Positions 1 to 64,000 of a DNA stretch of 64,000 nucleotides are shown here, piece by piece (position 1 is the stretch's first letter; each line of letters opens with the position of its first letter). The position numbers and the translations under genes are program-made. Origin of the DNA: Bacteroidota bacterium. GTDB taxonomy: Bacteria; Bacteroidota; Bacteroidia; Bacteroidales; JACABE01. The notes under the pieces are model-generated. The model worked only from the letters and a program-made list of their open reading frames with translations. It was not told the origin of the DNA and made no database searches. Location: NCBI GenBank assembly GCA_013377005.1, contig JACABE010000008.1:15720-79719 (forward strand), read 5' to 3'.

Positions 1-569
1 ATTAGAAAAATAGCCAATAAAAATCCTAAATCACCAATACGATTCATAATAAATGCTTTTTTGGCTGCATTGTTATTTTCGTGATCACCATACCAGAATC
101 CAATTAAAAGATAAGAACATAGTCCCACCCCTTCCCAACCTATAAACATAACCAGAAAATTGCTGCTGATTACCAGTATAAGCATAAAGAAAATAAACAG
201 ATTCATGTATGAAAAAAATCGACTAAATGATTCATCATCTTGCATATATGCTATTGAATATACGTGTATTAAAAAACCAACGCCAGTAACAATCAATAAC
301 ATTAATGCAGTTAATGGATCAGCCATTAAGCTGAAAGAAATATTAAAATTCTGAAAGTGAATCCATTCAAAAAGTCTCAGAGAAATAACATTTTCACTAA
401 CATTAGCAGCCAAAATGATTGAAAAAACAAAAGGAATAAAAACAGCCGTACTTGCCAGTATTCCAACTACAAGTTTTGAAATTGTTTTTCCAAATAAACC
501 AGAAAATAGAAATCCGGCTAGAGGGAATAATAATATCAACAATAATAATATATTAAGATTATTTTCCAT
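1..569 (-). CDS. nuoL: NADH-quinone oxidoreductase subunit L (5' part; runs off the window start)
   Basis: Manual translation from the ATG at 569: MENNLNILLLILLFPLAGF...LIHVYSIAYM...FIGWEGVGLCSYLLIGFWY...AAKKAFIMNRIGDLGF. These are NuoL/ND5 motifs, and the gene follows nuoK. Confidence 0.95.
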   Translation of the reverse strand, partial: MENNLNILLLLILLFPLAGFLFSGLFGKTISKLVVGILASTAVFIPFVFSIILAANVSENVISLRLFEWIHFQNFNISFSLMADPLTALMLLIVTGVGFLIHVYSIAYMQDDESFSRFFSYMNLFIFFMLILVISSNFLVMFIGWEGVGLCSYLLIGFWYGDHENNNAAKKAFIMNRIGDLGFLLAIFL

Positions 570-571
570 AC

Positions 572-901
572 TTACCATTTCAATTTGTTTAGGAAATTTA
601 TATCAATTGTTTGGGTGTTTCTGTAAATCATTACCAGTAATGCAAGACCAACAGCCACTTCGGCAGCCGCCACCACCATAATAAAAAAGACAAATACTTG
701 CCCCGAAGGGTCATTATGATAAACCGAAAATGCCGCTAACAATAAGTTTACCGAATTCAGCATCATTTCAATTGACATAAAAACCACTATAGCGTTTCGC
801 CTGATTAATACCCCCATAATTCCTATAATAAACAGTATGCTGCTTAACCAAATATAGGAATTTATAGATATACTCTGTAATTGTAATATAATATTTTCCA
901 T
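572..901 (-). CDS. nuoK: NADH-quinone oxidoreductase subunit K
   Basis: RRNAIVVFMSIEMMLNSVNL and VAAAEVAVGLA motifs; operon position. Confidence 0.96.
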   Translation of the reverse strand: MENIILQLQSISINSYIWLSSILFIIGIMGVLIRRNAIVVFMSIEMMLNSVNLLLAAFSVYHNDPSGQVFVFFIMVVAAAEVAVGLALLVMIYRNTQTIDINFLNKLKW

Positions 902-903
902 AA

Positions 904-1398
904 TTATTCTTTTTTACCAATCATTAAAGTTCCTACTATTGAAGCCAGAAACAAAACAGAAGTTAGTTCAAAAGGAACTAAGAAATCTGTAAAAAGAGTT
1001 TTGCCCAGATTTTTAATCAAGCCTATTGAATTATCAGAAAAATCCTGAACCGGAGCATTATCAATACCTTTCAGGCTACCTACTAATGTAACAGCTAGTA
1101 AACATCCAGTAATTACAGCAATAATTTTCACTAATGCGGATTTCTTTGGTTCAGTTTCTTTGTTAAGATTCAACAACATAACAGTGAACAAGAATAAAAC
1201 CATAATTGCCCCTGCATAAACAATAATATTAACTACAGCCAGAAACTGGGCATTCAATAATATATAATGCCCTGAAATAGCAAAGAAAGAAACAATTAAA
1301 AACAAAACACTATTGATGGGTTTTCTGGAAAAAATAACCATTAATGATGAAAACACCAGTATTACAGATAATATATAAAACAGTATTGTTGAAAACAT
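904..1398 (-). CDS. nuoJ: NADH-quinone oxidoreductase subunit J
   Basis: Hydrophobic protein with VYAGAIMVLFLF and PFELTSVL; operon position. Confidence 0.96.
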   Translation of the reverse strand: MFSTILFYILSVILVFSSLMVIFSRKPINSVLFLIVSFFAISGHYILLNAQFLAVVNIIVYAGAIMVLFLFTVMLLNLNKETEPKKSALVKIIAVITGCLLAVTLVGSLKGIDNAPVQDFSDNSIGLIKNLGKTLFTDFLVPFELTSVLFLASIVGTLMIGKKE

Positions 1399-1967
1399 TA
1401 TTTATTGTGTTTAAAATTTTTATTCTTTTTAAATTCCAGCACTTCTGCTGATTGTCGTTTCGAAATATCAATTCTGTTGTCCATTGTTTCAACCAATTCA
1501 TCTTTTCCGTAGATAAAATCCTGACGTTCAAAATTTGATGGAACGATTTCCTTTGTCAGGAAAATAGCTTCTTTTGGACATGCTTCCTCGCATAAACCAC
1601 AGAATATGCACCTTAGCATATTTATTTCGTAAGTTGCAGCATATTTTTCCTCCCGATAAAGATGTTCTTCGCCATTTTTCTTTTCAGCTGCTATCATAGT
1701 TATAGCTTCTGCAGGACAGGCTAAAGCGCACAATCCGCAAGCAGTACATCGTTCACGGCCTACATCATCTCTTTTTAAAACATGTTTGCCACGATAAATC
1801 TCTGCAAACGGTTTGGTTTGTTCAGGATACTGAAGTGTAACTTTCTTTTTAAACAAATGAGAAAATGTAATATACATTCCCTTTACAACTGCTGGAAGAT
1901 ACATTTTTTCCCATATAGACATTTTCTTATTGGAAACTATATTAGATTTGTTTGTTAAATTACTCAT
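1398..1967 (-). CDS. nuoI: NADH-quinone oxidoreductase subunit I
   Basis: Two 4Fe-4S motifs, CTACGLCALACP and CIFCGLCEEACP. Confidence 0.97.
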   Translation of the reverse strand: MSNLTNKSNIVSNKKMSIWEKMYLPAVVKGMYITFSHLFKKKVTLQYPEQTKPFAEIYRGKHVLKRDDVGRERCTACGLCALACPAEAITMIAAEKKNGEEHLYREEKYAATYEINMLRCIFCGLCEEACPKEAIFLTKEIVPSNFERQDFIYGKDELVETMDNRIDISKRQSAEVLEFKKNKNFKHNK

Positions 1968-1975
1968 CTTTCTAA

Positions 1976-3001
1976 CTAATTATGTAACATTAATACAACA
2001 GCTGTAATCAGTATATTAAAAATTGCAAGTGGAATCAGCCAGGTCCAACCCAAACGCATCAATTGATCATAACGGAAACGTGGTAAAGTCCATCTGATCC
2101 ACATAAATACAAATCCAAAAAATGATATCTTTATAAAGAAAACCAAGGCGCCAACTATTGCCAGCCAGTTTTGAGATAAACCGAGACTGTCTTCAAATGG
2201 GAAATGAAATCCTCCAAAGTAAAGTGCGGAAATGATAGCACTTGAAATAAACATATTGATATATTCCGAAAAAAGAAAGAAACCCAGTTTCATACTGCTA
2301 TATTCTGTATGAAAACCTCCTACCAATTCTGTTTCACACTCGGGTAAATCAAAAGGAGCACGATTACATTCCGCTAAAGCACATATTATAAATATCAAAA
2401 AACCAACCGGTTGATACCAGATATTCCAATTGATTCCCTTTTGTTGCGCCACCATATCGCTGAGACTTAACGAACCCGACATCATAACGATTGCAAGAAT
2501 AGCCAATCCCATAGCAAGTTCGTAACTAATCATTTGCGAAGCTGCTCGAATAGCACCAAGCAATGAATATTTATTATTGGAAGCCCAACCACCAAGCATA
2601 ATACCATAAACTCCCACAGAAGTAACTGCAACAATATAGAGAATACCAATATTTACATCAGCAACCTGAAGAGAATATTCCTTCCCTTCAATAACGATAA
2701 AACTACCCCAGGGTATTACAGCACTAGTAAGCAAAGCCACAAACATTGCAAGCATCGGTCCCATAATAAAAAGGAAACGATTTGCAGTATTTGGCATAAA
2801 TTCTTCTTTAAATAAAAGTTTCAATCCATCAGCAAGAGGTTGCATTAGCCCAAAAGGTCCTGCACGATTTGGACCCAGTCTATCCTGAAACCATGCAGCA
2901 AACTTACGTTCAAAATACGTAGAATACATGGCCACCAGCAAACTAATCATCATGATTGCCGATATTAATATAATTTTATATATGATATAATTCCAATCCA
3001 T
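1976..3001 (-). CDS. nuoH: NADH-quinone oxidoreductase subunit H
   Basis: ERKFAAWFQDRLGPNRAGPFGLMQPLADGLKL and NRAPFDLPECETELVGGFHTEYS. Confidence 0.97.
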   Translation of the reverse strand: MDWNYIIYKIILISAIMMISLLVAMYSTYFERKFAAWFQDRLGPNRAGPFGLMQPLADGLKLLFKEEFMPNTANRFLFIMGPMLAMFVALLTSAVIPWGSFIVIEGKEYSLQVADVNIGILYIVAVTSVGVYGIMLGGWASNNKYSLLGAIRAASQMISYELAMGLAILAIVMMSGSLSLSDMVAQQKGINWNIWYQPVGFLIFIICALAECNRAPFDLPECETELVGGFHTEYSSMKLGFFLFSEYINMFISSAIISALYFGGFHFPFEDSLGLSQNWLAIVGALVFFIKISFFGFVFMWIRWTLPRFRYDQLMRLGWTWLIPLAIFNILITAVVLMLHN

Positions 3002-3012
3002 TCTCAGTTAGT

Positions 3013-3981
3013 TTATTCCTGCTGTTCCATTTTGCCTTCAATAGGTTTTATAATCGATTGTTTTGTAAGTTTTTCATAATGATTCTGAGAAATCACAGAT
3101 GAACGCTTAATTTTTCGCAAACCTTCAATTATCCAATCAGAAACATTTTTATTTTCAAATCTGCAATCGTTACAAATAAATTCTTCCACTTCGCCATACT
3201 CATCTTTTCTTCCTGTAATGCGATAAATTTCATCGCCAAACATCCAAAGAACCACTTTACCTGAACATTTTTCACAATCTCTATGTGCATCCATTGCTTT
3301 AGTAAACCAAACTCTGTTTTTAAATCTGAAAGTACGATCAGTTAATGCTCCAACAGGACAAACATCTATTATGTTTCCCGAAAAATCATTATCAATAAAA
3401 TTCTCAACAAATGTACTTATTTCGGCTACATCACCTCGATATAAAACCCCATGAACTCTTTCATTTGTAATTTGCTCTGCGGCATAAACACAACGATAGC
3501 AAAGAATACAACGATTCATATGGAGCTTTATCTTTTCACCAAAATTAACAGGAGCAAACTCACGACGTTCTTCTTCATATCTGGTTTCTTCCAAACCATG
3601 TTCGTAACTCAAATTTTGCAGGTCACATTCCCCAGCCTGATCACAAACCGGACAATCGAGGGGATGATTGATTAAAAGAAATTCAACAATAGCTTTACGT
3701 TCTTGTAATACCTGTTCTGATGTGATATTTTGAACATGCATTCCATTTTGTACCAAAGTACTGCAAGAAGGAACCAGTTTCGGCAAAGGACGAGGGTCTA
3801 GTTCTGAAGTTGTTGCTACTTTTACCAGACAAGTTCTGCATTTTCCTCCACTACCTTTGAGTTTAGAATAGTAGCACATTGCTGGTGGAACAATTTTCCC
3901 ACCAATTTTTCGGGCAGCATTTAAAATTGTTGTGCCTTCTTCTACTTCTATTGTGATATTATCTATAGTTACTCTTAACAT
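3013..3981 (-). CDS. nuoG: NADH-quinone oxidoreductase subunit G, short form (Fe-S region only)
   Basis: CY...GKCRTCLV, HPLDCPVCDQAGECDLQ, CILCYRCV and CPVGAL motifs; only 322 aa. Confidence 0.92.
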   Translation of the reverse strand: MLRVTIDNITIEVEEGTTILNAARKIGGKIVPPAMCYYSKLKGSGGKCRTCLVKVATTSELDPRPLPKLVPSCSTLVQNGMHVQNITSEQVLQERKAIVEFLLINHPLDCPVCDQAGECDLQNLSYEHGLEETRYEEERREFAPVNFGEKIKLHMNRCILCYRCVYAAEQITNERVHGVLYRGDVAEISTFVENFIDNDFSGNIIDVCPVGALTDRTFRFKNRVWFTKAMDAHRDCEKCSGKVVLWMFGDEIYRITGRKDEYGEVEEFICNDCRFENKNVSDWIIEGLRKIKRSSVISQNHYEKLTKQSIIKPIEGKMEQQE

Positions 3982-3992
3982 AATTCATTTTA

Positions 3993-5327
3993 TTATAAGT
4001 ATTTGTCTATATTCCCATGACGAATATTTTTAACTATTTCAGGAAATTGAATATGAAATTCAAATTCTTTTCTGAAATGTCGGATTGCACTTGATACAGG
4101 CCATGCTGCTGCATCGCCCAATGGACAAATTGTATTGCCTTCAATGTGTTTGGAAATATCGGCAAGCAAATCTATATCTTTTAATCTGCCTTCACCATTT
4201 TCAATTCTTGTCAGTAGTCTTTCCTGCCAACCGGTTCCTTCTCTGCAAGGAGAACATTGTCCACAAGATTCATGATGATAAAATCTAGCAAAACTTAATG
4301 TATTTCTGACCATACACTGATCTTCGTCATAAACAATAAAACCACCTGAACCCAACATAGTTCCAGTTTCGAAACCGCCTTCGGCAAGTGATTCATAAGT
4401 CATTAATCTTGGTTGACCAGCAGCTGTTTTAAGAATAAGATCTGCAGGTAAAACAGGTACAGAAGAACCTCCAGGTATAACTGCCTTAAGTTTTTTTCCG
4501 CCTTTTATTCCACCACAATATTCTTCGGAATAAATAAAATCTTCTACGGTAATTCCCATTTCAATTTCATATACACCTGGTTTATTTATATTTCCACAAG
4601 CAGAAATCAATTTTGTTCCTGTACTTTTTCCATTACCTAATTTTGAATAAAAGTCACCTCCCATATTCAAAATTGGAGAAATTGCTGCCAAGGTTTCTAC
4701 ATTGTTAACCACAGTAGGACAGCCAAATAAACCAACAAAAGCAGGAAAAGGTGGTTTGAGACGTGGATTTCCTCTTTTTCCTTCCAAAGATTCTATTAAA
4801 GCAGTTTCTTCACCACAAATATAAGCACCTGCACCCGGATGAACATAAATATCAAGAGAAAAAGTAGTTCCCAATATATTTTTTCCTAGAAATCCGTTGG
4901 CATAAGCTTCAGATAGAGCATTGTTTAATATACCAATCAAGTATTTGAATTCACCTCTGATATAAATATAGGCTGTATGCGCTTCCAACGCAAAAGCGGA
5001 ACAAATCATTCCTTCAATAAGCAAATGAGGAAGATGTTCCATTAAATAACGGTCTTTAAATGTACCAGGTTCACTTTCATCAGCATTACAAATCAGATAA
5101 TGAGGTTTATCCGACTTACGGTCGATAAAACCCCATTTCATTCCTGTTGGAAATCCGGCACCACCACGACCTCTCAGTCCCGACTTCTTAACTTCTTCCA
5201 CAACATCAACAGGAGTCATGGTTTTCAATGCTTTTTCAACAGCAGAATAACCTCCTGACTTCCTGTAAATATCAAATGACTCAATACCGGAAATATTTAT
5301 TTTTTCAAGCAAAATTTTTCTACCCAT
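3993..5327 (-). CDS. nuoF: NADH-quinone oxidoreductase subunit F
   Basis: GLRGRGGAGFPTG, NADESEPGTFKDR, GAGAYICGEETAL and ESCGQCSPCREG. Confidence 0.98.
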   Translation of the reverse strand: MGRKILLEKINISGIESFDIYRKSGGYSAVEKALKTMTPVDVVEEVKKSGLRGRGGAGFPTGMKWGFIDRKSDKPHYLICNADESEPGTFKDRYLMEHLPHLLIEGMICSAFALEAHTAYIYIRGEFKYLIGILNNALSEAYANGFLGKNILGTTFSLDIYVHPGAGAYICGEETALIESLEGKRGNPRLKPPFPAFVGLFGCPTVVNNVETLAAISPILNMGGDFYSKLGNGKSTGTKLISACGNINKPGVYEIEMGITVEDFIYSEEYCGGIKGGKKLKAVIPGGSSVPVLPADLILKTAAGQPRLMTYESLAEGGFETGTMLGSGGFIVYDEDQCMVRNTLSFARFYHHESCGQCSPCREGTGWQERLLTRIENGEGRLKDIDLLADISKHIEGNTICPLGDAAAWPVSSAIRHFRKEFEFHIQFPEIVKNIRHGNIDKYL

Positions 5328-5887
5328 TTGTCATCATTGCTTTTAGGCTCATTTGCCTGCGTTCTTAATAAATCTATAATATTATCGATGCTTTCTTTTG
5401 TCAGATTTTGATGAAAACATGTATTAACCTGCATAACAGGAGCATAACCACATGCACCCAAACATTCAACAGTTTTAAAAGTAAATAATCCATCGGCAGT
5501 TGTTTCACCTACATCGATACCTAATTTTTCTTTCAGATAATCAATCATATCATCACCTCCACATGATAGGCATGGTCCGGTCTGACAAATTTCAATCACA
5601 AATTTACCAACTTTATCCAAATAAAACTGTGTATAAAAAGTGGCAACTTCATAAACCTCGATTGGTTTGACATTCAGCAAACCTGCAATATAATCCATAA
5701 TATCTGCATTCAAACTGCCACCAAACTCTTCCTGAGCTATATGTAAAACAGGAATTAATGCTGATTTTTGTTTAGCTTCGGGATAACGCCCTATGATTTC
5801 TTTAATTCTTTGGAGGCTTGCATCAGAAAACGCATAAGTTTTTCCGTTCCTCTCGTATATTTTATGTTTGTTATAATTTTCGCTCAT
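5297..5887 (-). CDS. nuoE: NADH-quinone oxidoreductase subunit E
   Basis: EVATFYTQF, plus 2Fe-2S ligands in ICQTGPC and ECLGACGYAP. Confidence 0.96.
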   Translation of the reverse strand: MSENYNKHKIYERNGKTYAFSDASLQRIKEIIGRYPEAKQKSALIPVLHIAQEEFGGSLNADIMDYIAGLLNVKPIEVYEVATFYTQFYLDKVGKFVIEICQTGPCLSCGGDDMIDYLKEKLGIDVGETTADGLFTFKTVECLGACGYAPVMQVNTCFHQNLTKESIDNIIDLLRTQANEPKSNDDKWVEKFCLKK

Positions 5888-5905
5888 TTCCCTTTTATAA
5901 TATTA

Positions 5906-7108
5906 TTATGCATCAAGTTCTCCTGCTATTACATTCATACTACTCATCGTAAGTATAGCATCAGAAAGCATTCCATTGCGAATAATTTCAGGATAAGCCT
6001 GATAATAAATAAAGCTGGGTCTTCTGAAATGCAATCGGTATGGTGTACGACCGCCATCACTAATCAGATAGAATCCTAATTCACCGTTTGCACCTTCTAC
6101 TGCTTGATAGACTTCAGCTTTTGGCATATCAATTTCACCCATTACAATTTTAAAATGCCAGATTAAAGCTTCCATATTGTTGTACACCTTTTCTTTGGCA
6201 GGTAGATAAAATTCAGGTACGTTTGCATGAAAGTTTCCTTCCGGTAAGTTATCCAAGGCATATTGTATCAATCTGAGGCTTTGACGCATTTCTTCATTTC
6301 TCACACAAAACCGATCGTAAACATCGCCCTGTGTTCCAATTGGAATATCAAATTCAAAATCTTCATAAGAACAGTAAGGTGAAGTGGCTCTTACATCATA
6401 ATCAACTCCGGCAGCACGAAGATTTGGTCCTGTAAAACCAAAATTTAATGCTCTTTCTGCATTTATTCCTCCAACACCAATCGTACGATCCATAAAGATA
6501 CGATTTCGTAATAGTAAATTCTCAAATTCCTGTAGCTTCTTCGGAAACCTTATTAAAAAAGCTTTTATCTTTTCGATGGCTGTTTTAGAAAAATCTCTTT
6601 CAAATCCTCCAATTCTGCCCATATTGGTAGTAAGTCTTGCACCTGAAATCTCTTCATATATCTCGTAAACAGCTTCTCTTTCCTGAAAAATATATGTAAA
6701 ACCGGTTAAAGCTCCACTATCCACCCCAATTACACTGTTGCAAATCAAATGATCGGTAATTCGTGCCAATTCCATCACAATAATTCGCATATAATCAACT
6801 TTTTTAGGCGTTGTTATTCCCAAAAGTTTTTCCACTGTCATAAACCAACCCAAATTATTGATAGGTGCTGAACAATAGTTCAGCCTATCAGTGAGAGGTG
6901 TTATCTGATAATAGGGACGCCTTTCGGCTATTTTTTCAAATGCACGGTGAATATATCCTATAGTAGGTTCTGCATCAATAATTTTTTCTCCATCCATGGT
7001 TAATACATTCTGAAAAATACCATGAGTAGCCGGATGAGTTGGACCCAAATTAAGTATTGAATAGTTTTTTTCGTTTGCCCAAGGATTAATTATTGTGTTT
7101 TCTTCCAT
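5906..7108 (-). CDS. nuoD: NADH-quinone oxidoreductase subunit D
   Basis: NLGPTHPATHG, GYIHRAFEK, DRLNY and C-terminal GELDA. Confidence 0.97.
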   Translation of the reverse strand: MEENTIINPWANEKNYSILNLGPTHPATHGIFQNVLTMDGEKIIDAEPTIGYIHRAFEKIAERRPYYQITPLTDRLNYCSAPINNLGWFMTVEKLLGITTPKKVDYMRIIVMELARITDHLICNSVIGVDSGALTGFTYIFQEREAVYEIYEEISGARLTTNMGRIGGFERDFSKTAIEKIKAFLIRFPKKLQEFENLLLRNRIFMDRTIGVGGINAERALNFGFTGPNLRAAGVDYDVRATSPYCSYEDFEFDIPIGTQGDVYDRFCVRNEEMRQSLRLIQYALDNLPEGNFHANVPEFYLPAKEKVYNNMEALIWHFKIVMGEIDMPKAEVYQAVEGANGELGFYLISDGGRTPYRLHFRRPSFIYYQAYPEIIRNGMLSDAILTMSSMNVIAGELDA

Positions 7109-7121
7109 TTTTTATCTTTTA

Positions 7122-7616
7122 TTACCTTCCAAAATAACGATTGTCTTTATCTTCACGAGTTGGGTCTTCCATTGCATATTCTTTACGCATAGGGAAATAA
7201 TCAAGATATTCTACATTTAAAATGCGCTTCAAGTTAGGATGTCCTTCGAATTGAATTCCGTAGAAATCGTAGGTTTCGCGTTCCATCCAATTGGCTGCAG
7301 AGTATATCGGTGTAATTGTAGGTACTATAGGATTATCTTTTGGCAAAAATGTTTTAATGCGAATACGATTATTTTCCTTCATATTATGAAGATGATAAAC
7401 AACACCAAGCTCGTTTTCGGTATCGGGATAATGTACTCCGCAAATATCGGTAAGAAAACCAAAACCAGGTTCAGGTTCTTTTTTTAGATACGAAATCAGG
7501 TCGTTGATTACTGCCGGCTTAACTGTAATGGTAAGCAAACCAAAAGGTTCTTCGAAACTGATTACAAAACCATCGAAATATTGCCTTATTTTCTGAAGTA
7601 TATATTTGTTATCCAT
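7122..7616 (-). CDS. nuoC: NADH-quinone oxidoreductase subunit C
   Basis: ANWMERETYDFYGIQFEGHPNLKRIL. Confidence 0.97.
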   Translation of the reverse strand: MDNKYILQKIRQYFDGFVISFEEPFGLLTITVKPAVINDLISYLKKEPEPGFGFLTDICGVHYPDTENELGVVYHLHNMKENNRIRIKTFLPKDNPIVPTITPIYSAANWMERETYDFYGIQFEGHPNLKRILNVEYLDYFPMRKEYAMEDPTREDKDNRYFGR

Positions 7617-7659
7617 TAAAAATTATTTTGAATTTCACTAAATAATTGCCGTTCCTTTT

Positions 7660-8226
7660 CTATTTATGCCCAATTTCATTTATTCCATACTTAGCCAGCA
7701 TTTCTTTGTATTCAGTTGAATTTCTCCTTCTTAAAGATTCACTTTCTACCAGTTGCTGTATTTTTAAAATACCGTCTAATATCTGCTCAGGACGTGGAGG
7801 ACAGCCCGGCACATAAACATCTACAGGAATTACTCTGTCAATTCCCTGCAATACGCTGTGAGTATCAAAAATCCCTCCACTTGAAGCACAAGCACCCACG
7901 GCAATTACCCAACGGGGTTCTGCCATTTGTTCGTAAACCTGTTGCAAAATCGGCCCCATTTTTTTGGCGATGGTTCCCATTACCATTAGCAAATCTGCCT
8001 GACGTGGCGAAAAACTTAAGCGTTCAGAACCAAATCTTCCCAAATCGTAATTTGATGCCATGGTTGCCATAAATTCAATACCGCAACAAGAAGTAGCAAA
8101 AGGAAGAGGCCAGATGGAATTTTTGCGAGCCAATCCAACAACTTTATCTAAAGAAGTAGCAAAAAAACCAGGTTGAGAATAACCTTCGGGTAGGGCTACT
8201 TGTGTATACTTTTTATTTTCTGACAT
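7660..8226 (-). CDS. nuoB: NADH-quinone oxidoreductase subunit B
   Basis: [21 protein letters not shown] and VPGCPPRPE. Confidence 0.98.
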
Positions 8227-8235
8227 TGTAATCTC

Positions 8236-8613
8236 CTATTCCCATTTTAAAGCTCCTTTGCGATGTAAATAAAAGAACCCAATCAATAATAACGCAACAA
8301 ATATAAACATACTGAACAATCCACCCCAGCCTAATTCGCGGAAATTAATTGCATAGGGATAAAAAAATATAATTTCTACATCGAACAACACAAAAAGGAT
8401 AGCCACCATAAAGTATTTTACCGAAAATGGAATACGTGCATTGCCTTTTACCTCGATACCGCATTCAAAATTATTAGATTTTTTGCGGGTTTCTATCTTT
8501 CGCCGCTTTGCCGTTAGGAAATGTGTTGCCAGCATTGTGATTACAACAAAACCAAATACAACAACCGACTGTAATAATATGGGTATATAATCTGATGATA
8601 CGGAATTATTCAT
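8236..8613 (-). CDS. nuoA: NADH-quinone oxidoreductase subunit A
   Basis: FECG and AILFVLFDVEIIFFYPYA, ending KGALKWE; first gene of the operon. Confidence 0.97.
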   Translation of the reverse strand: MNNSVSSDYIPILLQSVVVFGFVVITMLATHFLTAKRRKIETRKKSNNFECGIEVKGNARIPFSVKYFMVAILFVLFDVEIIFFYPYAINFRELGWGGLFSMFIFVALLLIGFFYLHRKGALKWE

Positions 8614-8800
8614 TATGATAAATTTATTGTTATTGTTTTAACAACTTTAGGTTACAAAGGTTTAATATTATTATTGAAATTCCTTATTTATTACTGAAAA
8701 ACATTTTTACAAACTTACAATATAAGCAAATACAAATTTAATAAATTATCTATTTTTTTTATACTTTTACAGCTTGATATTAATAAATAAAAAACTGGAA

Positions 8801-9460
8801 TTGTATTTCATAAAATCGCCTTATATACTCAGCAAGCTAACCGGAAAAACTGTTATTTGGGAAATGCAAAAAGGGAAAAATCGTATATTTCTTACCTTTG
8901 ATGATGGTCCAATACCCGAAATTACACCCGATGTATTAAAAATTCTTTCCGATTATAATATTAAAGCAACATTTTTTTGTGTGGGTGACAACATAAGAAA
9001 ACATCCTGATATTTTACAACAGATTATTGAAAACGGGCACAGCATTGGTTGTCATACATTCCATCATTTGAATGGTTGGAAAACAACAAAAGTTGAATAT
9101 ATTGAGAATGTAAAAAAGTTTGAAGGCTATCTACAAACCAATCTCTTTCGTCCGCCTTATGGCAAAGCAAGTCCGGCACAAATTAATCTGCTAAAAGAAA
9201 AATATTTTACCATTTTATGGTCTGTTTTAAGCGGCGATTTCGATACGAAGATTACAGGCGAACAGTGTTTGCAGAATGTGATTCAAAATACTGTTGATGG
9301 CTCTATTGTTGTTTTTCACGATAGTATAAAAGCCAAAGAAAGATTAATGTATGCTCTGCCAAGATTCATTGAACATTTTTTAAAATTAGGATACAACTTT
9401 GAAGCTATCAAATATGAAGAACTGATGCTTTATAATAGTTCTTTAAAAAGTGATTTGTGA
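8801..9460 (+). CDS. Polysaccharide deacetylase (NodB/CE4 family)
   Basis: LTFDDGP, HTFHH, FRPPYG and VVFHD motifs. The start is placed at the TTG at 8801 by inference (the ORF track starts at 8774). Confidence 0.9.
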   Translation: MYFIKSPYILSKLTGKTVIWEMQKGKNRIFLTFDDGPIPEITPDVLKILSDYNIKATFFCVGDNIRKHPDILQQIIENGHSIGCHTFHHLNGWKTTKVEYIENVKKFEGYLQTNLFRPPYGKASPAQINLLKEKYFTILWSVLSGDFDTKITGEQCLQNVIQNTVDGSIVVFHDSIKAKERLMYALPRFIEHFLKLGYNFEAIKYEELMLYNSSLKSDL

Positions 9461-9496
9461 AATTAAATATTAAAAAATAACCCAACAAATAACAGC

Positions 9497-10018
9497 ATGG
9501 CACTTATAAAATCAGTAAAAGGGGTAAGTCCTCAATTTGGAAAAAGTTGCTTTTTAGCAGACAATGCCACCATAACAGGCGACGTAATTATGGGTGATGA
9601 CTGTAGTGTATGGTTTAATACAGTTATAAGAGGGGATGTGCATACCATTAGAATAGGTAATAAAGTAAATATTCAGGATGGAGCTATAATTCATTGCACC
9701 TATCAAAAAGCCTCTATCGATATTGGCAATAATGTATCCATTGCCCATAAAGCCATTGTACATGGTTGTACAATCCATGATAATGTACTCATAGGTATGG
9801 GAGCTATTATTATGGATAATGTAGTAATTGAAAGTAATTGTATTATTGCAGCCGGTGCTATTGTTTTGGAAAATACGATTGTAAAATCGGGCTCATTATA
9901 TGCTGGTATTCCTGCCAAAAAAATTAAAGATTTAGACAAAACGCTTATTGAAGGTCAAATAATGAGAATCGCCAATGCTTACCCCATGTATGCCAGCTGG
10001 TATGATAAAGAGGAATAA
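9497..10018 (+). CDS. Gamma carbonic anhydrase family (hexapeptide repeat) protein
   Basis: VIRGDVH, NIQDGAIIH and IAHKAIVHGC; left-handed beta-helix repeats. Confidence 0.92.
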   Translation: MALIKSVKGVSPQFGKSCFLADNATITGDVIMGDDCSVWFNTVIRGDVHTIRIGNKVNIQDGAIIHCTYQKASIDIGNNVSIAHKAIVHGCTIHDNVLIGMGAIIMDNVVIESNCIIAAGAIVLENTIVKSGSLYAGIPAKKIKDLDKTLIEGQIMRIANAYPMYASWYDKEE

Positions 10019-10063
10019 ACGTTAATTTCATTCTCTCACTGCATTAGCTTTTGCAAACAATTT

Positions 10064-10789
10064 TTACTTTCTCAGCTCAAAATTTTTGCCTAAATAAACT
10101 TTACGGACATGTTCATCTTCGGCTAATTCTTGAGAAGTGCCTGATTTTAGGATAGAGCCTTCGAACAACAGATAGGCTCTATCGGTTATTGTGAGTGTTT
10201 CGTGTACATTATGATCGGTAATTAATACACCTATGTTCTTTTCTTTTAGTTTCCTTACAATGGTTTGGATGTCTTCCACCGCTATAGGATCAACACCTGC
10301 AAAGGGTTCATCCAATAAAATAAATTTTGGATCAACAGCCAAGGCACGGGCTATTTCAGTACGTCGTCTTTCGCCTCCAGAGAGTTGAATGCCTTTACTT
10401 TTGCGAATATTTTGCAATCCAAATTCATTGAGTAAGGTTTCAAGTTTTTGATGTTGTTCTTCTTTAGTGAGTTTTGTAAATTCAAGTACTGCACTAATAT
10501 TATCTTCTACGCTCAATTGTCTGAAAACAGAAGCTTCCTGTGCCAAATAGCCAACTCCGTGTTGAGCTCTTTTGTACATAGGCATCTCAGTAATATCGAG
10601 ATCATCAAGATATACTTTACCCGAAACTGGTTTAATTAATCCAACTGTCATGTAAAAAGTAGTTGTTTTGCCAGCACCGTTCGGTCCTAACAATCCAACA
10701 ATTTCGCCTTGCTCCACCTGCACTGATACTCCATTAACTACAGTTCGGTTTTTGTATTTCTTTACAATATTTTCAGTTCTTAATATCAT
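10064..10789 (-). CDS. lptB: LPS export ABC transporter ATP-binding protein
   Basis: [38 protein letters not shown] and [10 protein letters not shown]. Start moved to the ATG at 10789. Confidence 0.95.
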
Positions 10790-10929
10790 TGCTTTTAATA
10801 TATGTTGCAAAGTTAAACTAAGCTATTTATTAATTATTGTTTTAAAGTTAAATTTAAAAATTAAATTTTATACACTTTCACTATTAACACATTAATGATA
10901 AGCAAAATAGAAATATAAGTTTAGTATTT

Positions 10930-11898
10930 TCAAATAATTCCTTCTCTCAATAAATCATGTAAATGAATTACACCTATGTATATATTCTTGTCGTCAACCA
11001 CCAAAAGTTGTGTAATATTATTTTGTTTCATCACATTAAGTGCAGTTACAGCAAGCTCATCTTTTTGAATAGTTTTTGGATGCAACGACATAATGTCTTT
11101 GGCTTTTAATTGTTCAATAGGGACATCGTTTTGCAACATTCGTCTTAAATCGCCATCGGTAACAATACCAATAATTATTTCATTTTCCACTACGGCTGCG
11201 GCACCTAAACGTTTGGAAGTAATCTCGATAATTGTTTTTTTTACATCAGTTTCAGGGTTTACCATTGGTACTTCATTGTTTATTGACAAATCGGCTACTT
11301 TTAAATATAATTGTTTTCCCAATGCACCACCTGGATGATATTTGGCAAAATCACTTGTAGTAAAACCTCTGCATTCGAGCAGAGCAACAGCCAAAGCATC
11401 ACCCATCACTAATTGTGCTGTAGTACTTGATGTGGGTGCCAGATTATTCGGGCAAGCTTCTTTTTCTACACTACAATTGATAGAATAATCGGCTTGTTGA
11501 GCAAGGTAAGAATGAATATTGCCATGCATAGCAATAATTTTATTACCCATTGATTTAATTAAAGGTACCAAAACTTTAATTTCAGGTGTATTTCCACTTT
11601 TAGATAAACATATAATGATATCATCGGGCTGAATAATTCCCAAATCACCATGAATAGCATCAGCAGCATGCATAAAAATAGCCGGAGTCCCAGTAGAATT
11701 AAAAGTTGAAACTATTTTTGCCCCAATGTTTGCACTTTTACCAATTCCTGAAATAATTATTCTACCTTTGCATTTATAAATTATTTCAACACACTTTGCA
11801 AAATCATTATCAATGTAGTTCTTAAGATTAATAATTGAGTCAGCTTCGTTGTTAATTGTTGATAGTGCAATATTTTTTATTTCTTCGTAAGATTTCAA
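10930..11898 (-). CDS. kdsD: KpsF/GutQ family arabinose-5-phosphate isomerase (SIS domain plus two CBS domains)
   Basis: GIGKS, AIHGDLG, EACPNNLAPTSST and HPGGALG, with a C-terminal CBS pair. Confidence 0.93.
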   Translation of the reverse strand: MKSYEEIKNIALSTINNEADSIINLKNYIDNDFAKCVEIIYKCKGRIIISGIGKSANIGAKIVSTFNSTGTPAIFMHAADAIHGDLGIIQPDDIIICLSKSGNTPEIKVLVPLIKSMGNKIIAMHGNIHSYLAQQADYSINCSVEKEACPNNLAPTSSTTAQLVMGDALAVALLECRGFTTSDFAKYHPGGALGKQLYLKVADLSINNEVPMVNPETDVKKTIIEITSKRLGAAAVVENEIIIGIVTDGDLRRMLQNDVPIEQLKAKDIMSLHPKTIQKDELAVTALNVMKQNNITQLLVVDDKNIYIGVIHLHDLLREGII

Positions 11899-12094
11899 TG
11901 TTAAAGTTTTTGTAAATAAATTCTTTTTGCAAATGTTTTGAAAATTTGTTGTACATTTACATTACAAACCTACATGATTTTTTTCATTTGACAATAAAAA
12001 ATTATAAAAATTGTTATGGTTTATAATGTTTTTCAAAAAAAAAATCTATTTTTACAAAAGATAACAATATTCATATTTTAACTAAATATAATAA

Positions 12095-14296
12095 ATGGCA
12101 ACTAAGGAAGGTGATGCTCTTCACAAAAATTTAAAGAAGATCTTTGGGTTTGATAATTTCAAGGGAAATCAAGAAGATGTTATTAAGAGCCTACTTGAAG
12201 GAAAAGATACTTTTGTGATAATGCCCACAGGTGGAGGAAAATCATTATGTTATCAATTACCTGCTATTATTAGCAAAGGTACTGCAATCATTATTTCCCC
12301 ATTGATAGCACTAATGAAAAATCAAGTAGACGCTATTCGCAACTTTGGTAACGACAATGGGATTGCTCATTTTTTAAATTCTTCCCTATCAAAAACCGAA
12401 ATAAAAGCTGTAAAAGCAGACATTACTTCAGGTAAAACCAAACTATTATATGTGGCTCCCGAATCACTTACCAAAGAAGAAAATGTTGAGTTTTTTAAAG
12501 ATATAACTATCTCTTTTTATGCTATAGATGAAGCCCATTGCATTTCGGAATGGGGTCACGATTTCAGACCGGAATACCGCAGACTACGCCCTATTATAGA
12601 AGCTATTGGCAAGAAAGTGCCAATCATTGCTCTCACTGCCACTGCTACTCCAAAAGTACAACAGGATATTCAGAAAAACCTGAATATGATGAATGCTAAT
12701 TTGTTCATATCTTCATTTAATCGTCCGAATTTGTATTATGAAGTTCGTACTAAAACAAAAGATGTTAACAAAGAAATCATCAAATACATCAAAGGACATT
12801 CAGGAAAGTCAGGTATTATCTATTGCCTGAGTCGTAAAAAAGTTGAAGAATTAGCCGAAACTCTTTTGGTAAATGGCATCAAAGCATTACCTTATCATGC
12901 TGGATTAGATCCTGTAGTTCGTGCCGGCAATCAGGACAAATTTTTGATGGAAGAGGTAGATGTAATAGTAGCTACCATTGCATTTGGCATGGGAATCGAC
13001 AAACCTGATGTAAGATTTGTAATTCATAATGATATGCCTAAAAGTCTTGAAGGTTACTATCAGGAAACCGGAAGAGCAGGACGTGATGATGGTGAAGGAA
13101 ATTGTATTGCTTTCTACAGTGAAGAAGATATTAATAAACTTGAGAAATTTTTAAAAGGAAAACCTGTTGCAGAACAAGAAATTGCCATGCAATTGATGAA
13201 TGAAACAGTTTCTTATGCAGAATCGTCTGCTTGTAGAAGAAGAGTTTTATTGCATTATTTTGGAGAAAACTATATTCATGATAATTGTAACACCTGCGAT
13301 AACTGCAATCATCCAAAAGCTAAAACTGATGGCAGCGAAGATATCGTTACTGCAATAGAAACGGTAATTTCTGTAAAACAATTATTTAAAGCAAAACACA
13401 TTGCTCAGATAATTATTGGAAAAAATTCTGCTACTCTTAAAAAGATGAAGCATGATAAAATCCCTCAATTCGGTATTGGTGCCGGAAAAGTTGAAGGATA
13501 TTGGAATGCAGTAATTCGTCAAGCTATTATTGAAAACTTATTAATTAAAGATATCGAAAACTATGGCTTACTTAAAGTAAGTCCGGATGGGTTAAAATAC
13601 ATTAAAAAACCTTATAAAATCATGATTGCTAAAGATCATGATTTCCTGAATGATGAAGAAGATTTAATGGATGCAATGGGTGGCGGTGGTCACTCCAATG
13701 CAACCGACAAAACTTTGTTTTCATTATTAAAAGATTTACGTAAAGATCTTTCAAGAAAAGAAAATCTGCCTCCTTTTGTTATTTTCCAAGATCCATCTTT
13801 AGAGGATATGACCATTCAATATCCTATTACAATGGAAGAGATGAAACAAATTACAGGCGTTGGATCAGGGAAAGCCTTAAAATATGGACAACCATTTATT
13901 AATTTAATTAAAGCTTACGTTGAGGAAAACGAAATTGAACGCCCTCAGGATTTAGTTGTAAAATCTGTTATTAATAAATCAGGACTTAAAGTCTATATTA
14001 TCCAAAATATTGACAGAAAATTATCGCTCGAAGATATTGCCATTGCTAAAAATCTAACAATGGACGAATTACTTATAGAAATTGAAAGCATAGTTTCTTC
14101 AGGCACTAAAATTGACATCAAATATTATATTGATGAATTTGTTGACATTTACCATCAGGAAGAAATTTATGAATTTTTCAGAGAAGCTGAATCTGATTCT
14201 ATTGAAGATGCTTTAAAAGAATTGGGTGAAAATGAATATTCTGAAGAAGAAATCCGATTGATGCGAATCAAATTTATGTCAGAGATTGGAAATTAA
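12095..14296 (+). CDS. recQ: ATP-dependent DNA helicase RecQ
   Basis: MPTGGGKSLCYQLP, DEAHCISEWGHDFRPEY and QETGRAGRD; Zn-binding cysteines; RQC and HRDC regions. Confidence 0.97.
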   Translation: MATKEGDALHKNLKKIFGFDNFKGNQEDVIKSLLEGKDTFVIMPTGGGKSLCYQLPAIISKGTAIIISPLIALMKNQVDAIRNFGNDNGIAHFLNSSLSKTEIKAVKADITSGKTKLLYVAPESLTKEENVEFFKDITISFYAIDEAHCISEWGHDFRPEYRRLRPIIEAIGKKVPIIALTATATPKVQQDIQKNLNMMNANLFISSFNRPNLYYEVRTKTKDVNKEIIKYIKGHSGKSGIIYCLSRKKVEELAETLLVNGIKALPYHAGLDPVVRAGNQDKFLMEEVDVIVATIAFGMGIDKPDVRFVIHNDMPKSLEGYYQETGRAGRDDGEGNCIAFYSEEDINKLEKFLKGKPVAEQEIAMQLMNETVSYAESSACRRRVLLHYFGENYIHDNCNTCDNCNHPKAKTDGSEDIVTAIETVISVKQLFKAKHIAQIIIGKNSATLKKMKHDKIPQFGIGAGKVEGYWNAVIRQAIIENLLIKDIENYGLLKVSPDGLKYIKKPYKIMIAKDHDFLNDEEDLMDAMGGGGHSNATDKTLFSLLKDLRKDLSRKENLPPFVIFQDPSLEDMTIQYPITMEEMKQITGVGSGKALKYGQPFINLIKAYVEENEIERPQDLVVKSVINKSGLKVYIIQNIDRKLSLEDIAIAKNLTMDELLIEIESIVSSGTKIDIKYYIDEFVDIYHQEEIYEFFREAESDSIEDALKELGENEYSEEEIRLMRIKFMSEIGN

Positions 14297-14372
14297 ATAG
14301 TCAAAAAAATAGACTAAATCGAATACAGAAAATTAATCAAATCTATTTTATAAAATTTTTTATACTTTTTTT

Positions 14373-15065
14373 ATGAACGAAGATAATAATATCGTGCAAA
14401 ACACAGAAGAAACAACACAAAACACAATTAATCAAGCTACTGATTTTGAAAACAATAATGTAACCGATTCCTGCAAAAAATCAAAATGCGGAATGATATT
14501 CAACATTATTATTGCCATTGCTATTTTAGTTCTTTATATATTATTTTTTACTTCCAAAAATAAGCACGAAGTTGTTCAACCTGTTAGTATAAAATCAGCA
14601 TTAAGCATCGCTTATGTTGATAGTGATTCTCTTTGGGAAAATTATGATTTTGTAAAAACTACAAAAAAAGAATTGGAAGATTTAGAGCAAAAACTTACTA
14701 ATAATTACAAAGCACAAGCTATGGCATTTAAGGCTGAATATGATAATTATCTGAAGATTGGTGCTACTTTAACATTGAGTGAACAAAAGAAAAGAGAAGC
14801 TACTTTACAACAAAAACAATCCAATCTGATGGAAATGGAAAAAAGTTTAGGTAGTCAACTCGCAGAGGTAAAACAAGCTAAAAACATCCAGCTACAAGAC
14901 TCTATTTTTTCTTTTATCAAACGTTTTAACCAAGGACCCAAATACTCTTTTATTCTTGAAAAATCAAGAGTAAGTGGTATTTTATATGCTAATGATAGCT
15001 TAGATATTACAAAATCTGTAATAAAAGGATTAAACGAAGCCTATACTAAAGGAAAAAATAAATAA
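14373..15065 (+). CDS. OmpH/Skp-family protein with an N-terminal membrane anchor
   Basis: Transmembrane segment, then IAYVDSDSL, a coiled coil, and YSFIL...DITKSVIKGLN. Confidence 0.8.
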   Translation: MNEDNNIVQNTEETTQNTINQATDFENNNVTDSCKKSKCGMIFNIIIAIAILVLYILFFTSKNKHEVVQPVSIKSALSIAYVDSDSLWENYDFVKTTKKELEDLEQKLTNNYKAQAMAFKAEYDNYLKIGATLTLSEQKKREATLQQKQSNLMEMEKSLGSQLAEVKQAKNIQLQDSIFSFIKRFNQGPKYSFILEKSRVSGILYANDSLDITKSVIKGLNEAYTKGKNK

Positions 15066-15076
15066 ATTGCTGCTCA

Positions 15077-15820
15077 ATGCTTTTGGAAGTTTGCGTCCAT
15101 TCTGTTGAATCTGCTATTGCAGCCGAAAAAGGCGGGGCGCAACGTGTTGAATTATGCGACAATATTCCTGAAGGTGGAACAACTCCCTCTCATGCTGCCA
15201 TTGCTTTGGCAAGAAAACATCTTTCTATTGATTTAAATGTAATTATCCGACCTCGCGGAGGAGATTTTTTATATTCTTCGCTCGAATTGGAAATTATGAA
15301 ACAAGATATTATTGCAGCCAAAAGTATAGGTGCTGATGGTGTAGTGTTTGGTGTAATTACTAGAGAAGGGAAAATTGATAAAACTGTTTGTCGCCAATTA
15401 CTCGAAGTGGCTTATCCAATGCGAACTACATTTCACAGGGCTTTTGACATGGTTGCTGACCCGTATGTTTCGCTTGAAGATATTATTTCGTTGGGTTTCG
15501 ACAACCTACTTACATCAGGATTACAACCTAAGGCTAATGATGGAATCCCATTAATTAAGAAACTTGTTGAACACGCAAAAGAACGCATTACTATCATACC
15601 CGGCAGTGGAATTAATGAAGATAATATCAAAGAAATTGCTACAAAAACCAAAGCCAAGGCTTTTCATGTTTCGGTACGAAAGAAAACAGCAAGCAATATG
15701 GTTTTCAGAAACAATACGATTCGCATGGGAGGAATTGAAGACATTTCGGAATACGAAAATAGTATTACTGATGAGAATAGGGTAAGAGAGATAATTGGGA
15801 TTTTGAAACAGTTGAATTAA
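15077..15820 (+). CDS. cutC: Copper homeostasis protein CutC
   Basis: LEVC, RVELCDNIPEGGTTPS, IIRPRGGDF, TFHRAFD and LTSG. Confidence 0.95.
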   Translation: MLLEVCVHSVESAIAAEKGGAQRVELCDNIPEGGTTPSHAAIALARKHLSIDLNVIIRPRGGDFLYSSLELEIMKQDIIAAKSIGADGVVFGVITREGKIDKTVCRQLLEVAYPMRTTFHRAFDMVADPYVSLEDIISLGFDNLLTSGLQPKANDGIPLIKKLVEHAKERITIIPGSGINEDNIKEIATKTKAKAFHVSVRKKTASNMVFRNNTIRMGGIEDISEYENSITDENRVREIIGILKQLN

Positions 15821-15898
15821 AATTAAAATGATATGAATAAAAAGAAAATAATGGATTATATATGTTTGTAAATATTATTTGCATAAAAGAGATATATC

Positions 15899-16966
15899 AT
15901 GGCAAAGAAAGACCTCCCATCATCCGTTACAAACGGTTTTAATGAAATACTGCTTTATACTACTCCCAATGGTAGTGTAATAGTAGAGATATACCTGCAA
16001 AACGAAACAGTATGGCTTACTCAACAAAAAATTGCAGATTTGTTTGGCGTTGACAGAACTGTGGTAACAAAACACATTGGCAATATTTTCAAATCAGGGG
16101 AATTAAATGAGCAACTGGTAAGTGCAAATTTTGCACATACCAGTCCTCATGGTGCTATCAAAGGAAAAACGCAGAAAACAATTACCAAATTTTACAACCT
16201 TGATATCATTATTTCGGTGGGCTATCGTGTAAATAGCAATCAGGCAACAGCATTTCGTATATGGGCAACCGAAAGGTTAAAAGAATACATCATCAAAGGT
16301 TTTACAATGGATGATGAACGGCTAAAAAATCCAAATTATATTTTCGGCAAAGATTATTTTGAAGAGCAACTTGCCCGTATCAGAGATATACGAAGCAGCG
16401 AACGCAGGTTTTATCAAAAAATTACCGACATCTATACACAATGCAGTGCAGACTATATTGTGGACTCACAAGCTACAAAAGACTTTTTTGCAACTGTTCA
16501 AAACAAATTGCATTGGGCAATAACAGGACAAACTGCAGCAGAACTTATTGCCACAAGAGTTGACAGCACTAAAGAAAACATGGGACTAACAACTTGGAAA
16601 AATGCACCAAAAGGGAATATCAGAAAAACAGATGTTGGAATTGCCAAAAATTATTTAAACGAAAAAGAATTAGACGGATTGAACCGAATTGTAAGCATGT
16701 ATTTAGATTATGCCGAAAGCCAAGCACAAAAAGGAATAATTATGTATATGAAAGATTGGGTAAAAAAATTAGATGCCTTTTTACAGTTTAATGAAGAAGC
16801 TATTTTGAAACATCAGGGTAACGTTTCACACAATGTTGCAGTTGCATTAGCCGAAAGTGAATTTGAAAAATACAGCATTGTGCAGGATAAGATTTTTGAA
16901 AGCGATTTTGACAAAATCGTAAGAAAATTAGAAAAACCTGAATCTAAAATTCAAAAATTACAATGA
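15899..16966 (+). CDS. RhuM (virulence RhuM family) protein
   Basis: ETVWLTQQKIADLF, YNLDIIISVGYRVNS, FRIWATERLKEYIIKGFTMDDERLK, IRDIRSSERRFYQK and AKNYL. Confidence 0.92.
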   Translation: MAKKDLPSSVTNGFNEILLYTTPNGSVIVEIYLQNETVWLTQQKIADLFGVDRTVVTKHIGNIFKSGELNEQLVSANFAHTSPHGAIKGKTQKTITKFYNLDIIISVGYRVNSNQATAFRIWATERLKEYIIKGFTMDDERLKNPNYIFGKDYFEEQLARIRDIRSSERRFYQKITDIYTQCSADYIVDSQATKDFFATVQNKLHWAITGQTAAELIATRVDSTKENMGLTTWKNAPKGNIRKTDVGIAKNYLNEKELDGLNRIVSMYLDYAESQAQKGIIMYMKDWVKKLDAFLQFNEEAILKHQGNVSHNVAVALAESEFEKYSIVQDKIFESDFDKIVRKLEKPESKIQKLQ

Positions 16967-19482
16967 AAAAAATCATTACTTCCCTCCTCTTCCTTTTACT
17001 ATTCAATTATTTATCTGCTCAAATAATTAAAAAATCATTAGATGATAATTGGCAATTCAGGAAATCAGGCAGCGAAAAATGGTTTGCGGCTAAAGTACCA
17101 GGATGTATTCATACCGATTTGCTTGCCAATAGCATTATTCCCGATCCGTTTTTTGGAGATAATGAAAAGAAAGTACAAGACATAGAAAAAGAAAGCTGGG
17201 AATACGACTGTAATTTTAATATTTCTGACGAAATATTCTCAAAAAATAATTTATATCTCGCTTTTGATGGATTAGATACTTATTGTGACGTTTATCTGAA
17301 CATGCATCATTTGCTTACAGCTAATAATCAATTTCGTCATTGGGAAACTGATGGAAAGAAATACCTGAAAAAGGAAAACAATACATTACATATTGTCTTT
17401 TACTCGTCAGTATTGAAAGACAAAGAAGCTGCATCAAAACTCCCCTACTCTCTTCCTGAAGAAAGATCTTTTTCGCGCAAAGCTCCTTATCAATACGGTT
17501 GGGATTGGGGTCCACGCTTGGTAACGTCTGGAGTTTGGCGAAATGTAAAAATACTTGCGTGGGATAATTTGAAAATAAACTACGTGCATTTTATACAAAA
17601 GAATATTTCTTCTGCGAAAGCTTCTTTAATTGCAAAATACGAGCTAATTGCGGATAAAACTGATACTGTTTCAATAAATATAAATGCTGCAGAAACAAAG
17701 AGTATTTCCGTTTCAAAAAAAATTATATTAAACAAAGGCATAAATTCAATAGAAATTCCATTTGATATTATAAATCCTCTATTATGGATGCCTAACGGAG
17801 CAGGGAAAGCCAATCTTTATACGTTAAAAACTACTATTGTTAAAGGAAACAGAATCATAGAAAGTTCAGAAAATACAATTGGATTAAAAACCATTGCACT
17901 GATAACCGAAAAAGACAGCATTGGTGAAAGTTTCTATTTTAAAGTAAATGGAAAACCTTTGTTTGTAAAAGGTGCAAATTATATTCCGTCCAATAGTTTC
18001 CCATCGCAAACCACTAAAGAAACCTACGAAAAAATAATTAAAGATGCCGCAGAAGCCAATATGAATATGATAAGAGTTTGGGGAGGTGGCATATATGAGA
18101 ATGGTGAATTCTATGATTTATGCGACAAATATGGTATCATGGTATGGCAGGATTTTATGTTTGCTGGTTCGATGTATCCGGGCGATAGTATTTTTGTGGA
18201 AAACGTCCGTCAAGAGGCTATTGATAATATTATAAGGCTTAGAAACCATGCCTGTATTGCCTTGTGGTGTGGAAATAATGAAATAGATGAAGGTTGGTAC
18301 AATTGGGGATGGCAAAAGCAATTTAAATACTCTTTAACTGATTTTACAACATTATGGAAAGATTATCTGAAGATTTTTAAAGATGTGTTACCTTCTACCA
18401 TTGCTAAATTTGATGGAGAACATCCTTATATTTCAACTTCGCCACGCAAAGGATGGGGTCGCAAAGAAAGTATGACAGAAGGCGATTCGCATTATTGGGG
18501 TGTTTGGTGGGGAAAACTACCTTTTGAAATTTATAAAGAGAAAACAGGACGGTTTATGTCGGAATATGGTTTTCAGGGAATGCCCGATATGAAAACGATT
18601 ATAAGCATGGTAGCCGATACATCTCTTTATTTACAATCGCCTCAGCTAAAGAATCATCAGAAGCATCCAACAGGTTTTGAAACGATTGACGAGTATTTGT
18701 TAAGAGATTACCGAAAACCCAAAGATTTTGCATCCTACGTTTATGTAAGTCAACTCTTGCAAGCAGAGGGAATGCGCATTGCCATTGAATCGCACCGAAG
18801 AGCCAAACCTCGCTGTATGGGTACATTGTATTGGCAACTGAACGATTGTTGGCCCGTTGTGTCGTGGTCGAGTGTGGACTATTACGGGAGATGGAAAGCC
18901 TTGCATTATTTTGTGAAAAAGCTTTATCAAGACATTCTTATTTCTCAAATTATTAAAAATTATAAGGTCGAAGTTTGGATTAATTCTGATAAAGAAACAA
19001 TAACAAAGGGTAAGCTTCACATAGAATTAATGAATTTTGATGGCAAGGTTTTATGGTCGAAAACAACGGATTGTACTGTTAATGGCAATTCTTCGGCCGT
19101 TGTATTTAACATTGACAGTGCTCAATTATTAAGCAATTATGATGCAACTAAAGTTTTTCTGCATACTTCTTTTACAAACAATGCAACTGAAATGGCTACG
19201 CATAATTTATATTTTACACAAATAGCAAAATTAGATTTACCCAAACCTCAGCTTACCAAAACTATGAAGTATTTGGCTAATGGAAATGCTGAAATTTTAG
19301 TTTCTACCGATAAATTAGCTAAAAATATTTGTTTAACCTCAACCATAGAAGGACATTTCTCCGATAATTATTTTGATTTGTTACCCAATGAAACCAAAAA
19401 AATCAGCATTAAATGCAGTAAGGAGGAATATACTGAATTGCAAAAAAGCTTAGAAATAATAAGTTTAACGGATAGTTATTAA
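16963..19482 (+). CDS. Secreted glycoside hydrolase family 2, beta-mannosidase-like
   Basis: Signal peptide; RKAPYQYGWDWGP, KGANYIP, RVWGGGIYE, WQDFMFA, WCGNNE, SEYGFQ and YWQLNDCWP. Confidence 0.92.
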   Translation: MKKIITSLLFLLLFNYLSAQIIKKSLDDNWQFRKSGSEKWFAAKVPGCIHTDLLANSIIPDPFFGDNEKKVQDIEKESWEYDCNFNISDEIFSKNNLYLAFDGLDTYCDVYLNMHHLLTANNQFRHWETDGKKYLKKENNTLHIVFYSSVLKDKEAASKLPYSLPEERSFSRKAPYQYGWDWGPRLVTSGVWRNVKILAWDNLKINYVHFIQKNISSAKASLIAKYELIADKTDTVSININAAETKSISVSKKIILNKGINSIEIPFDIINPLLWMPNGAGKANLYTLKTTIVKGNRIIESSENTIGLKTIALITEKDSIGESFYFKVNGKPLFVKGANYIPSNSFPSQTTKETYEKIIKDAAEANMNMIRVWGGGIYENGEFYDLCDKYGIMVWQDFMFAGSMYPGDSIFVENVRQEAIDNIIRLRNHACIALWCGNNEIDEGWYNWGWQKQFKYSLTDFTTLWKDYLKIFKDVLPSTIAKFDGEHPYISTSPRKGWGRKESMTEGDSHYWGVWWGKLPFEIYKEKTGRFMSEYGFQGMPDMKTIISMVADTSLYLQSPQLKNHQKHPTGFETIDEYLLRDYRKPKDFASYVYVSQLLQAEGMRIAIESHRRAKPRCMGTLYWQLNDCWPVVSWSSVDYYGRWKALHYFVKKLYQDILISQIIKNYKVEVWINSDKETITKGKLHIELMNFDGKVLWSKTTDCTVNGNSSAVVFNIDSAQLLSNYDATKVFLHTSFTNNATEMATHNLYFTQIAKLDLPKPQLTKTMKYLANGNAEILVSTDKLAKNICLTSTIEGHFSDNYFDLLPNETKKISIKCSKEEYTELQKSLEIISLTDSY

Positions 19483-19541
19483 AATATAGCTACTCTTATT
19501 AGTCATCTAATGTCTATTATATTTATAAATGAATAATCCTT

Positions 19542-19901
19542 CTATTTATATTCCTGAATTAACACATCGGTTGGAATGTGCATTTGTTTATTAATCTTAC
19601 GAATCATATCCAGCGATAACTTTCTTTTTTTGTTTAATATTTCGGTTACACGACTTCTAAACCCAAGTACCATTGCCAAATCACTGGTTTTATAATTCAT
19701 TTGCTCCATTCTGAATTTTATTGCTTCAACTGGATCAGGTAAACCAATCGAATCATTTATTTTTTCGTAGTTATCTATCAATAAAGACAACAACTCCAGT
19801 TCATCACCGTCATTAGTACCTAATTTTGCATCAAATATCATTTCAAGCCTATTGAGTGCTTCCTGATATTCTTTTTCGGTTTTTATTACTTTGTGTCTCA
19901 T
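19542..19901 (-). CDS. higA: HigA-type XRE-HTH antitoxin (no intact toxin upstream)
   Basis: IKTEKEYQEAL...DELELLSLLIDNYE...PDPVEAIKFRMEQ...EILNKKRKLSLDMIR matches the HigA pattern. Confidence 0.85.
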   Translation of the reverse strand: MRHKVIKTEKEYQEALNRLEMIFDAKLGTNDGDELELLSLLIDNYEKINDSIGLPDPVEAIKFRMEQMNYKTSDLAMVLGFRSRVTEILNKKRKLSLDMIRKINKQMHIPTDVLIQEYK

Positions 19902-19903
19902 TA

Positions 19904-19924
19904 TTATATTTTTTCAGCATTAAT
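19904..19924 (-). pseudogene. Probable 3' remnant of a higB toxin gene
   Basis: The minus strand reads ATT AAT GCT GAA AAA ATA TAA, ending 2 nt before the higA ATG (INAEKI*). This resembles the usual HigB C-terminus (...THxEYDKINAxxI*). The match is very short. Confidence 0.5.
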
Positions 19925-19967
19925 GGGGGCAGTTACTTTTTATTCGCTTGTCATCTGGTGACTTTCA

Positions 19968-20537
19968 TTAATAATTGGTTGGTATTTGGCGAGGAAACTT
20001 TTTATTGTATTCAACAATATCAACAATATAATAACCATCAGAGGACTCAGTAGCAACATTTGTTCTATGTAATTTACTATTACTTTCAAAACAATAAATT
20101 ATTTTGTATTTATACCCTTTTTTTATTTCTCTTATCAAATCGTCTTCAACAGTCTCTAGTTTTAATATAATCTTATTACCATTCCATTTATAGGCAATAC
20201 CATTGTTTGTAGACATTTCACTATCATTTATTTTAAAATTATTTTGCCAATCACTAAAATATTGTTTTCCATCATTTGCTGAACATTGAAATATTAAATA
20301 TGTTTTTTCAAAAGTGTCTTGATAATCAACATCTAAAAACGTAGCAATGCTAAACAATTCAAAAGGCCATAAAACTATAGTATCATTACCATTAATTATT
20401 GTTCGATCTTCATCAATGTTACAAAATTTTGAATGATTAGATTTTTTTTGTTTTACTGTTTGACCAAAACAATCTCCCAAAAGTACTACAATCAAAAAAA
20501 ATGAAGTAAAAATTGATATTTGTATCTGTATTTTCAT
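19968..20537 (-). CDS. Hypothetical exported protein
   Basis: Open AT-rich frame with an N-terminal hydrophobic signal-like stretch from the ATG at 20537; no family recognised. Confidence 0.65.
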   Translation of the reverse strand: MKIQIQISIFTSFFLIVVLLGDCFGQTVKQKKSNHSKFCNIDEDRTIINGNDTIVLWPFELFSIATFLDVDYQDTFEKTYLIFQCSANDGKQYFSDWQNNFKINDSEMSTNNGIAYKWNGNKIILKLETVEDDLIREIKKGYKYKIIYCFESNSKLHRTNVATESSDGYYIVDIVEYNKKFPRQIPTNY

Positions 20538-20600
20538 TTTAAAAATTTTTTTATAAATAACCAACTGGACATTAAAACCCAGCGAAATTTTGTTATTATA

Positions 20601-21422
20601 TTAGAATATTGGTAAATATTTTTCTTTAAAACTAGTGAGTTGTTTTTTTAGCTTTTCATTGCTAGCCTTGCTATAAATTGATTCAAATAGTTTTTCCCAA
20701 GTCTCTGCAAAAAAATGGTTTTGAAATTTTGCAGTTAAAAATTCTGTTTTTACTTTGTGAACTCCTTTGCTAATGCCTTTATTATCTTTTGGGTAAACAA
20801 ATACAACAAATGAGTTATCATCTATATGAATTAGATTTCTTAAAATTTGATAGTTGTCAAAGAAGGGTTTACTTGTAATAAAATTATCATTTAATGGTTT
20901 TGTAAAATTCGAGTACACATTATTAAATTTTTCAATATGTTCTTTATCATTTTTTGCTTTTCCAAATTCTGATTCTGTGTATTTTATTTCAAAATAAATT
21001 TTCTTTCCTGATTTTGTTTCAAAATAAAAATCAAAATTTGTTGCTCTTCTTCCACTTCCACCATCTTTACCATTTTTTTCAAAACAAACTGTTTCATAAT
21101 TAATAGTTTCGTTTTTAAAACCAAGCAATTCTGTAATAAGCTCAAGTTTCTTTTCGCAAAAAAGAGGGAAGAAAAAATTTAAGCACATTGCTTGAGATGA
21201 GTTTAGATGATGGAAACCTGAATGGAGCTTAATTTGTTCTTTTCTCAAGTACTTAAAGCAATCCTCGTTATATGGATGTAATAAATTATCAAACTTATTT
21301 TCTTCTGGTAGTATATGAGAATAACACTTTTTGTTATTTTTCCATTTCCCATTTTTAAGCTTAGGAAAGTTTGTTGTCTTGTAGTTTGATAGACTTTCTT
21401 TGATTTTTTCTTGATATGTCAT
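20601..21422 (-). CDS. Putative PD-(D/E)XK restriction-endonuclease-fold protein (PGN_0703-like)
   Basis: HHLNSSQAMCLNFF, FEK, TNFDFYF...FEIKYTE (D...ExK) and YQILRN motifs. Confidence 0.72.
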   Translation of the reverse strand: MTYQEKIKESLSNYKTTNFPKLKNGKWKNNKKCYSHILPEENKFDNLLHPYNEDCFKYLRKEQIKLHSGFHHLNSSQAMCLNFFFPLFCEKKLELITELLGFKNETINYETVCFEKNGKDGGSGRRATNFDFYFETKSGKKIYFEIKYTESEFGKAKNDKEHIEKFNNVYSNFTKPLNDNFITSKPFFDNYQILRNLIHIDDNSFVVFVYPKDNKGISKGVHKVKTEFLTAKFQNHFFAETWEKLFESIYSKASNEKLKKQLTSFKEKYLPIF

Positions 21423-21487
21423 AATTAAAATTTTATTTTGTATATATTTATTGGGTTTCGAAAATAAAAAAAATAATTTTCTACCTA

Positions 21488-22129
21488 CTAATTATTATCT
21501 TCATCGGAATTTGCAGAATTTTTATCTATAATTATTCCTTTCTCTTTTAATTTTCTTACTATTGGCTCATTATTCATTGCATTTCTTTCAAAAAAACTTG
21601 CCTTGTTATATCGTTCAATTATTCTATCTACATCACTTTTAAAAATAAATGTATTTGAAAAAGTCATATTTTCTTTTGGAAAAACTAATAAATGATCAGG
21701 CAAATAATGAAAAGGTAATGTAAGTATTATTATAATAAAAATGATTGAAACAACCCAAATAAAAGCATTATTATTCTTCTTTTCAATAACTTTCTGTGGA
21801 AGCATAATTTTATAAACAGCATTTTTGTCGAATGCGAGCAGAGGTAAATAAATAAACGGGAGAAATAAAAAATAAAAAGTACTCCATGTATTATCACCAA
21901 ATCGTTTTACAAATAAATTAGCAGCCCAAATTATCCAAATAAGATTAAGATATGGTATACACATAAGAAATAACCACCACCATGGCTTCCCAATAATTTC
22001 AAGAAAAACAATTATATTATAAAAGGGAACTATAGTTGCCCATCCGTTTTTTCCTGCTTTCTCAAAAACAATCCACATACTTGATATACAAATAAACGCA
22101 AGTATTAATAATACATATAAGTAATTCAT
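21488..22129 (-). CDS. DUF5684-like membrane protein with a C-terminal extension
   Basis: WIVFEKAGKNGWATIVPFYNIIVFLEIIGKPWWW motif. The likely start is MNYLYV at 22129; the upstream extension overlaps the structured leader. Confidence 0.75.
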   Translation of the reverse strand: MNYLYVLLILAFICISSMWIVFEKAGKNGWATIVPFYNIIVFLEIIGKPWWWLFLMCIPYLNLIWIIWAANLFVKRFGDNTWSTFYFLFLPFIYLPLLAFDKNAVYKIMLPQKVIEKKNNNAFIWVVSIIFIIIILTLPFHYLPDHLLVFPKENMTFSNTFIFKSDVDRIIERYNKASFFERNAMNNEPIVRKLKEKGIIIDKNSANSDEDNN

Positions 22130-22186
22130 ATTATCTATTTTTTTGCCCAATTCTCTTCGGCGGTTAATAATTGATTTACACAAAAT

Positions 22187-22365
22187 AAAAAAGGGCATGA
22201 ACCTCAGCTTTGTTTTCAACTTCTGAAAGGTACGACCAAGCACCCGAGATCAATTGAAATAAGCAAAAGGAACACACCCATACGGATGCGTCCACTTAAG
22301 CTACTTCTCTGATCTCTGTTTAAAATTGGTCGTTTTATCAAAAGAGAAATGCTTTTAGCAACGCT
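22187..22365 (-). ncRNA. Candidate structured 5' leader (attenuator-like RNA)
   Basis: Nested complementary blocks: ACGACCAA 22232-39 with TTGGTCGT 22326-33, GAGATCA 22246-52 with TGATCTC 22310-16, and cap CGCATCC-GTAT-GGGTGTG. An alternative hairpin ends CATGCCC-TTTTTT on the minus strand. Confidence 0.6.
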
Positions 22366-22422
22366 ATTTTTTATAATATTTTAATTTCTACATGATATGG
22401 TATTGGTTATAAATATTGTGAA

Positions 22423-22430
22423 CAAATGTA
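22423..22430 (-). promoter_or_regulatory. Bacteroidota sigma-A -7 element (TACATTTG) upstream of the structured leader
   Basis: Matches the TAnnTTTG consensus on the minus strand. Confidence 0.6.
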
Positions 22431-22531
22431 CGACATAAATAAAATATAAAACAAATAATATGTAAATATTTTATTTGTTTCTAATTTTTACTTAATAAAC
22501 CACACCTTAGAACTTCTTAATTATAAAATCT

Positions 22532-22735
22532 TTCCGTCCATACATCCAATCCTTCCGTACTTCCAAACATTCTTCTTATACCTATACAAATACGCTCGGT
22601 ACGTATATAAAATTTAACAGTACCTACACAGCTTTTTTTATTTGCTGTACGTACTGCTGTATTCTGCAAATGTACTGCATAAATATGCAAATGTACGGTA
22701 AGAATCTGTGTGCGTACCGGCTGAATATGTGTATT
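22532..22735. repeat. Degenerate 21-bp-period repeat array in two inverted arms
   Basis: GTAC-like cores start at 22536 (GTCC), 22557, 22578 (ATAC), 22599 and 22620, then at 22651, 22672, 22693 and 22714. Spacing is exactly 21 bp within each arm. Confidence 0.8.
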
Positions 22736-22822
22736 ATATAAGGTTTTTCGTAACAAGTGAAAATAATTGATTTTTTTGCAAAAATATTTTCATAAAAATA
22801 CGATTGGAATAAATTTTCGTAT

Positions 22823-22830
22823 TACTTTTG
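22823..22830 (+). promoter_or_regulatory. Bacteroidota -7 element (TACTTTTG) upstream of 23056
   Basis: TAnnTTTG consensus, about 225 nt before the ATG. Confidence 0.55.
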
Positions 22831-22944
22831 TGATTGAATTAACAATAAAAATCTTCAATATTCGTTATTTATTTTTTAAATCAATACACAATGAAACATT
22901 CACGAAAAAGTAAATTTATCACACAAACGGATGATTATAAATTG

Positions 22945-23012
22945 AGTTAAGCGTTGAGCGGTGGTAATGACACTTAAAATATAAAGCAAAAATTAGTTAA
23001 GCGTTGAGCGGT
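22945..23012 (+). repeat. Two perfect 18-bp direct repeats, AGTTAAGCGTTGAGCGGT
   Basis: Copies at 22945-22962 and 22995-23012, a 50-bp period. Confidence 0.9.
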
Positions 23013-23055
23013 TTTATAAAACAATAATAATTTTAAACATAAAAAACATAAGCAA

Positions 23056-24024
23056 ATGAAAAAATCTCAACACACCTCCAAGGGTGTTTCTCAATCGAGA
23101 CAATTGGAAATTTCGAACAACATGCGTCAGTCATTTAATAATGATGTTGCAGCATTTACGGCTTTCGATCCTGAATTGAATGCTGACTATTCGGAGCAGC
23201 TAGGTCTTCAAATTACGGCAGTGGAAGCCATTCCGGCCGACTATATGCTGCTAGGCCAGCAAATGCAGAAAACCCAGAAGGTAATTACGTTCTCCAACGC
23301 AGCCATTGCCGCCGTCAGAACCATAAGGTATTACGTAGAAAAGGCTTTCCCTGACGAAGATCTTCACCTCTACGAATTTGGTTATCCCGAACTAAATAAG
23401 GTAATCAATACCCAAAGCAAGCTCATTTTGTTTCTGAAAAACTTCGTAGTTACGCTGAACAAATACAAAGCCGAACTCATACTTAAAGGCTTGTCGCAAA
23501 CCACTATTGATGAAATTACTCACCTCACCACCGATGTGGAAACCGCCAATATACAACAGGAACAGGCTAAAAAAGCCCGCTACGTTGCCACCGGCAACAG
23601 GGTAAAGGCTTACGACGAATTGTGGAAACTCATTGCTGCCATTGCCAAGGCTGGCAAAATTATTTTTGAAAACGATCCTATAAAACAACGCGAATATATT
23701 TTAGACGTTTCGCCTAAAAAGAAGACCGTTAAAGTGGCCGAAGCAGAAGTAAATGCTGCCATATTCCAGGGCACCGTTACCGATGCCGAAACCGACGAAG
23801 TGATAGAAGATGCTATGGTTGAAATTTTGGGCACCACCATCAGCACCACTACCGATGAGGATGGCGAATTTTACACCGACGAAGTAGTACCGGGCACATA
23901 CACCATTAAAATTACGGCTGTTGGTTACAAAGATTTCCAACAAAGCGGCATAGAACTAACTTCCGACAACGAAGATCAGGAATTTAGCTTTAGTCTCGCG
24001 AAAATGGTGGTAGAAGGGGTGTAA
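23056..24024 (+). CDS. Hypothetical protein: helical N-terminal domain plus C-terminal carboxypeptidase-regulatory-like beta-sandwich
   Basis: C-terminus GTVTDAETDEVIEDAMVEILGTTISTTTDEDGEFY...PGTYTIKITAVGY is typical of CarboxypepD_reg. There is no signal peptide, and the codons are more C-ending than in neighbouring genes. Confidence 0.8.
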   Translation: MKKSQHTSKGVSQSRQLEISNNMRQSFNNDVAAFTAFDPELNADYSEQLGLQITAVEAIPADYMLLGQQMQKTQKVITFSNAAIAAVRTIRYYVEKAFPDEDLHLYEFGYPELNKVINTQSKLILFLKNFVVTLNKYKAELILKGLSQTTIDEITHLTTDVETANIQQEQAKKARYVATGNRVKAYDELWKLIAAIAKAGKIIFENDPIKQREYILDVSPKKKTVKVAEAEVNAAIFQGTVTDAETDEVIEDAMVEILGTTISTTTDEDGEFYTDEVVPGTYTIKITAVGYKDFQQSGIELTSDNEDQEFSFSLAKMVVEGV

Positions 24025-24054
24025 TATTTTTATTTTAACCGATGACAGGATTCT

Positions 24055-24072
24055 ATAAATCCTTAGGCTTTA
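24055..24072 (+). repeat. Left direct repeat flanking the hipBST module (ATAAATCCTTAGGCTTTA)
   Basis: 17/18 identical to 25713-25730. Confidence 0.7.
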
Positions 24073-24116
24073 TATCCTCATACGAGAGAAAGAAAGCATG
24101 AAATGCTTTGAAATGA

Positions 24117-25061
24117 TTAGTAGTTTAACCTTGAAAACCTTTCATTAATAAGGCTCTTGAACTTAGTTTTGAAATCATTGCTTAAAAAGCTAATCTCAAT
24201 AAATTCCATCCATTTTATTTTTGAAGCTTTCATCTTCCTGAAAATATTCTCCTGCTGAATACTATCTATTTTAAAATTCTTGAATGCGGATACAAAATCA
24301 TTGCAGTTGAGTTTTTTCTTTTTCCCGTTTAGTGTTAATGCCATATCTTCATCATCGGCAGGATTCACGAGAGCAGTAGAAACAAGATCATAAGCAGGTG
24401 CTAAAACATAACCTGTAGCAGGCAGATTTATTAAAGAAAAATTCTTCAGATGCATATCCGCATTTCCTGTGAGAAATGAAAACAATAGCTGTTCAGAAAA
24501 ATTCACAATATCCAAACCCGGATGAGATGAATAGTTGTAAATAGTTTTTGCCACTTGCTCATAAGAACCTTGATATTTATCTTCGGTTAAATGTTCAGTT
24601 AACTGACACATATCTTCCATGTGAAACTTAGTTTTTTTGTTACGGTCTATTCTTTTGGTAATGTATGCCAGATTTCCCGACTGAAGTCTGATGAGACTGT
24701 GAGGTACAACTTTAATATTGGAAATTTCAGCCAAATGCATGCATACATCTTCCACTTCCGGTAACTGAGCATATTGCTGAGTGGGTGGTTTTAAAATATA
24801 ACTACCCCATAAACCAACAATTGTAAACCTTTTGATATCATTTTTATTTTCAGCAGGCGAAATATCCAATGATAATTTAGCCTGCACACCTGTAAGCGTC
24901 ATCTGACTTTTTACTACCTTCAATCCAAGTTCTTCCATTTCTGATTCCGTATAAGAAATCGCAGGGGGTAAAGCCATTCCAAATATCTTTTTACTACAAC
25001 CTGTATGAAAATCAATTTCATTAGATTTCAAATCTTTGTAACAGTATAAACATTTTTGCAT
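24117..25061 (-). CDS. HipA-family Ser/Thr kinase toxin (HipT-like, HipA_C domain)
   Basis: GVQAKLS, YILKP, HMEDMCQL, GNADMHLKNFS and LAPAYDL. Confidence 0.92.
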   Translation of the reverse strand: MQKCLYCYKDLKSNEIDFHTGCSKKIFGMALPPAISYTESEMEELGLKVVKSQMTLTGVQAKLSLDISPAENKNDIKRFTIVGLWGSYILKPPTQQYAQLPEVEDVCMHLAEISNIKVVPHSLIRLQSGNLAYITKRIDRNKKTKFHMEDMCQLTEHLTEDKYQGSYEQVAKTIYNYSSHPGLDIVNFSEQLLFSFLTGNADMHLKNFSLINLPATGYVLAPAYDLVSTALVNPADDEDMALTLNGKKKKLNCNDFVSAFKNFKIDSIQQENIFRKMKASKIKWMEFIEISFLSNDFKTKFKSLINERFSRLNY

Positions 25062-25063
25062 CT

Positions 25064-25390
25064 TTATCCCTCCTCTGTTATAGCATGAACACTTACGGCA
25101 CCAATACAGTCTTTACAGCAAGCCAATAACAATCCCATTCGGTCTCTGGGATTGAGTTTCCAGTTTTTTTCAGCGATATCCAGCAACCATCCTTCAGGAA
25201 TTAATCCATCGAAAAACGGGAATAAAACTTTACTGTCAAAAGCTTGCTGTTGCAATGGTAATGTAAGACTTACAGGATAAGCACCGGATATTTTCAGATA
25301 ATCTTCGCTATATGTAAAATGATAGCCATTTTCGTCCTGTAACAGCCATCCGGCGGTTATATTCAGTATTTTTACTTCAGCTTTTCTCAT
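25064..25390 (-). CDS. HipA N-terminal domain protein (Couple_hipA / HipS-like)
   Basis: AGWL...YHFTY...VSLTLPL...LFPFFDGLIPEGWL...DCIGAVSV. Confidence 0.9.
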   Translation of the reverse strand: MRKAEVKILNITAGWLLQDENGYHFTYSEDYLKISGAYPVSLTLPLQQQAFDSKVLFPFFDGLIPEGWLLDIAEKNWKLNPRDRMGLLLACCKDCIGAVSVHAITEEG

Positions 25391-25599
25391 AGCGAATAGT
25401 TATTACGGTTGATGGGTATTGCACCCACCTGATGACCAAAAAGCTGTAATACCTGATTTACTTTATCTAAGCGTAAACTTAGCTTTCCTTGTTCTAATTC
25501 TCTTACAAAGCGAAGTCCTACGCCTGCTTTTTCAGCCAACTCCTTTTGTGTAAGATGTGCAAGACGTCTTTTTTCTTTGATAAATTGATACATTTCCAT
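25387..25599 (-). CDS. HipB-like (y4mF-type) XRE-HTH regulator/antitoxin
   Basis: LTQKELAEKAGVGLRFVRELEQGK HTH; ATGA-type overlap with the next gene. Confidence 0.9.
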   Translation of the reverse strand: MEMYQFIKEKRRLAHLTQKELAEKAGVGLRFVRELEQGKLSLRLDKVNQVLQLFGHQVGAIPINRNNYSL

Positions 25600-25603
25600 A
25601 AAA

Positions 25604-25661
25604 TAATCCTTTTCGGGTACAAATATACTATATATTTTAATTATATACCCTTTAGGGTATA
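25604..25661 (-). promoter_or_regulatory. hipB promoter (TATATTTG at 25620-25627) with flanking operator-like palindromes
   Basis: Perfect inverted repeat TATACCCT-TT-AGGGTATA at 25644-25661, and a degenerate copy TAATCCTTTTCGGGTAC at 25604-25620. Confidence 0.7.
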
Positions 25662-25712
25662 ATTTATTTATTCATAAATAGTATAATTTGTGGATAAGCG
25701 GTAGGTTAATTC

Positions 25713-25730
25713 ATAAATCCTTTGGCTTTA
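25713..25730 (+). repeat. Right direct repeat flanking the hipBST module (ATAAATCCTTTGGCTTTA)
   Basis: 17/18 identical to 24055-24072. Confidence 0.7.
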
Positions 25731-25796
25731 AGTACTAAGAATCATTTATTGTCAAATTTAAAATATAACATTAATTTTTCTAATGTATTTTTCATG

Positions 25797-25924
25797 AACG
25801 CGGATGACGCAGATCCCTTAGGGAAACGCTGATAAAACGGATTATTAATATATATGCAAATCAAAACATTCTGAATAATTCGCGAAAATCTGCGTTTACG
25901 GAACGTATCCGTTTAATCAGCGTT
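25797..25924. repeat. REP/REPIN-like nested inverted repeat element
   Basis: AACGCGGATGACGCAGAT (25797-814) and AACGCTGATAAAACGGAT (25825-842) are followed by the inverted copies ATTCGCGAAAATCTGCGTTT (25878-897) and ATCCGTTTAATCAGCGTT (25907-924). Confidence 0.75.
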
Positions 25925-25979
25925 CTAATGTTATTATACATTTATTACCGAAACTAAAAATATGCGTATATACTGTTTA

Positions 25980-26804
25980 CTACTTATATCCTTTTTCAAC
26001 AACTACTTTCACAATTGCTTTAAACCAATTAAAAGGCAGGATTTTTCGGGCTAACAACACTGCCTTGGCCTGGATGCCGGCAGGAAATCGCAAGCGATAG
26101 CTTGTATTGGTTGCCGCTTGATAGATTTTCTTTACAACAACGTCAGGTCCGGGAGCATCGTTGCCTACTTTTTGTGTGTTGGCAAATGCTATTTGAGCAT
26201 AGTTATCATAATCGGTAAGTCCTTCTTTTTTAAACAAATCTTGTGATCGGGCATAAAAATCGGTTTTTATGGCACCCGGTTCTATGTTTTTAACTCTAAT
26301 ATTAAACGGGCGAAGCTCATACTGCAAAGCCTCCGTAAAACCTTCCAAGGCAAACTTAGAAGCATTGTAAATACTATAAATCGGGAATGTAACAAAGCCT
26401 GCTATTGACGAAATATTTATGATACATCCATCTTTTCTTTTTCTGAAATAAGGCAAAATTTCGCGAATTACGTTCATTACACCAAAAACATTGGTGTCGA
26501 ATTGACGTTGGATTTGTTCTTTTTGGGCAGCCTCAAAAATACCCACACCACCATATCCTGCATTATTTATTATTACATCTATCCCGCCAAAACATTCGAT
26601 AGCATCAGCAATAGCTTTCTGAATACTCTCGCTATTGGTAACATCCAATGTAAATAATTTTACATTTTCCAATGTGTTCAATTCTTTTTCTTTGGAAGGA
26701 TCTCGCATAGTAGCAGCTACATTCCAGCCTTTTTGTGCAAAGTATTTTACTGAAGCTTTTCCAATACCTGAAGAACTTCCTGTGATTAAAACTGTTTTTT
26801 GCAT
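25980..26804 (-). CDS. Short-chain dehydrogenase/reductase
   Basis: TGSSSGIG, NNAG, NISS, YNASK and IEPG. Confidence 0.95.
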   Translation of the reverse strand: MQKTVLITGSSSGIGKASVKYFAQKGWNVAATMRDPSKEKELNTLENVKLFTLDVTNSESIQKAIADAIECFGGIDVIINNAGYGGVGIFEAAQKEQIQRQFDTNVFGVMNVIREILPYFRKRKDGCIINISSIAGFVTFPIYSIYNASKFALEGFTEALQYELRPFNIRVKNIEPGAIKTDFYARSQDLFKKEGLTDYDNYAQIAFANTQKVGNDAPGPDVVVKKIYQAATNTSYRLRFPAGIQAKAVLLARKILPFNWFKAIVKVVVEKGYK

Positions 26805-26815
26805 ATTAAATTTAT

Positions 26816-28297
26816 TTATTTTAAGCTGTCAAAATCAACACCTAATTGTTTATTTTCAACAAAATCGAAGAGTGTAAGTTTACGTATTTCGTAATATGTA
26901 TTCCAAAACGAACGCAAAGCAGCAATATAATCCTGTGTGGCTCGGTCTTTTTCGGTCATGGCAATGTTTAGCTCGGTAATATCAACTTTGCCAATCATGT
27001 AACGAGCCTTGGTAACTTCAAAACGCTTTTCGCCAATAGTATCGGCTTTTGCAGCTATCGTTAACTGAGTGTGCTGCATATTAAATTGCATTACTTTAAT
27101 CAGTATTTGCTGATCGAAATCAATTTTTTGTTGAGCTACTTGGGTATTTACAAGTTCTTCGTTCGATTGTGCCATCTTTATTTTGGCACGAGCCAAGCCC
27201 CAATCGAGAATTGGAATTTGAATACCTAACGAAAGCTGTTGCTGATCCTGAGGGTTTTTATAAGCATTTGCAAATTCAATCGCACTTTGTGTTAAGCCAT
27301 ACATTGCATACAAATTGGCATTAAACCGATTTTCCATTTTAGCTTTATTCACCGAACTTTGAGCTTCTAAAAGTTTCCGTTGATATGAAAGAACTTCTGA
27401 ACTATTACTCCGGGCTTCAGCAATGGCTTTGGTAGCATCTACTTTATAATCGGGCATGTGTTTTGGAATTACCAACTCAATCTTTTCATCACCCCGCATC
27501 CCCAAAAAAGACTTTAATTTAAAATGAGTTACTTCCACATCGTTGCGTGTTTGTTCTACTTGCAAATTTGAGTTCAGCAAACTCAGTTCAAGTTGAAGCA
27601 ATTCATTCTCCGCAATTTTACCTAAATTATAACGTCCCTGAGCAATTTTGTATAATGTGTCGTTGTTTGCCTGATTAATACGGGCTATATTAGCTCTGAT
27701 TTGTGCATCTAATAAATCGAAAAACAAATTAGCAGCTTTAATTGACAATTGTTCCCTGTCTTCGATATAAGATTGTTTGGCTTCATCGTAGAGAATAGGT
27801 TCTATTTTACGTTCCCAGCGGTAAGGATTATAATTAAAAATTGGTTGACGATAGCCCACAGAAACAGGTGTTGACAAATAAGAAGTCGAAGTCATTGTAG
27901 AATTATCATATAAATCCAATCGTTGGATACCTGAATTTAAAAATAATTGTCCACCGGTAATTCCTATAATTTTTGAAAGGCTCATCTGCAAAGAATAATC
28001 AGCAGAACGCTGTTCCTTAAAAATTTCACTACCATCCGACAAAGTGATTTTAGAAATACTCCTGTTGATATTCGGTAAAGTTCCATCAAATGTGAGCATA
28101 GGCATATAGGAAGCCTTGTAACTTCGATATTTCCAATAGCTTCCTAAGTATTTATTTTTAGCCACCAAGCCATCGGGCGATTGCGTTTTGGCAATGGTAA
28201 TTACATCCTCAAATCTGAGAATTTTAATATTCTCTTGGGCTTTCGCCGAAAAGCTAATTGCCAATATTATTGTTATTATTGAAAAATATATTTTCAT
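26816..28297 (-). CDS. TolC-family outer membrane efflux protein
   Basis: Signal peptide MKIYFSII...AKAQ, OEP-type repeats (GIQIPILDWG, RYMIGK), and position downstream of the MFP and permease genes. An alternative start lies at 28318. Confidence 0.88.
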   Translation of the reverse strand: MKIYFSIITIILAISFSAKAQENIKILRFEDVITIAKTQSPDGLVAKNKYLGSYWKYRSYKASYMPMLTFDGTLPNINRSISKITLSDGSEIFKEQRSADYSLQMSLSKIIGITGGQLFLNSGIQRLDLYDNSTMTSTSYLSTPVSVGYRQPIFNYNPYRWERKIEPILYDEAKQSYIEDREQLSIKAANLFFDLLDAQIRANIARINQANNDTLYKIAQGRYNLGKIAENELLQLELSLLNSNLQVEQTRNDVEVTHFKLKSFLGMRGDEKIELVIPKHMPDYKVDATKAIAEARSNSSEVLSYQRKLLEAQSSVNKAKMENRFNANLYAMYGLTQSAIEFANAYKNPQDQQQLSLGIQIPILDWGLARAKIKMAQSNEELVNTQVAQQKIDFDQQILIKVMQFNMQHTQLTIAAKADTIGEKRFEVTKARYMIGKVDITELNIAMTEKDRATQDYIAALRSFWNTYYEIRKLTLFDFVENKQLGVDFDSLK

Positions 28298-28310
28298 TTT
28301 ATTTAATACT

Positions 28311-29687
28311 TTATTCATGACGTAATGAAGTAACAGGATCCTGCATAGCAGCTTTTCGGGCAGGCATATAGCCAAACAAAATACCAACAGTAGCAGATAC
28401 AAAGAAAGATATTACAATAGATAAAGGCGAAATAATGGTTAATATTCCGGCTACTTCGGTAATAATTTTTGCCAATGCGATGCCTAACAAAATTCCTGCA
28501 ATACCTCCACTCAAACTAATCATGGTTGCTTCCGATAAAAACTGAGCAATTACATCTCTCTTTGTTGCTCCCAATGCCAATCGAACACCAATTTCTTTGA
28601 TACGTTCCATCACAGAGGCAAGCATAATATTCATAATACCAATCCCTCCTACTATCAGCGAAATACTGGCAATTGCACCCAACACAATATTGAAAATATC
28701 TTTGGTTTTTTGTTCTTGTTTGAGCAATAATTCAGGCACTTTTATTTCATAATCGTCAACACTGGCATGTCGGCGTTTCATCATTTGTGTAATTATTTCG
28801 GTAGTAGCCTTTATGTTTTTTGAATCGTCAACCTGTATTACTATTTTATCAATTTGATTATGATTGTCTTCATCATCAGTACTTGAAGACTCTTCATCTC
28901 CTGAATTCAATGATGCTGCAGTAATGAGCGATCTGTCTTTATACCTCAGCAATAATGTTTGCAAAGGAGCATAAATAAATTTATTGTATTCACTTATTCC
29001 TAAATTTTCTGAAGCAGATTGACTAACATTTTTTGATTGAATTACACCAATAACTTTTAACCATACTTTATTGCATTTAATATATTTCCCAATAGGGTCT
29101 TCTTTTGGAAAAAGTTTTGATTTAATAACTTGTCCAATAATGCACACTTGCTTACCTTCTCTCAGTTGTTCGTCATTGAACATTTGCCCTTGTGCAATTT
29201 CCAGATTAAAAACAGCAAAAAAATCAGGTGTTACTCCCGAAAGTTTTGCAGAACTACTAATTCCGTCTTTTATAATATCGGTTTGATAAATTACTTCAGG
29301 ACTCACTAACTTAACAGTTGGCACCATAGCTTTAATGCTTTCCGCATCTTTTAGTGTTAAACCGGGTGAAAATTTGTTTTTATTCTTGTCTTCGCCAGCT
29401 GTTTTATTATCTGAAGATTCAGCATCTTGTTTACCTTCTCCTTTTTTATTAATTTTGGGAGAAATAATAATATTGTTTACTCCTACTAATTTAATTTGAT
29501 CTAAAATTTCTTGCTGAGCTCCGTTGCCTATTGCCATCATAGCAATTACGGCTGCCACACCAAAAATTATACCCAAAGCTGTAAGCATCGAACGAAATTT
29601 ATTTGCCAATACTGCTTCAAATGCAATATTAAGAATGTAAGAAAACCGATTGGTTTCTTTTCTTATAAAGATGTTACGATAGTTCAT
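28311..29687 (-). CDS. MacB/FtsX-family ABC transporter permease (no nucleotide-binding domain)
   Basis: RSMLTALGIIFGVAAVI, GGIGIMNIMLASVMERIKEIGVRLALGA and PARKAAMQDPVTSLRHE. Confidence 0.93.
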   Translation of the reverse strand: MNYRNIFIRKETNRFSYILNIAFEAVLANKFRSMLTALGIIFGVAAVIAMMAIGNGAQQEILDQIKLVGVNNIIISPKINKKGEGKQDAESSDNKTAGEDKNKNKFSPGLTLKDAESIKAMVPTVKLVSPEVIYQTDIIKDGISSSAKLSGVTPDFFAVFNLEIAQGQMFNDEQLREGKQVCIIGQVIKSKLFPKEDPIGKYIKCNKVWLKVIGVIQSKNVSQSASENLGISEYNKFIYAPLQTLLLRYKDRSLITAASLNSGDEESSSTDDEDNHNQIDKIVIQVDDSKNIKATTEIITQMMKRRHASVDDYEIKVPELLLKQEQKTKDIFNIVLGAIASISLIVGGIGIMNIMLASVMERIKEIGVRLALGATKRDVIAQFLSEATMISLSGGIAGILLGIALAKIITEVAGILTIISPLSIVISFFVSATVGILFGYMPARKAAMQDPVTSLRHE

Positions 29688-30928
29688 GATAGTTTCACAA
29701 GTTTAAGTTTTTCTGCATTTTCGGGTGTTAACAGATAAACTTTATCTTTTTCGGTAAGTCCTTTTGTAATAATTATCTCATTTTCGTTGCTAACACCTGC
29801 TTTTACTTGTTGTTTTATAACCCTTGATCCTTCTGCTTTGAAAACATAAGTAATACTATCGCTGGTGTGAACACTTTCAATGGGAACATAAATTACGTTG
29901 GGAACAATTGCAGTAATAATGGTGTTTTTTGTTGTCATGGCTGGACGCAAAATTGAGTCAAATTCATGAACTAATATTTTAACTTCAAATACCTTGGCAT
30001 TAGTTCCTTGCATTTGTTCACCAATATTGGCTACTTCGGTAACTTCGCCGGTAAATTTCTTTTCTGGAAAAGCATCCACTCCTATTTCTACTCTTTGTCC
30101 TATTTTTACTTTGCTAATATCTATCTCGTTGATATATGTTTTAGAAATCATTTTCGACAAATTGGGTAATGTAGCGACCACATTGCTCCATGCATCAATC
30201 GTACTGCCTACAGCTTTTTTCTTACCATTCCAATCTCTTTTGTAAATAAGCATTCCTGTTTTAGGTGCTTTCACCGTAAATTCATCCAACACACTCATCA
30301 ACATTTGAAATTTACGTTTTGATTGGTCGTATGAAGCTGTTATTTCACCTATGGTAGCTTTTGCTTTGCTATATTTTAATTTATAATTCTGTACCGCTTG
30401 TTCGTAGCTACGTTTCGATTTTTGTAAATCAATTTCAGCTTGACGAATGCTGGCAGGCGGTTCATATTTAGATTGATCGAGTGTAATTTGTCGTTCTTCC
30501 TCTGCAAATTTAAGGTTTATCAATTCATCGCGGGCACTTCGTAGTTCTAATGTTGTATCTAATCTTGTGCGGGTAAGCTGAGACTCTAATTTTTCTAATT
30601 CTGTCTGAATATCTTTAAGTTTATTACTTATTTCTGTTTTATCCAGTGTTGCTACATATTGCCCCGAATCAACCACAGTTCCTTCGGGTATCATTTCGCT
30701 GATTTTTACCTGCCATATCCCTATAGAACGCAAGCCGTCAGGTCCATATATTTCCTGCGAACTTTTAGCATCCAACTCGCCGGTAGTAGTAACTTTAATA
30801 TCGAAATTACCTTTTTTAACAGGAACAACTACAACACTATTATCTTTATTATTATTTCCGGTAAAAAACCAAATTAACAATAATAATGCAATGACAGCGG
30901 GAATAATAATCCATTTCTTTTTCTTCAT
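29684..30928 (-). CDS. Periplasmic adaptor (MacA/HlyD-type membrane fusion protein)
   Basis: N-terminal TM anchor, lipoyl half-motifs, a coiled-coil hairpin, INEIDISKVKIGQ and LRPAMT. Confidence 0.88.
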   Translation of the reverse strand: MKKKKWIIIPAVIALLLLIWFFTGNNNKDNSVVVVPVKKGNFDIKVTTTGELDAKSSQEIYGPDGLRSIGIWQVKISEMIPEGTVVDSGQYVATLDKTEISNKLKDIQTELEKLESQLTRTRLDTTLELRSARDELINLKFAEEERQITLDQSKYEPPASIRQAEIDLQKSKRSYEQAVQNYKLKYSKAKATIGEITASYDQSKRKFQMLMSVLDEFTVKAPKTGMLIYKRDWNGKKKAVGSTIDAWSNVVATLPNLSKMISKTYINEIDISKVKIGQRVEIGVDAFPEKKFTGEVTEVANIGEQMQGTNAKVFEVKILVHEFDSILRPAMTTKNTIITAIVPNVIYVPIESVHTSDSITYVFKAEGSRVIKQQVKAGVSNENEIIITKGLTEKDKVYLLTPENAEKLKLVKLS

Positions 30929-30986
30929 TGTTGTTGGGTTTTAAATTTCATGAAAACGAAATTAATATCAAAAAAGTATATTGTTG

Positions 30987-32324
30987 CTATTTGTTTTTAA
31001 TTTTATGTCCCAAAACAGCATAATATAATATTACCAAATAACAAGGAATTGCAATCCAGTAAGCCTGTTGGGTACTATGCAATATATGAGTTAACCATCC
31101 ATAAAGTAATGGTAGGGTTGCACCACCGGCAATTGCCATTATAAGCAAAGCTGAACCCAATTTTGTATATTTTCCTACATTATTTAACGCAAGGGGCCAA
31201 ATAGCAGGCCAAACTAACGAATTGGCAATCCCCAACATTGCAATAAATAATACTGTATAAGGTATTGTTAGAATTACAGATTGAAAAGTTGCTAAATCAA
31301 TAAATGGAATTTCAAAACTAAGGTTAGAGGGCACCATTACTGCTGCCAGCGTAAAAAATATGCCAGTTATAGCACAAAGCATCAGTGCAGTTTTTTGAGA
31401 AATAACTTTGGGAATTAAAGCCACTCCAAAGAAATAACCAATTACCATGAATACTAACATTAAGGAAGTAAAATATTTTGCAGAACTCATAGCTATACCC
31501 AATGAATCGCCATAGCGAATAATAGTATCACCAGCAATTACTTCAACTCCGACATAAAAAAACAAAGCAACAACACCTAATAATAAATGAGGATAATCAA
31601 AAATACTTTTTTTCGTATTGTTTGATGTATCTTTTTCTTCATCTTCTTCGGGATTAATTTCTGGAAGATGTGCAAAACGAATCATTATTGCCAGTAAAGC
31701 CAGAAAAACAGTTATCAGCAAATAAGGTAGAATCATTCGTTGAGCCAGTTCGTCGAGTAAATTGGCACGTTGGGTGAAATCCGTTAAAGCAGCAAGCTTT
31801 GTTTTAATAGCTTCAGCATCTTTTAATAATATAGATGCCAATAATATGGGTGCCAATACACCAGCAACTTTATTGCAAATTCCCATTATACTAATACGTT
31901 TTGCTGCACTTTCTATAGGTCCAAGTATGGTTACATAGGGATTCACAGCAGTCTGCAACAATGCCAAACCAGTACCTAATACAAACAAGCCAGTTAAAAA
32001 CAAAAAGTAAGAACGAGTAATAGCAGCAGGAACAAACAATAATGCACCCAATGACATTACAGCTAAACCAAGCGTCATCCCGTTTCTAAAACCAATACGT
32101 TCCAGTATTTTAGAGGAAGGAATTGCCATTACAAAATAAGAAATATAAAAAGCAAAAGTTACCAGATATGCCATTACATCTGATAATTCACAAGCTGTTT
32201 TTAAAAATGGAATCAAAGCTCCGTTGAGCCAGGTAACAAACCCAAATAGAAAAAATAGTAATCCAATTAAAGAAATTGAAAAAATATAATCAGATTTGCT
32301 GTTTAAACGCTCATTGTTTGCCAT
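30987..32324 (-). CDS. FucP/GluP-family sugar MFS transporter
   Basis: LFFLFGFVTWLNG, LQTAVNPYV, FFYVGVEV and LIMAIAGGA. Confidence 0.92.
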   Translation of the reverse strand: MANNERLNSKSDYIFSISLIGLLFFLFGFVTWLNGALIPFLKTACELSDVMAYLVTFAFYISYFVMAIPSSKILERIGFRNGMTLGLAVMSLGALLFVPAAITRSYFLFLTGLFVLGTGLALLQTAVNPYVTILGPIESAAKRISIMGICNKVAGVLAPILLASILLKDAEAIKTKLAALTDFTQRANLLDELAQRMILPYLLITVFLALLAIMIRFAHLPEINPEEDEEKDTSNNTKKSIFDYPHLLLGVVALFFYVGVEVIAGDTIIRYGDSLGIAMSSAKYFTSLMLVFMVIGYFFGVALIPKVISQKTALMLCAITGIFFTLAAVMVPSNLSFEIPFIDLATFQSVILTIPYTVLFIAMLGIANSLVWPAIWPLALNNVGKYTKLGSALLIMAIAGGATLPLLYGWLTHILHSTQQAYWIAIPCYLVILYYAVLGHKIKNK

Positions 32325-32451
32325 AAAATTAATTTTTATTGCAAACGTAAATAATTTTTGTGAATAATAGAGAGATGTAAAGGTTTTTGTTATAAAAAGA
32401 AACTGATTGAAAAACCCATTATAAATTATAATTTTACTAAAAGTATGCTAA

Positions 32452-33099
32452 CTACTTATTATCAGCTTTATCTTCCAATAAAGGTACAAATCTGAAAGTA
32501 CCATGTTCTGTCTGTTCAATTTGGGTTTCAGAAATTTTAATAACGCTTATCATGGTTTGTACATCTTCACCCACAGGGACAATAAGAATACCTCCTACCT
32601 TAAGTTGCTGAATTAATGCTTCTGGAATAAACGGTGCACCAGCAGTAACTATTATTTTATCAAATGGTGCAAAAGCAGGCAAGCCAGCATAGCCATCACC
32701 ATAGAACATACGAGGATTGTAACCTATTGTTGGTAAAAAAGCTTTAGTTCTTTGATACAATGGTTTCTGACGTTCAATTGTAAATACTTTCGCACCTAAT
32801 TCAAGTAAAACACAAGCTTGATAGCCAGAACCGGTTCCAACTTCCAACACTTTTTCTCCTCTTTTTATTTTCAATAATTCCGATTGAAAAGCAACAGTAT
32901 AAGGTTGCGAAATTGTCTGTCCATTGCCTATTGGAAAGGCTTTGTCTTGATATGCAAATTCAATAAATGAAGAATCCAAGAAAAAATGACGTGGGATTTT
33001 TTCAATAGCAGCCAATATATTGTCATCTTTTATTCCTTTTTCTTTAATGGTTGCTATTAGTTGTTTCCGTAAGCCCTTGTGTTTGTATGAATCTATCAT
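32452..33099 (-). CDS. pcm: Protein-L-isoaspartate O-methyltransferase
   Basis: IPRHFF, GQTISQPY, LEVGTGSGYQ, APFDKIIVTAGA and FVPL. Confidence 0.96.
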   Translation of the reverse strand: MIDSYKHKGLRKQLIATIKEKGIKDDNILAAIEKIPRHFFLDSSFIEFAYQDKAFPIGNGQTISQPYTVAFQSELLKIKRGEKVLEVGTGSGYQACVLLELGAKVFTIERQKPLYQRTKAFLPTIGYNPRMFYGDGYAGLPAFAPFDKIIVTAGAPFIPEALIQQLKVGGILIVPVGEDVQTMISVIKISETQIEQTEHGTFRFVPLLEDKADNK

Positions 33100-33194
33100 T
33101 TATTATTTTTTCTACAGCTTTGTTTATTTTTTTGCGAAAATACTAATTTCAATGACGATAAAAAATTACTTTTGCAAAAAAATAATTTAAGCTT

Positions 33195-34166
33195 ATGTTA
33201 CGAATTGGCATTATGGGTGCCGGGCACCTTGGGAAAATACATATAAAATGTATTCAGCAAATACCCGAATATAAATTTGTAGGTTTTTTTGATCCAGATC
33301 AGGAAAATGCAAAAAAGGTTGCAGAAGAATACAATACCCACTCATTTTCTTCTATTGAAGAGTTAATTGACGAGGTAGATGTAGTTGATATAGTTACACC
33401 AACATTATCGCATTTTGATTGTGCCTCAAAATCATTAAAACGAGGAAAGCATGTTTTTATCGAAAAACCAATAGCTGCATCAGCAGCAGAAGCAAAAAAA
33501 ATGATAGAACTATCAACAGAAGCAAACGTAAAAGTTCAAGTGGGACATGTTGAAAGATTCAACCCTGCTTTTACAGCTGCTGTTAAGTTTATTGAAAACC
33601 CTATGTTTATCGAAACGCATCGTTTAGCTCAATTTAATCCTCGTGGAACTGACGTTCCTGTAATTCTCGATTTGATGATACACGATATTGATATTGTGTT
33701 AAGTGTAGTTAAATCAAATGTTCGGAAAATTAGTGCTAGTGGTGTAAAAGTAGTAAGTGATACTCCTGATATAGCAAATGCTCGCATTGAGTTTGATAAT
33801 GGCTGTGTTGCTAATCTTACTGCTAGTCGTATTTCTATGAAAAATATGCGCAAATCAAGATTCTTCCAAAAAGATGCTTACATTGCAGTTGACTTTTTAG
33901 AAAAGACAACAGAAATAGTTCGTATGAAAGAAGTTAATCCTAATGATAACGACCCATTTGCTATGATTATTGAATTAGGTGAAAACAAAGGTTCAAAACA
34001 AATATTTATTGAAAAACCAGAAATTCTGGCAGTAAATGCAATTAAAATGGAGTTAGAAGCTTTCTATCATTCTATTATTAACAACACTACTCCTTTAGTA
34101 TCAATTATTGATGGATACAATGCCTTAAATGTCGCTTACCAAATTATTGATAAGTTAAACGATTAA
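33195..34166 (+). CDS. Gfo/Idh/MocA family oxidoreductase
   Basis: GAGHLG, HVFIEKP, VGHVERFNP and DLMIHDID. Confidence 0.93.
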   Translation: MLRIGIMGAGHLGKIHIKCIQQIPEYKFVGFFDPDQENAKKVAEEYNTHSFSSIEELIDEVDVVDIVTPTLSHFDCASKSLKRGKHVFIEKPIAASAAEAKKMIELSTEANVKVQVGHVERFNPAFTAAVKFIENPMFIETHRLAQFNPRGTDVPVILDLMIHDIDIVLSVVKSNVRKISASGVKVVSDTPDIANARIEFDNGCVANLTASRISMKNMRKSRFFQKDAYIAVDFLEKTTEIVRMKEVNPNDNDPFAMIIELGENKGSKQIFIEKPEILAVNAIKMELEAFYHSIINNTTPLVSIIDGYNALNVAYQIIDKLND

Positions 34167-34248
34167 GTAGTTTTTTATTTCCAAGAATATACTAAACCCA
34201 CAAATTTATCGTTTAACTCTATTTATATTTGTTTTCAATTATATTAAT

Positions 34249-35178
34249 ATGATATCACAAAAGTATTCATTCATCTTGATTTTTAAAGCATTACTTTTTC
34301 TTTTCATTTTTGCTCCTTTGTTTTTTTCATGCAATAAATTTGATGGCACCCAAACCATTCCGGCTTATATTCATATCGAAAAAATCACATTAGTTGATAA
34401 TCCAAATATAAATGAAGGAAGTTTGTCGAACAAAATCACAGATGCATGGGTATATGTGGATGATGAGTTAATCGGAGCCTTTCAACTACCAGCTACTTTT
34501 CCTGTTTTAAAAAGCGGGAAACACAAAATAAGCATTCACCCAGGCATTAAAATGAATGGAATGTTAGGAACAAGAGTGGAATATGAGTTCTATAAAAATA
34601 TAGATATTACTGATTTTAATTTTGTTGAAGATAGTATAATTAAAATTGATACACTTGTCACCAGAACTTCTTATAGAGATAATCTAAATCTTGACTGGAA
34701 AGAAGATTTTGATGACGGAACTATTCTATTTCAAAAACGTACAGGTAGCGATACAAATATTATTCAAACTATTGCACCCGCTAATTTATTTGAAGGTACT
34801 CCTACAGGGATTGTGAACCTTGATCAAAATCACACTTTTTTTGAAATTGAACCTGTTGGTGACAATTTTGTTTTGCCCAAAAATTCCTCACCTGTCTTTT
34901 TAGAAATGAACTACAAAACAAATAATAGTTTTTATGTAGGTCTTTTGGTTTACTCCTCAAGCAGTCAAACAATTCCATCCGCTAAAGTTTCTACAATTGC
35001 TCTATATCCTAGCTCTGAATGGAAAAAAATCTATATTAATTTCACGCCTGATGTCAGTGATTACTACAATGCAACAAGCTTTAAATTCTTTATAGGAGGA
35101 TACAAAGATGACGGCATTCAAAATGCTGAAATTCTTTTTGATAATATAAAAATGGTTTATTTTAAAACTTCAAAATAA
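34249..35178 (+). CDS. Hypothetical lipoprotein
   Basis: Hydrophobic N-terminus with an FFSC lipobox; 309-aa ORF. Confidence 0.7.
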   Translation: MISQKYSFILIFKALLFLFIFAPLFFSCNKFDGTQTIPAYIHIEKITLVDNPNINEGSLSNKITDAWVYVDDELIGAFQLPATFPVLKSGKHKISIHPGIKMNGMLGTRVEYEFYKNIDITDFNFVEDSIIKIDTLVTRTSYRDNLNLDWKEDFDDGTILFQKRTGSDTNIIQTIAPANLFEGTPTGIVNLDQNHTFFEIEPVGDNFVLPKNSSPVFLEMNYKTNNSFYVGLLVYSSSSQTIPSAKVSTIALYPSSEWKKIYINFTPDVSDYYNATSFKFFIGGYKDDGIQNAEILFDNIKMVYFKTSK

Positions 35179-35188
35179 ACGCCCAACC

Positions 35189-36604
35189 ATGAATAAAAAA
35201 CTACATGTTGCCAAATATGTATCTGCTGATGTCTTTTCTGCTATGCTTGCATGGGGTTTGTTTTTTATTTATCGGAAAAATAAAATAGAACCAGATATTC
35301 TTCGAAATTTTGATATAATCATTAATGATTTAAACCTTTACAAAGGTTTGTTATTTGTGCCAGTTTTTTGGATGCTATTGTATTTAATGATAGGAACATA
35401 CAGGAAAATTTACCGAAAATCAAGATTAAAAGAACTCGAACAAACATTTGTAATCAGCTTAATTGGGGTTTTAATCATCTTTTTTGCTTTAATTTTAGAC
35501 GATGTAATTGTAACTTATAAAAATTACTATCAATCTTTTTTAGTGCTATTTTCATTACATTTCTTTTTCACATACCTATTCCGATTAATTATCACTTCCC
35601 AGACGGCCTATAAGATTCATCATAAAATTTTAGGTTTTAGTACAGTTATTGTTGGAAGCGGCAAAAATGCTGTAAAAACGTTTCAGGATATTGAAAATCA
35701 AGTTGAATCTTCAGGAAATAAATTTATCGGCTTTGTAAGTGTTAATGGAAATGAAGAATCATTAATGAGTAATTACTTGCCATACCTGAATAATTACAAG
35801 TCGTTAAAAAGTATCATAAATGAGTTGAGTATTGAAGAAGTTGTTATTGCAATTGAAGATAATGAACATAAAATGATTGAGAATATTATTACTGCTCTTG
35901 AAGATAGCGAAGTTGTAATTAAAATAACTCCTGATATTCAGGATATTTTATTGGGCTCTGTAAAAATGAGTGCAATATTTCAAGCTCCATTGATACTAAT
36001 TTCTCCAGACTTAATGCCTGCCTGGCAACAATCATTAAAACGAATTCTAGATATTATCTCCTCTATCTTGATGTTAGTGCTTTTATCACCTGTTTATTTA
36101 GCTACAGCACTTATAATAAAATCATCTTCAAAAGGACCTGTTTTTTATTCACATGAACGTATTGGATTGAAAGGCAAACCTTTTTTAATGTATAAATTTC
36201 GTTCTATGTATATCAACGCTGAAAATGGAACACCTTTGTTATCATGCAAAAGCGATCCCCGCATAACAAATTTCGGTAGATTTATGAGAAAAGTACGGCT
36301 GGATGAAATCCCCCAGTTTTACAATGTATTAAAAGGTAATATGTCCTTAGTTGGTCCACGTCCTGAAAGGCAATATTTTATCAATGAAATCATAAAAAAA
36401 TCACCGCATTATCTATTACTTCACAAAGTTAAACCAGGAATAACATCTTGGGGGCAGGTGAAATTTGGCTATGCCGAAAATGTAGAAGAAATGACAGAAA
36501 GACTAAAATATGATTTATTATATATTGAAAATATGTCATTAGTCACTGACTTTAAAATACTTCTATACACATTCTTAATTATAATTCAGGGTCGGGGAAA
36601 ATAA
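35189..36604 (+). CDS. Polyprenyl-phosphate sugar-phosphate transferase (WcaJ/bacterial sugar transferase family)
   Basis: Four TM segments, a CoA-binding-like region, KRILD, YKFRSM, DPRIT, RLDEIPQ, MSLVGPRPE and KPGITSWGQV. Confidence 0.93.
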   Translation: MNKKLHVAKYVSADVFSAMLAWGLFFIYRKNKIEPDILRNFDIIINDLNLYKGLLFVPVFWMLLYLMIGTYRKIYRKSRLKELEQTFVISLIGVLIIFFALILDDVIVTYKNYYQSFLVLFSLHFFFTYLFRLIITSQTAYKIHHKILGFSTVIVGSGKNAVKTFQDIENQVESSGNKFIGFVSVNGNEESLMSNYLPYLNNYKSLKSIINELSIEEVVIAIEDNEHKMIENIITALEDSEVVIKITPDIQDILLGSVKMSAIFQAPLILISPDLMPAWQQSLKRILDIISSILMLVLLSPVYLATALIIKSSSKGPVFYSHERIGLKGKPFLMYKFRSMYINAENGTPLLSCKSDPRITNFGRFMRKVRLDEIPQFYNVLKGNMSLVGPRPERQYFINEIIKKSPHYLLLHKVKPGITSWGQVKFGYAENVEEMTERLKYDLLYIENMSLVTDFKILLYTFLIIIQGRGK

Positions 36605-36865
36605 AGGGATTATTCTTTTTATAAATATTTTTTAATCTTTTCTTTTTATCAATTTGCAGAGTTTATTATTCAATAAACTATCAAATTCATTTATCGCCGA
36701 ATGTTTCTATTCAATAAAATTAATTATCAATAAGAACTGATAAATACAAAACAAATAGGTCTATTTCAATGTTACTAATTTACAAAAGATTGTTAATAAG
36801 AAAACAATTCTTTTTACGTTAGTTTTAAAACATTATATAAATTTGTTACCATTAAAATACGAACT

Positions 36866-37633
36866 ATGAAAAAAATAATTACCTATAATGTCAACGGAAT
36901 TAGGTCAGCTATGTCGAAAGGTTGGCTAGACTGGGTGAAAATTGTAAACCCTGATATTATATGCTTGCAAGAACTAAAAGCTCAGAGCGAACAATTACCG
37001 TTACTTGAGTTTCAGCAAGCAGGATATACTTGCTATTATCATACTGCTGTAAAAAAAGGTTATAGCGGTGTTGCTATTCTTTCAAAAACAGTTCCAGATA
37101 AAGTCATTATCGGCATTGGGATAGAAAAATACGATAACGAGGGTAGGTTTATACGTGCCGATTATGGTGATGTTTCCGTAATTAGCGTTTATCACCCTTC
37201 TGGCAGTAGTGGCAATGAAAGACAAGCATTTAAAATGACTTGGCTAACTGATTTTCATAAATATATCAATGAATTAAGAAAAGAAAGACCCAACTTAATT
37301 ATAGCAGGTGATTACAATATTTGTCACAAACCTATTGATATTCACGATCCTATTAGAAATGCCACAAGTTCAGGTTTTTTGCCCGAAGAACGAGAATGGA
37401 TAAATGATTTTATCGAGGACGGTTTTGTAGATGCATTCAGAGCTTTTAATAAAGAACCTCATCAATATACCTGGTGGAGTTTTCGTACAAAAGCTAGAGA
37501 CAGAAACTTAGGCTGGCGTATTGACTACCTTTTGGTAAGTAAAAGTATAGAAGATAAAATGAAACGCTCGGTTATTTTAGCCGATGCAGTTCACTCGGAT
37601 CACTGCCCGGTTTTATTAGAAATTGATTTTTAA
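36866..37633 (+). CDS. xth: Exodeoxyribonuclease III
   Basis: YNVNGIRS, CLQELK, GYSGV, GDYNICH, YTWW, GWRIDY and SDHCP. Confidence 0.96.
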   Translation: MKKIITYNVNGIRSAMSKGWLDWVKIVNPDIICLQELKAQSEQLPLLEFQQAGYTCYYHTAVKKGYSGVAILSKTVPDKVIIGIGIEKYDNEGRFIRADYGDVSVISVYHPSGSSGNERQAFKMTWLTDFHKYINELRKERPNLIIAGDYNICHKPIDIHDPIRNATSSGFLPEEREWINDFIEDGFVDAFRAFNKEPHQYTWWSFRTKARDRNLGWRIDYLLVSKSIEDKMKRSVILADAVHSDHCPVLLEIDF

Positions 37634-37782
37634 TAAAAATTCTCTAAAGTATTCAGAGTACTTAAGTTTAAGAATTAAAAGCAATGGAAATTAATAAATC
37701 GTTCTTTCTTTAAAAAATTCTTGATAATCAGCATTTCAATAAAAAAACTACATAAATATCTATAAATTTAAAAATCAAACAA

Positions 37783-38814
37783 ATGAAAAAAATACATTTT
37801 AATCTTATAATTTTTGCATTGATAGCTTTTTCTTTCACATCCTGTGTTACTCAAAAACGTTACACAGATTTGGAAACGAAATACAAAAAATGCAACGATG
37901 ATTTAACAACTATCGAAAAAGCAAAAAATGATATTGTAGTGCAAAATACTGAATTAAATGCTGATCTGGAAAAAGTAAAAAAGCAAAAAGCTGAACTTGA
38001 AGATGAATCATCAATGATAAAAGATAACTATGAAAAACTTCAAGCTGAGCAAGCCGTTTTATCAACAGATTATTCAGCTATGCAGCAAAAATACACCAAG
38101 CTTTTGGGAGGAAACCGTACAGAAACATCTGAAATAATGGAGGCTTTACAAAAAACTCAAGCTGATTTACTAAAAAAAGAAACTGATCTAAAAAAAACTG
38201 AAGCTGATATGCAGAAAATGCAAAATCAGCTAAATGAGAAAAAGAATAATTTAGATTCTTTGTCGGCTTTAATGGATATAAAAGAAAAGAAGTTAAATGA
38301 ACTTCAAACTATTCTTGACAATAAAGATAAACAAGTTGCCGATTTGAAAAACAAAATTACGACAGCTTTATTAGGATTTAAAGATAAAGGACTTACCATA
38401 GAAACCCGCAATGGGAAAGTATATGTTTCGATGGAAGAAAAACTTTTATTTGCATCGGGAAGTTGGAATGTTGCTGAAGAAGGTAAAGATGCCTTAAAAA
38501 GTGTTGCCAAAGTTCTTGAAACAAATCCTGACATTAATGTAACAATAGAAGGTCATACCGACAATATACCTTACAATGGTATCGGGCAAGTAAGAGACAA
38601 CTGGGATTTGAGTGTATTGAGAGCTACTTCAATTGTAAAAATAATACTTGAAAACAAAAGTATTGATGCAAAACGCATTGTAGCTTCTGGTCGTAGTCAG
38701 TATTTACCTATAGAAACCACAGATACCAAAGAAGCCCGTGCGAAAAATCGTCGTACTGAAATTATTCTAACTCCAAAACTTGACGAATTAATGAAAGTGC
38801 TCGATAACAACTAA
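37783..38814 (+). CDS. OmpA/MotB-domain lipoprotein with a long coiled coil
   Basis: FTSC lipobox, coiled coil, LLFASGS, EGHTDN, NWDLSVLRA and NRRTEIIL. Confidence 0.9.
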   Translation: MKKIHFNLIIFALIAFSFTSCVTQKRYTDLETKYKKCNDDLTTIEKAKNDIVVQNTELNADLEKVKKQKAELEDESSMIKDNYEKLQAEQAVLSTDYSAMQQKYTKLLGGNRTETSEIMEALQKTQADLLKKETDLKKTEADMQKMQNQLNEKKNNLDSLSALMDIKEKKLNELQTILDNKDKQVADLKNKITTALLGFKDKGLTIETRNGKVYVSMEEKLLFASGSWNVAEEGKDALKSVAKVLETNPDINVTIEGHTDNIPYNGIGQVRDNWDLSVLRATSIVKIILENKSIDAKRIVASGRSQYLPIETTDTKEARAKNRRTEIILTPKLDELMKVLDNN

Positions 38815-38943
38815 ATTATAAAAACACATAATTTATATAAAAAACTTTAGTCTCTTTTATTGAACAATCAAATTAAAATCTTGTTATAAGATTGAATTTT
38901 GGCTTAATAATAATTATAAAAACTTATATAAAACAAATAAAAA

Positions 38944-39456
38944 ATGACAAAAAATTCAGGAATAACAACATTTATGGGCAATCCATTAACATTGTTAGGA
39001 AACATGGTAAAACCAGGCGACAAGGCTTACGATTTCACAGCTATTGGCGAAGGTTTGAAACCTGTAAAATTAAGTGATTATGATGGAAAAGTAAGAATTA
39101 TTTCCTTGGTTCCATCTGTTGACACTGGAGTTTGCGCCGCACAAACCCGTAAATTCAACGTAGAAGCTGCCAATTTGGGTGACATTGTAATTTTAACTAT
39201 TTCATGCGATTTACCATTCGCATTAGGTCGCTTTTGTGCAGCCGAAGGCATTGATAAAGTAATTACTTTATCAGACCATAAAGATACCAATTTTGGTTTA
39301 AACTATGGTTTTTTAATTGAAGAACTTCGTTTACTCAATCGAGGTATTGTTATTGTTGACAAAAAAGGCATGGTTTCTTATGTAGAATATGTGAAAGAAA
39401 ATACAGAACATCCTGATTACGACAAAGCCATTGCAGAAGCTAAAAAATTATTATAA
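38944..39456 (+). CDS. tpx: Thiol peroxidase (atypical 2-Cys peroxiredoxin)
   Basis: PSVDTGVC, ISCDLPFALGRFC and HPDYD. Confidence 0.95.
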   Translation: MTKNSGITTFMGNPLTLLGNMVKPGDKAYDFTAIGEGLKPVKLSDYDGKVRIISLVPSVDTGVCAAQTRKFNVEAANLGDIVILTISCDLPFALGRFCAAEGIDKVITLSDHKDTNFGLNYGFLIEELRLLNRGIVIVDKKGMVSYVEYVKENTEHPDYDKAIAEAKKLL

Positions 39457-39485
39457 TGTGTGTTTAAATTGTTTTTTATGTCAAG

Positions 39486-39514
39486 AGCCGGATTAATTCA
39501 TAGTCCGGCTTTTT
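39486..39514 (+). terminator. Rho-independent terminator after tpx
   Basis: AGCCGGATTA...TAGTCCGGCT followed by a T-run. Confidence 0.8.
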
Positions 39515-39635
39515 GTTTTTAACATTGCTGCTCAAGTGAAAAAAATAGATACCTTTGTGTTTGGTTATTAATATCTTTACATATTATAATGAAGAAGAAT
39601 ACCACCTTACGAATAAAATTACTTTTAAAAGTATC

Positions 39636-40421
39636 ATGAACAATCTCAAATTAATTATAAAATACTTCAAGTATCGCATTACGGCTAATAGCAAACACGA
39701 TATACATTCGCCTTTTGTTTTTCAATTACTTACTAAAGTAATTAATAACAAGAGTGTATTGTCTGTTTTTAAAGAGGTTGAAAATTTGCGTTCTCTGCTT
39801 TTGAAAGACAAAACAGAAATAAGAATAGAAGACTTTGGGGCAGGAAGTTTGAAAAACAAAACAAAAATTAAAACTGTTGCTAAAATTGCCAGAAATGCTG
39901 CTAAACAACCCAAGTATGCACAGCTATTATATAGATTGGTAAAGCATTTTCAGCCTGTCAATTTACTGGAATTAGGAACTTCGTTGGGTATCAGCACTGC
40001 TTATATGAGCAAAGCCTCTTCAACGAACAAAATAACTACCATAGAAGGTAGCGAAAATATTGCAAACATTGCCATTGATAATTTCAATAGACTGAATATT
40101 TCAAATATTCAAGTTATTACAGGAAATTTTGATGTTCAGCTTCCAGTATTATTGGAACATACATCTACTTTTGATTTTGTTTTTTTCGATGGAAATCATA
40201 GGAAACAACCTACACTTTCTTATTTTGAAGCATGCTTACAACACAAGCACAATGATAGTATTTTTGTTTTCGACGATATTCATTGGTCGCTAGAAATGGA
40301 AGAAGTTTGGGAGTTAATCAAACAATCACCTGAAGTAACAGTAACTATAGATTTGTTCTTTATAGGATTGGTCTTTTTTAGAAAAGAATCCACAAAAGAA
40401 CATTTTACCATACGATTTTAA
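39636..40421 (+). CDS. Class I SAM-dependent methyltransferase
   Basis: HSPFVF, LELGTSLGIST, FFDGNH and VFDDIHWS; start at the ATG at 39636. Confidence 0.88.
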   Translation: MNNLKLIIKYFKYRITANSKHDIHSPFVFQLLTKVINNKSVLSVFKEVENLRSLLLKDKTEIRIEDFGAGSLKNKTKIKTVAKIARNAAKQPKYAQLLYRLVKHFQPVNLLELGTSLGISTAYMSKASSTNKITTIEGSENIANIAIDNFNRLNISNIQVITGNFDVQLPVLLEHTSTFDFVFFDGNHRKQPTLSYFEACLQHKHNDSIFVFDDIHWSLEMEEVWELIKQSPEVTVTIDLFFIGLVFFRKESTKEHFTIRF

Positions 40422-40506
40422 AAATACTATCGTTGTAATTAATTAAATCATCAAATTGCCCTATCAAAATTTTTAGTAGTTTTGTAATTCAAAATAAAGA
40501 TAAAAA

Positions 40507-41232
40507 ATGGCAGAAGAAATTATTAGCCTTAGCAATATTGCCAAGCATTACAAAGTCGGTACCGAAATAGTTAAAGCATTACGAAGTATTTCGTTAACCA
40601 TTTACAAAAACGAATATGTAGCACTAATGGGACCTTCGGGTTCAGGAAAATCAACCTTGATGAATATTTTGGGTTGCTTGGATACACCCACTTCAGGACA
40701 ATATATTTTAAATAAACATGATGTTAGCAAATTAGAAGATAATGATTTGGCAGAAATACGGAATAAAGAAATAGGTTTTGTTTTTCAGACCTTTAATTTA
40801 CTACCCCGTTCCACAGCATTGGAAAATGTGATGTTGCCATTAATTTATGCAGGAATGAATAAAGCAGATCGTATTTTAAAAGCTGAGAAATCACTTGCTG
40901 GTGTAAAACTATCCGACAGAATAACACACAAACCCAATGAATTATCAGGTGGGCAACGTCAACGGGTAGCTGTAGCCAGAGCATTAGTAAACGATCCTTC
41001 TATTATCCTTGCTGATGAGCCAACAGGAAATCTTGATTCAAAAACTTCTGTTGAAATTATGGGTTTATTTGAAGAAATTCATAAAAAAGGAAATACTATT
41101 ATTGTGGTTACTCACGAAGAGGATATTGCCCGTCATGCACACCGTATTATTCGCTTAATTGATGGAGAAATAGCTTCAGATGAAATCAATCCTAACATTC
41201 GCAAGATGGCTGATTATTTGGTAGAAGCCTAA
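40507..41232 (+). CDS. ABC transporter ATP-binding protein (MacB/LolD type)
   Basis: [45 protein letters not shown] and VTHE. Confidence 0.95.
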
Positions 41233-41250
41233 AAGTTTATGAACTGATTT

Positions 41251-41811
41251 ATGAAAGAAGACTGGAAAATATATACAAAAACCGGAGATAAGGGCGAAAC
41301 ATCGCTTATCGGAGGGAAAAGAGTTCCCAAATACCACGAACGCATTGAAGCTTATGGAACTGTGGATGAACTTAATTCATATATTGGCTTGATTCGTGAT
41401 TTAGAAGTAAGTGAAGCTAACAAAATGATACTCATCGAAATTCAAGATAGACTTTTTACAGTAGAATCGCTCTTAGCTGAAGACCCAGAAACTTCTCAAC
41501 GAGCATTACCTCAAATTTTTGAAGAAGATATTTTACTTCTCGAACGCGAAATAGATGCTATGAATGAAAATTTACCTGTTTTGAATTCTTTTATTCTACC
41601 AGGAGGACATTCTATCGTATCATATTGTCATATAGCTCGTTGTGTATGTCGCAGAGCTGAAAGAATTACAATTAAATTATCGGAAACACATCATGTTTCC
41701 TCTTTGGTAATTAAATATTTAAACCGATTATCTGATTATTTATTTGTACTGGCTCGTAAAATTGGAAACGATTTAGGAGCGAAAGAAGAAATTTGGAAAG
41801 CAAAAATTTAA
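41251..41811 (+). CDS. PduO-type cob(I)alamin adenosyltransferase
   Basis: IYTKTGDKGET, AYGTVDELNS, FILPGG, RCVCRRAER and YLNRLSDYLF. Confidence 0.94.
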   Translation: MKEDWKIYTKTGDKGETSLIGGKRVPKYHERIEAYGTVDELNSYIGLIRDLEVSEANKMILIEIQDRLFTVESLLAEDPETSQRALPQIFEEDILLLEREIDAMNENLPVLNSFILPGGHSIVSYCHIARCVCRRAERITIKLSETHHVSSLVIKYLNRLSDYLFVLARKIGNDLGAKEEIWKAKI

Positions 41812-41935
41812 CTTTAAATTCTAATCTCTTTATTTTCTGATATTTAATAAATTTTTATTTTTCTTAAAAAAAGAATTGATTAATCAAAAATTAAATTACT
41901 TTTGCAAAAATTATATAACCTAAAAATTTCGTAAT

Positions 41936-42157
41936 ATGTATTGGACATTAGAATTAGCATCAAAACTTGAAGACGCTCCTTGGCCCGCAACTAAAGAAGA
42001 GTTAACTGATTATGCGCTCAGGTCTGGTGCTCCACAAGAAGTAATTGAAAATCTTCGGGAAATTGAAGATGAAGGGGAAATTTACGAAAGCATCGATGAT
42101 TTATGGCCCGACTATCCTACAAAGGATGACTTCTTCTTTCATGAAGACGAATACTAA
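41936..42157 (+). CDS. DUF2795-family small acidic protein
   Basis: MYWTLELASKLEDAPWPATKEEL is a conserved Bacteroidota small protein. Confidence 0.88.
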   Translation: MYWTLELASKLEDAPWPATKEELTDYALRSGAPQEVIENLREIEDEGEIYESIDDLWPDYPTKDDFFFHEDEY

Positions 42158-42163
42158 GAAATT

Positions 42164-42197
42164 AAACCGTTTTACTTATTGTGAGACGGTTTTTTTT
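42164..42197 (+). terminator. Rho-independent terminator
   Basis: AAACCGTTTTAC...GTGAGACGGTTT followed by a T-run. Confidence 0.75.
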
Positions 42198-42369
42198 AAA
42201 TATTAGCCCAAGTTTCTATTTAAAATTTAAAAAAAATAATGCTGATTGCAATAATTAAGTTAATTTTGCTTTATAAAGGCAAAATAAGATCTTAATTCAC
42301 TATATTAATTTTATTATTGCTTCATATACAAAACTTTAACTTTATAAACTTTATAACTGTACACTTACC

Positions 42370-45300
42370 ATGTTTAAATCGTTTAGTAAATTATTCGGAA
42401 ATAAATCGCAAAGAGATATAAAAGAAATTACACCATTACTTGAAGCTACTAAACTTGCTTATCAGTCAATTACACTGCTGAGTAATGATGAATTAAGAAC
42501 AAAAACACAAGAATTCAAAGACAGAATCACCGAGTATGTAGCTGATGAAAGAAATCAAATTGCTGAATATAAAGAACGTATCGACAATGATGTTGATATG
42601 GATGTTGATGAAAAAGAAGAACTTTATCAGCAAATTGATAAACTTGAAAAATTAGAATACGATAAAATTCAGGAAATTTTAAATGAAATTTTACCTGAAG
42701 CATTTTCGGTTATTAAAGAAACTGCGAAACGTTTTACAGAAAACAAAAAGGTAGAAGTAAGCATCATGCCATGGGATAGAGATTTAGCTGCAAGGTTAGA
42801 TAGTGTAAATATTATTGATGATAAAGCATATTACGACAATACTTGGTCTGCAGGTGGTACTATGATTACTTGGGATATGATACATTATGACGTTCAGTTG
42901 ATTGGTGGTATTGTTTTACATTCAGGGAAAATTGCAGAAATGGCAACAGGTGAAGGGAAAACACTGGTTGCTACTTTACCTGTTTATTTAAACGCACTGT
43001 CTGGAAAAGGAGTTCATTTAGTTACTGTTAATGATTATCTGGCAAAACGTGACTCTGAGTGGATGGGTATGTTGTTCGAGTTTCATGGATTGAAAGTAGA
43101 CTGTATCGACAGACATGAACCCAATTCAGAAAGTCGTAAAAACGCCTACTTAGCAGATATTACCTATGGTACCAATAATGAATTTGGCTTTGATTATCTA
43201 CGCGACAACATGGCTCGTAACGTTGAAGAATTGGTTCAGAGGAAACATAACTATTCTATTGTAGATGAAGTTGACTCTGTTTTGATTGACGATGCCCGTA
43301 CACCTTTAATTATTTCGGGACCAACACCAAAAGGAGATAATCAGGAATTTGAAGTACTGAAACCAAATATTTTAAAGATTTACAACGCACAACGTAATTT
43401 GGTTACTCAATTATTAGCTGATGCTAAGAAATTATTAGCTGATAATCCAAGTTCTGAAAATGAGAAAAAAGGTGGCGTGTTATTATTCCGCTCTCATAGA
43501 GGTTTGCCTAAAAACAAAGCATTGATAAAATTTCTAAGTGAACCGGGCATGAAAGCCTTAATGCAAAAAACTGAGAACTTTTATATGCAGGATCAATCTA
43601 AAAATATGCACATCATTGATGATGAACTGTTTTTTGTAATTGATGAGAAAAATAATACTATTGACCTTACAGACAAAGGGATTGATTATATTTCAAGCGA
43701 TGCTGAAGAAGCTAAATTTTATATACTTCCGGATGTAGGTGCAGAAATTGCCGAACTTGAAAAAATGAATCTTGCTCCTGCGGCAAAAATTGAAAAAAAA
43801 GCAGAAATATTACGTACCTATGCCATTCAATCTGACAGGGTTCACACTGTAAATCAGTTATTGAAAGCATATACTTTATTTGAACTAGATACAGAATACG
43901 TTATTATAGATAATAAAGTTAAAATTGTAGATGAACAAACAGGTCGTATTATGGAAGGCAGACGCTATTCCGACGGCTTACATCAAGCAATAGAAGCAAA
44001 AGAAAATGTAAAAGTTGAAGCTGCAACTCAAACTTATGCTACTATTACTTTACAGAATTATTTTCGTATGTATAGCAAACTTGCAGGGATGACTGGTACA
44101 GCTGAAACTGAAGCAGGCGAATTATGGGATATCTATAAATTGGACGTCGTTGTTATTCCTACCAACAGACCTATTATCCGTAAAGATAGAGAAGATTTAG
44201 TTTATAAAACTAAAAAAGAAAAATACAATGCTGTTATTGAAGAAATTCAAAGTTTGGTAAATATTGGAAGACCTGTTTTGGTAGGTACTACATCCGTAGA
44301 AATATCTGAATTACTCAGCCGGTCATTAAAAATGCGAAATATTAGGCATAACGTACTAAATGCAAAATTACATAAAAAAGAAGCAGATATTGTAGCTGAA
44401 GCAGGTGTTGCAGGAACTGTAACCATAGCTACTAACATGGCAGGTCGTGGTACTGATATTAAACTGGGACCAGGTGTAAAAGAAGCTGGAGGTTTAGCTA
44501 TTATTGGTACAGAGCGCCATGAATCTCGTCGCGTGGACCGTCAGTTACGTGGACGTGCAGGTCGTCAGGGAGATCCAGGTAGCACACAATTCTTTGTATC
44601 ACTAGAGGATGATTTAATGCGTTTATTTGGTTCCGACCGTATTGCAAGCGTAATGGACAGATTAGGACTGAAAGAAGGGGAAGAAATCCAACACTCAATG
44701 ATTACTAAGTCTATTGAAAGAGCACAGAAAAAAGTAGAAGAAAATAACTTTGGTGTTCGTAAACGATTACTTGAATATGATGACGTAATGAATTCTCAAC
44801 GTGAAGTTATATATAAAAAACGTCGCAATGCCTTGTATGGTGATCGCTTACCAATTGATATTTCTAACATGATGTACGATGTTAGTGAAAGTATCATTCA
44901 CGATTATTTAGAATCCAGAAATTTTGATGGTTTTAATTTCGAACTCATAAAGACTTTTGGTATTGACTCTCCTATAAGCGAAAAAGAATTTCACAATGCT
45001 AAAGTAGAAGAAATCTCAGATAGAGTTTTTGATGAAGTATATCAATCCTATCATAGTAAAACACTTTTAATGGCTGAGCAAGCATTTCCAATAATTAAAG
45101 ATGTATATGAAAATAATGGAAGTCGCTACGAAAATATTGCCATTCCTATTACAGATGGTAAGAAAACACTGAATATTGTAGCTCCAATTAAGAAATGCTA
45201 TGATTCTAAAGGAAAAGAAGTTATTGTTTCCATTGAAAAAAGCTTAACCCTTGCTTTGATTGATGATGCCTGGAAAGAACAACTTCGAGAAATGGATGAA

Positions 45301-45666
45301 TTAAAACAATCTGTTCAGAATGCTACTTATGAACAAAAAGATCCTTTATTAATTTATAAATTTGAATCATTTGAATTATTTAAAGCAATGATTCAGAATA
45401 TAAACAAAGAAATCAGTTCTTTTTTATGCTTGGGAAAACTACCACTTCAGGATTCATCTAACATAAAAGAAGGTAAAATACAACATACCGATATGAGTAG
45501 GTTAAAAACCAGTCGTGACGAACAAGCACCTGTAGCTAACCGAACCCAAAGCGAAGAAAAGGTTCAGCCTGTGAGAGTTGAGAAGAAGGTAGGACGCAAC
45601 GATCCATGCCCTTGCGGTAGTGGGAAAAAATACAAACAATGTCACGGAAAAGACTTGGAAAATTAA
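42370..45666 (+). CDS. secA: Preprotein translocase subunit SecA
   Basis: [42 protein letters not shown] and [13 protein letters not shown], with a C-terminal [19 protein letters not shown]. Confidence 0.99.
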
Positions 45667-45764
45667 AATTTGGTGATTTATTGAATAACCGAGGATTAAA
45701 ATTAAGATTTTCTAAGAAATCAAGATTCTATTGATTAATAACAACCAAATATACCTATAATTAA

Positions 45765-46052
45765 ATGCTGATAGTTTATTATTTCATCTCAATAAATATT
45801 CTATCAGCATTTGTTTTTTTTATTGATAAAAGAAATGCTATAAAAAAGAGCAGACGCATTCCAGAAACTACACTTCATTTTTTTGAACTAATCGGAGGAG
45901 TCTTTAGTATTTTGATTATGATGTATTTATTGCATCATAAAAATAAGAAAGCTTCTTTTTTTTTGATAAGCTATATTATTCTAATCATTTGGTTACTTAT
46001 GATTTACTCTAAATTTAATGTATTAATCCAGTATATTTATTGCAAATTTTAA
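45765..46052 (+). CDS. DUF1294-family small membrane protein
   Basis: FIDKRNAIKKSRRIPETTLH...GG...HHKNKK. Confidence 0.82.
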   Translation: MLIVYYFISINILSAFVFFIDKRNAIKKSRRIPETTLHFFELIGGVFSILIMMYLLHHKNKKASFFLISYIILIIWLLMIYSKFNVLIQYIYCKF

Positions 46053-47542
46053 TCATTTGATTTCTTCAGTATTTTTCTAAAAACTTCTTTTTCAATATAA
46101 ACTACAACCGCAAGATAAAATAATATAAAAGCTGTATTAATACTTAGTTTAACAGGTAAATTCTCAACGTTTAGCCAAATACTGATAAAGTAAAGTAACA
46201 GAGCCAAACCAGTGAAGAGTCCTATTTTTTTCAAATCGTATTTAATATAGTAGTGTTTTTGCCCTAATATAAAAGAAATAAGCATAATACTGAAATAACA
46301 AATTAAAGTAGCCCAAGCAGCCCCCATATATCCCATAATAGGAACTAACCAGAAATTGAGTATTAATGTTACAATAGCACCAAATACTGAGATATATGCC
46401 CCATACATAGTTTTATCATTGATTTTATACCATATCGAAAGATTATAAAATACACCCAAACAAAGATTAGCCATTAATAATATAGGAATTACAGGTGCTC
46501 CTACTCTATATTTTGGTCCGACAAAATTTATAATAATATCGATATACATCATTACACCTAAAAAAATAAAGGCACATATAATGATAAAATATTTCATAAC
46601 ATTTGCATATATTTGGCGGGCATCAGTACGATTGGCTTGCGAAAAGAAGAAAGGTTCAGCAGCAAACTTAAATGTTTGAATAAATAAAGTCATCAAAATA
46701 GCAACTTTATAACATGCACCGTAAATCCCTAACTGAACCATTGGATGTTCAGCTTCAGTTACTAAATGTTTGAGTAAAATACGGTCAAAAGTTTCATTAA
46801 CAATACCTGCCATACCCCAAACCATTATTGGTAAAGCGTATTTAAGCATTTGTTTCCATAACTGCTTATCAAAATTCAATTTAATATCCATTATTTCCGG
46901 AACCAATAACAATAAGGTAATTGCACTTGCAATAAGATTTGAAATAAAGATATAACCTACGCCAATAAATGGATTGTAAAACCAATGAAGGATATTACCT
47001 ACAAAGCTATTACCAAAATTTCGATCTAACCACGGACATAAAACAATAAAAAACAAATTGAAACCTATTTGTAATGAAATATTTACTGATTTAAGTATAG
47101 CAAATCGACGCGCTTTATTAAGTTCTCTTAACCGAGCAAAAGGGACAGCACTTAGAGCATCTAAACCTAATATCCAGGCAAACCAAATAATATATTCCGT
47201 ATGATTAGCATAGCCTATTGCAGTGGAAATAGAAGAAGAAAAAAACCAAACAATGCAAATAAATCCCAACGAACTGATTAACAAAGATATTACAGAAGTA
47301 TTGTAAACGGAATTAGCTATATTTTCTTTTTTAGAAAAACGAAAAAATGTAGTTTCCATTCCATAAGTCAGAATTACCATTAAAAAAGCCACATAAGCAT
47401 ATAATTCAGTAACTACACCGTACTCACTTGGTGGTAAAATATAAGTATATAATGGAACAAGAAAATAATTTAATAAACGTCCTACAATAGTAGGAAATCC
47501 GTAAACAGCTGTTTGTCCTGCAAGTTTCTTTAAAGGATTCAA
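46049..47542 (-). CDS. Polysaccharide biosynthesis flippase (Wzx/MATE-like)
   Basis: LAGQTAVYG, YGMETTFFRF, many TM segments, GIYGACYK and AAEPFFF; TTG start. Confidence 0.88.
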   Translation of the reverse strand: MNPLKKLAGQTAVYGFPTIVGRLLNYFLVPLYTYILPPSEYGVVTELYAYVAFLMVILTYGMETTFFRFSKKENIANSVYNTSVISLLISSLGFICIVWFFSSSISTAIGYANHTEYIIWFAWILGLDALSAVPFARLRELNKARRFAILKSVNISLQIGFNLFFIVLCPWLDRNFGNSFVGNILHWFYNPFIGVGYIFISNLIASAITLLLLVPEIMDIKLNFDKQLWKQMLKYALPIMVWGMAGIVNETFDRILLKHLVTEAEHPMVQLGIYGACYKVAILMTLFIQTFKFAAEPFFFSQANRTDARQIYANVMKYFIIICAFIFLGVMMYIDIIINFVGPKYRVGAPVIPILLMANLCLGVFYNLSIWYKINDKTMYGAYISVFGAIVTLILNFWLVPIMGYMGAAWATLICYFSIMLISFILGQKHYYIKYDLKKIGLFTGLALLLYFISIWLNVENLPVKLSINTAFILFYLAVVVYIEKEVFRKILKKSND

Positions 47543-47612
47543 AATAATCTATCTTTTATAATGCAAACCTACATGATTTTTTTTACTTTTTCAAAAATAA
47601 ATGTAAAAAATT

Positions 47613-47645
47613 AAAAAGTCCTTGTTCTGAGAACAAGGACTTTTT
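47613..47645. terminator. Symmetric Rho-independent terminator after the blaR-like gene
   Basis: AAAAAGTCCTTGTTC-TGA-GAACAAGGACTTTTT. Confidence 0.85.
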
Positions 47646-47650
47646 AATTG

Positions 47651-48982
47651 TCATTTTTTTAATTTTTCATTTTCTTTATCCAAAGTAAACTTAATAGGTA
47701 AATTAAACTGAACTCTTACTACTTTTCCGTTTTGCATTCCAGCCTTCCATTTATTAGTCATCATTTTAACTACTCTTATAGCTTCATCGTCAAGTAATGG
47801 GTTTGCACTTCTGATAACTTTTACATCCGAAACTTCGCCATTAATTTCTACAACGAATGAGACATACACAGTCCCTTCAATGCCTTTTTCTTTAGCTTCT
47901 TGAGGATATTTAACGTTATCTATAATATGTTTCATCATTGCTTCTTGTCCTCCAATAAACTCAGGAACTATTTCCACAACTGTGTAAACTTCTTTTTGAG
48001 CATTTTTAGCTTTCGGTTTTTGTTGTAATCTATTTAAAACAAAATTACTTTTAGTAGAAGCGACAGGAGTAAATAGTGTGTTGATTTTTTTTGAATCTAT
48101 TCCGTTTTTTACAATAATAAAAGCTTTTTCGGCTTTTAAAGAAGGAAATAAACATAAAAGAATAAACATTGGTATTATTAGCAAATATTTTGCCAACGAT
48201 ATACCTTGTGATTTTGATTTTGTCATCATGATAATACGTTTTTTTATTAATGAATTAAAATTATTTTCTGGTGTTAGAAGCTTTACACCTGTTGCAACTG
48301 AAAGTAAAAGCGACTGATAACCTTGTTTTTCATATCCCAGATTGATTACACTTTGGTCGGCAATGTATTCGTGTACTTCACGTATTGAAGTACGATACCA
48401 CCAAACAATAGGATTAAACCAATGTAAAATACAAACTACTTCAACAAGCAAAATATCAATTGTATGGCATTGTTTCACATGAACTTGCTCATGAGCAATA
48501 ATTTTCTCAATGTCACTTAAATTGCATTTTAGGTTGATGAAGATTAAATTAAAAAATGAAAAAGAGGGATGATCATCCGTATATATGTGGTTAGAAATTG
48601 CTCGATTAGATGCTGATTTTAAATACAAACGTATAATTTGCATAATTTGAATCAATAGTCTGATAAATAAAATAGCAACAACTACAACATAAATGCTTAT
48701 AATAATTAACAACCAATTAATTACAGAGTTTTCTTTAGCAGAAATAACAATTGGATTTAAGGCAATTTCCTGTAAAGTAGTTGCTTGCGAGATATTATTG
48801 ATAGGAATTGTGTAAACTGTTTGCAAAAAAGGAAAAAACAAAACTGAACTTACGATTGAAACTAACAAGAAAATCCTGTTTAATACAAAATAAGTCTCAT
48901 TTTTAAAAGTTAAGCGATAAAAAATGATCAATAAACTTAAAAGCAAAGTTGATTTTATAAGATAAAAAATGAAAGTTTCCAT
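47651..48982 (-). CDS. BlaR1/peptidase M56 protein fused to a TonB C-terminal domain
   Basis: TM segments, HEQVH zinc motif, HWFNP, EYIAD and IKKRI; C-terminal YPQEAKEKGIEGTVYVSFVV...LPIKF. Confidence 0.92.
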   Translation of the reverse strand: METFIFYLIKSTLLLSLLIIFYRLTFKNETYFVLNRIFLLVSIVSSVLFFPFLQTVYTIPINNISQATTLQEIALNPIVISAKENSVINWLLIIISIYVVVVAILFIRLLIQIMQIIRLYLKSASNRAISNHIYTDDHPSFSFFNLIFINLKCNLSDIEKIIAHEQVHVKQCHTIDILLVEVVCILHWFNPIVWWYRTSIREVHEYIADQSVINLGYEKQGYQSLLLSVATGVKLLTPENNFNSLIKKRIIMMTKSKSQGISLAKYLLIIPMFILLCLFPSLKAEKAFIIVKNGIDSKKINTLFTPVASTKSNFVLNRLQQKPKAKNAQKEVYTVVEIVPEFIGGQEAMMKHIIDNVKYPQEAKEKGIEGTVYVSFVVEINGEVSDVKVIRSANPLLDDEAIRVVKMMTNKWKAGMQNGKVVRVQFNLPIKFTLDKENEKLKK

Positions 48983-48989
48983 AATTGTA

Positions 48990-49364
48990 TCATTTTTTTT
49001 GTTTGATAATTTCTTGATCTACTATACTTTTTAACTCTTCAAGTTCTTTGAGTGATAATTTTTTTTCTTCGGCAAAAAAAGACACCAATTGGCGAAAAGA
49101 ATTGCTAAAATAATTTTTCACTACACCACCCATCAATTCTTTACGATAGTCCTCTTTGGCAATCAAAGGATAATATTGATGAGTTTTTCCGTAAGCTATA
49201 TAACCTACAAATCCTTTTTTTTCTAGTATTCTAACGATAGTTGAGACAGTATTATATGCTGGTTTAGGTTCTTCCATGCGTTCGAGAATATCTTTTACGA
49301 ATCCTTGCTTGATTTCCCAAATCAGTTGCATTACCTGTTCTTCTGCTTTTGTTAATTCTTTCAT
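48990..49364 (-). CDS. BlaI/MecI/CopY family repressor
   Basis: LTKAEEQVMQLIW and PAYNTVSTIVRILEKKGFV. Confidence 0.94.
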   Translation of the reverse strand: MKELTKAEEQVMQLIWEIKQGFVKDILERMEEPKPAYNTVSTIVRILEKKGFVGYIAYGKTHQYYPLIAKEDYRKELMGGVVKNYFSNSFRQLVSFFAEEKKLSLKELEELKSIVDQEIIKQKK

Positions 49365-49524
49365 TTATTTATATATTTTAAAACTACTGAAAAAGTTATT
49401 TTTAGAATATTCCAATATAATATTTTTACTCAAGTTTTGCCAATGGAATATCCATGATATTTTCATCTCACTTGGTATCCTTAAGAACATGGACATTTCA
49501 TTATTTTAAAATAAAACTTCGACA

Positions 49525-49569
49525 CAAAGATACAACTAGAAACATAGTTATACAACTATTATTTTAGTT
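49525..49569 (-). promoter_or_regulatory. blaI promoter (TATCTTTG) with tandem AACTA-N6-TAGTT palindromes
   Basis: -7 element at 49525-49532; palindromes at 49534-49549 and 49554-49569. Confidence 0.7.
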
Positions 49570-49701
49570 ATTTTGTTAAAAATAAAATTATATTTTATAT
49601 ATATTTGAATTTATGATATTTAAATACACACTTTCTGTTGAAGTGATATTTTTAACGTTTAAATAAAATTTTGTATCGGAAAGGAGGTTTATTTAATCGG
49701 A

Positions 49702-50343
49702 CTATATAATCAATCGAAATTCTTTATCAAACAAATCAGTAATATCTTCATTATTTGTTAAATGATGGGTTACAATACCTAAATTTTCTGCTGCATTAAT
49801 ATGCTGAATAGAATCATCAATAAACAAGGTTTCTTCAGGAATAATTTGTTGCTCTGCTAAAACAAACTCAAAAATTTCTTTGTTTGGTTTTCGCATCTTA
49901 ATTTCATGAGAAAAATAAGCTTTCTCAAAAATTTCATTAAAATATTTATATCCATATTTTTGTAAATAAGTAAAATAAATATCATAATGTATTTTATTGG
50001 TATTACTCAAAAGGTATGTTCTGTATTTAGTTTTCAACTCTATTAATAATAAAATTCTCTTTTCGGGTAAATCAAGAATAATCTTATTCCAAGCATAATC
50101 AATACGTTCGTCACTAAAATTTCTTTTGGAAATCTTTCTAATCCCATCTCTGAATTCCTGTGGTGTAATCAATCCAATTTCTAAATTATCAAACAATTGA
50201 TTTTGTGAAGCTTTTGAGTATAAATTTTCTAAATTATCAAATCCAATTTCTTTAAAAGCTTCTACTGTAAGTTGATAATCAATATTTAAAACAACTCCAC
50301 CAAAATCAAAGATGATGTTTTTTATCTTTTCTATGTTTTGCAT
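49702..50343 (-). CDS. HAD-family phosphatase (YihX-like)
   Basis: IFDFGGV, LLSNTN, RKP and FIDD. Confidence 0.92.
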   Translation of the reverse strand: MQNIEKIKNIIFDFGGVVLNIDYQLTVEAFKEIGFDNLENLYSKASQNQLFDNLEIGLITPQEFRDGIRKISKRNFSDERIDYAWNKIILDLPEKRILLLIELKTKYRTYLLSNTNKIHYDIYFTYLQKYGYKYFNEIFEKAYFSHEIKMRKPNKEIFEFVLAEQQIIPEETLFIDDSIQHINAAENLGIVTHHLTNNEDITDLFDKEFRLII

Positions 50344-50417
50344 TATTTTTTAAAATTAAATTTGGTATTTATACACAATTTCGTAATTTTGCAAGCTCAA
50401 AAATAGCTACTGCTATT

Positions 50418-50491
50418 GGTCCTATAGCTCAGTTGGTTAGAGCAACTGACTCATAATCAGTAGGCCCCTGGTTCAAGTCCAGGTGGGACCA
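50418..50491 (+). tRNA. tRNA with a CAT anticodon, probably tRNA-Ile2 (lysidine)
   Basis: Cloverleaf with GGTCCTA/TGGGACC acceptor stem, TAGCTCAGTTGGTTAGAGC D-arm, CTGA-CTCATAA-TCAG anticodon arm and GGTTCAAGTCC T-arm. CCA is not encoded. Confidence 0.95.
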
Positions 50492-50495
50492 CAAC

Positions 50496-50524
50496 AAAAA
50501 GACGCTTGTATAAGCGTCTTTTTT
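50496..50524. terminator. Bidirectional terminator after the tRNA
   Basis: AAAAAGACGCTT-GTAT-AAGCGTCTTTTTT. Confidence 0.85.
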
Positions 50525-50584
50525 ATTATTAGTAATTTGTTTTACAATATTTTAGATTAAACATCTGCAATCATCTATTTTGAT

Positions 50585-51283
50585 TTATTTTTTATCATAA
50601 TCAACTTCTTGAGCAGCTTTGCCTTTTTCATCGAAAAATTTCCATTTCCCTGCTTCTTTTCCATTGCGATAAAAACCTTCGTAACGTTTTTGTCCGTTTT
50701 CGTACCAAACATTTCGAATACTGTCGTTTACTCCATTTTTATAATAACCTTCGCTCCATAGGTTTCCACTTTCGTACCAATAACTCCATTTACCTTCTCT
50801 TTGATTTTTTAAAGACGTACCTACCATTTGAATTTTATAACTTGGGTAAAAAAACAATTCTGAAGTCATTTTTTCATTTAATTTAGTATAGATTACATGA
50901 TAAGGAGAGCCATTCGGATAAATTTCAGTAACAGAAATATTGCTTGAAGATTCTATATAAGATTTTTTATCTGGTTTTAATATTTCCCACTTTTGTAAGG
51001 CAATATTTGAAGTTATTTCAGTTTCAGCAAACTTATTGCCAGCTTCGTACCAGTATGTCCATTTGCCTGATCTTACCCCATTTTCAAATAAACCTTTATA
51101 CATTTCTTTTTGGCTCTGATAATAGCCAACTTCTCTAACTTTTATCTTAATACCCTCTTTCTTTTTAAAATATGTAACTACTTTAGGTTTACCATCTGGA
51201 TATTTTTCGGTTACTTCCTTTATTTCACCAGTACAAGCTGACAATGTAAAAATTGTCATTAATAAAACTATTATTCTTCTCAT
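50585..51283 (-). CDS. MORN-variant repeat lipoprotein
   Basis: LSAC lipobox; repeated GKWxYWYExG units. Start at the ATG at 51283. Confidence 0.8.
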   Translation of the reverse strand: MRRIIVLLMTIFTLSACTGEIKEVTEKYPDGKPKVVTYFKKKEGIKIKVREVGYYQSQKEMYKGLFENGVRSGKWTYWYEAGNKFAETEITSNIALQKWEILKPDKKSYIESSSNISVTEIYPNGSPYHVIYTKLNEKMTSELFFYPSYKIQMVGTSLKNQREGKWSYWYESGNLWSEGYYKNGVNDSIRNVWYENGQKRYEGFYRNGKEAGKWKFFDEKGKAAQEVDYDKK

Positions 51284-51492
51284 GATATGGAAATTTGACG
51301 GCAAAGTTATTGAAAAAAACCGAAAAAAATTCTTAAAAAAACTTACATAAAATTTGATCTGTTAAATTATGTTGTTGCTTTCAAAACTTCAATTATCTTT
51401 GCCTGAAAATCTATTGAATTATATTTTCAAGCGATTTCAAAAATATCAGTGTGTATATTTCTATTTCTAATGATTCAATTTAACTATCAAAT

Positions 51493-52461
51493 ATGAAAAA
51501 TAATCTTTACTTATTGCTGGTCAGTCTGATATTTTTTTTAAATTCATCTATTTGTATTGCTCAATTCTCTAAATCAGACAGTTTTTCAAAAGAGAAAAAA
51601 AAGCTCACGAATGCTACACTTTATGTTGCAATAGATCAGGAAGTAAATGATAACAATGCAACTTATGCAAAAATATTCGAGGAATACTGGAAATATTCTA
51701 AAATAGTCATTATTGACCCTAAAGATATAGGGAATTATCTTGATGAAGGTAACTACTTTTTCACTTTATCAGTAATCTATGAAAAAGGCTTTGATTTTGA
51801 AAAACCAGCAGCATTCCTTTTTTTTAGATATAATTTATGGACACCTAACCCTTCTTATCTTAAAAAGATAAAACGAAAAAATGACCCAGACATGGAAATT
51901 GATTTTAGCAGTTTAGCCTGGACCATTGCATCTATAGACCTTGTTTTCGATAAATCAGCATCCTTTAAAGTAGAAGACGTTTTAAAAGGAGAATATTTTG
52001 GCAATGGATATCCTTTATATACAGGAACTGGTATTTTTTAAAATTATATCCAGGGCTTTCAAATGTTTTTAGATGATACAAAAAGTCATTATTTCAGAAC
52101 AATTACAAATGTCAACAAAAGTGAAATCAAAAAACTTAGAAATGAAATTTTATATGTTCCTTCTTCGATTTTAGTTGATAATTCAGGCATCACTTTTAAT
52201 AATTACAAAAAGAATAAAAAACCACCCTTGAAAGCGAATACAATATTTGCACGTTATATTGGAAAATATAAAGTAATTAGTATTAAAGAGCTGAATGAAA
52301 AAATCATGGAAAGTGAAGAGCCCATTTATTATATCAGTCAACCCGATCAAGTAACTATTACCAATAGCAAAACAGGAGAAATCATTTTCGGGCAATCAAT
52401 GGTTTCCATCTCCACTGCATTGAATGAATTGATGGATATTATGGAAGAAGATGACAAATAG
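51493..52461 (+). pseudogene. Exported hypothetical protein gene interrupted by one in-frame TAA (52039-52041)
   Basis: ORFs 51493-52041 and 52063-52461 share a frame and the intervening 21 nt are open (GTGIF*NYIQGFQMFL). Only the first ORF has a signal peptide. Confidence 0.7.
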
Positions 52462-52462
52462 T

Positions 52463-55072
52463 CTAAAAAAGTTTGAGCAACTGCTCCCCTATTCCAATTT
52501 TATAACCATTGGATAAATAAATAATTTCTCCTTTTTCGTTTACAACTATAATTAGTGGGAGATTTTCAGCAAATTTTAATTTTGTTGTGGTTTCAATTTC
52601 TTTCAATACATCATTTTTATCATTTACCAGCAAGGATTGTTTTGGCATTTCGTTGATTAGCTGATTATCAAAAGTTTTATCAAAATTACGAGGAAGTATA
52701 AAAATCATATTCCCATCCCATTTTTCGAAATTCGTTTTTAGTTTACTGATGTCAACCAAAGCATGTTTAGTGGGTTCTTTGCCTGGCTCCAGCCATATTA
52801 AAATGCTATATTTATCTTTAACCTGTTGATAATTGAATGATTTATGTGTATTGTAATTTTCAAATTCAACATTATCATTAATCTTTCCAAATACTTTAGC
52901 TGCTTGTTTTGACTTGCGAAGTTTTATAGGTAAATCTATTGTTTGATTTGGCTTTAGTATAAAAAAACGCAAAGATGCCATTACTGCACCATCTTGTTTG
53001 CGATTACCTGTAACTAAAAGATAATCGCCAGATTCAACATTTATTTGACAAGGAAATGTTTTCAGGCGATTGTCCATTTCGTAATCCAGTGTATAATATT
53101 TACCATTTTTAAATTTCTCAATACTATAATGAGTTGAATATTCAGGAATTATCATTCCATTACTGGTATCGCTTTGAAGAACAATCGTTGATTTTGAAGC
53201 TGTATTTTCATCTTTCTTCTCAAAAACCTGATTGTTCCAACCATTCCAGTCGTAATACTGAGGAATTTTAGTAGCAGGTTCCAATCGGGCAGGAATACCC
53301 AAGCTTCTGCAAATAGCCACAAACAAAAGATCTCTTGAAGCAGCATCGGTAATACTCAATTCTAAGGAAGCTCTTGGTGTGATAGGTAAACGGTAGTAAT
53401 TGGCAGAATTGTCTATTTTAATATTCGTCAATATCCAATCAGCAATTTGCATAGCGTTCATTTCTTTTTTAGCTGAAAACTTCGCCTGAATAAAGCTTTT
53501 GTAAGGCTTTATCATCTCATCTCCGATTCTTGGATTGATGATATATTCTACATTCACGGAAGTGTCATATTTATCGGAGAGTTGAGCATTGTATAAATGA
53601 TCAAACAGAACATCCACTGTTACATCATGTAAATCTTTATCGGAAATTGCTTCTAATAAAGGCAGACATAAATATTTATATTCTGATTTTGTTTGATTCA
53701 AGAAAAATTGTATTTCAAGGCCATTACCTCTGCTTTTTTGTAAAATCATTCTTGTTTCTTCAACGTCTAATCCATTCGTTTTTGCTGTATTGATTGCAGT
53801 AAGGCTATCCATAAAAGTATTTTCATAGGATTTCCGAATACTGTCTTCGTATTTTACACGGTTGTTATTAAGTTCGCGGGTTTGATCGCTTACTATTACT
53901 TCAATCTCGCGAGGAATGGGAGGTGTAATATCCATATCCAGGGAATAATCAGCCCCTGGTTTTTTATCAAGAATAATCGTAACTGTATCTTTATTCTCTA
54001 CACATACTTTTTCGTAGCCGAATTCATTCCCTTTACTCGCCCAGATAAGCAAATCGCCATATCCTGTTTTTAAAGAAGCAAGCCCACTCTTGCCTATTGT
54101 TTTTACTGCAATCGGATAGAATTCTGCATAATTATACAGCTGAAATTCAACTTGTGCACTATCCACAACCTGATAAATCTTATTGATTACTTTTACATAA
54201 ATTGTTTTAACAGGTGCATAATTTGCGAGTAAATTGATTTTTGTAAAACGTTCATTTTTCTGTAATACTTCTTCATCACCCCAATAATTGCCAAAAACTG
54301 TAGTATTGACCATCATACATCTTTTGGAAGGTGCAGCAAACCACCCTAAGTCCAGATCGGGTTCGGGTTCGCAAGCTCCCAGAAAGTGCCATTTCCCATC
54401 TACCCATACTTCCACCCAAGCATGATTATCGTCGCTGTGTGCCCAACGGGGTGTATAACATTGGCGAGCAGGAATTCCTACAGACCTCATTGCAGCAACA
54501 GTAAAAGTTGATTCTTCACCACATCGCCCCAAGGCATTCTTCACTGTATTCAACGGAGAACTTGTACGTGCATCACAGCCCTGATAAGCCACTTTTTCGT
54601 GACACCAGTGATTTACTTCTAATGCGGCATCTTTCATGCTCATATGCCTAATTCTATCCTTTAGTTCTTTAAAAAACACAACTCTTGCCGTATCCATATT
54701 TTCGTTGTTCACACGACAAGGCAATACAAAATGCCGGAATATCATTTCCGGTATGTTTTTTCCCCATGAAAATGTAGCTCGTGCTTCAAAAATTGCCTTT
54801 ACTTGCTGTAAGTAAAAATCGCCCTGATAATCTGCCAGATCACTCAAGGGCATATAGGCATATAAAAAATACAGCGCTTCGCGTTCCTCCAGACTAAGAT
54901 TTTGATTAAAAACAGCAAACAAATCAACTTCGCGTTTTATAGCCAGTTGTTTTTGTTTTTCAAACATCAACATGGTTTGTTTGCGATATGCCTCATCGGT
55001 AATAAAATGTTTTTCTTGAGCAATACCAGTAATAGTGCTCAATATAAATGCAATAAACAATATTTTTTTCAA
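52463..55072 (-). CDS. Secreted transglutaminase-like domain protein
   Basis: Signal peptide (TTG start); GRCGEESTFTVAAMRSVGIPARQ and NHAWVEVW; a second degenerate repeat VAICRSLGIPAR. Confidence 0.88.
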   Translation of the reverse strand: MKKILFIAFILSTITGIAQEKHFITDEAYRKQTMLMFEKQKQLAIKREVDLFAVFNQNLSLEEREALYFLYAYMPLSDLADYQGDFYLQQVKAIFEARATFSWGKNIPEMIFRHFVLPCRVNNENMDTARVVFFKELKDRIRHMSMKDAALEVNHWCHEKVAYQGCDARTSSPLNTVKNALGRCGEESTFTVAAMRSVGIPARQCYTPRWAHSDDNHAWVEVWVDGKWHFLGACEPEPDLDLGWFAAPSKRCMMVNTTVFGNYWGDEEVLQKNERFTKINLLANYAPVKTIYVKVINKIYQVVDSAQVEFQLYNYAEFYPIAVKTIGKSGLASLKTGYGDLLIWASKGNEFGYEKVCVENKDTVTIILDKKPGADYSLDMDITPPIPREIEVIVSDQTRELNNNRVKYEDSIRKSYENTFMDSLTAINTAKTNGLDVEETRMILQKSRGNGLEIQFFLNQTKSEYKYLCLPLLEAISDKDLHDVTVDVLFDHLYNAQLSDKYDTSVNVEYIINPRIGDEMIKPYKSFIQAKFSAKKEMNAMQIADWILTNIKIDNSANYYRLPITPRASLELSITDAASRDLLFVAICRSLGIPARLEPATKIPQYYDWNGWNNQVFEKKDENTASKSTIVLQSDTSNGMIIPEYSTHYSIEKFKNGKYYTLDYEMDNRLKTFPCQINVESGDYLLVTGNRKQDGAVMASLRFFILKPNQTIDLPIKLRKSKQAAKVFGKINDNVEFENYNTHKSFNYQQVKDKYSILIWLEPGKEPTKHALVDISKLKTNFEKWDGNMIFILPRNFDKTFDNQLINEMPKQSLLVNDKNDVLKEIETTTKLKFAENLPLIIVVNEKGEIIYLSNGYKIGIGEQLLKLF

Positions 55073-55137
55073 AGCTGAAAGATTTAGAAAATGAAGTGGT
55101 AAAAGTAAGAATTTTCTTAAAACGATTTAGGAAAGAT

Positions 55138-56088
55138 TTATTTTATACCATTTTCTCTTATGGTGTTCAATTCATTGGCACTGAATAATTGTGCCTGAAA
55201 CAAATTAAGGTATTCTTCAGAAACTGATTGGTTAAAAATCATAATATCATCCGAATTAATGGTAATATTAATACCATAATCAGCAAGTATTCTTGCAGGA
55301 TGCGATTGTAAGTTTTGAACTCTACAGAGTACAACATTGCTGGTAGGACAAATATTTAAGCGAATATTATTGTTTCTCAACCATTTCATTACATTGGGAG
55401 AATTAGAAGCTGCAATACCATGCTGAACTTCATCAAGTTCTAGTGTTTCTACAGTATATCTTACCGATTCGGCATTACCAAATTCGCCAGCATGAGATTT
55501 AAGCTTTAAATGATGACTTTTTGCAGATTTATAAATTGGAATATAGTTTTTTGAATCTTTTGCTAATTCATCACCATAAAGGTCAATAGATTTAAAATAT
55601 CCACTTTCAATACATGGATAAATACAAGATTCAATATCTGAAATTTTTAGATTTCTACTTAAACCTATTTCGGGATAATATAGTATTTCCGGAGCTTCGT
55701 CCTGATGAATCTGTTTTAACAACTTAACAAATCCGATTTCTTTATCTGTAAATAAGTTAACAAATAAGCAATCCACACTCATTTCTAATTTTTGGATACC
55801 ATCTTGCTTAGCATGTTTGAATGCAAGTCTTAAAGAAGTTTCTAAACCTTTTAAGCTTACGATATGCTCACGTAAATTATGGATAATATAATTATCCATT
55901 TCGGCAATATCTTTAAGTGATAAAGGCGGTGGTAAAATCTTTTGTCCAATAGTTTTTTCAAAATCGCTCAATCGACTACCTAAAGGGGCATGGTTATGCA
56001 AATCACTTTTGGGAACACTTGACAGCAAGGCTAAATCAGAATCTTGCAGCGCTTTTAGAAATTGCTTAGAATTATCTGTTATTTGCAT
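55138..56088 (-). CDS. Adenosine/adenine deaminase family metallohydrolase
   Basis: DLHNH, HAGE, HG, ICPTSN and NSDD. Confidence 0.88.
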   Translation of the reverse strand: MQITDNSKQFLKALQDSDLALLSSVPKSDLHNHAPLGSRLSDFEKTIGQKILPPPLSLKDIAEMDNYIIHNLREHIVSLKGLETSLRLAFKHAKQDGIQKLEMSVDCLFVNLFTDKEIGFVKLLKQIHQDEAPEILYYPEIGLSRNLKISDIESCIYPCIESGYFKSIDLYGDELAKDSKNYIPIYKSAKSHHLKLKSHAGEFGNAESVRYTVETLELDEVQHGIAASNSPNVMKWLRNNNIRLNICPTSNVVLCRVQNLQSHPARILADYGINITINSDDIMIFNQSVSEEYLNLFQAQLFSANELNTIRENGIK

Positions 56089-56156
56089 ATATTCTTAGGT
56101 TTATTGATTTCTTTAAATAACAAAATATATTTGCGAAAGTAAAAATTATTCCAAAC

Positions 56157-56184
56157 AAAAAAAGCCGGTTTAAATCGGCTTTTT
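56157..56184 (-). terminator. Terminator after infB
   Basis: AAAAAAAGCCGGTTT-AAATCGGCTTTTT hairpin. Confidence 0.8.
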
Positions 56185-56205
56185 AAATTTTTAAAAAAAA
56201 TTAGC

Positions 56206-59200
56206 TTACAGCTTGCGTTTTACTTCAGTTTCTTCATAACCTTCTACAATATCACCCACTTTAATATCATTGAAATTATCAATGTTTAATCCGCATTCAA
56301 ATCCTGAGTTTACTTCTTTTACATCATCTTTAAAACGTTTCAACGAACCTAATCTTCCTGTGTAAACTACAATACCATCACGAATAATCCTGATCTTAGT
56401 ATTTCGTGTAATTTTACCATCCAAAACCATACAACCTGCAATAGTTCCAACTTTGGTAATTTTGAATACTTCACGGATTTCGATATTACAAATAATTTTT
56501 TCAACAATATCAGGTGAAAGCATTCCTTCAATAGCAGCTTTAATTTCGTTAATAGCAGTATAAATAATTGAATACAAACGAATATCAATTTGTTCTTGTT
56601 CAGCCAGTTTACGAGCACTCATTGAAGGACGAACCTGGAAGCCAATGATAATAGCTTCTGATGCAGAAGCAAGTAATACATCGGACTCTGTAATCTGTCC
56701 TACGGATTTGTGAATAACCTGTACCTGAACCTCAGCATTAGATAGTTTCAACAATGAATCAGCCAAAGCTTCTACAGAACCATCTACGTCACCTTTCACA
56801 ATAATATTTAATTGTTTGAAATCGCCAATAGCTATACGACGACCAATTTCATCTAACGTAATATGTTTTTGAGTTCTAATACCTTGTTCACGTTGCAACT
56901 GTAAACGTTTGCTCGAAATATCTTTAGCCTCACGTTCATCGGTCATTACATTAAATTTATCACCCGCTTGTGGAGCTCCATTTAAACCTAATAACAATAC
57001 CGGAGTTGAAGGACCTGCTGTTTTCACCAATGCATTGCGTTCATTGTACATGGCTTTTACTTTACCATAAGTGGAACCGGCCAATACAACATCTCCGATT
57101 TTTATTGTTCCATCCTGAACTAATATTTTAGCTACATATCCACGACCTTTATCAAGTGAAGATTCTATAACAGTTCCAATAGCTTTTTTATTTGGATTTC
57201 CTTTTAAATCGAGTAATTCTGCTTCTAATAATACTTTTTCAAGTAGCTGTTCTACATTTATACCCTTTTTAGCTGAAATTTCCTGACTTTGATATTTTCC
57301 ACCCCAATCTTCCACCAAAATATTCATTTGAGCTAATCCTTCTTTTATTTTTTCAGGACTTGCATTTTCTTTATCAATTTTATTGATAGCGAATACAATA
57401 GGAACATTAGCTGCTTGAGCATGGTTAATGGCTTCAATTGTTTGTGGCATAATTTTATCATCAGCTGCAACTACAATAATGGCAACATCAGTTACTTTAG
57501 CACCACGGGCACGCATAGCAGTAAATGCTTCGTGGCCAGGTGTATCTAAGAAAGTTATCTTTTTACCATTTGGTAATTTAACTTCATACGAACCAATATG
57601 TTGAGTAATTCCACCTGCTTCTCCAGCAATTACATTCGAATGTCGAATATAGTCAAGCAGGGACGTTTTACCATGGTCAACGTGTCCCATTACAGCAACT
57701 ATAGGAGCTCTTGGAAGTAAATCTTCTTCATTATCCGTTTCTTCTGAAATATTAATAGCATCCAATACTTCAACACTAACAAAATCAACTTTATATCCAA
57801 ACTCATCTGCAACTATATTCAGTGCTTCGGCATCTAAACGTTGATTAATAGAAACAAACATACCTAAAGACATGCAAGTAGAAATAACACTTGTAACCGG
57901 CACATCCATCATGTTGGCTAATTCATTAGCAGTTACAAACTCTGTAACTTTAATGATTTTCTTTTCTTCAAGCTGCTTTTGCTGATCATCCTGAAATTGC
58001 TGACTTACCTGACTTCTTTTTTCTCTACGATATTTCGAGGTTTTAGATTTACCCAGAGGATTCATACGAGCCAAAGTTTCTTTGATTTGCTTTTCGATAG
58101 CATTATCGTCAACAACTGCTTTTATAACTTTAAATTCGCTTTTCTTTTTTCCCTTGGTTTCTTCTTTTACCCTGTGTTTTACACCATCAGGTCTTGTAGT
58201 TTCAGGCTTTTTGTTTAAAGCATTTATATTTTCAACTGCTTTATTTTTTTCTTTGATACGAGGTCTCTTCTTATCTGTGTGTTTGTCAGAAGAAGAAGCA
58301 ACGGGTTGTTTTTTAATTTGAGGCTTGTTAAATTCAGACAAATCAATTTTACCCTGAATTTTAGGTCCTTCTAATTTAGTATATTTTGTTTGAATAAAAT
58401 TAACCTGAGTTGCATCTTTAGTATCAACAACTTCTTGAATTATTTCTGCAATCGGTTCTTTTTCCAATTCAATAATTGGAGTTGATTCAACAACAACTTC
58501 TTCCGAAATTTCTTCCGTTTTGCTTTTTAAATCAGCTTTTTTCTTTACTTTTTCTTTCTCTTTTTCAGCTTTTGTTTTTTTATCGGGCTTGGTTTTTAAA
58601 TTGATTTTAGATAAATCAAGCATCCCGACAATTTTTATTTTATTTTCAGTATCAGCAGTTTCTTGTTGATCGATTTCTTCTATTGATTGAATTGCTTCTT
58701 CTTTTATCGTTTCCAATACAGGAGCAATATATTCTTCTTTGGTTTCTGGAATTACTTCTTTTACAACTTCAATGATAGTTTCTTTGTGTTCGATAATAGG
58801 AAGAACAAGATCTGCTTCAATTTCAGGAATCTCAGCAACAACTTCTACTTGTTTTATTGGTTGAGGAACATCAACAATAGGTTGTTGAACTTCCTCTTTC
58901 TTAGGAAGAATAGGTTCTGCTTTTTTGAAATCATTAGCCGAAATAGAGCTTTTTACATGAGTTTCCTGATAATCCTCTTCCTCAAACTTATGTTTTTCTT
59001 TTTCAATAGTTTCAATAGACAAAGTTTGACGATTCGTAAATTCCAAGCCAATTTTTTTGGCTTCTTCTTTTACATTTTTTTCGGACTGAAACTCTTTTAG
59101 CAAAAGTTCATACATGGTATCCGAAATTTTTGTGTTTGGATTATTTTCCACAGTATGCCCTTTCTTTAAAAGAAAATCAACAACGGTTGCTATACCAATG

Positions 59201-59253
59201 TTAAATTCTTTTGCAGCTTTGCTCAATCGGATGTTTTTATTTTCCTCTGCCAT
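56206..59253 (-). CDS. infB: Translation initiation factor IF-2
   Basis: [31 protein letters not shown] and [12 protein letters not shown]. Start placed at [10 protein letters not shown] (59253). Confidence 0.98.
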
Positions 59254-59331
59254 CTTATTTTTATTTTTATTCCCTGATATTGCAGTTCCTATATTTATTA
59301 TGCTTTGAAGGTATGTTAGTATTTTCAATGA

Positions 59332-60567
59332 TTATTCAAATTCTGATTTCAAAATCCTAACAACTTCATTAATCGTCTCTTCTTCTAAATCGGTACGTTT
59401 TACCAACTCTTTTACACTTATGTCGAGAACACTTCTGGCTGTATCGCAACCAATATTTTTCAATTCATCAATAATCCATTGATCAATTTCGTCAGCAAAT
59501 TCCTGCAGATCAACATCCTCTACATAAGAATCTGTATCACGGTAAACATCAATTTCGTAACCGGTTAGCTTTCCGGCAAGTTTAATATTATAACCACCTT
59601 TGCCAATAGCCAGCGAAACCTGATCGGGCTTCATAAACACATCGGCTCTTTTGGTTTCGTCATCAATTTTAATAGAAGATATTTTTGCGGGGTTCAATGC
59701 TCTGGTAATATATAATTCAGGATTGGTAGTGAAATTAATTACATCAATATTTTCGTTACGTAATTCTCTCACAATACCATGAATACGGCTACCTTTCATC
59801 CCAACGCATGCTCCTACAGGATCAATGCGATCGTCATAAGATTCAACGGCTATTTTAGCTTTTTCGCCGGGAACTCTAACTATATTTTTAATAGTAATTA
59901 ATCCATCATACACTTCTGGTACTTCAGCTTCAAACAACCTTTCCAGAAAAACAGGAGAAGTTCTTGATAAAATAATATGAGGTGTATTGTTACGTAGTTC
60001 AACCTGCAACACAACTGCACGAATAGCATCACCTTTTCTGTAAAAATCGGATGGAATTTGTTCTGATTTTGGCAATAATAATTCAATGCCTTCATCGTCT
60101 AACACCATTACTTCTTTCTTCCATACCTGATATACTTCACCTGTAACAATCTCGCCTACTTTTTCGCTGTATTTTTTATATACGTTGTTTTTTTCGTATT
60201 CCTGAATTTTAGAAATCAAATTTTGACGTATGGCTAAGATTTCTCTTCTACCAAAGTCTTTCATTTTTATTTCTTCGGTAACTTCTTCTCCTATTTCAAA
60301 ATCGGGTTCTATCTTTATAGCTTCAGAGTATTCAATTTCCAAATTGTCATCTTCCGACATACCGTCTTCTACAATAATTCTGTTGCGCCAAATTTCCAAA
60401 TCACCTTTATCGATGTTTACAATAATGTCGTAATTATCATCCTGTCCGTATTTTTTTATCAACATGCTTCTAAACACATCTTCTAAAATACGCATCATGG
60501 TTTCACGATCAATATTTTTAAATTCTTTAAATTCCGAAAATGATTCTACTAAATTAATATTCTCCAT
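59332..60567 (-). CDS. nusA: Transcription termination/antitermination protein NusA
   Basis: FGRREI, S1 domain, IDPVGACVGMKGSRI and SLAIGKGG. Confidence 0.98.
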   Translation of the reverse strand: MENINLVESFSEFKEFKNIDRETMMRILEDVFRSMLIKKYGQDDNYDIIVNIDKGDLEIWRNRIIVEDGMSEDDNLEIEYSEAIKIEPDFEIGEEVTEEIKMKDFGRREILAIRQNLISKIQEYEKNNVYKKYSEKVGEIVTGEVYQVWKKEVMVLDDEGIELLLPKSEQIPSDFYRKGDAIRAVVLQVELRNNTPHIILSRTSPVFLERLFEAEVPEVYDGLITIKNIVRVPGEKAKIAVESYDDRIDPVGACVGMKGSRIHGIVRELRNENIDVINFTTNPELYITRALNPAKISSIKIDDETKRADVFMKPDQVSLAIGKGGYNIKLAGKLTGYEIDVYRDTDSYVEDVDLQEFADEIDQWIIDELKNIGCDTARSVLDISVKELVKRTDLEEETINEVVRILKSEFE

Positions 60568-60596
60568 TTTAATTCATTTTTTAAAATGTAACAAGT

Positions 60597-61058
60597 TTAT
60601 TTGAATGTTATAACAACTTTTGTTTCTTTAATATCCTTGAAATTAATGATTTTATTTATATCAGCAATTTCTTCGGTTTTCTTTTTCTTTTTTGCCGGAA
60701 GCAACTCAATACGAATGTTTTTTTCGTCAACGGCTTTTAAAACTCCTGTAAGTTTAATGCCATCGATTAATTTTACATCTACCGTTCTTCCAATGTTTTT
60801 AACATATTGACGATTTACACGTAAACCCAAATCCAAACCTGCTGAAGAAACATCCAATTCAAAATCTTCTGTTTCACGATCAAGATTTGATTCTATTTTA
60901 CGACTCAATGCAATGCAATCAGCAATGGTTACACCATTATCACCATCAATAAAAACAATGATCTGATTGCTTGCACTCACACTGAATTCTACCAGAAACT
61001 TATCGGTTCCGGTAAGGTGTTCTTCAATCAAATCGGCTATTTTCTGTTTGCTAATCAT
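60597..61058 (-). CDS. rimP: Ribosome maturation factor RimP
   Basis: IDGDNGVTIADCIALSR and FELDVSSAG; first gene of rimP-nusA-infB. Start at MISKQK (61058). Confidence 0.93.
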   Translation of the reverse strand: MISKQKIADLIEEHLTGTDKFLVEFSVSASNQIIVFIDGDNGVTIADCIALSRKIESNLDRETEDFELDVSSAGLDLGLRVNRQYVKNIGRTVDVKLIDGIKLTGVLKAVDEKNIRIELLPAKKKKKTEEIADINKIINFKDIKETKVVITFK

Positions 61059-61073
61059 ACTTATTTTTGTAAT

Positions 61074-61098
61074 AAAAGAGGGGACATTTAGTCCCCTC
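61074..61098 (-). promoter_or_regulatory. rimP-leader terminator-like hairpin
   Basis: Minus strand GAGGGGAC-TAAAT-GTCCCCTC-TTTT, about 15 nt before the rimP start; -7 element TATCTTTG at 61164-61171. Confidence 0.75.
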
Positions 61099-61437
61099 AA
61101 TATCTTTTTCTCTGTTGATATTCACTCAAAAGTGAGATTTGAATACCAAACCCAAATCGACTGCAAAGATATTAAATATCTTTTAATTATATAATAAAAT
61201 TATAAAAATATTCTTTTTACTCTTATTTTATTTGTTTTAAGCTGACAAACAGTTGGAATTATATATATTGAAGTTCTTTTTGTGGAAAGATTCTGACTAA
61301 AATTTTGAAAGTATAATTATTTATTCATTGAAAGTATAATAGGCATAAACTTTATTTAATAAGCTAAAAAATCGATAAAACCCAAAAACAAAACTATACA
61401 ATTCATATTCCTTAGCTGTAAAATCTTTTTATAAAAC

Positions 61438-61471
61438 AAAACCCCGATGTCAATATAAGATATCGGGGTTT
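61438..61471 (-). terminator. Terminator after the e(P4) gene
   Basis: AAACCCCGAT...ATCGGGGTTT inverted repeat. Confidence 0.75.
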
Positions 61472-61494
61472 ATAGCAAAAGCTTACGTTTTTTC

Positions 61495-62295
61495 CTAAAA
61501 ATCCTTTAGCAATGATTTTCTTAATTCAGGTTTTGTTCTGCTGGTATCGGTTTTATACATAGCTCCTTCCCAATCGCCATACATGGCATTGGGTAATACT
61601 ATAAAACGTTTCCCAAATTCGCTACGAAGTTCAGTAGTTTTAGCATCACGTGTTTCGAGGGAGGTTTTGTCGAAAACAGCCGAAAAATCAGTCAAATTAT
61701 CACCAGCCAATAAAACGATACGGTATTTTTCCATGATTTTCAAACGGCGATTTTCCTTTGAAGATTCATTTTTCTTAGGAATCAAATGCAAAGTATCAGC
61801 CATCGGGAAGTTTTGTTCTTTTAAGTTTTTAAGGGTTATTGCCATTTCTTTTTCTGTACGATTGGTAACATAAAATACAGCAACACCTTTGTTGGCAGCA
61901 TAATTCAGAAATTCAGCAGCACCAGGCAAAGCTTTTGCTTTTGCCAATGAAGTCCATACATACCAGTCATCGGGGTATTTTGCATTTTGTGTAATCATTT
62001 TGGCTTCAAACGGACTGTTGTCGAGCACAGTTTCGTCGATATCAACCACTACAGCACGTTTTCCTTTTAGTTTTTTATTGGCAAGATCTTTATCCAACAT
62101 CATCTGCGCAAGATTAAAAGCCTGATAATATAGCGCTTTGCATTCTGCCGCACGTTGCTGATACAATACAGCCATTGTCAGATGATCGTTGTTAATAATT
62201 GGAGTTTTAGCAGACTGGGCAATGCTTTTATTTGCGTTTGAAAGAAATAAAACAACAATAAGTATTAATAAGAAGGATTTTTTTTGTATTCGCAT
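61495..62295 (-). CDS. 5'-nucleotidase / class C acid phosphatase (e(P4) family)
   Basis: VDIDETVLDNSP, YVTNR, GDNLTDF and LPNAMYGDWE. Confidence 0.93.
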   Translation of the reverse strand: MRIQKKSFLLILIVVLFLSNANKSIAQSAKTPIINNDHLTMAVLYQQRAAECKALYYQAFNLAQMMLDKDLANKKLKGKRAVVVDIDETVLDNSPFEAKMITQNAKYPDDWYVWTSLAKAKALPGAAEFLNYAANKGVAVFYVTNRTEKEMAITLKNLKEQNFPMADTLHLIPKKNESSKENRRLKIMEKYRIVLLAGDNLTDFSAVFDKTSLETRDAKTTELRSEFGKRFIVLPNAMYGDWEGAMYKTDTSRTKPELRKSLLKDF

Positions 62296-62314
62296 GTTTT
62301 ATAAGTATTAAATT

Positions 62315-62343
62315 AAAAAGGGGTTGTTTAAACTACAACCCCT
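62315..62343 (-). terminator. Terminator after the DHOD-like gene
   Basis: AGGGGTTGT...ACAACCCCT with an A-run on the left (a U-run on the minus strand). Confidence 0.7.
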
Positions 62344-62361
62344 CAAAAATACAAAGATTAT

Positions 62362-63375
62362 TTATCTTAACGGATATTTTTTAAAAATTTCGTCAGATTT
62401 CATAATAATATCTACATATTGCGCCCTGCGATAAGCATAGGGATCTTTCAAATTTTTACGCGATACTCTTCCTTTGAAATCATTGATTTCTTTATAACCC
62501 TTGGCATCCATCCAGATTTCAATTTCTTTAATCATTTCAGCAATATGTCCTATACCATTTTTGTACAACGTACTTACTACTTGTGTACAATCAGCACCGG
62601 CAAGCAACATTTTAATTACATCCTTACCTGTAAATATACCGGTATTGCTACAAATATTACCTTTGAAATTTCCATACAATAAACCTGCATATCGAAGTGG
62701 CAAACGATTGTCTTCTACATTGCTAAGGTGATACGGAAAATGCAAACTTTCTTTTTCAATATCAATATCCGGTTGGTACAAACGATTGAAAAGAACAAAA
62801 CCATCAGCACCTTCATCATACATCCTTGATACAATGTTTAATACATTTGAATAAAAAGGACTCAATTTAACACTGATAGGAATACTAATTGACTTTTTTA
62901 CATTGGTAATTATATCTAATTGCTCATTTACTATAGATTTGCAATCTTTATCGACATCTTTGGGTGTTGCATATAAGTTGAGTTCAATAGCATCCACTCC
63001 AGTTTCAGCAATTAGTTCTGCATACTGTGTCCAAGTGTCTTTTTGCAAAGCATTTAAACTGGCAATAATAGGTATATGCACTGCAGCTTTAGCTTTACGA
63101 AGCTTTTCAAGATGCTCGTCAGCTCCTGCATGTTCAATATCCGGAAATAAAGAAGTCATTTCAGCATTTCGATTTTCATACTCTCTTAAGTTTTCTTCCA
63201 GTTGGAGAGATTCAAGTTGTATTTGTTCTTCGAAAAGCGATTTGTAAACAATAGCCGATGCTCCTGCATCTTCTAATCGTTTCAGATTATCATAATCATC
63301 AACAATATTTGATGCTCCGACAATAATTGGATTTTTTAATTCCAATCCTAAATATTTAACAGATAAGTTTGCCAT
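62362..63375 (-). CDS. Dihydroorotate dehydrogenase-like protein
   Basis: YLGLELKNPIIVGAS, KSLFEEQI, IELN, VKLSPF, LFNR and KMLLAGA. Confidence 0.88.
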   Translation of the reverse strand: MANLSVKYLGLELKNPIIVGASNIVDDYDNLKRLEDAGASAIVYKSLFEEQIQLESLQLEENLREYENRNAEMTSLFPDIEHAGADEHLEKLRKAKAAVHIPIIASLNALQKDTWTQYAELIAETGVDAIELNLYATPKDVDKDCKSIVNEQLDIITNVKKSISIPISVKLSPFYSNVLNIVSRMYDEGADGFVLFNRLYQPDIDIEKESLHFPYHLSNVEDNRLPLRYAGLLYGNFKGNICSNTGIFTGKDVIKMLLAGADCTQVVSTLYKNGIGHIAEMIKEIEIWMDAKGYKEINDFKGRVSRKNLKDPYAYRRAQYVDIIMKSDEIFKKYPLR

Positions 63376-63536
63376 TTTATAAATCTCCTATAGTTTATTT
63401 TGATATTATGTTTCTTATTTAAACAATCCAGATTAAAAAAAGAATGTTAATTTTATTTAATTTTCTATTTTTTTATTTCTATTTTAAAAGGTATAATTTC
63501 ACGATTGGTAAAACTATCCCTTTAGGAAGAAATTAA

Positions 63537-64000
63537 TTAATATCTATCTATACAATTTAAATCACTAAAAGCAATTTTTAATCTTTCAACTGTTGTTTTT
63601 TCACCTTCTCTCAGCCATGCTCGTGGATCGTAGTATTTTTTGTTAGGTTTATCTTCTCCATCAGGGTTTCCTATTTGTCCCTGCAAATAGCCTTCATTTT
63701 TCTTGTAATATTCAAGTACACCTTCCCAATATGCCCATTGTGTATCGGTATCAATATTCATTTTAATAACACCATAACCGATTGCTTCACGAATTTTTTC
63801 AGGTTCAGAACCCGAGCCACCATGAAAAACAAAATTTACAGGATTGGCAACAGTATTATATTTTTGTTGAATATAAACCTGAGAATTATGCAGAATAACC
63901 GGTTCTAATTTAACATTACCCGGTTTATACACTCCATGAACATTGCCAAAAGAAGCTGCAATTGTAAAACGGTTGCTTATTTTACTCAATTCTTCATAAG
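63537..64000 (-). CDS. fbaA: Class II fructose-bisphosphate aldolase (3' part; start lies outside the window)
   Basis: AASFGNVHGVYKPGNV, FVFHGGSGS, KMNIDTDTQ and PNKKYYDPR. Confidence 0.96.
   Translation of the reverse strand, partial: YEELSKISNRFTIAASFGNVHGVYKPGNVKLEPVILHNSQVYIQQKYNTVANPVNFVFHGGSGSEPEKIREAIGYGVIKMNIDTDTQWAYWEGVLEYYKKNEGYLQGQIGNPDGEDKPNKKYYDPRAWLREGEKTTVERLKIAFSDLNCIDRY

Follow-up and report, generated by a model that had tools for sequence, protein, structure and literature searches.

Does the minus strand ahead of a DUF5684 gene encode an RNA that can take two mutually exclusive shapes, and does the choice between those shapes govern the gene behind it? The window, by which we mean the whole stretch of 64,000 nucleotides that was analysed, had been described in a first-pass annotation as carrying here a promoter-driven leader with two competing long hairpins, and every helix listed there is found in its place on the minus strand. 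The structured RNA is about 190 nt long, runs from 22374 to 22185 on the minus strand, gives a full match of 201.6 bits to the covariance model R1 described below and ends in CCC-U6, with the U-run at 22192-22187. Upstream of it, also on the minus strand, we read from the sequence a candidate -7 box, TACATTTG (TAnnTTTG; 22423..22430), about 50 nt ahead of the A-run of the RNA, and a TTTG 21 nt upstream of that box (22452..22455), which we take to be a candidate -33 element from the layout of Bacteroidota promoters. The predicted 5' leader ahead of the structured part (22375..22416, from a putative start site) includes an ATGTAG at 22393-22388. The DUF5684 membrane protein gene (21488..22129, minus strand; PF18936, E 2.4e-21) is the first gene downstream; its ATG at 22129 lies 56 nt past the RNA, and no TAnnTTTG is present in between. 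A Bacteroidota-type promoter, a conserved U-run end and a co-oriented gene thus bear out the earlier description of a promoter-driven leader.

The helices can be arranged in two ways. In the first, the A-run and segment 0 (22357..22374; segment 0, GCGUUGCU, at 22364-22357) pair with segment C and the U-run; the 5' strands of helices P2 (22344-22338), P3 (22333-22326), P4 (22316-22310) and P5 (22309-22300), placed by covariation, follow within 22300..22344; and an apical hairpin at 22269..22293, GGACGCAUCC-GUAU-GGGUGUGUUCC (95% paired), joins segment A (22293-22284) to segment B (22279-22269) across the GUAU loop. The CUUUUGA of P2 meets UCAGAAG at 22226-22220, the ACGACCAA of P3 meets UUGGUCGU at 22239-22232, and the GAGAUCA of P4 also has its partner. 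This fold had been drawn as a pairing of the 5' part with the middle of the RNA; its helices are there, but they belong in fact to a rod spanning the full length of the RNA, in which the 3' segment takes part as well and the A-run at 22374-22367 is paired with the U-run. In the second arrangement, fold 2, segment 0 pairs with segment A instead, and segment C (GAGGUUCAUGCCC, 22205-22193), which with U6 occupies 22187..22205, forms the 3' strand of a terminator stem with segment B. Within fold 2 stands the hairpin GGGUGC-UUGGUC-GUACCU (22228..22245), whose loop and 3' strand overlap the 3' strand of P3 (22239-22232) and the majority of whose stem bases fall in internal loops of the rod. Two sets of helices are therefore mutually exclusive, A:B with B:C and P3 with the GGGUGY/RUACCU hairpin. 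A simple terminator scan of 21400-23200 flagged the apical hairpin as the sole site; the U6 site, whose stem encloses a long structured interior, was not flagged. The apical hairpin (22270-22293) is followed by the U-rich tract CUUUUGCUUA and could be a pause site within the leader.

The element is a member of a real, conserved RNA family and not a one-off. The first-pass annotation had proposed collecting homologues and tabulating the genes behind them, and doing so yielded 59 distinct copies and 16 divergent ones. A second copy in the same genome, on another contig, is 74% identical, with three helices rebuilt by compensatory changes as judged by eye. Of 61 related genomes searched at the DNA level, 16 gave matches, as many as 8 in a single genome; copies occur in 7 of 12 other genomes of the same genus, and many lie near contig ends. 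An exact-pattern scan of one genome per prokaryote species returned 59 loci, 58 of them in bins labelled as uncultured Bacteroidales, Bacteroidia or Bacteroidota or as unclassified uncultured bacteria and one in an Alphaproteobacteria bin; the bins mostly carry lake or groundwater names. The same conserved pattern had no match in viral contigs. Model R1 was built from 25 copies and comprises 188 positions and 67 pairs; run against a sample of 151 genomes from across the order, it is matched over its full length in 43, with up to 12 matches per genome and four in the genome studied here. In a phylum-wide sample it matches 5 of 151 genomes, namely this genome, two others of the same order and two outside the order. 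Four genomes that consist of a single contig or a few contigs contain between 1 and 5 copies apiece. Across the family the RNA is 170-195 nt long. A weaker full-length match (L026, 664-828; 41.6 bits) is a long hairpin with a like base and U-run and a different interior, and the family may be wider than R1 detects.

This family is new to RNA catalogues and is missed by current genome annotation. The view that the RNA could be assigned to no named Rfam family was upheld: at gathering thresholds, Rfam 15 matches only a tRNA in the whole window, and at E values up to 10 on 21900-23100 it gives three chance-level matches, none of them on the rod. At 14 loci with divergent copies, Rfam 15 returned only tRNA and DUF805b hairpins, both outside the RNA; at one of these (L114), two DUF805b RNA motifs (RF02914; 3348-3379 and 3913-3944) flank the first gene after the leader copy. 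Searches of full-text literature turned up no account of a leader like this one, which may still be listed in motif catalogues published solely as supplements. Contigs of three metatranscriptome runs from the same sample do not cover the RNA, which is uninformative either way.

The copies argue strongly for the rod. In the 59 distinct copies, 90.6% of the cells in the 67 model pairs are standard pairs, and sliding the partners by 1 to 3 columns lowers this to 40-46%. Double-sided changes affect 37 of the 67 pairs and 383 cells, as against 22.5 and 115 in shuffles, none of 500 of which reached the observed values. These figures come from an alignment fitted to R1, which leans towards the rod; an independent MAFFT alignment of 25 copies is 88.9% paired in the rod, with double changes in 26 pairs, and the 16 divergent copies, which come from other families, are 90.4% paired (65.3% when shuffled), with double changes in 52 of 67 pairs. 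The rod helices at columns 35-46, 53-60, 69-78 and 83-90 are each 88-97% paired and hold 6 to 8 double-changed pairs apiece. P2 and P4 are hypervariable, keeping their pairing and not their sequence. The molecule that folds also has a strand. Among the rod cells there are 488 G-U against 65 A-C combinations, a 7.5-fold excess, and R1 gives the reverse strand only 35 and 32 bits where the forward strand gets 198 and 202. The G-U excess and the low reverse-strand scores together identify the minus-strand transcript as the folding molecule, in agreement with the earlier suggestion of a strand-specific RNA rather than DNA structure, and comparison of the copies indicates that the rod is under selection on the minus-strand RNA.

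Folding energies agree with this and at the same time restrict what the second fold can do. RNAfold gives the RNA of 22420-22180 a single long imperfect hairpin of -66.8 kcal/mol, against -44.0 +/- 4.0 in 200 dinucleotide shuffles (z -5.68; 0 of 200 as stable). For the window copy, the rod itself comes to -64.4 kcal/mol and the two-hairpin state to -53.5 kcal/mol; at equilibrium the probability of A:B is 0.99 and that of B:C about 0, so that the ensemble is essentially all rod. The rod beats the two-hairpin state in 75 of 75 copies, by a mean of 10.4 kcal/mol (range 0.2 to 20), and a direct-path estimate puts the barrier between the two states of the window copy at 42 kcal/mol or more. Folded alone, by contrast, the 3' half takes fold 2 as its minimum-energy structure (-34.5 kcal/mol), just as had been proposed for a hairpin ending at the U-run. 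When successive prefixes are folded, the 5' domain closes first (0:A, -19.0 kcal/mol at 95 nt), the apical A:B hairpin forms next and the rod then zips up. Since only the rod is populated at equilibrium and the rod grows directly in prefix folding, fold 2 would be reachable only kinetically or with the help of a factor; on these modelled energies it can matter only if the choice is made during transcription or is factor-assisted. The proposal of two exclusive folds acting as a switch thus holds in part: both folds find comparative support, but the rod is about 10 kcal/mol more stable and is the sole fold at equilibrium.

What, then, supports the second fold? A covariation check of both folds had been suggested from the outset, and the second also comes out of it with comparative support. 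Mapped on the rod-fitted alignment, the 3'-half hairpin is 90.1% paired in the 59 copies. Taken together, this hairpin and the 0:A helix are 88.2% paired over 75 copies, with 21 double-changed pairs, a number reached by none of 500 shuffles; the 0:A helix is 97.3% paired, and the B:C stem (7 + 4 bp), which abuts U6, is 95.9% paired in the same 75 copies. The U-run is invariant in alignment A1. The hairpin at 22228..22245 is 97.7% paired in 75 copies, with double changes in four of its six pairs. In the 59 copies, double-changed pairs in fold 2 number 9 as against 7.2 in shuffles, of which 80 of 500 reach the observed value, and so are not above shuffles; much of fold 2 is invariant sequence and hence uninformative.

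More telling are positions that the rod leaves unpaired. Columns 144-179 of alignment A3 read A-U 26 times, G-C 25 times, G-U 3 times and otherwise 5 times, and columns 156-167 are U-A in 55 copies and C-G in 3. Column 158, also unpaired in the rod, covaries with column 165 (C-G 39, U-A 18), which the rod pairs with column 54; in the alignment, the resulting three-way pattern of columns 54, 158 and 165 is typical of competing helices. The invariant GGGUG and UACCU, unpaired in the rod, are complementary to each other and form the hairpin at 22245-22228. We also used a control in which each rod was kept intact and the order of its pairs shuffled: natural 3' halves fold to a mean of -35.1 kcal/mol, those of the shuffled rods to -18.6 +/- 3.7, and only 2 of 1500 are as stable. 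A count on the best tree gives about 10-13 changes per column for the fold-2-specific pairs, with supported branches carrying 1 to 4 independent pairs; with so few, a sign test cannot reach significance, and the count is not significant. Altogether the alignments argue that the second fold has support of its own. We dropped the idea of a structured sensor domain in the 5' half, the interior of which is variable: apart from 0:A, its self-fold stays within column composition (80.6% vs 79.5%).

The family has a consistent place in the genome. Among the 59 distinct copies, the next open reading frame is co-oriented in 50, its start lying 4-338 nt downstream; in 8 the flank is too short to tell, and one is followed by an open reading frame on the opposite strand; a co-oriented frame lies behind all 16 divergent copies. 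Over 66 loci the gap between rod and gene has a median of 73 nt. A TAnnTTTG occurs in this gap at 3 of the 66 loci and at none of the 45 with a gap of 120 nt or less, and 42 of the 59 distinct copies have the same motif in the 130 nt that precede the RNA, mostly 35-56 nt ahead of the rod. With a promoter box upstream and gaps nearly devoid of one, the downstream genes probably depend on transcription that reads through the U-run. Within 45 nt upstream of the rod, 25 of the 59 copies carry ATGTAG or ATGTAA, a start codon with an immediate stop; 26 copies, in another clade, carry YGTTCWT in the same place, and 10 have neither motif. No conserved leader open reading frame was found upstream of the 59 copies.

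The genes behind the leaders are varied. The first-pass annotation placed the RNA ahead of a run of DUF5684, nuclease and higA genes, which are indeed co-oriented here, but the association is not specific, as other members of the family stand ahead of a wide range of genes with no relation to these. In a set of 48 proteins encoded directly after a leader, 7 have PAS domains, 4 have CheB, 3 have CheR, 3 have type IX secretion sorting domains and 2 have Fib_succ_major; SprB, an ion channel, TerB and DUF5684 turn up once each, and many of the others start with signal-peptide-like N-termini. One complete genome has four copies, each of them ahead of a member of a set of paralogous genes of 813-912 aa, from which it appears that the leader duplicates together with its gene.

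These observations lead us to favor, with a probability of roughly 0.55, a model in which the RNA represents a family of cis-acting leader attenuators of Bacteroidales that are decided co-transcriptionally and control read-through into the gene behind. We envision that the promoter drives a leader ending in the U-run a few tens of bases ahead of the gene it serves, and that its four mutually complementary, conserved segments, 0, A, B and C, allow two exclusive shapes: a full-length rod made of 0:C, A:B and helices P2 to P5, or a 5' domain closed by 0:A beside a 3'-half hairpin of about 95 nt that B:C closes against the U-run. The choice between them would be made during transcription and would set the number of polymerases that continue into the gene. 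Termination would be efficient at the B:C hairpin, the rod would let polymerase escape, and a putative factor could tip the balance by holding on to the 5' domain or by masking segment A. The U-run has an adjoining stem in both folds, the base of the rod abutting it in the divergent clade; with a stem beside the U-run either way, termination need not differ between the folds. The unusual trait of such a device would be that the whole 5' half serves as the antiterminator of a 95-nt terminator hairpin.

The trp and pyrBI leaders and the T-box are classical attenuators in which terminator and antiterminator compete. Our element shares with these and with riboswitch platforms a position as a 5' leader behind a promoter and a GC-rich stem set against a U-run, and its strand B can pair with A or with C while an upstream segment 0 can take A, which repeats the 1:2, 2:3, 3:4 logic of the classical leaders. 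Three features expected of an attenuator built on an intrinsic terminator are found together: the position behind a promoter, a stable stem with a U-run, and an exclusive helix that shares a strand with the terminator. Unlike the classical systems, it has no conserved leader peptide, recognisable aptamer or tRNA-binding stem; complementarity takes in all of the 5' half and all of the terminator hairpin, which makes a full-length rod the alternative structure; and the genes behind the family share no pathway.

A similar mix of likeness and difference appears with other regulatory RNAs. The phage P4 CI and P1 C4 immunity RNAs are processed, trans-acting phage RNAs, and the first-pass annotation had likened the switch to their antisense control. 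Common to those systems and ours is a segment with complementarity to two further ones of its own leader, together with a link between pairing and premature termination. Here, however, a single 190-nt RNA contains all the partners, its neighbours are cellular genes, and viral contigs contribute no match. A search of this genome for a trans locus with segment B or the GGGUGY...RUACCU hairpin gave exact matches only in two close copies, and one-mismatch matches are no commoner than those of a reversed-pattern control. We therefore do not class the element as an antisense immunity RNA of this type, and the analogy finds no support. GEMM riboswitches, which respond to c-di-GMP, occur in many copies per genome before signalling and surface genes, and it is in gene context only that our family resembles them, its many copies lying ahead of signalling (PAS, CheB/CheR) and surface or secreted proteins. 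By contrast with GEMM, our RNA has no Rfam match, forms a single rod without a multi-helix junction and gives no indication of a ligand. We also set aside a metabolite riboswitch more generally, given a single rod with no junction pocket, in which the invariant bases of the apparent loops pair together in fold 2.

The alternative that survives best, possible though rather unlikely in our estimation, is that each copy is a stand-alone small RNA gene, its rod being the mature product released at the U-run to act in trans or to bind a protein; fold 2 would then be a mere intermediate, and the downstream genes would be reached by incidental read-through. The promoter motif and invariant U-run, the great stability of the rod, the A-run that can cover the U-tail and the several copies per genome would all suit such a gene. 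Multicopy families of small RNAs are also known in Bacteroides: FopS RNAs are trans-acting repressors of about 65-70 nt with a 5' seed (PMC11697453), and FopS and GibS resemble our family in being multicopy, in occurring in the same order and in having canonical promoters (PMC11697453). Against this account stand the co-orientation of the next gene in 50 of 59 and 16 of 16 copies, the short gap and the scarcity of promoter boxes within it. No long conserved single-stranded seed is visible, because the conserved loops of the rod pair together in fold 2, and fold-2-specific covariation is not expected of a mere intermediate. Identity with FopS itself was rejected on size and architecture, ours being a rod-shaped RNA of 170-195 nt in leader position. 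The RNA also calls to mind 6S RNA, including 6S-Flavo, which is likewise rod-like, about 180-190 nt long and equipped with its own promoter and terminator. It differs in having no large central bubble and in occurring as several patchy copies per genome ahead of co-oriented genes; with no Rfam 6S match even at E up to 10, we rejected that identity as well.

Somewhat less probable is a leader processing or stability element, in which the rod would be the substrate of a double-strand-specific RNase whose cleavage sets mRNA half-life, and the 3' hairpin a default terminator that the rod overrides. The E. coli pnp and rnc leaders are substrates of such an RNase, and a long, near-continuous helix in leader position, with hypervariable P2 and P4 that retain nothing but pairing, is what a substrate of this kind would look like. 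The account leaves unexplained why the internal loops of the rod are invariant and mutually complementary, and why the 3' half is so strongly self-complementary.

A repeat of the MITE, ERIC or Correia type, moving or recombining among intergenic sites with a promoter and terminator on board and owing its structure to palindromic DNA, is in our view a quite improbable identity for the family. The patchy, multicopy distribution within the genus and the many copies close to contig ends would fit such a repeat, as would a copy 100% identical over 202 nt that lies in the bin of another species with a different downstream flank. Traces of modular evolution can also be read in the sequences. One locus of this genome (L003) shares more than 300 nt of promoter region with the window copy up to the A-run and lacks the rod. 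At 1500-1590 of L003, which comes from contig C45, the promoter and the start of the leader are 88% identical to 22450-22367 and drive a 256-aa gene, the identity ending at the A-run. A relative (L013, 1465-1535) has been pared down by deletion to 71 nt, of the rod retaining no more than its base, with the U-run, behind a TACTTTTG box, and copies L061, L097 and L071 have mismatched arms and may be recombinants or assembly chimeras. Such a repeat does not account for massive compensatory change over order-level divergence or for an orientation fixed relative to the downstream gene, and the preponderance of G-U over A-C indicates that a single transcribed strand is selected; the neighbours examined include no transposase, and viral contigs are free of the pattern. 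Scarcely credible is a single-stranded DNA structure, such as a replication or recombination site, for which the one hint is that the second copy of this genome follows an open reading frame with an HUH-like motif seen by eye: that frame (L024, 599-1330, contig C12; 243 aa, the motif being a histidine motif; a run of N, or withheld bases, parts the frame from the RNA) has no Pfam match, other copies have no such neighbour, and the promoter, the U-run and the fixed orientation relative to a gene fit transcription. Co-orientation, the short promoter-less gap and fold-2-specific covariation thus count against the small RNA, the repeat and the DNA structure alike, and we continue to favor the leader attenuator.

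How RNA controls genes in Bacteroidota has been little mapped, the riboswitch and attenuator classes known so far having come mostly from other phyla, and the family described here is a large structured leader present in more than a quarter of the sampled Bacteroidales genomes, with several copies in each. If its copies do control read-through, they would define a regulon, point to a signal or an RNA-binding factor in an ecologically important order and provide a natural example of a rod-versus-hairpin switch decided kinetically; the minimum gain is a well-supported new RNA family. A bolder extension of the attenuator model, improbable as matters stand, would make the leader the cis-acting part of a global regulatory system new to Bacteroidales biology, in which one common input sets read-through at all copies and so brings PAS and CheB/CheR sensor kinases into step with proteins that are secreted or lie at the surface. 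Within a genome, up to a dozen leaders keep 0, A, B, C and the GGGUGY/RUACCU hairpin, with P2 and P4 specific to each copy, and we speculate that the common input could be a protein, a small molecule or released leader RNAs that pair across copies in the manner of P4 CI.

The surroundings of the window copy offer some further observations. On the minus strand at 22400-22900, the region upstream of the promoter is a repeat, parts of which recur at 83-86% identity on two other contigs of the same genome, and which may be a shared upstream control region; a 21-nt tandem repeat with GTACATTTGCA-like motifs lies at 22651-22696. Behind the DUF5684 gene, 19542-21422 on the minus strand encodes a REase-ARP / PD-(D/E)XK nuclease (E 3.4e-49), a 198-aa protein that matches nothing in Pfam and a small protein whose match to HTH_3 is weak and falls below the Pfam cut-off. 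On the same strand, 24117-25599 holds a three-gene HipA-type module consisting of an HTH_3 protein of 70 aa, a HipA N-terminal domain of 108 aa and a HipA C-terminal domain of 314 aa.
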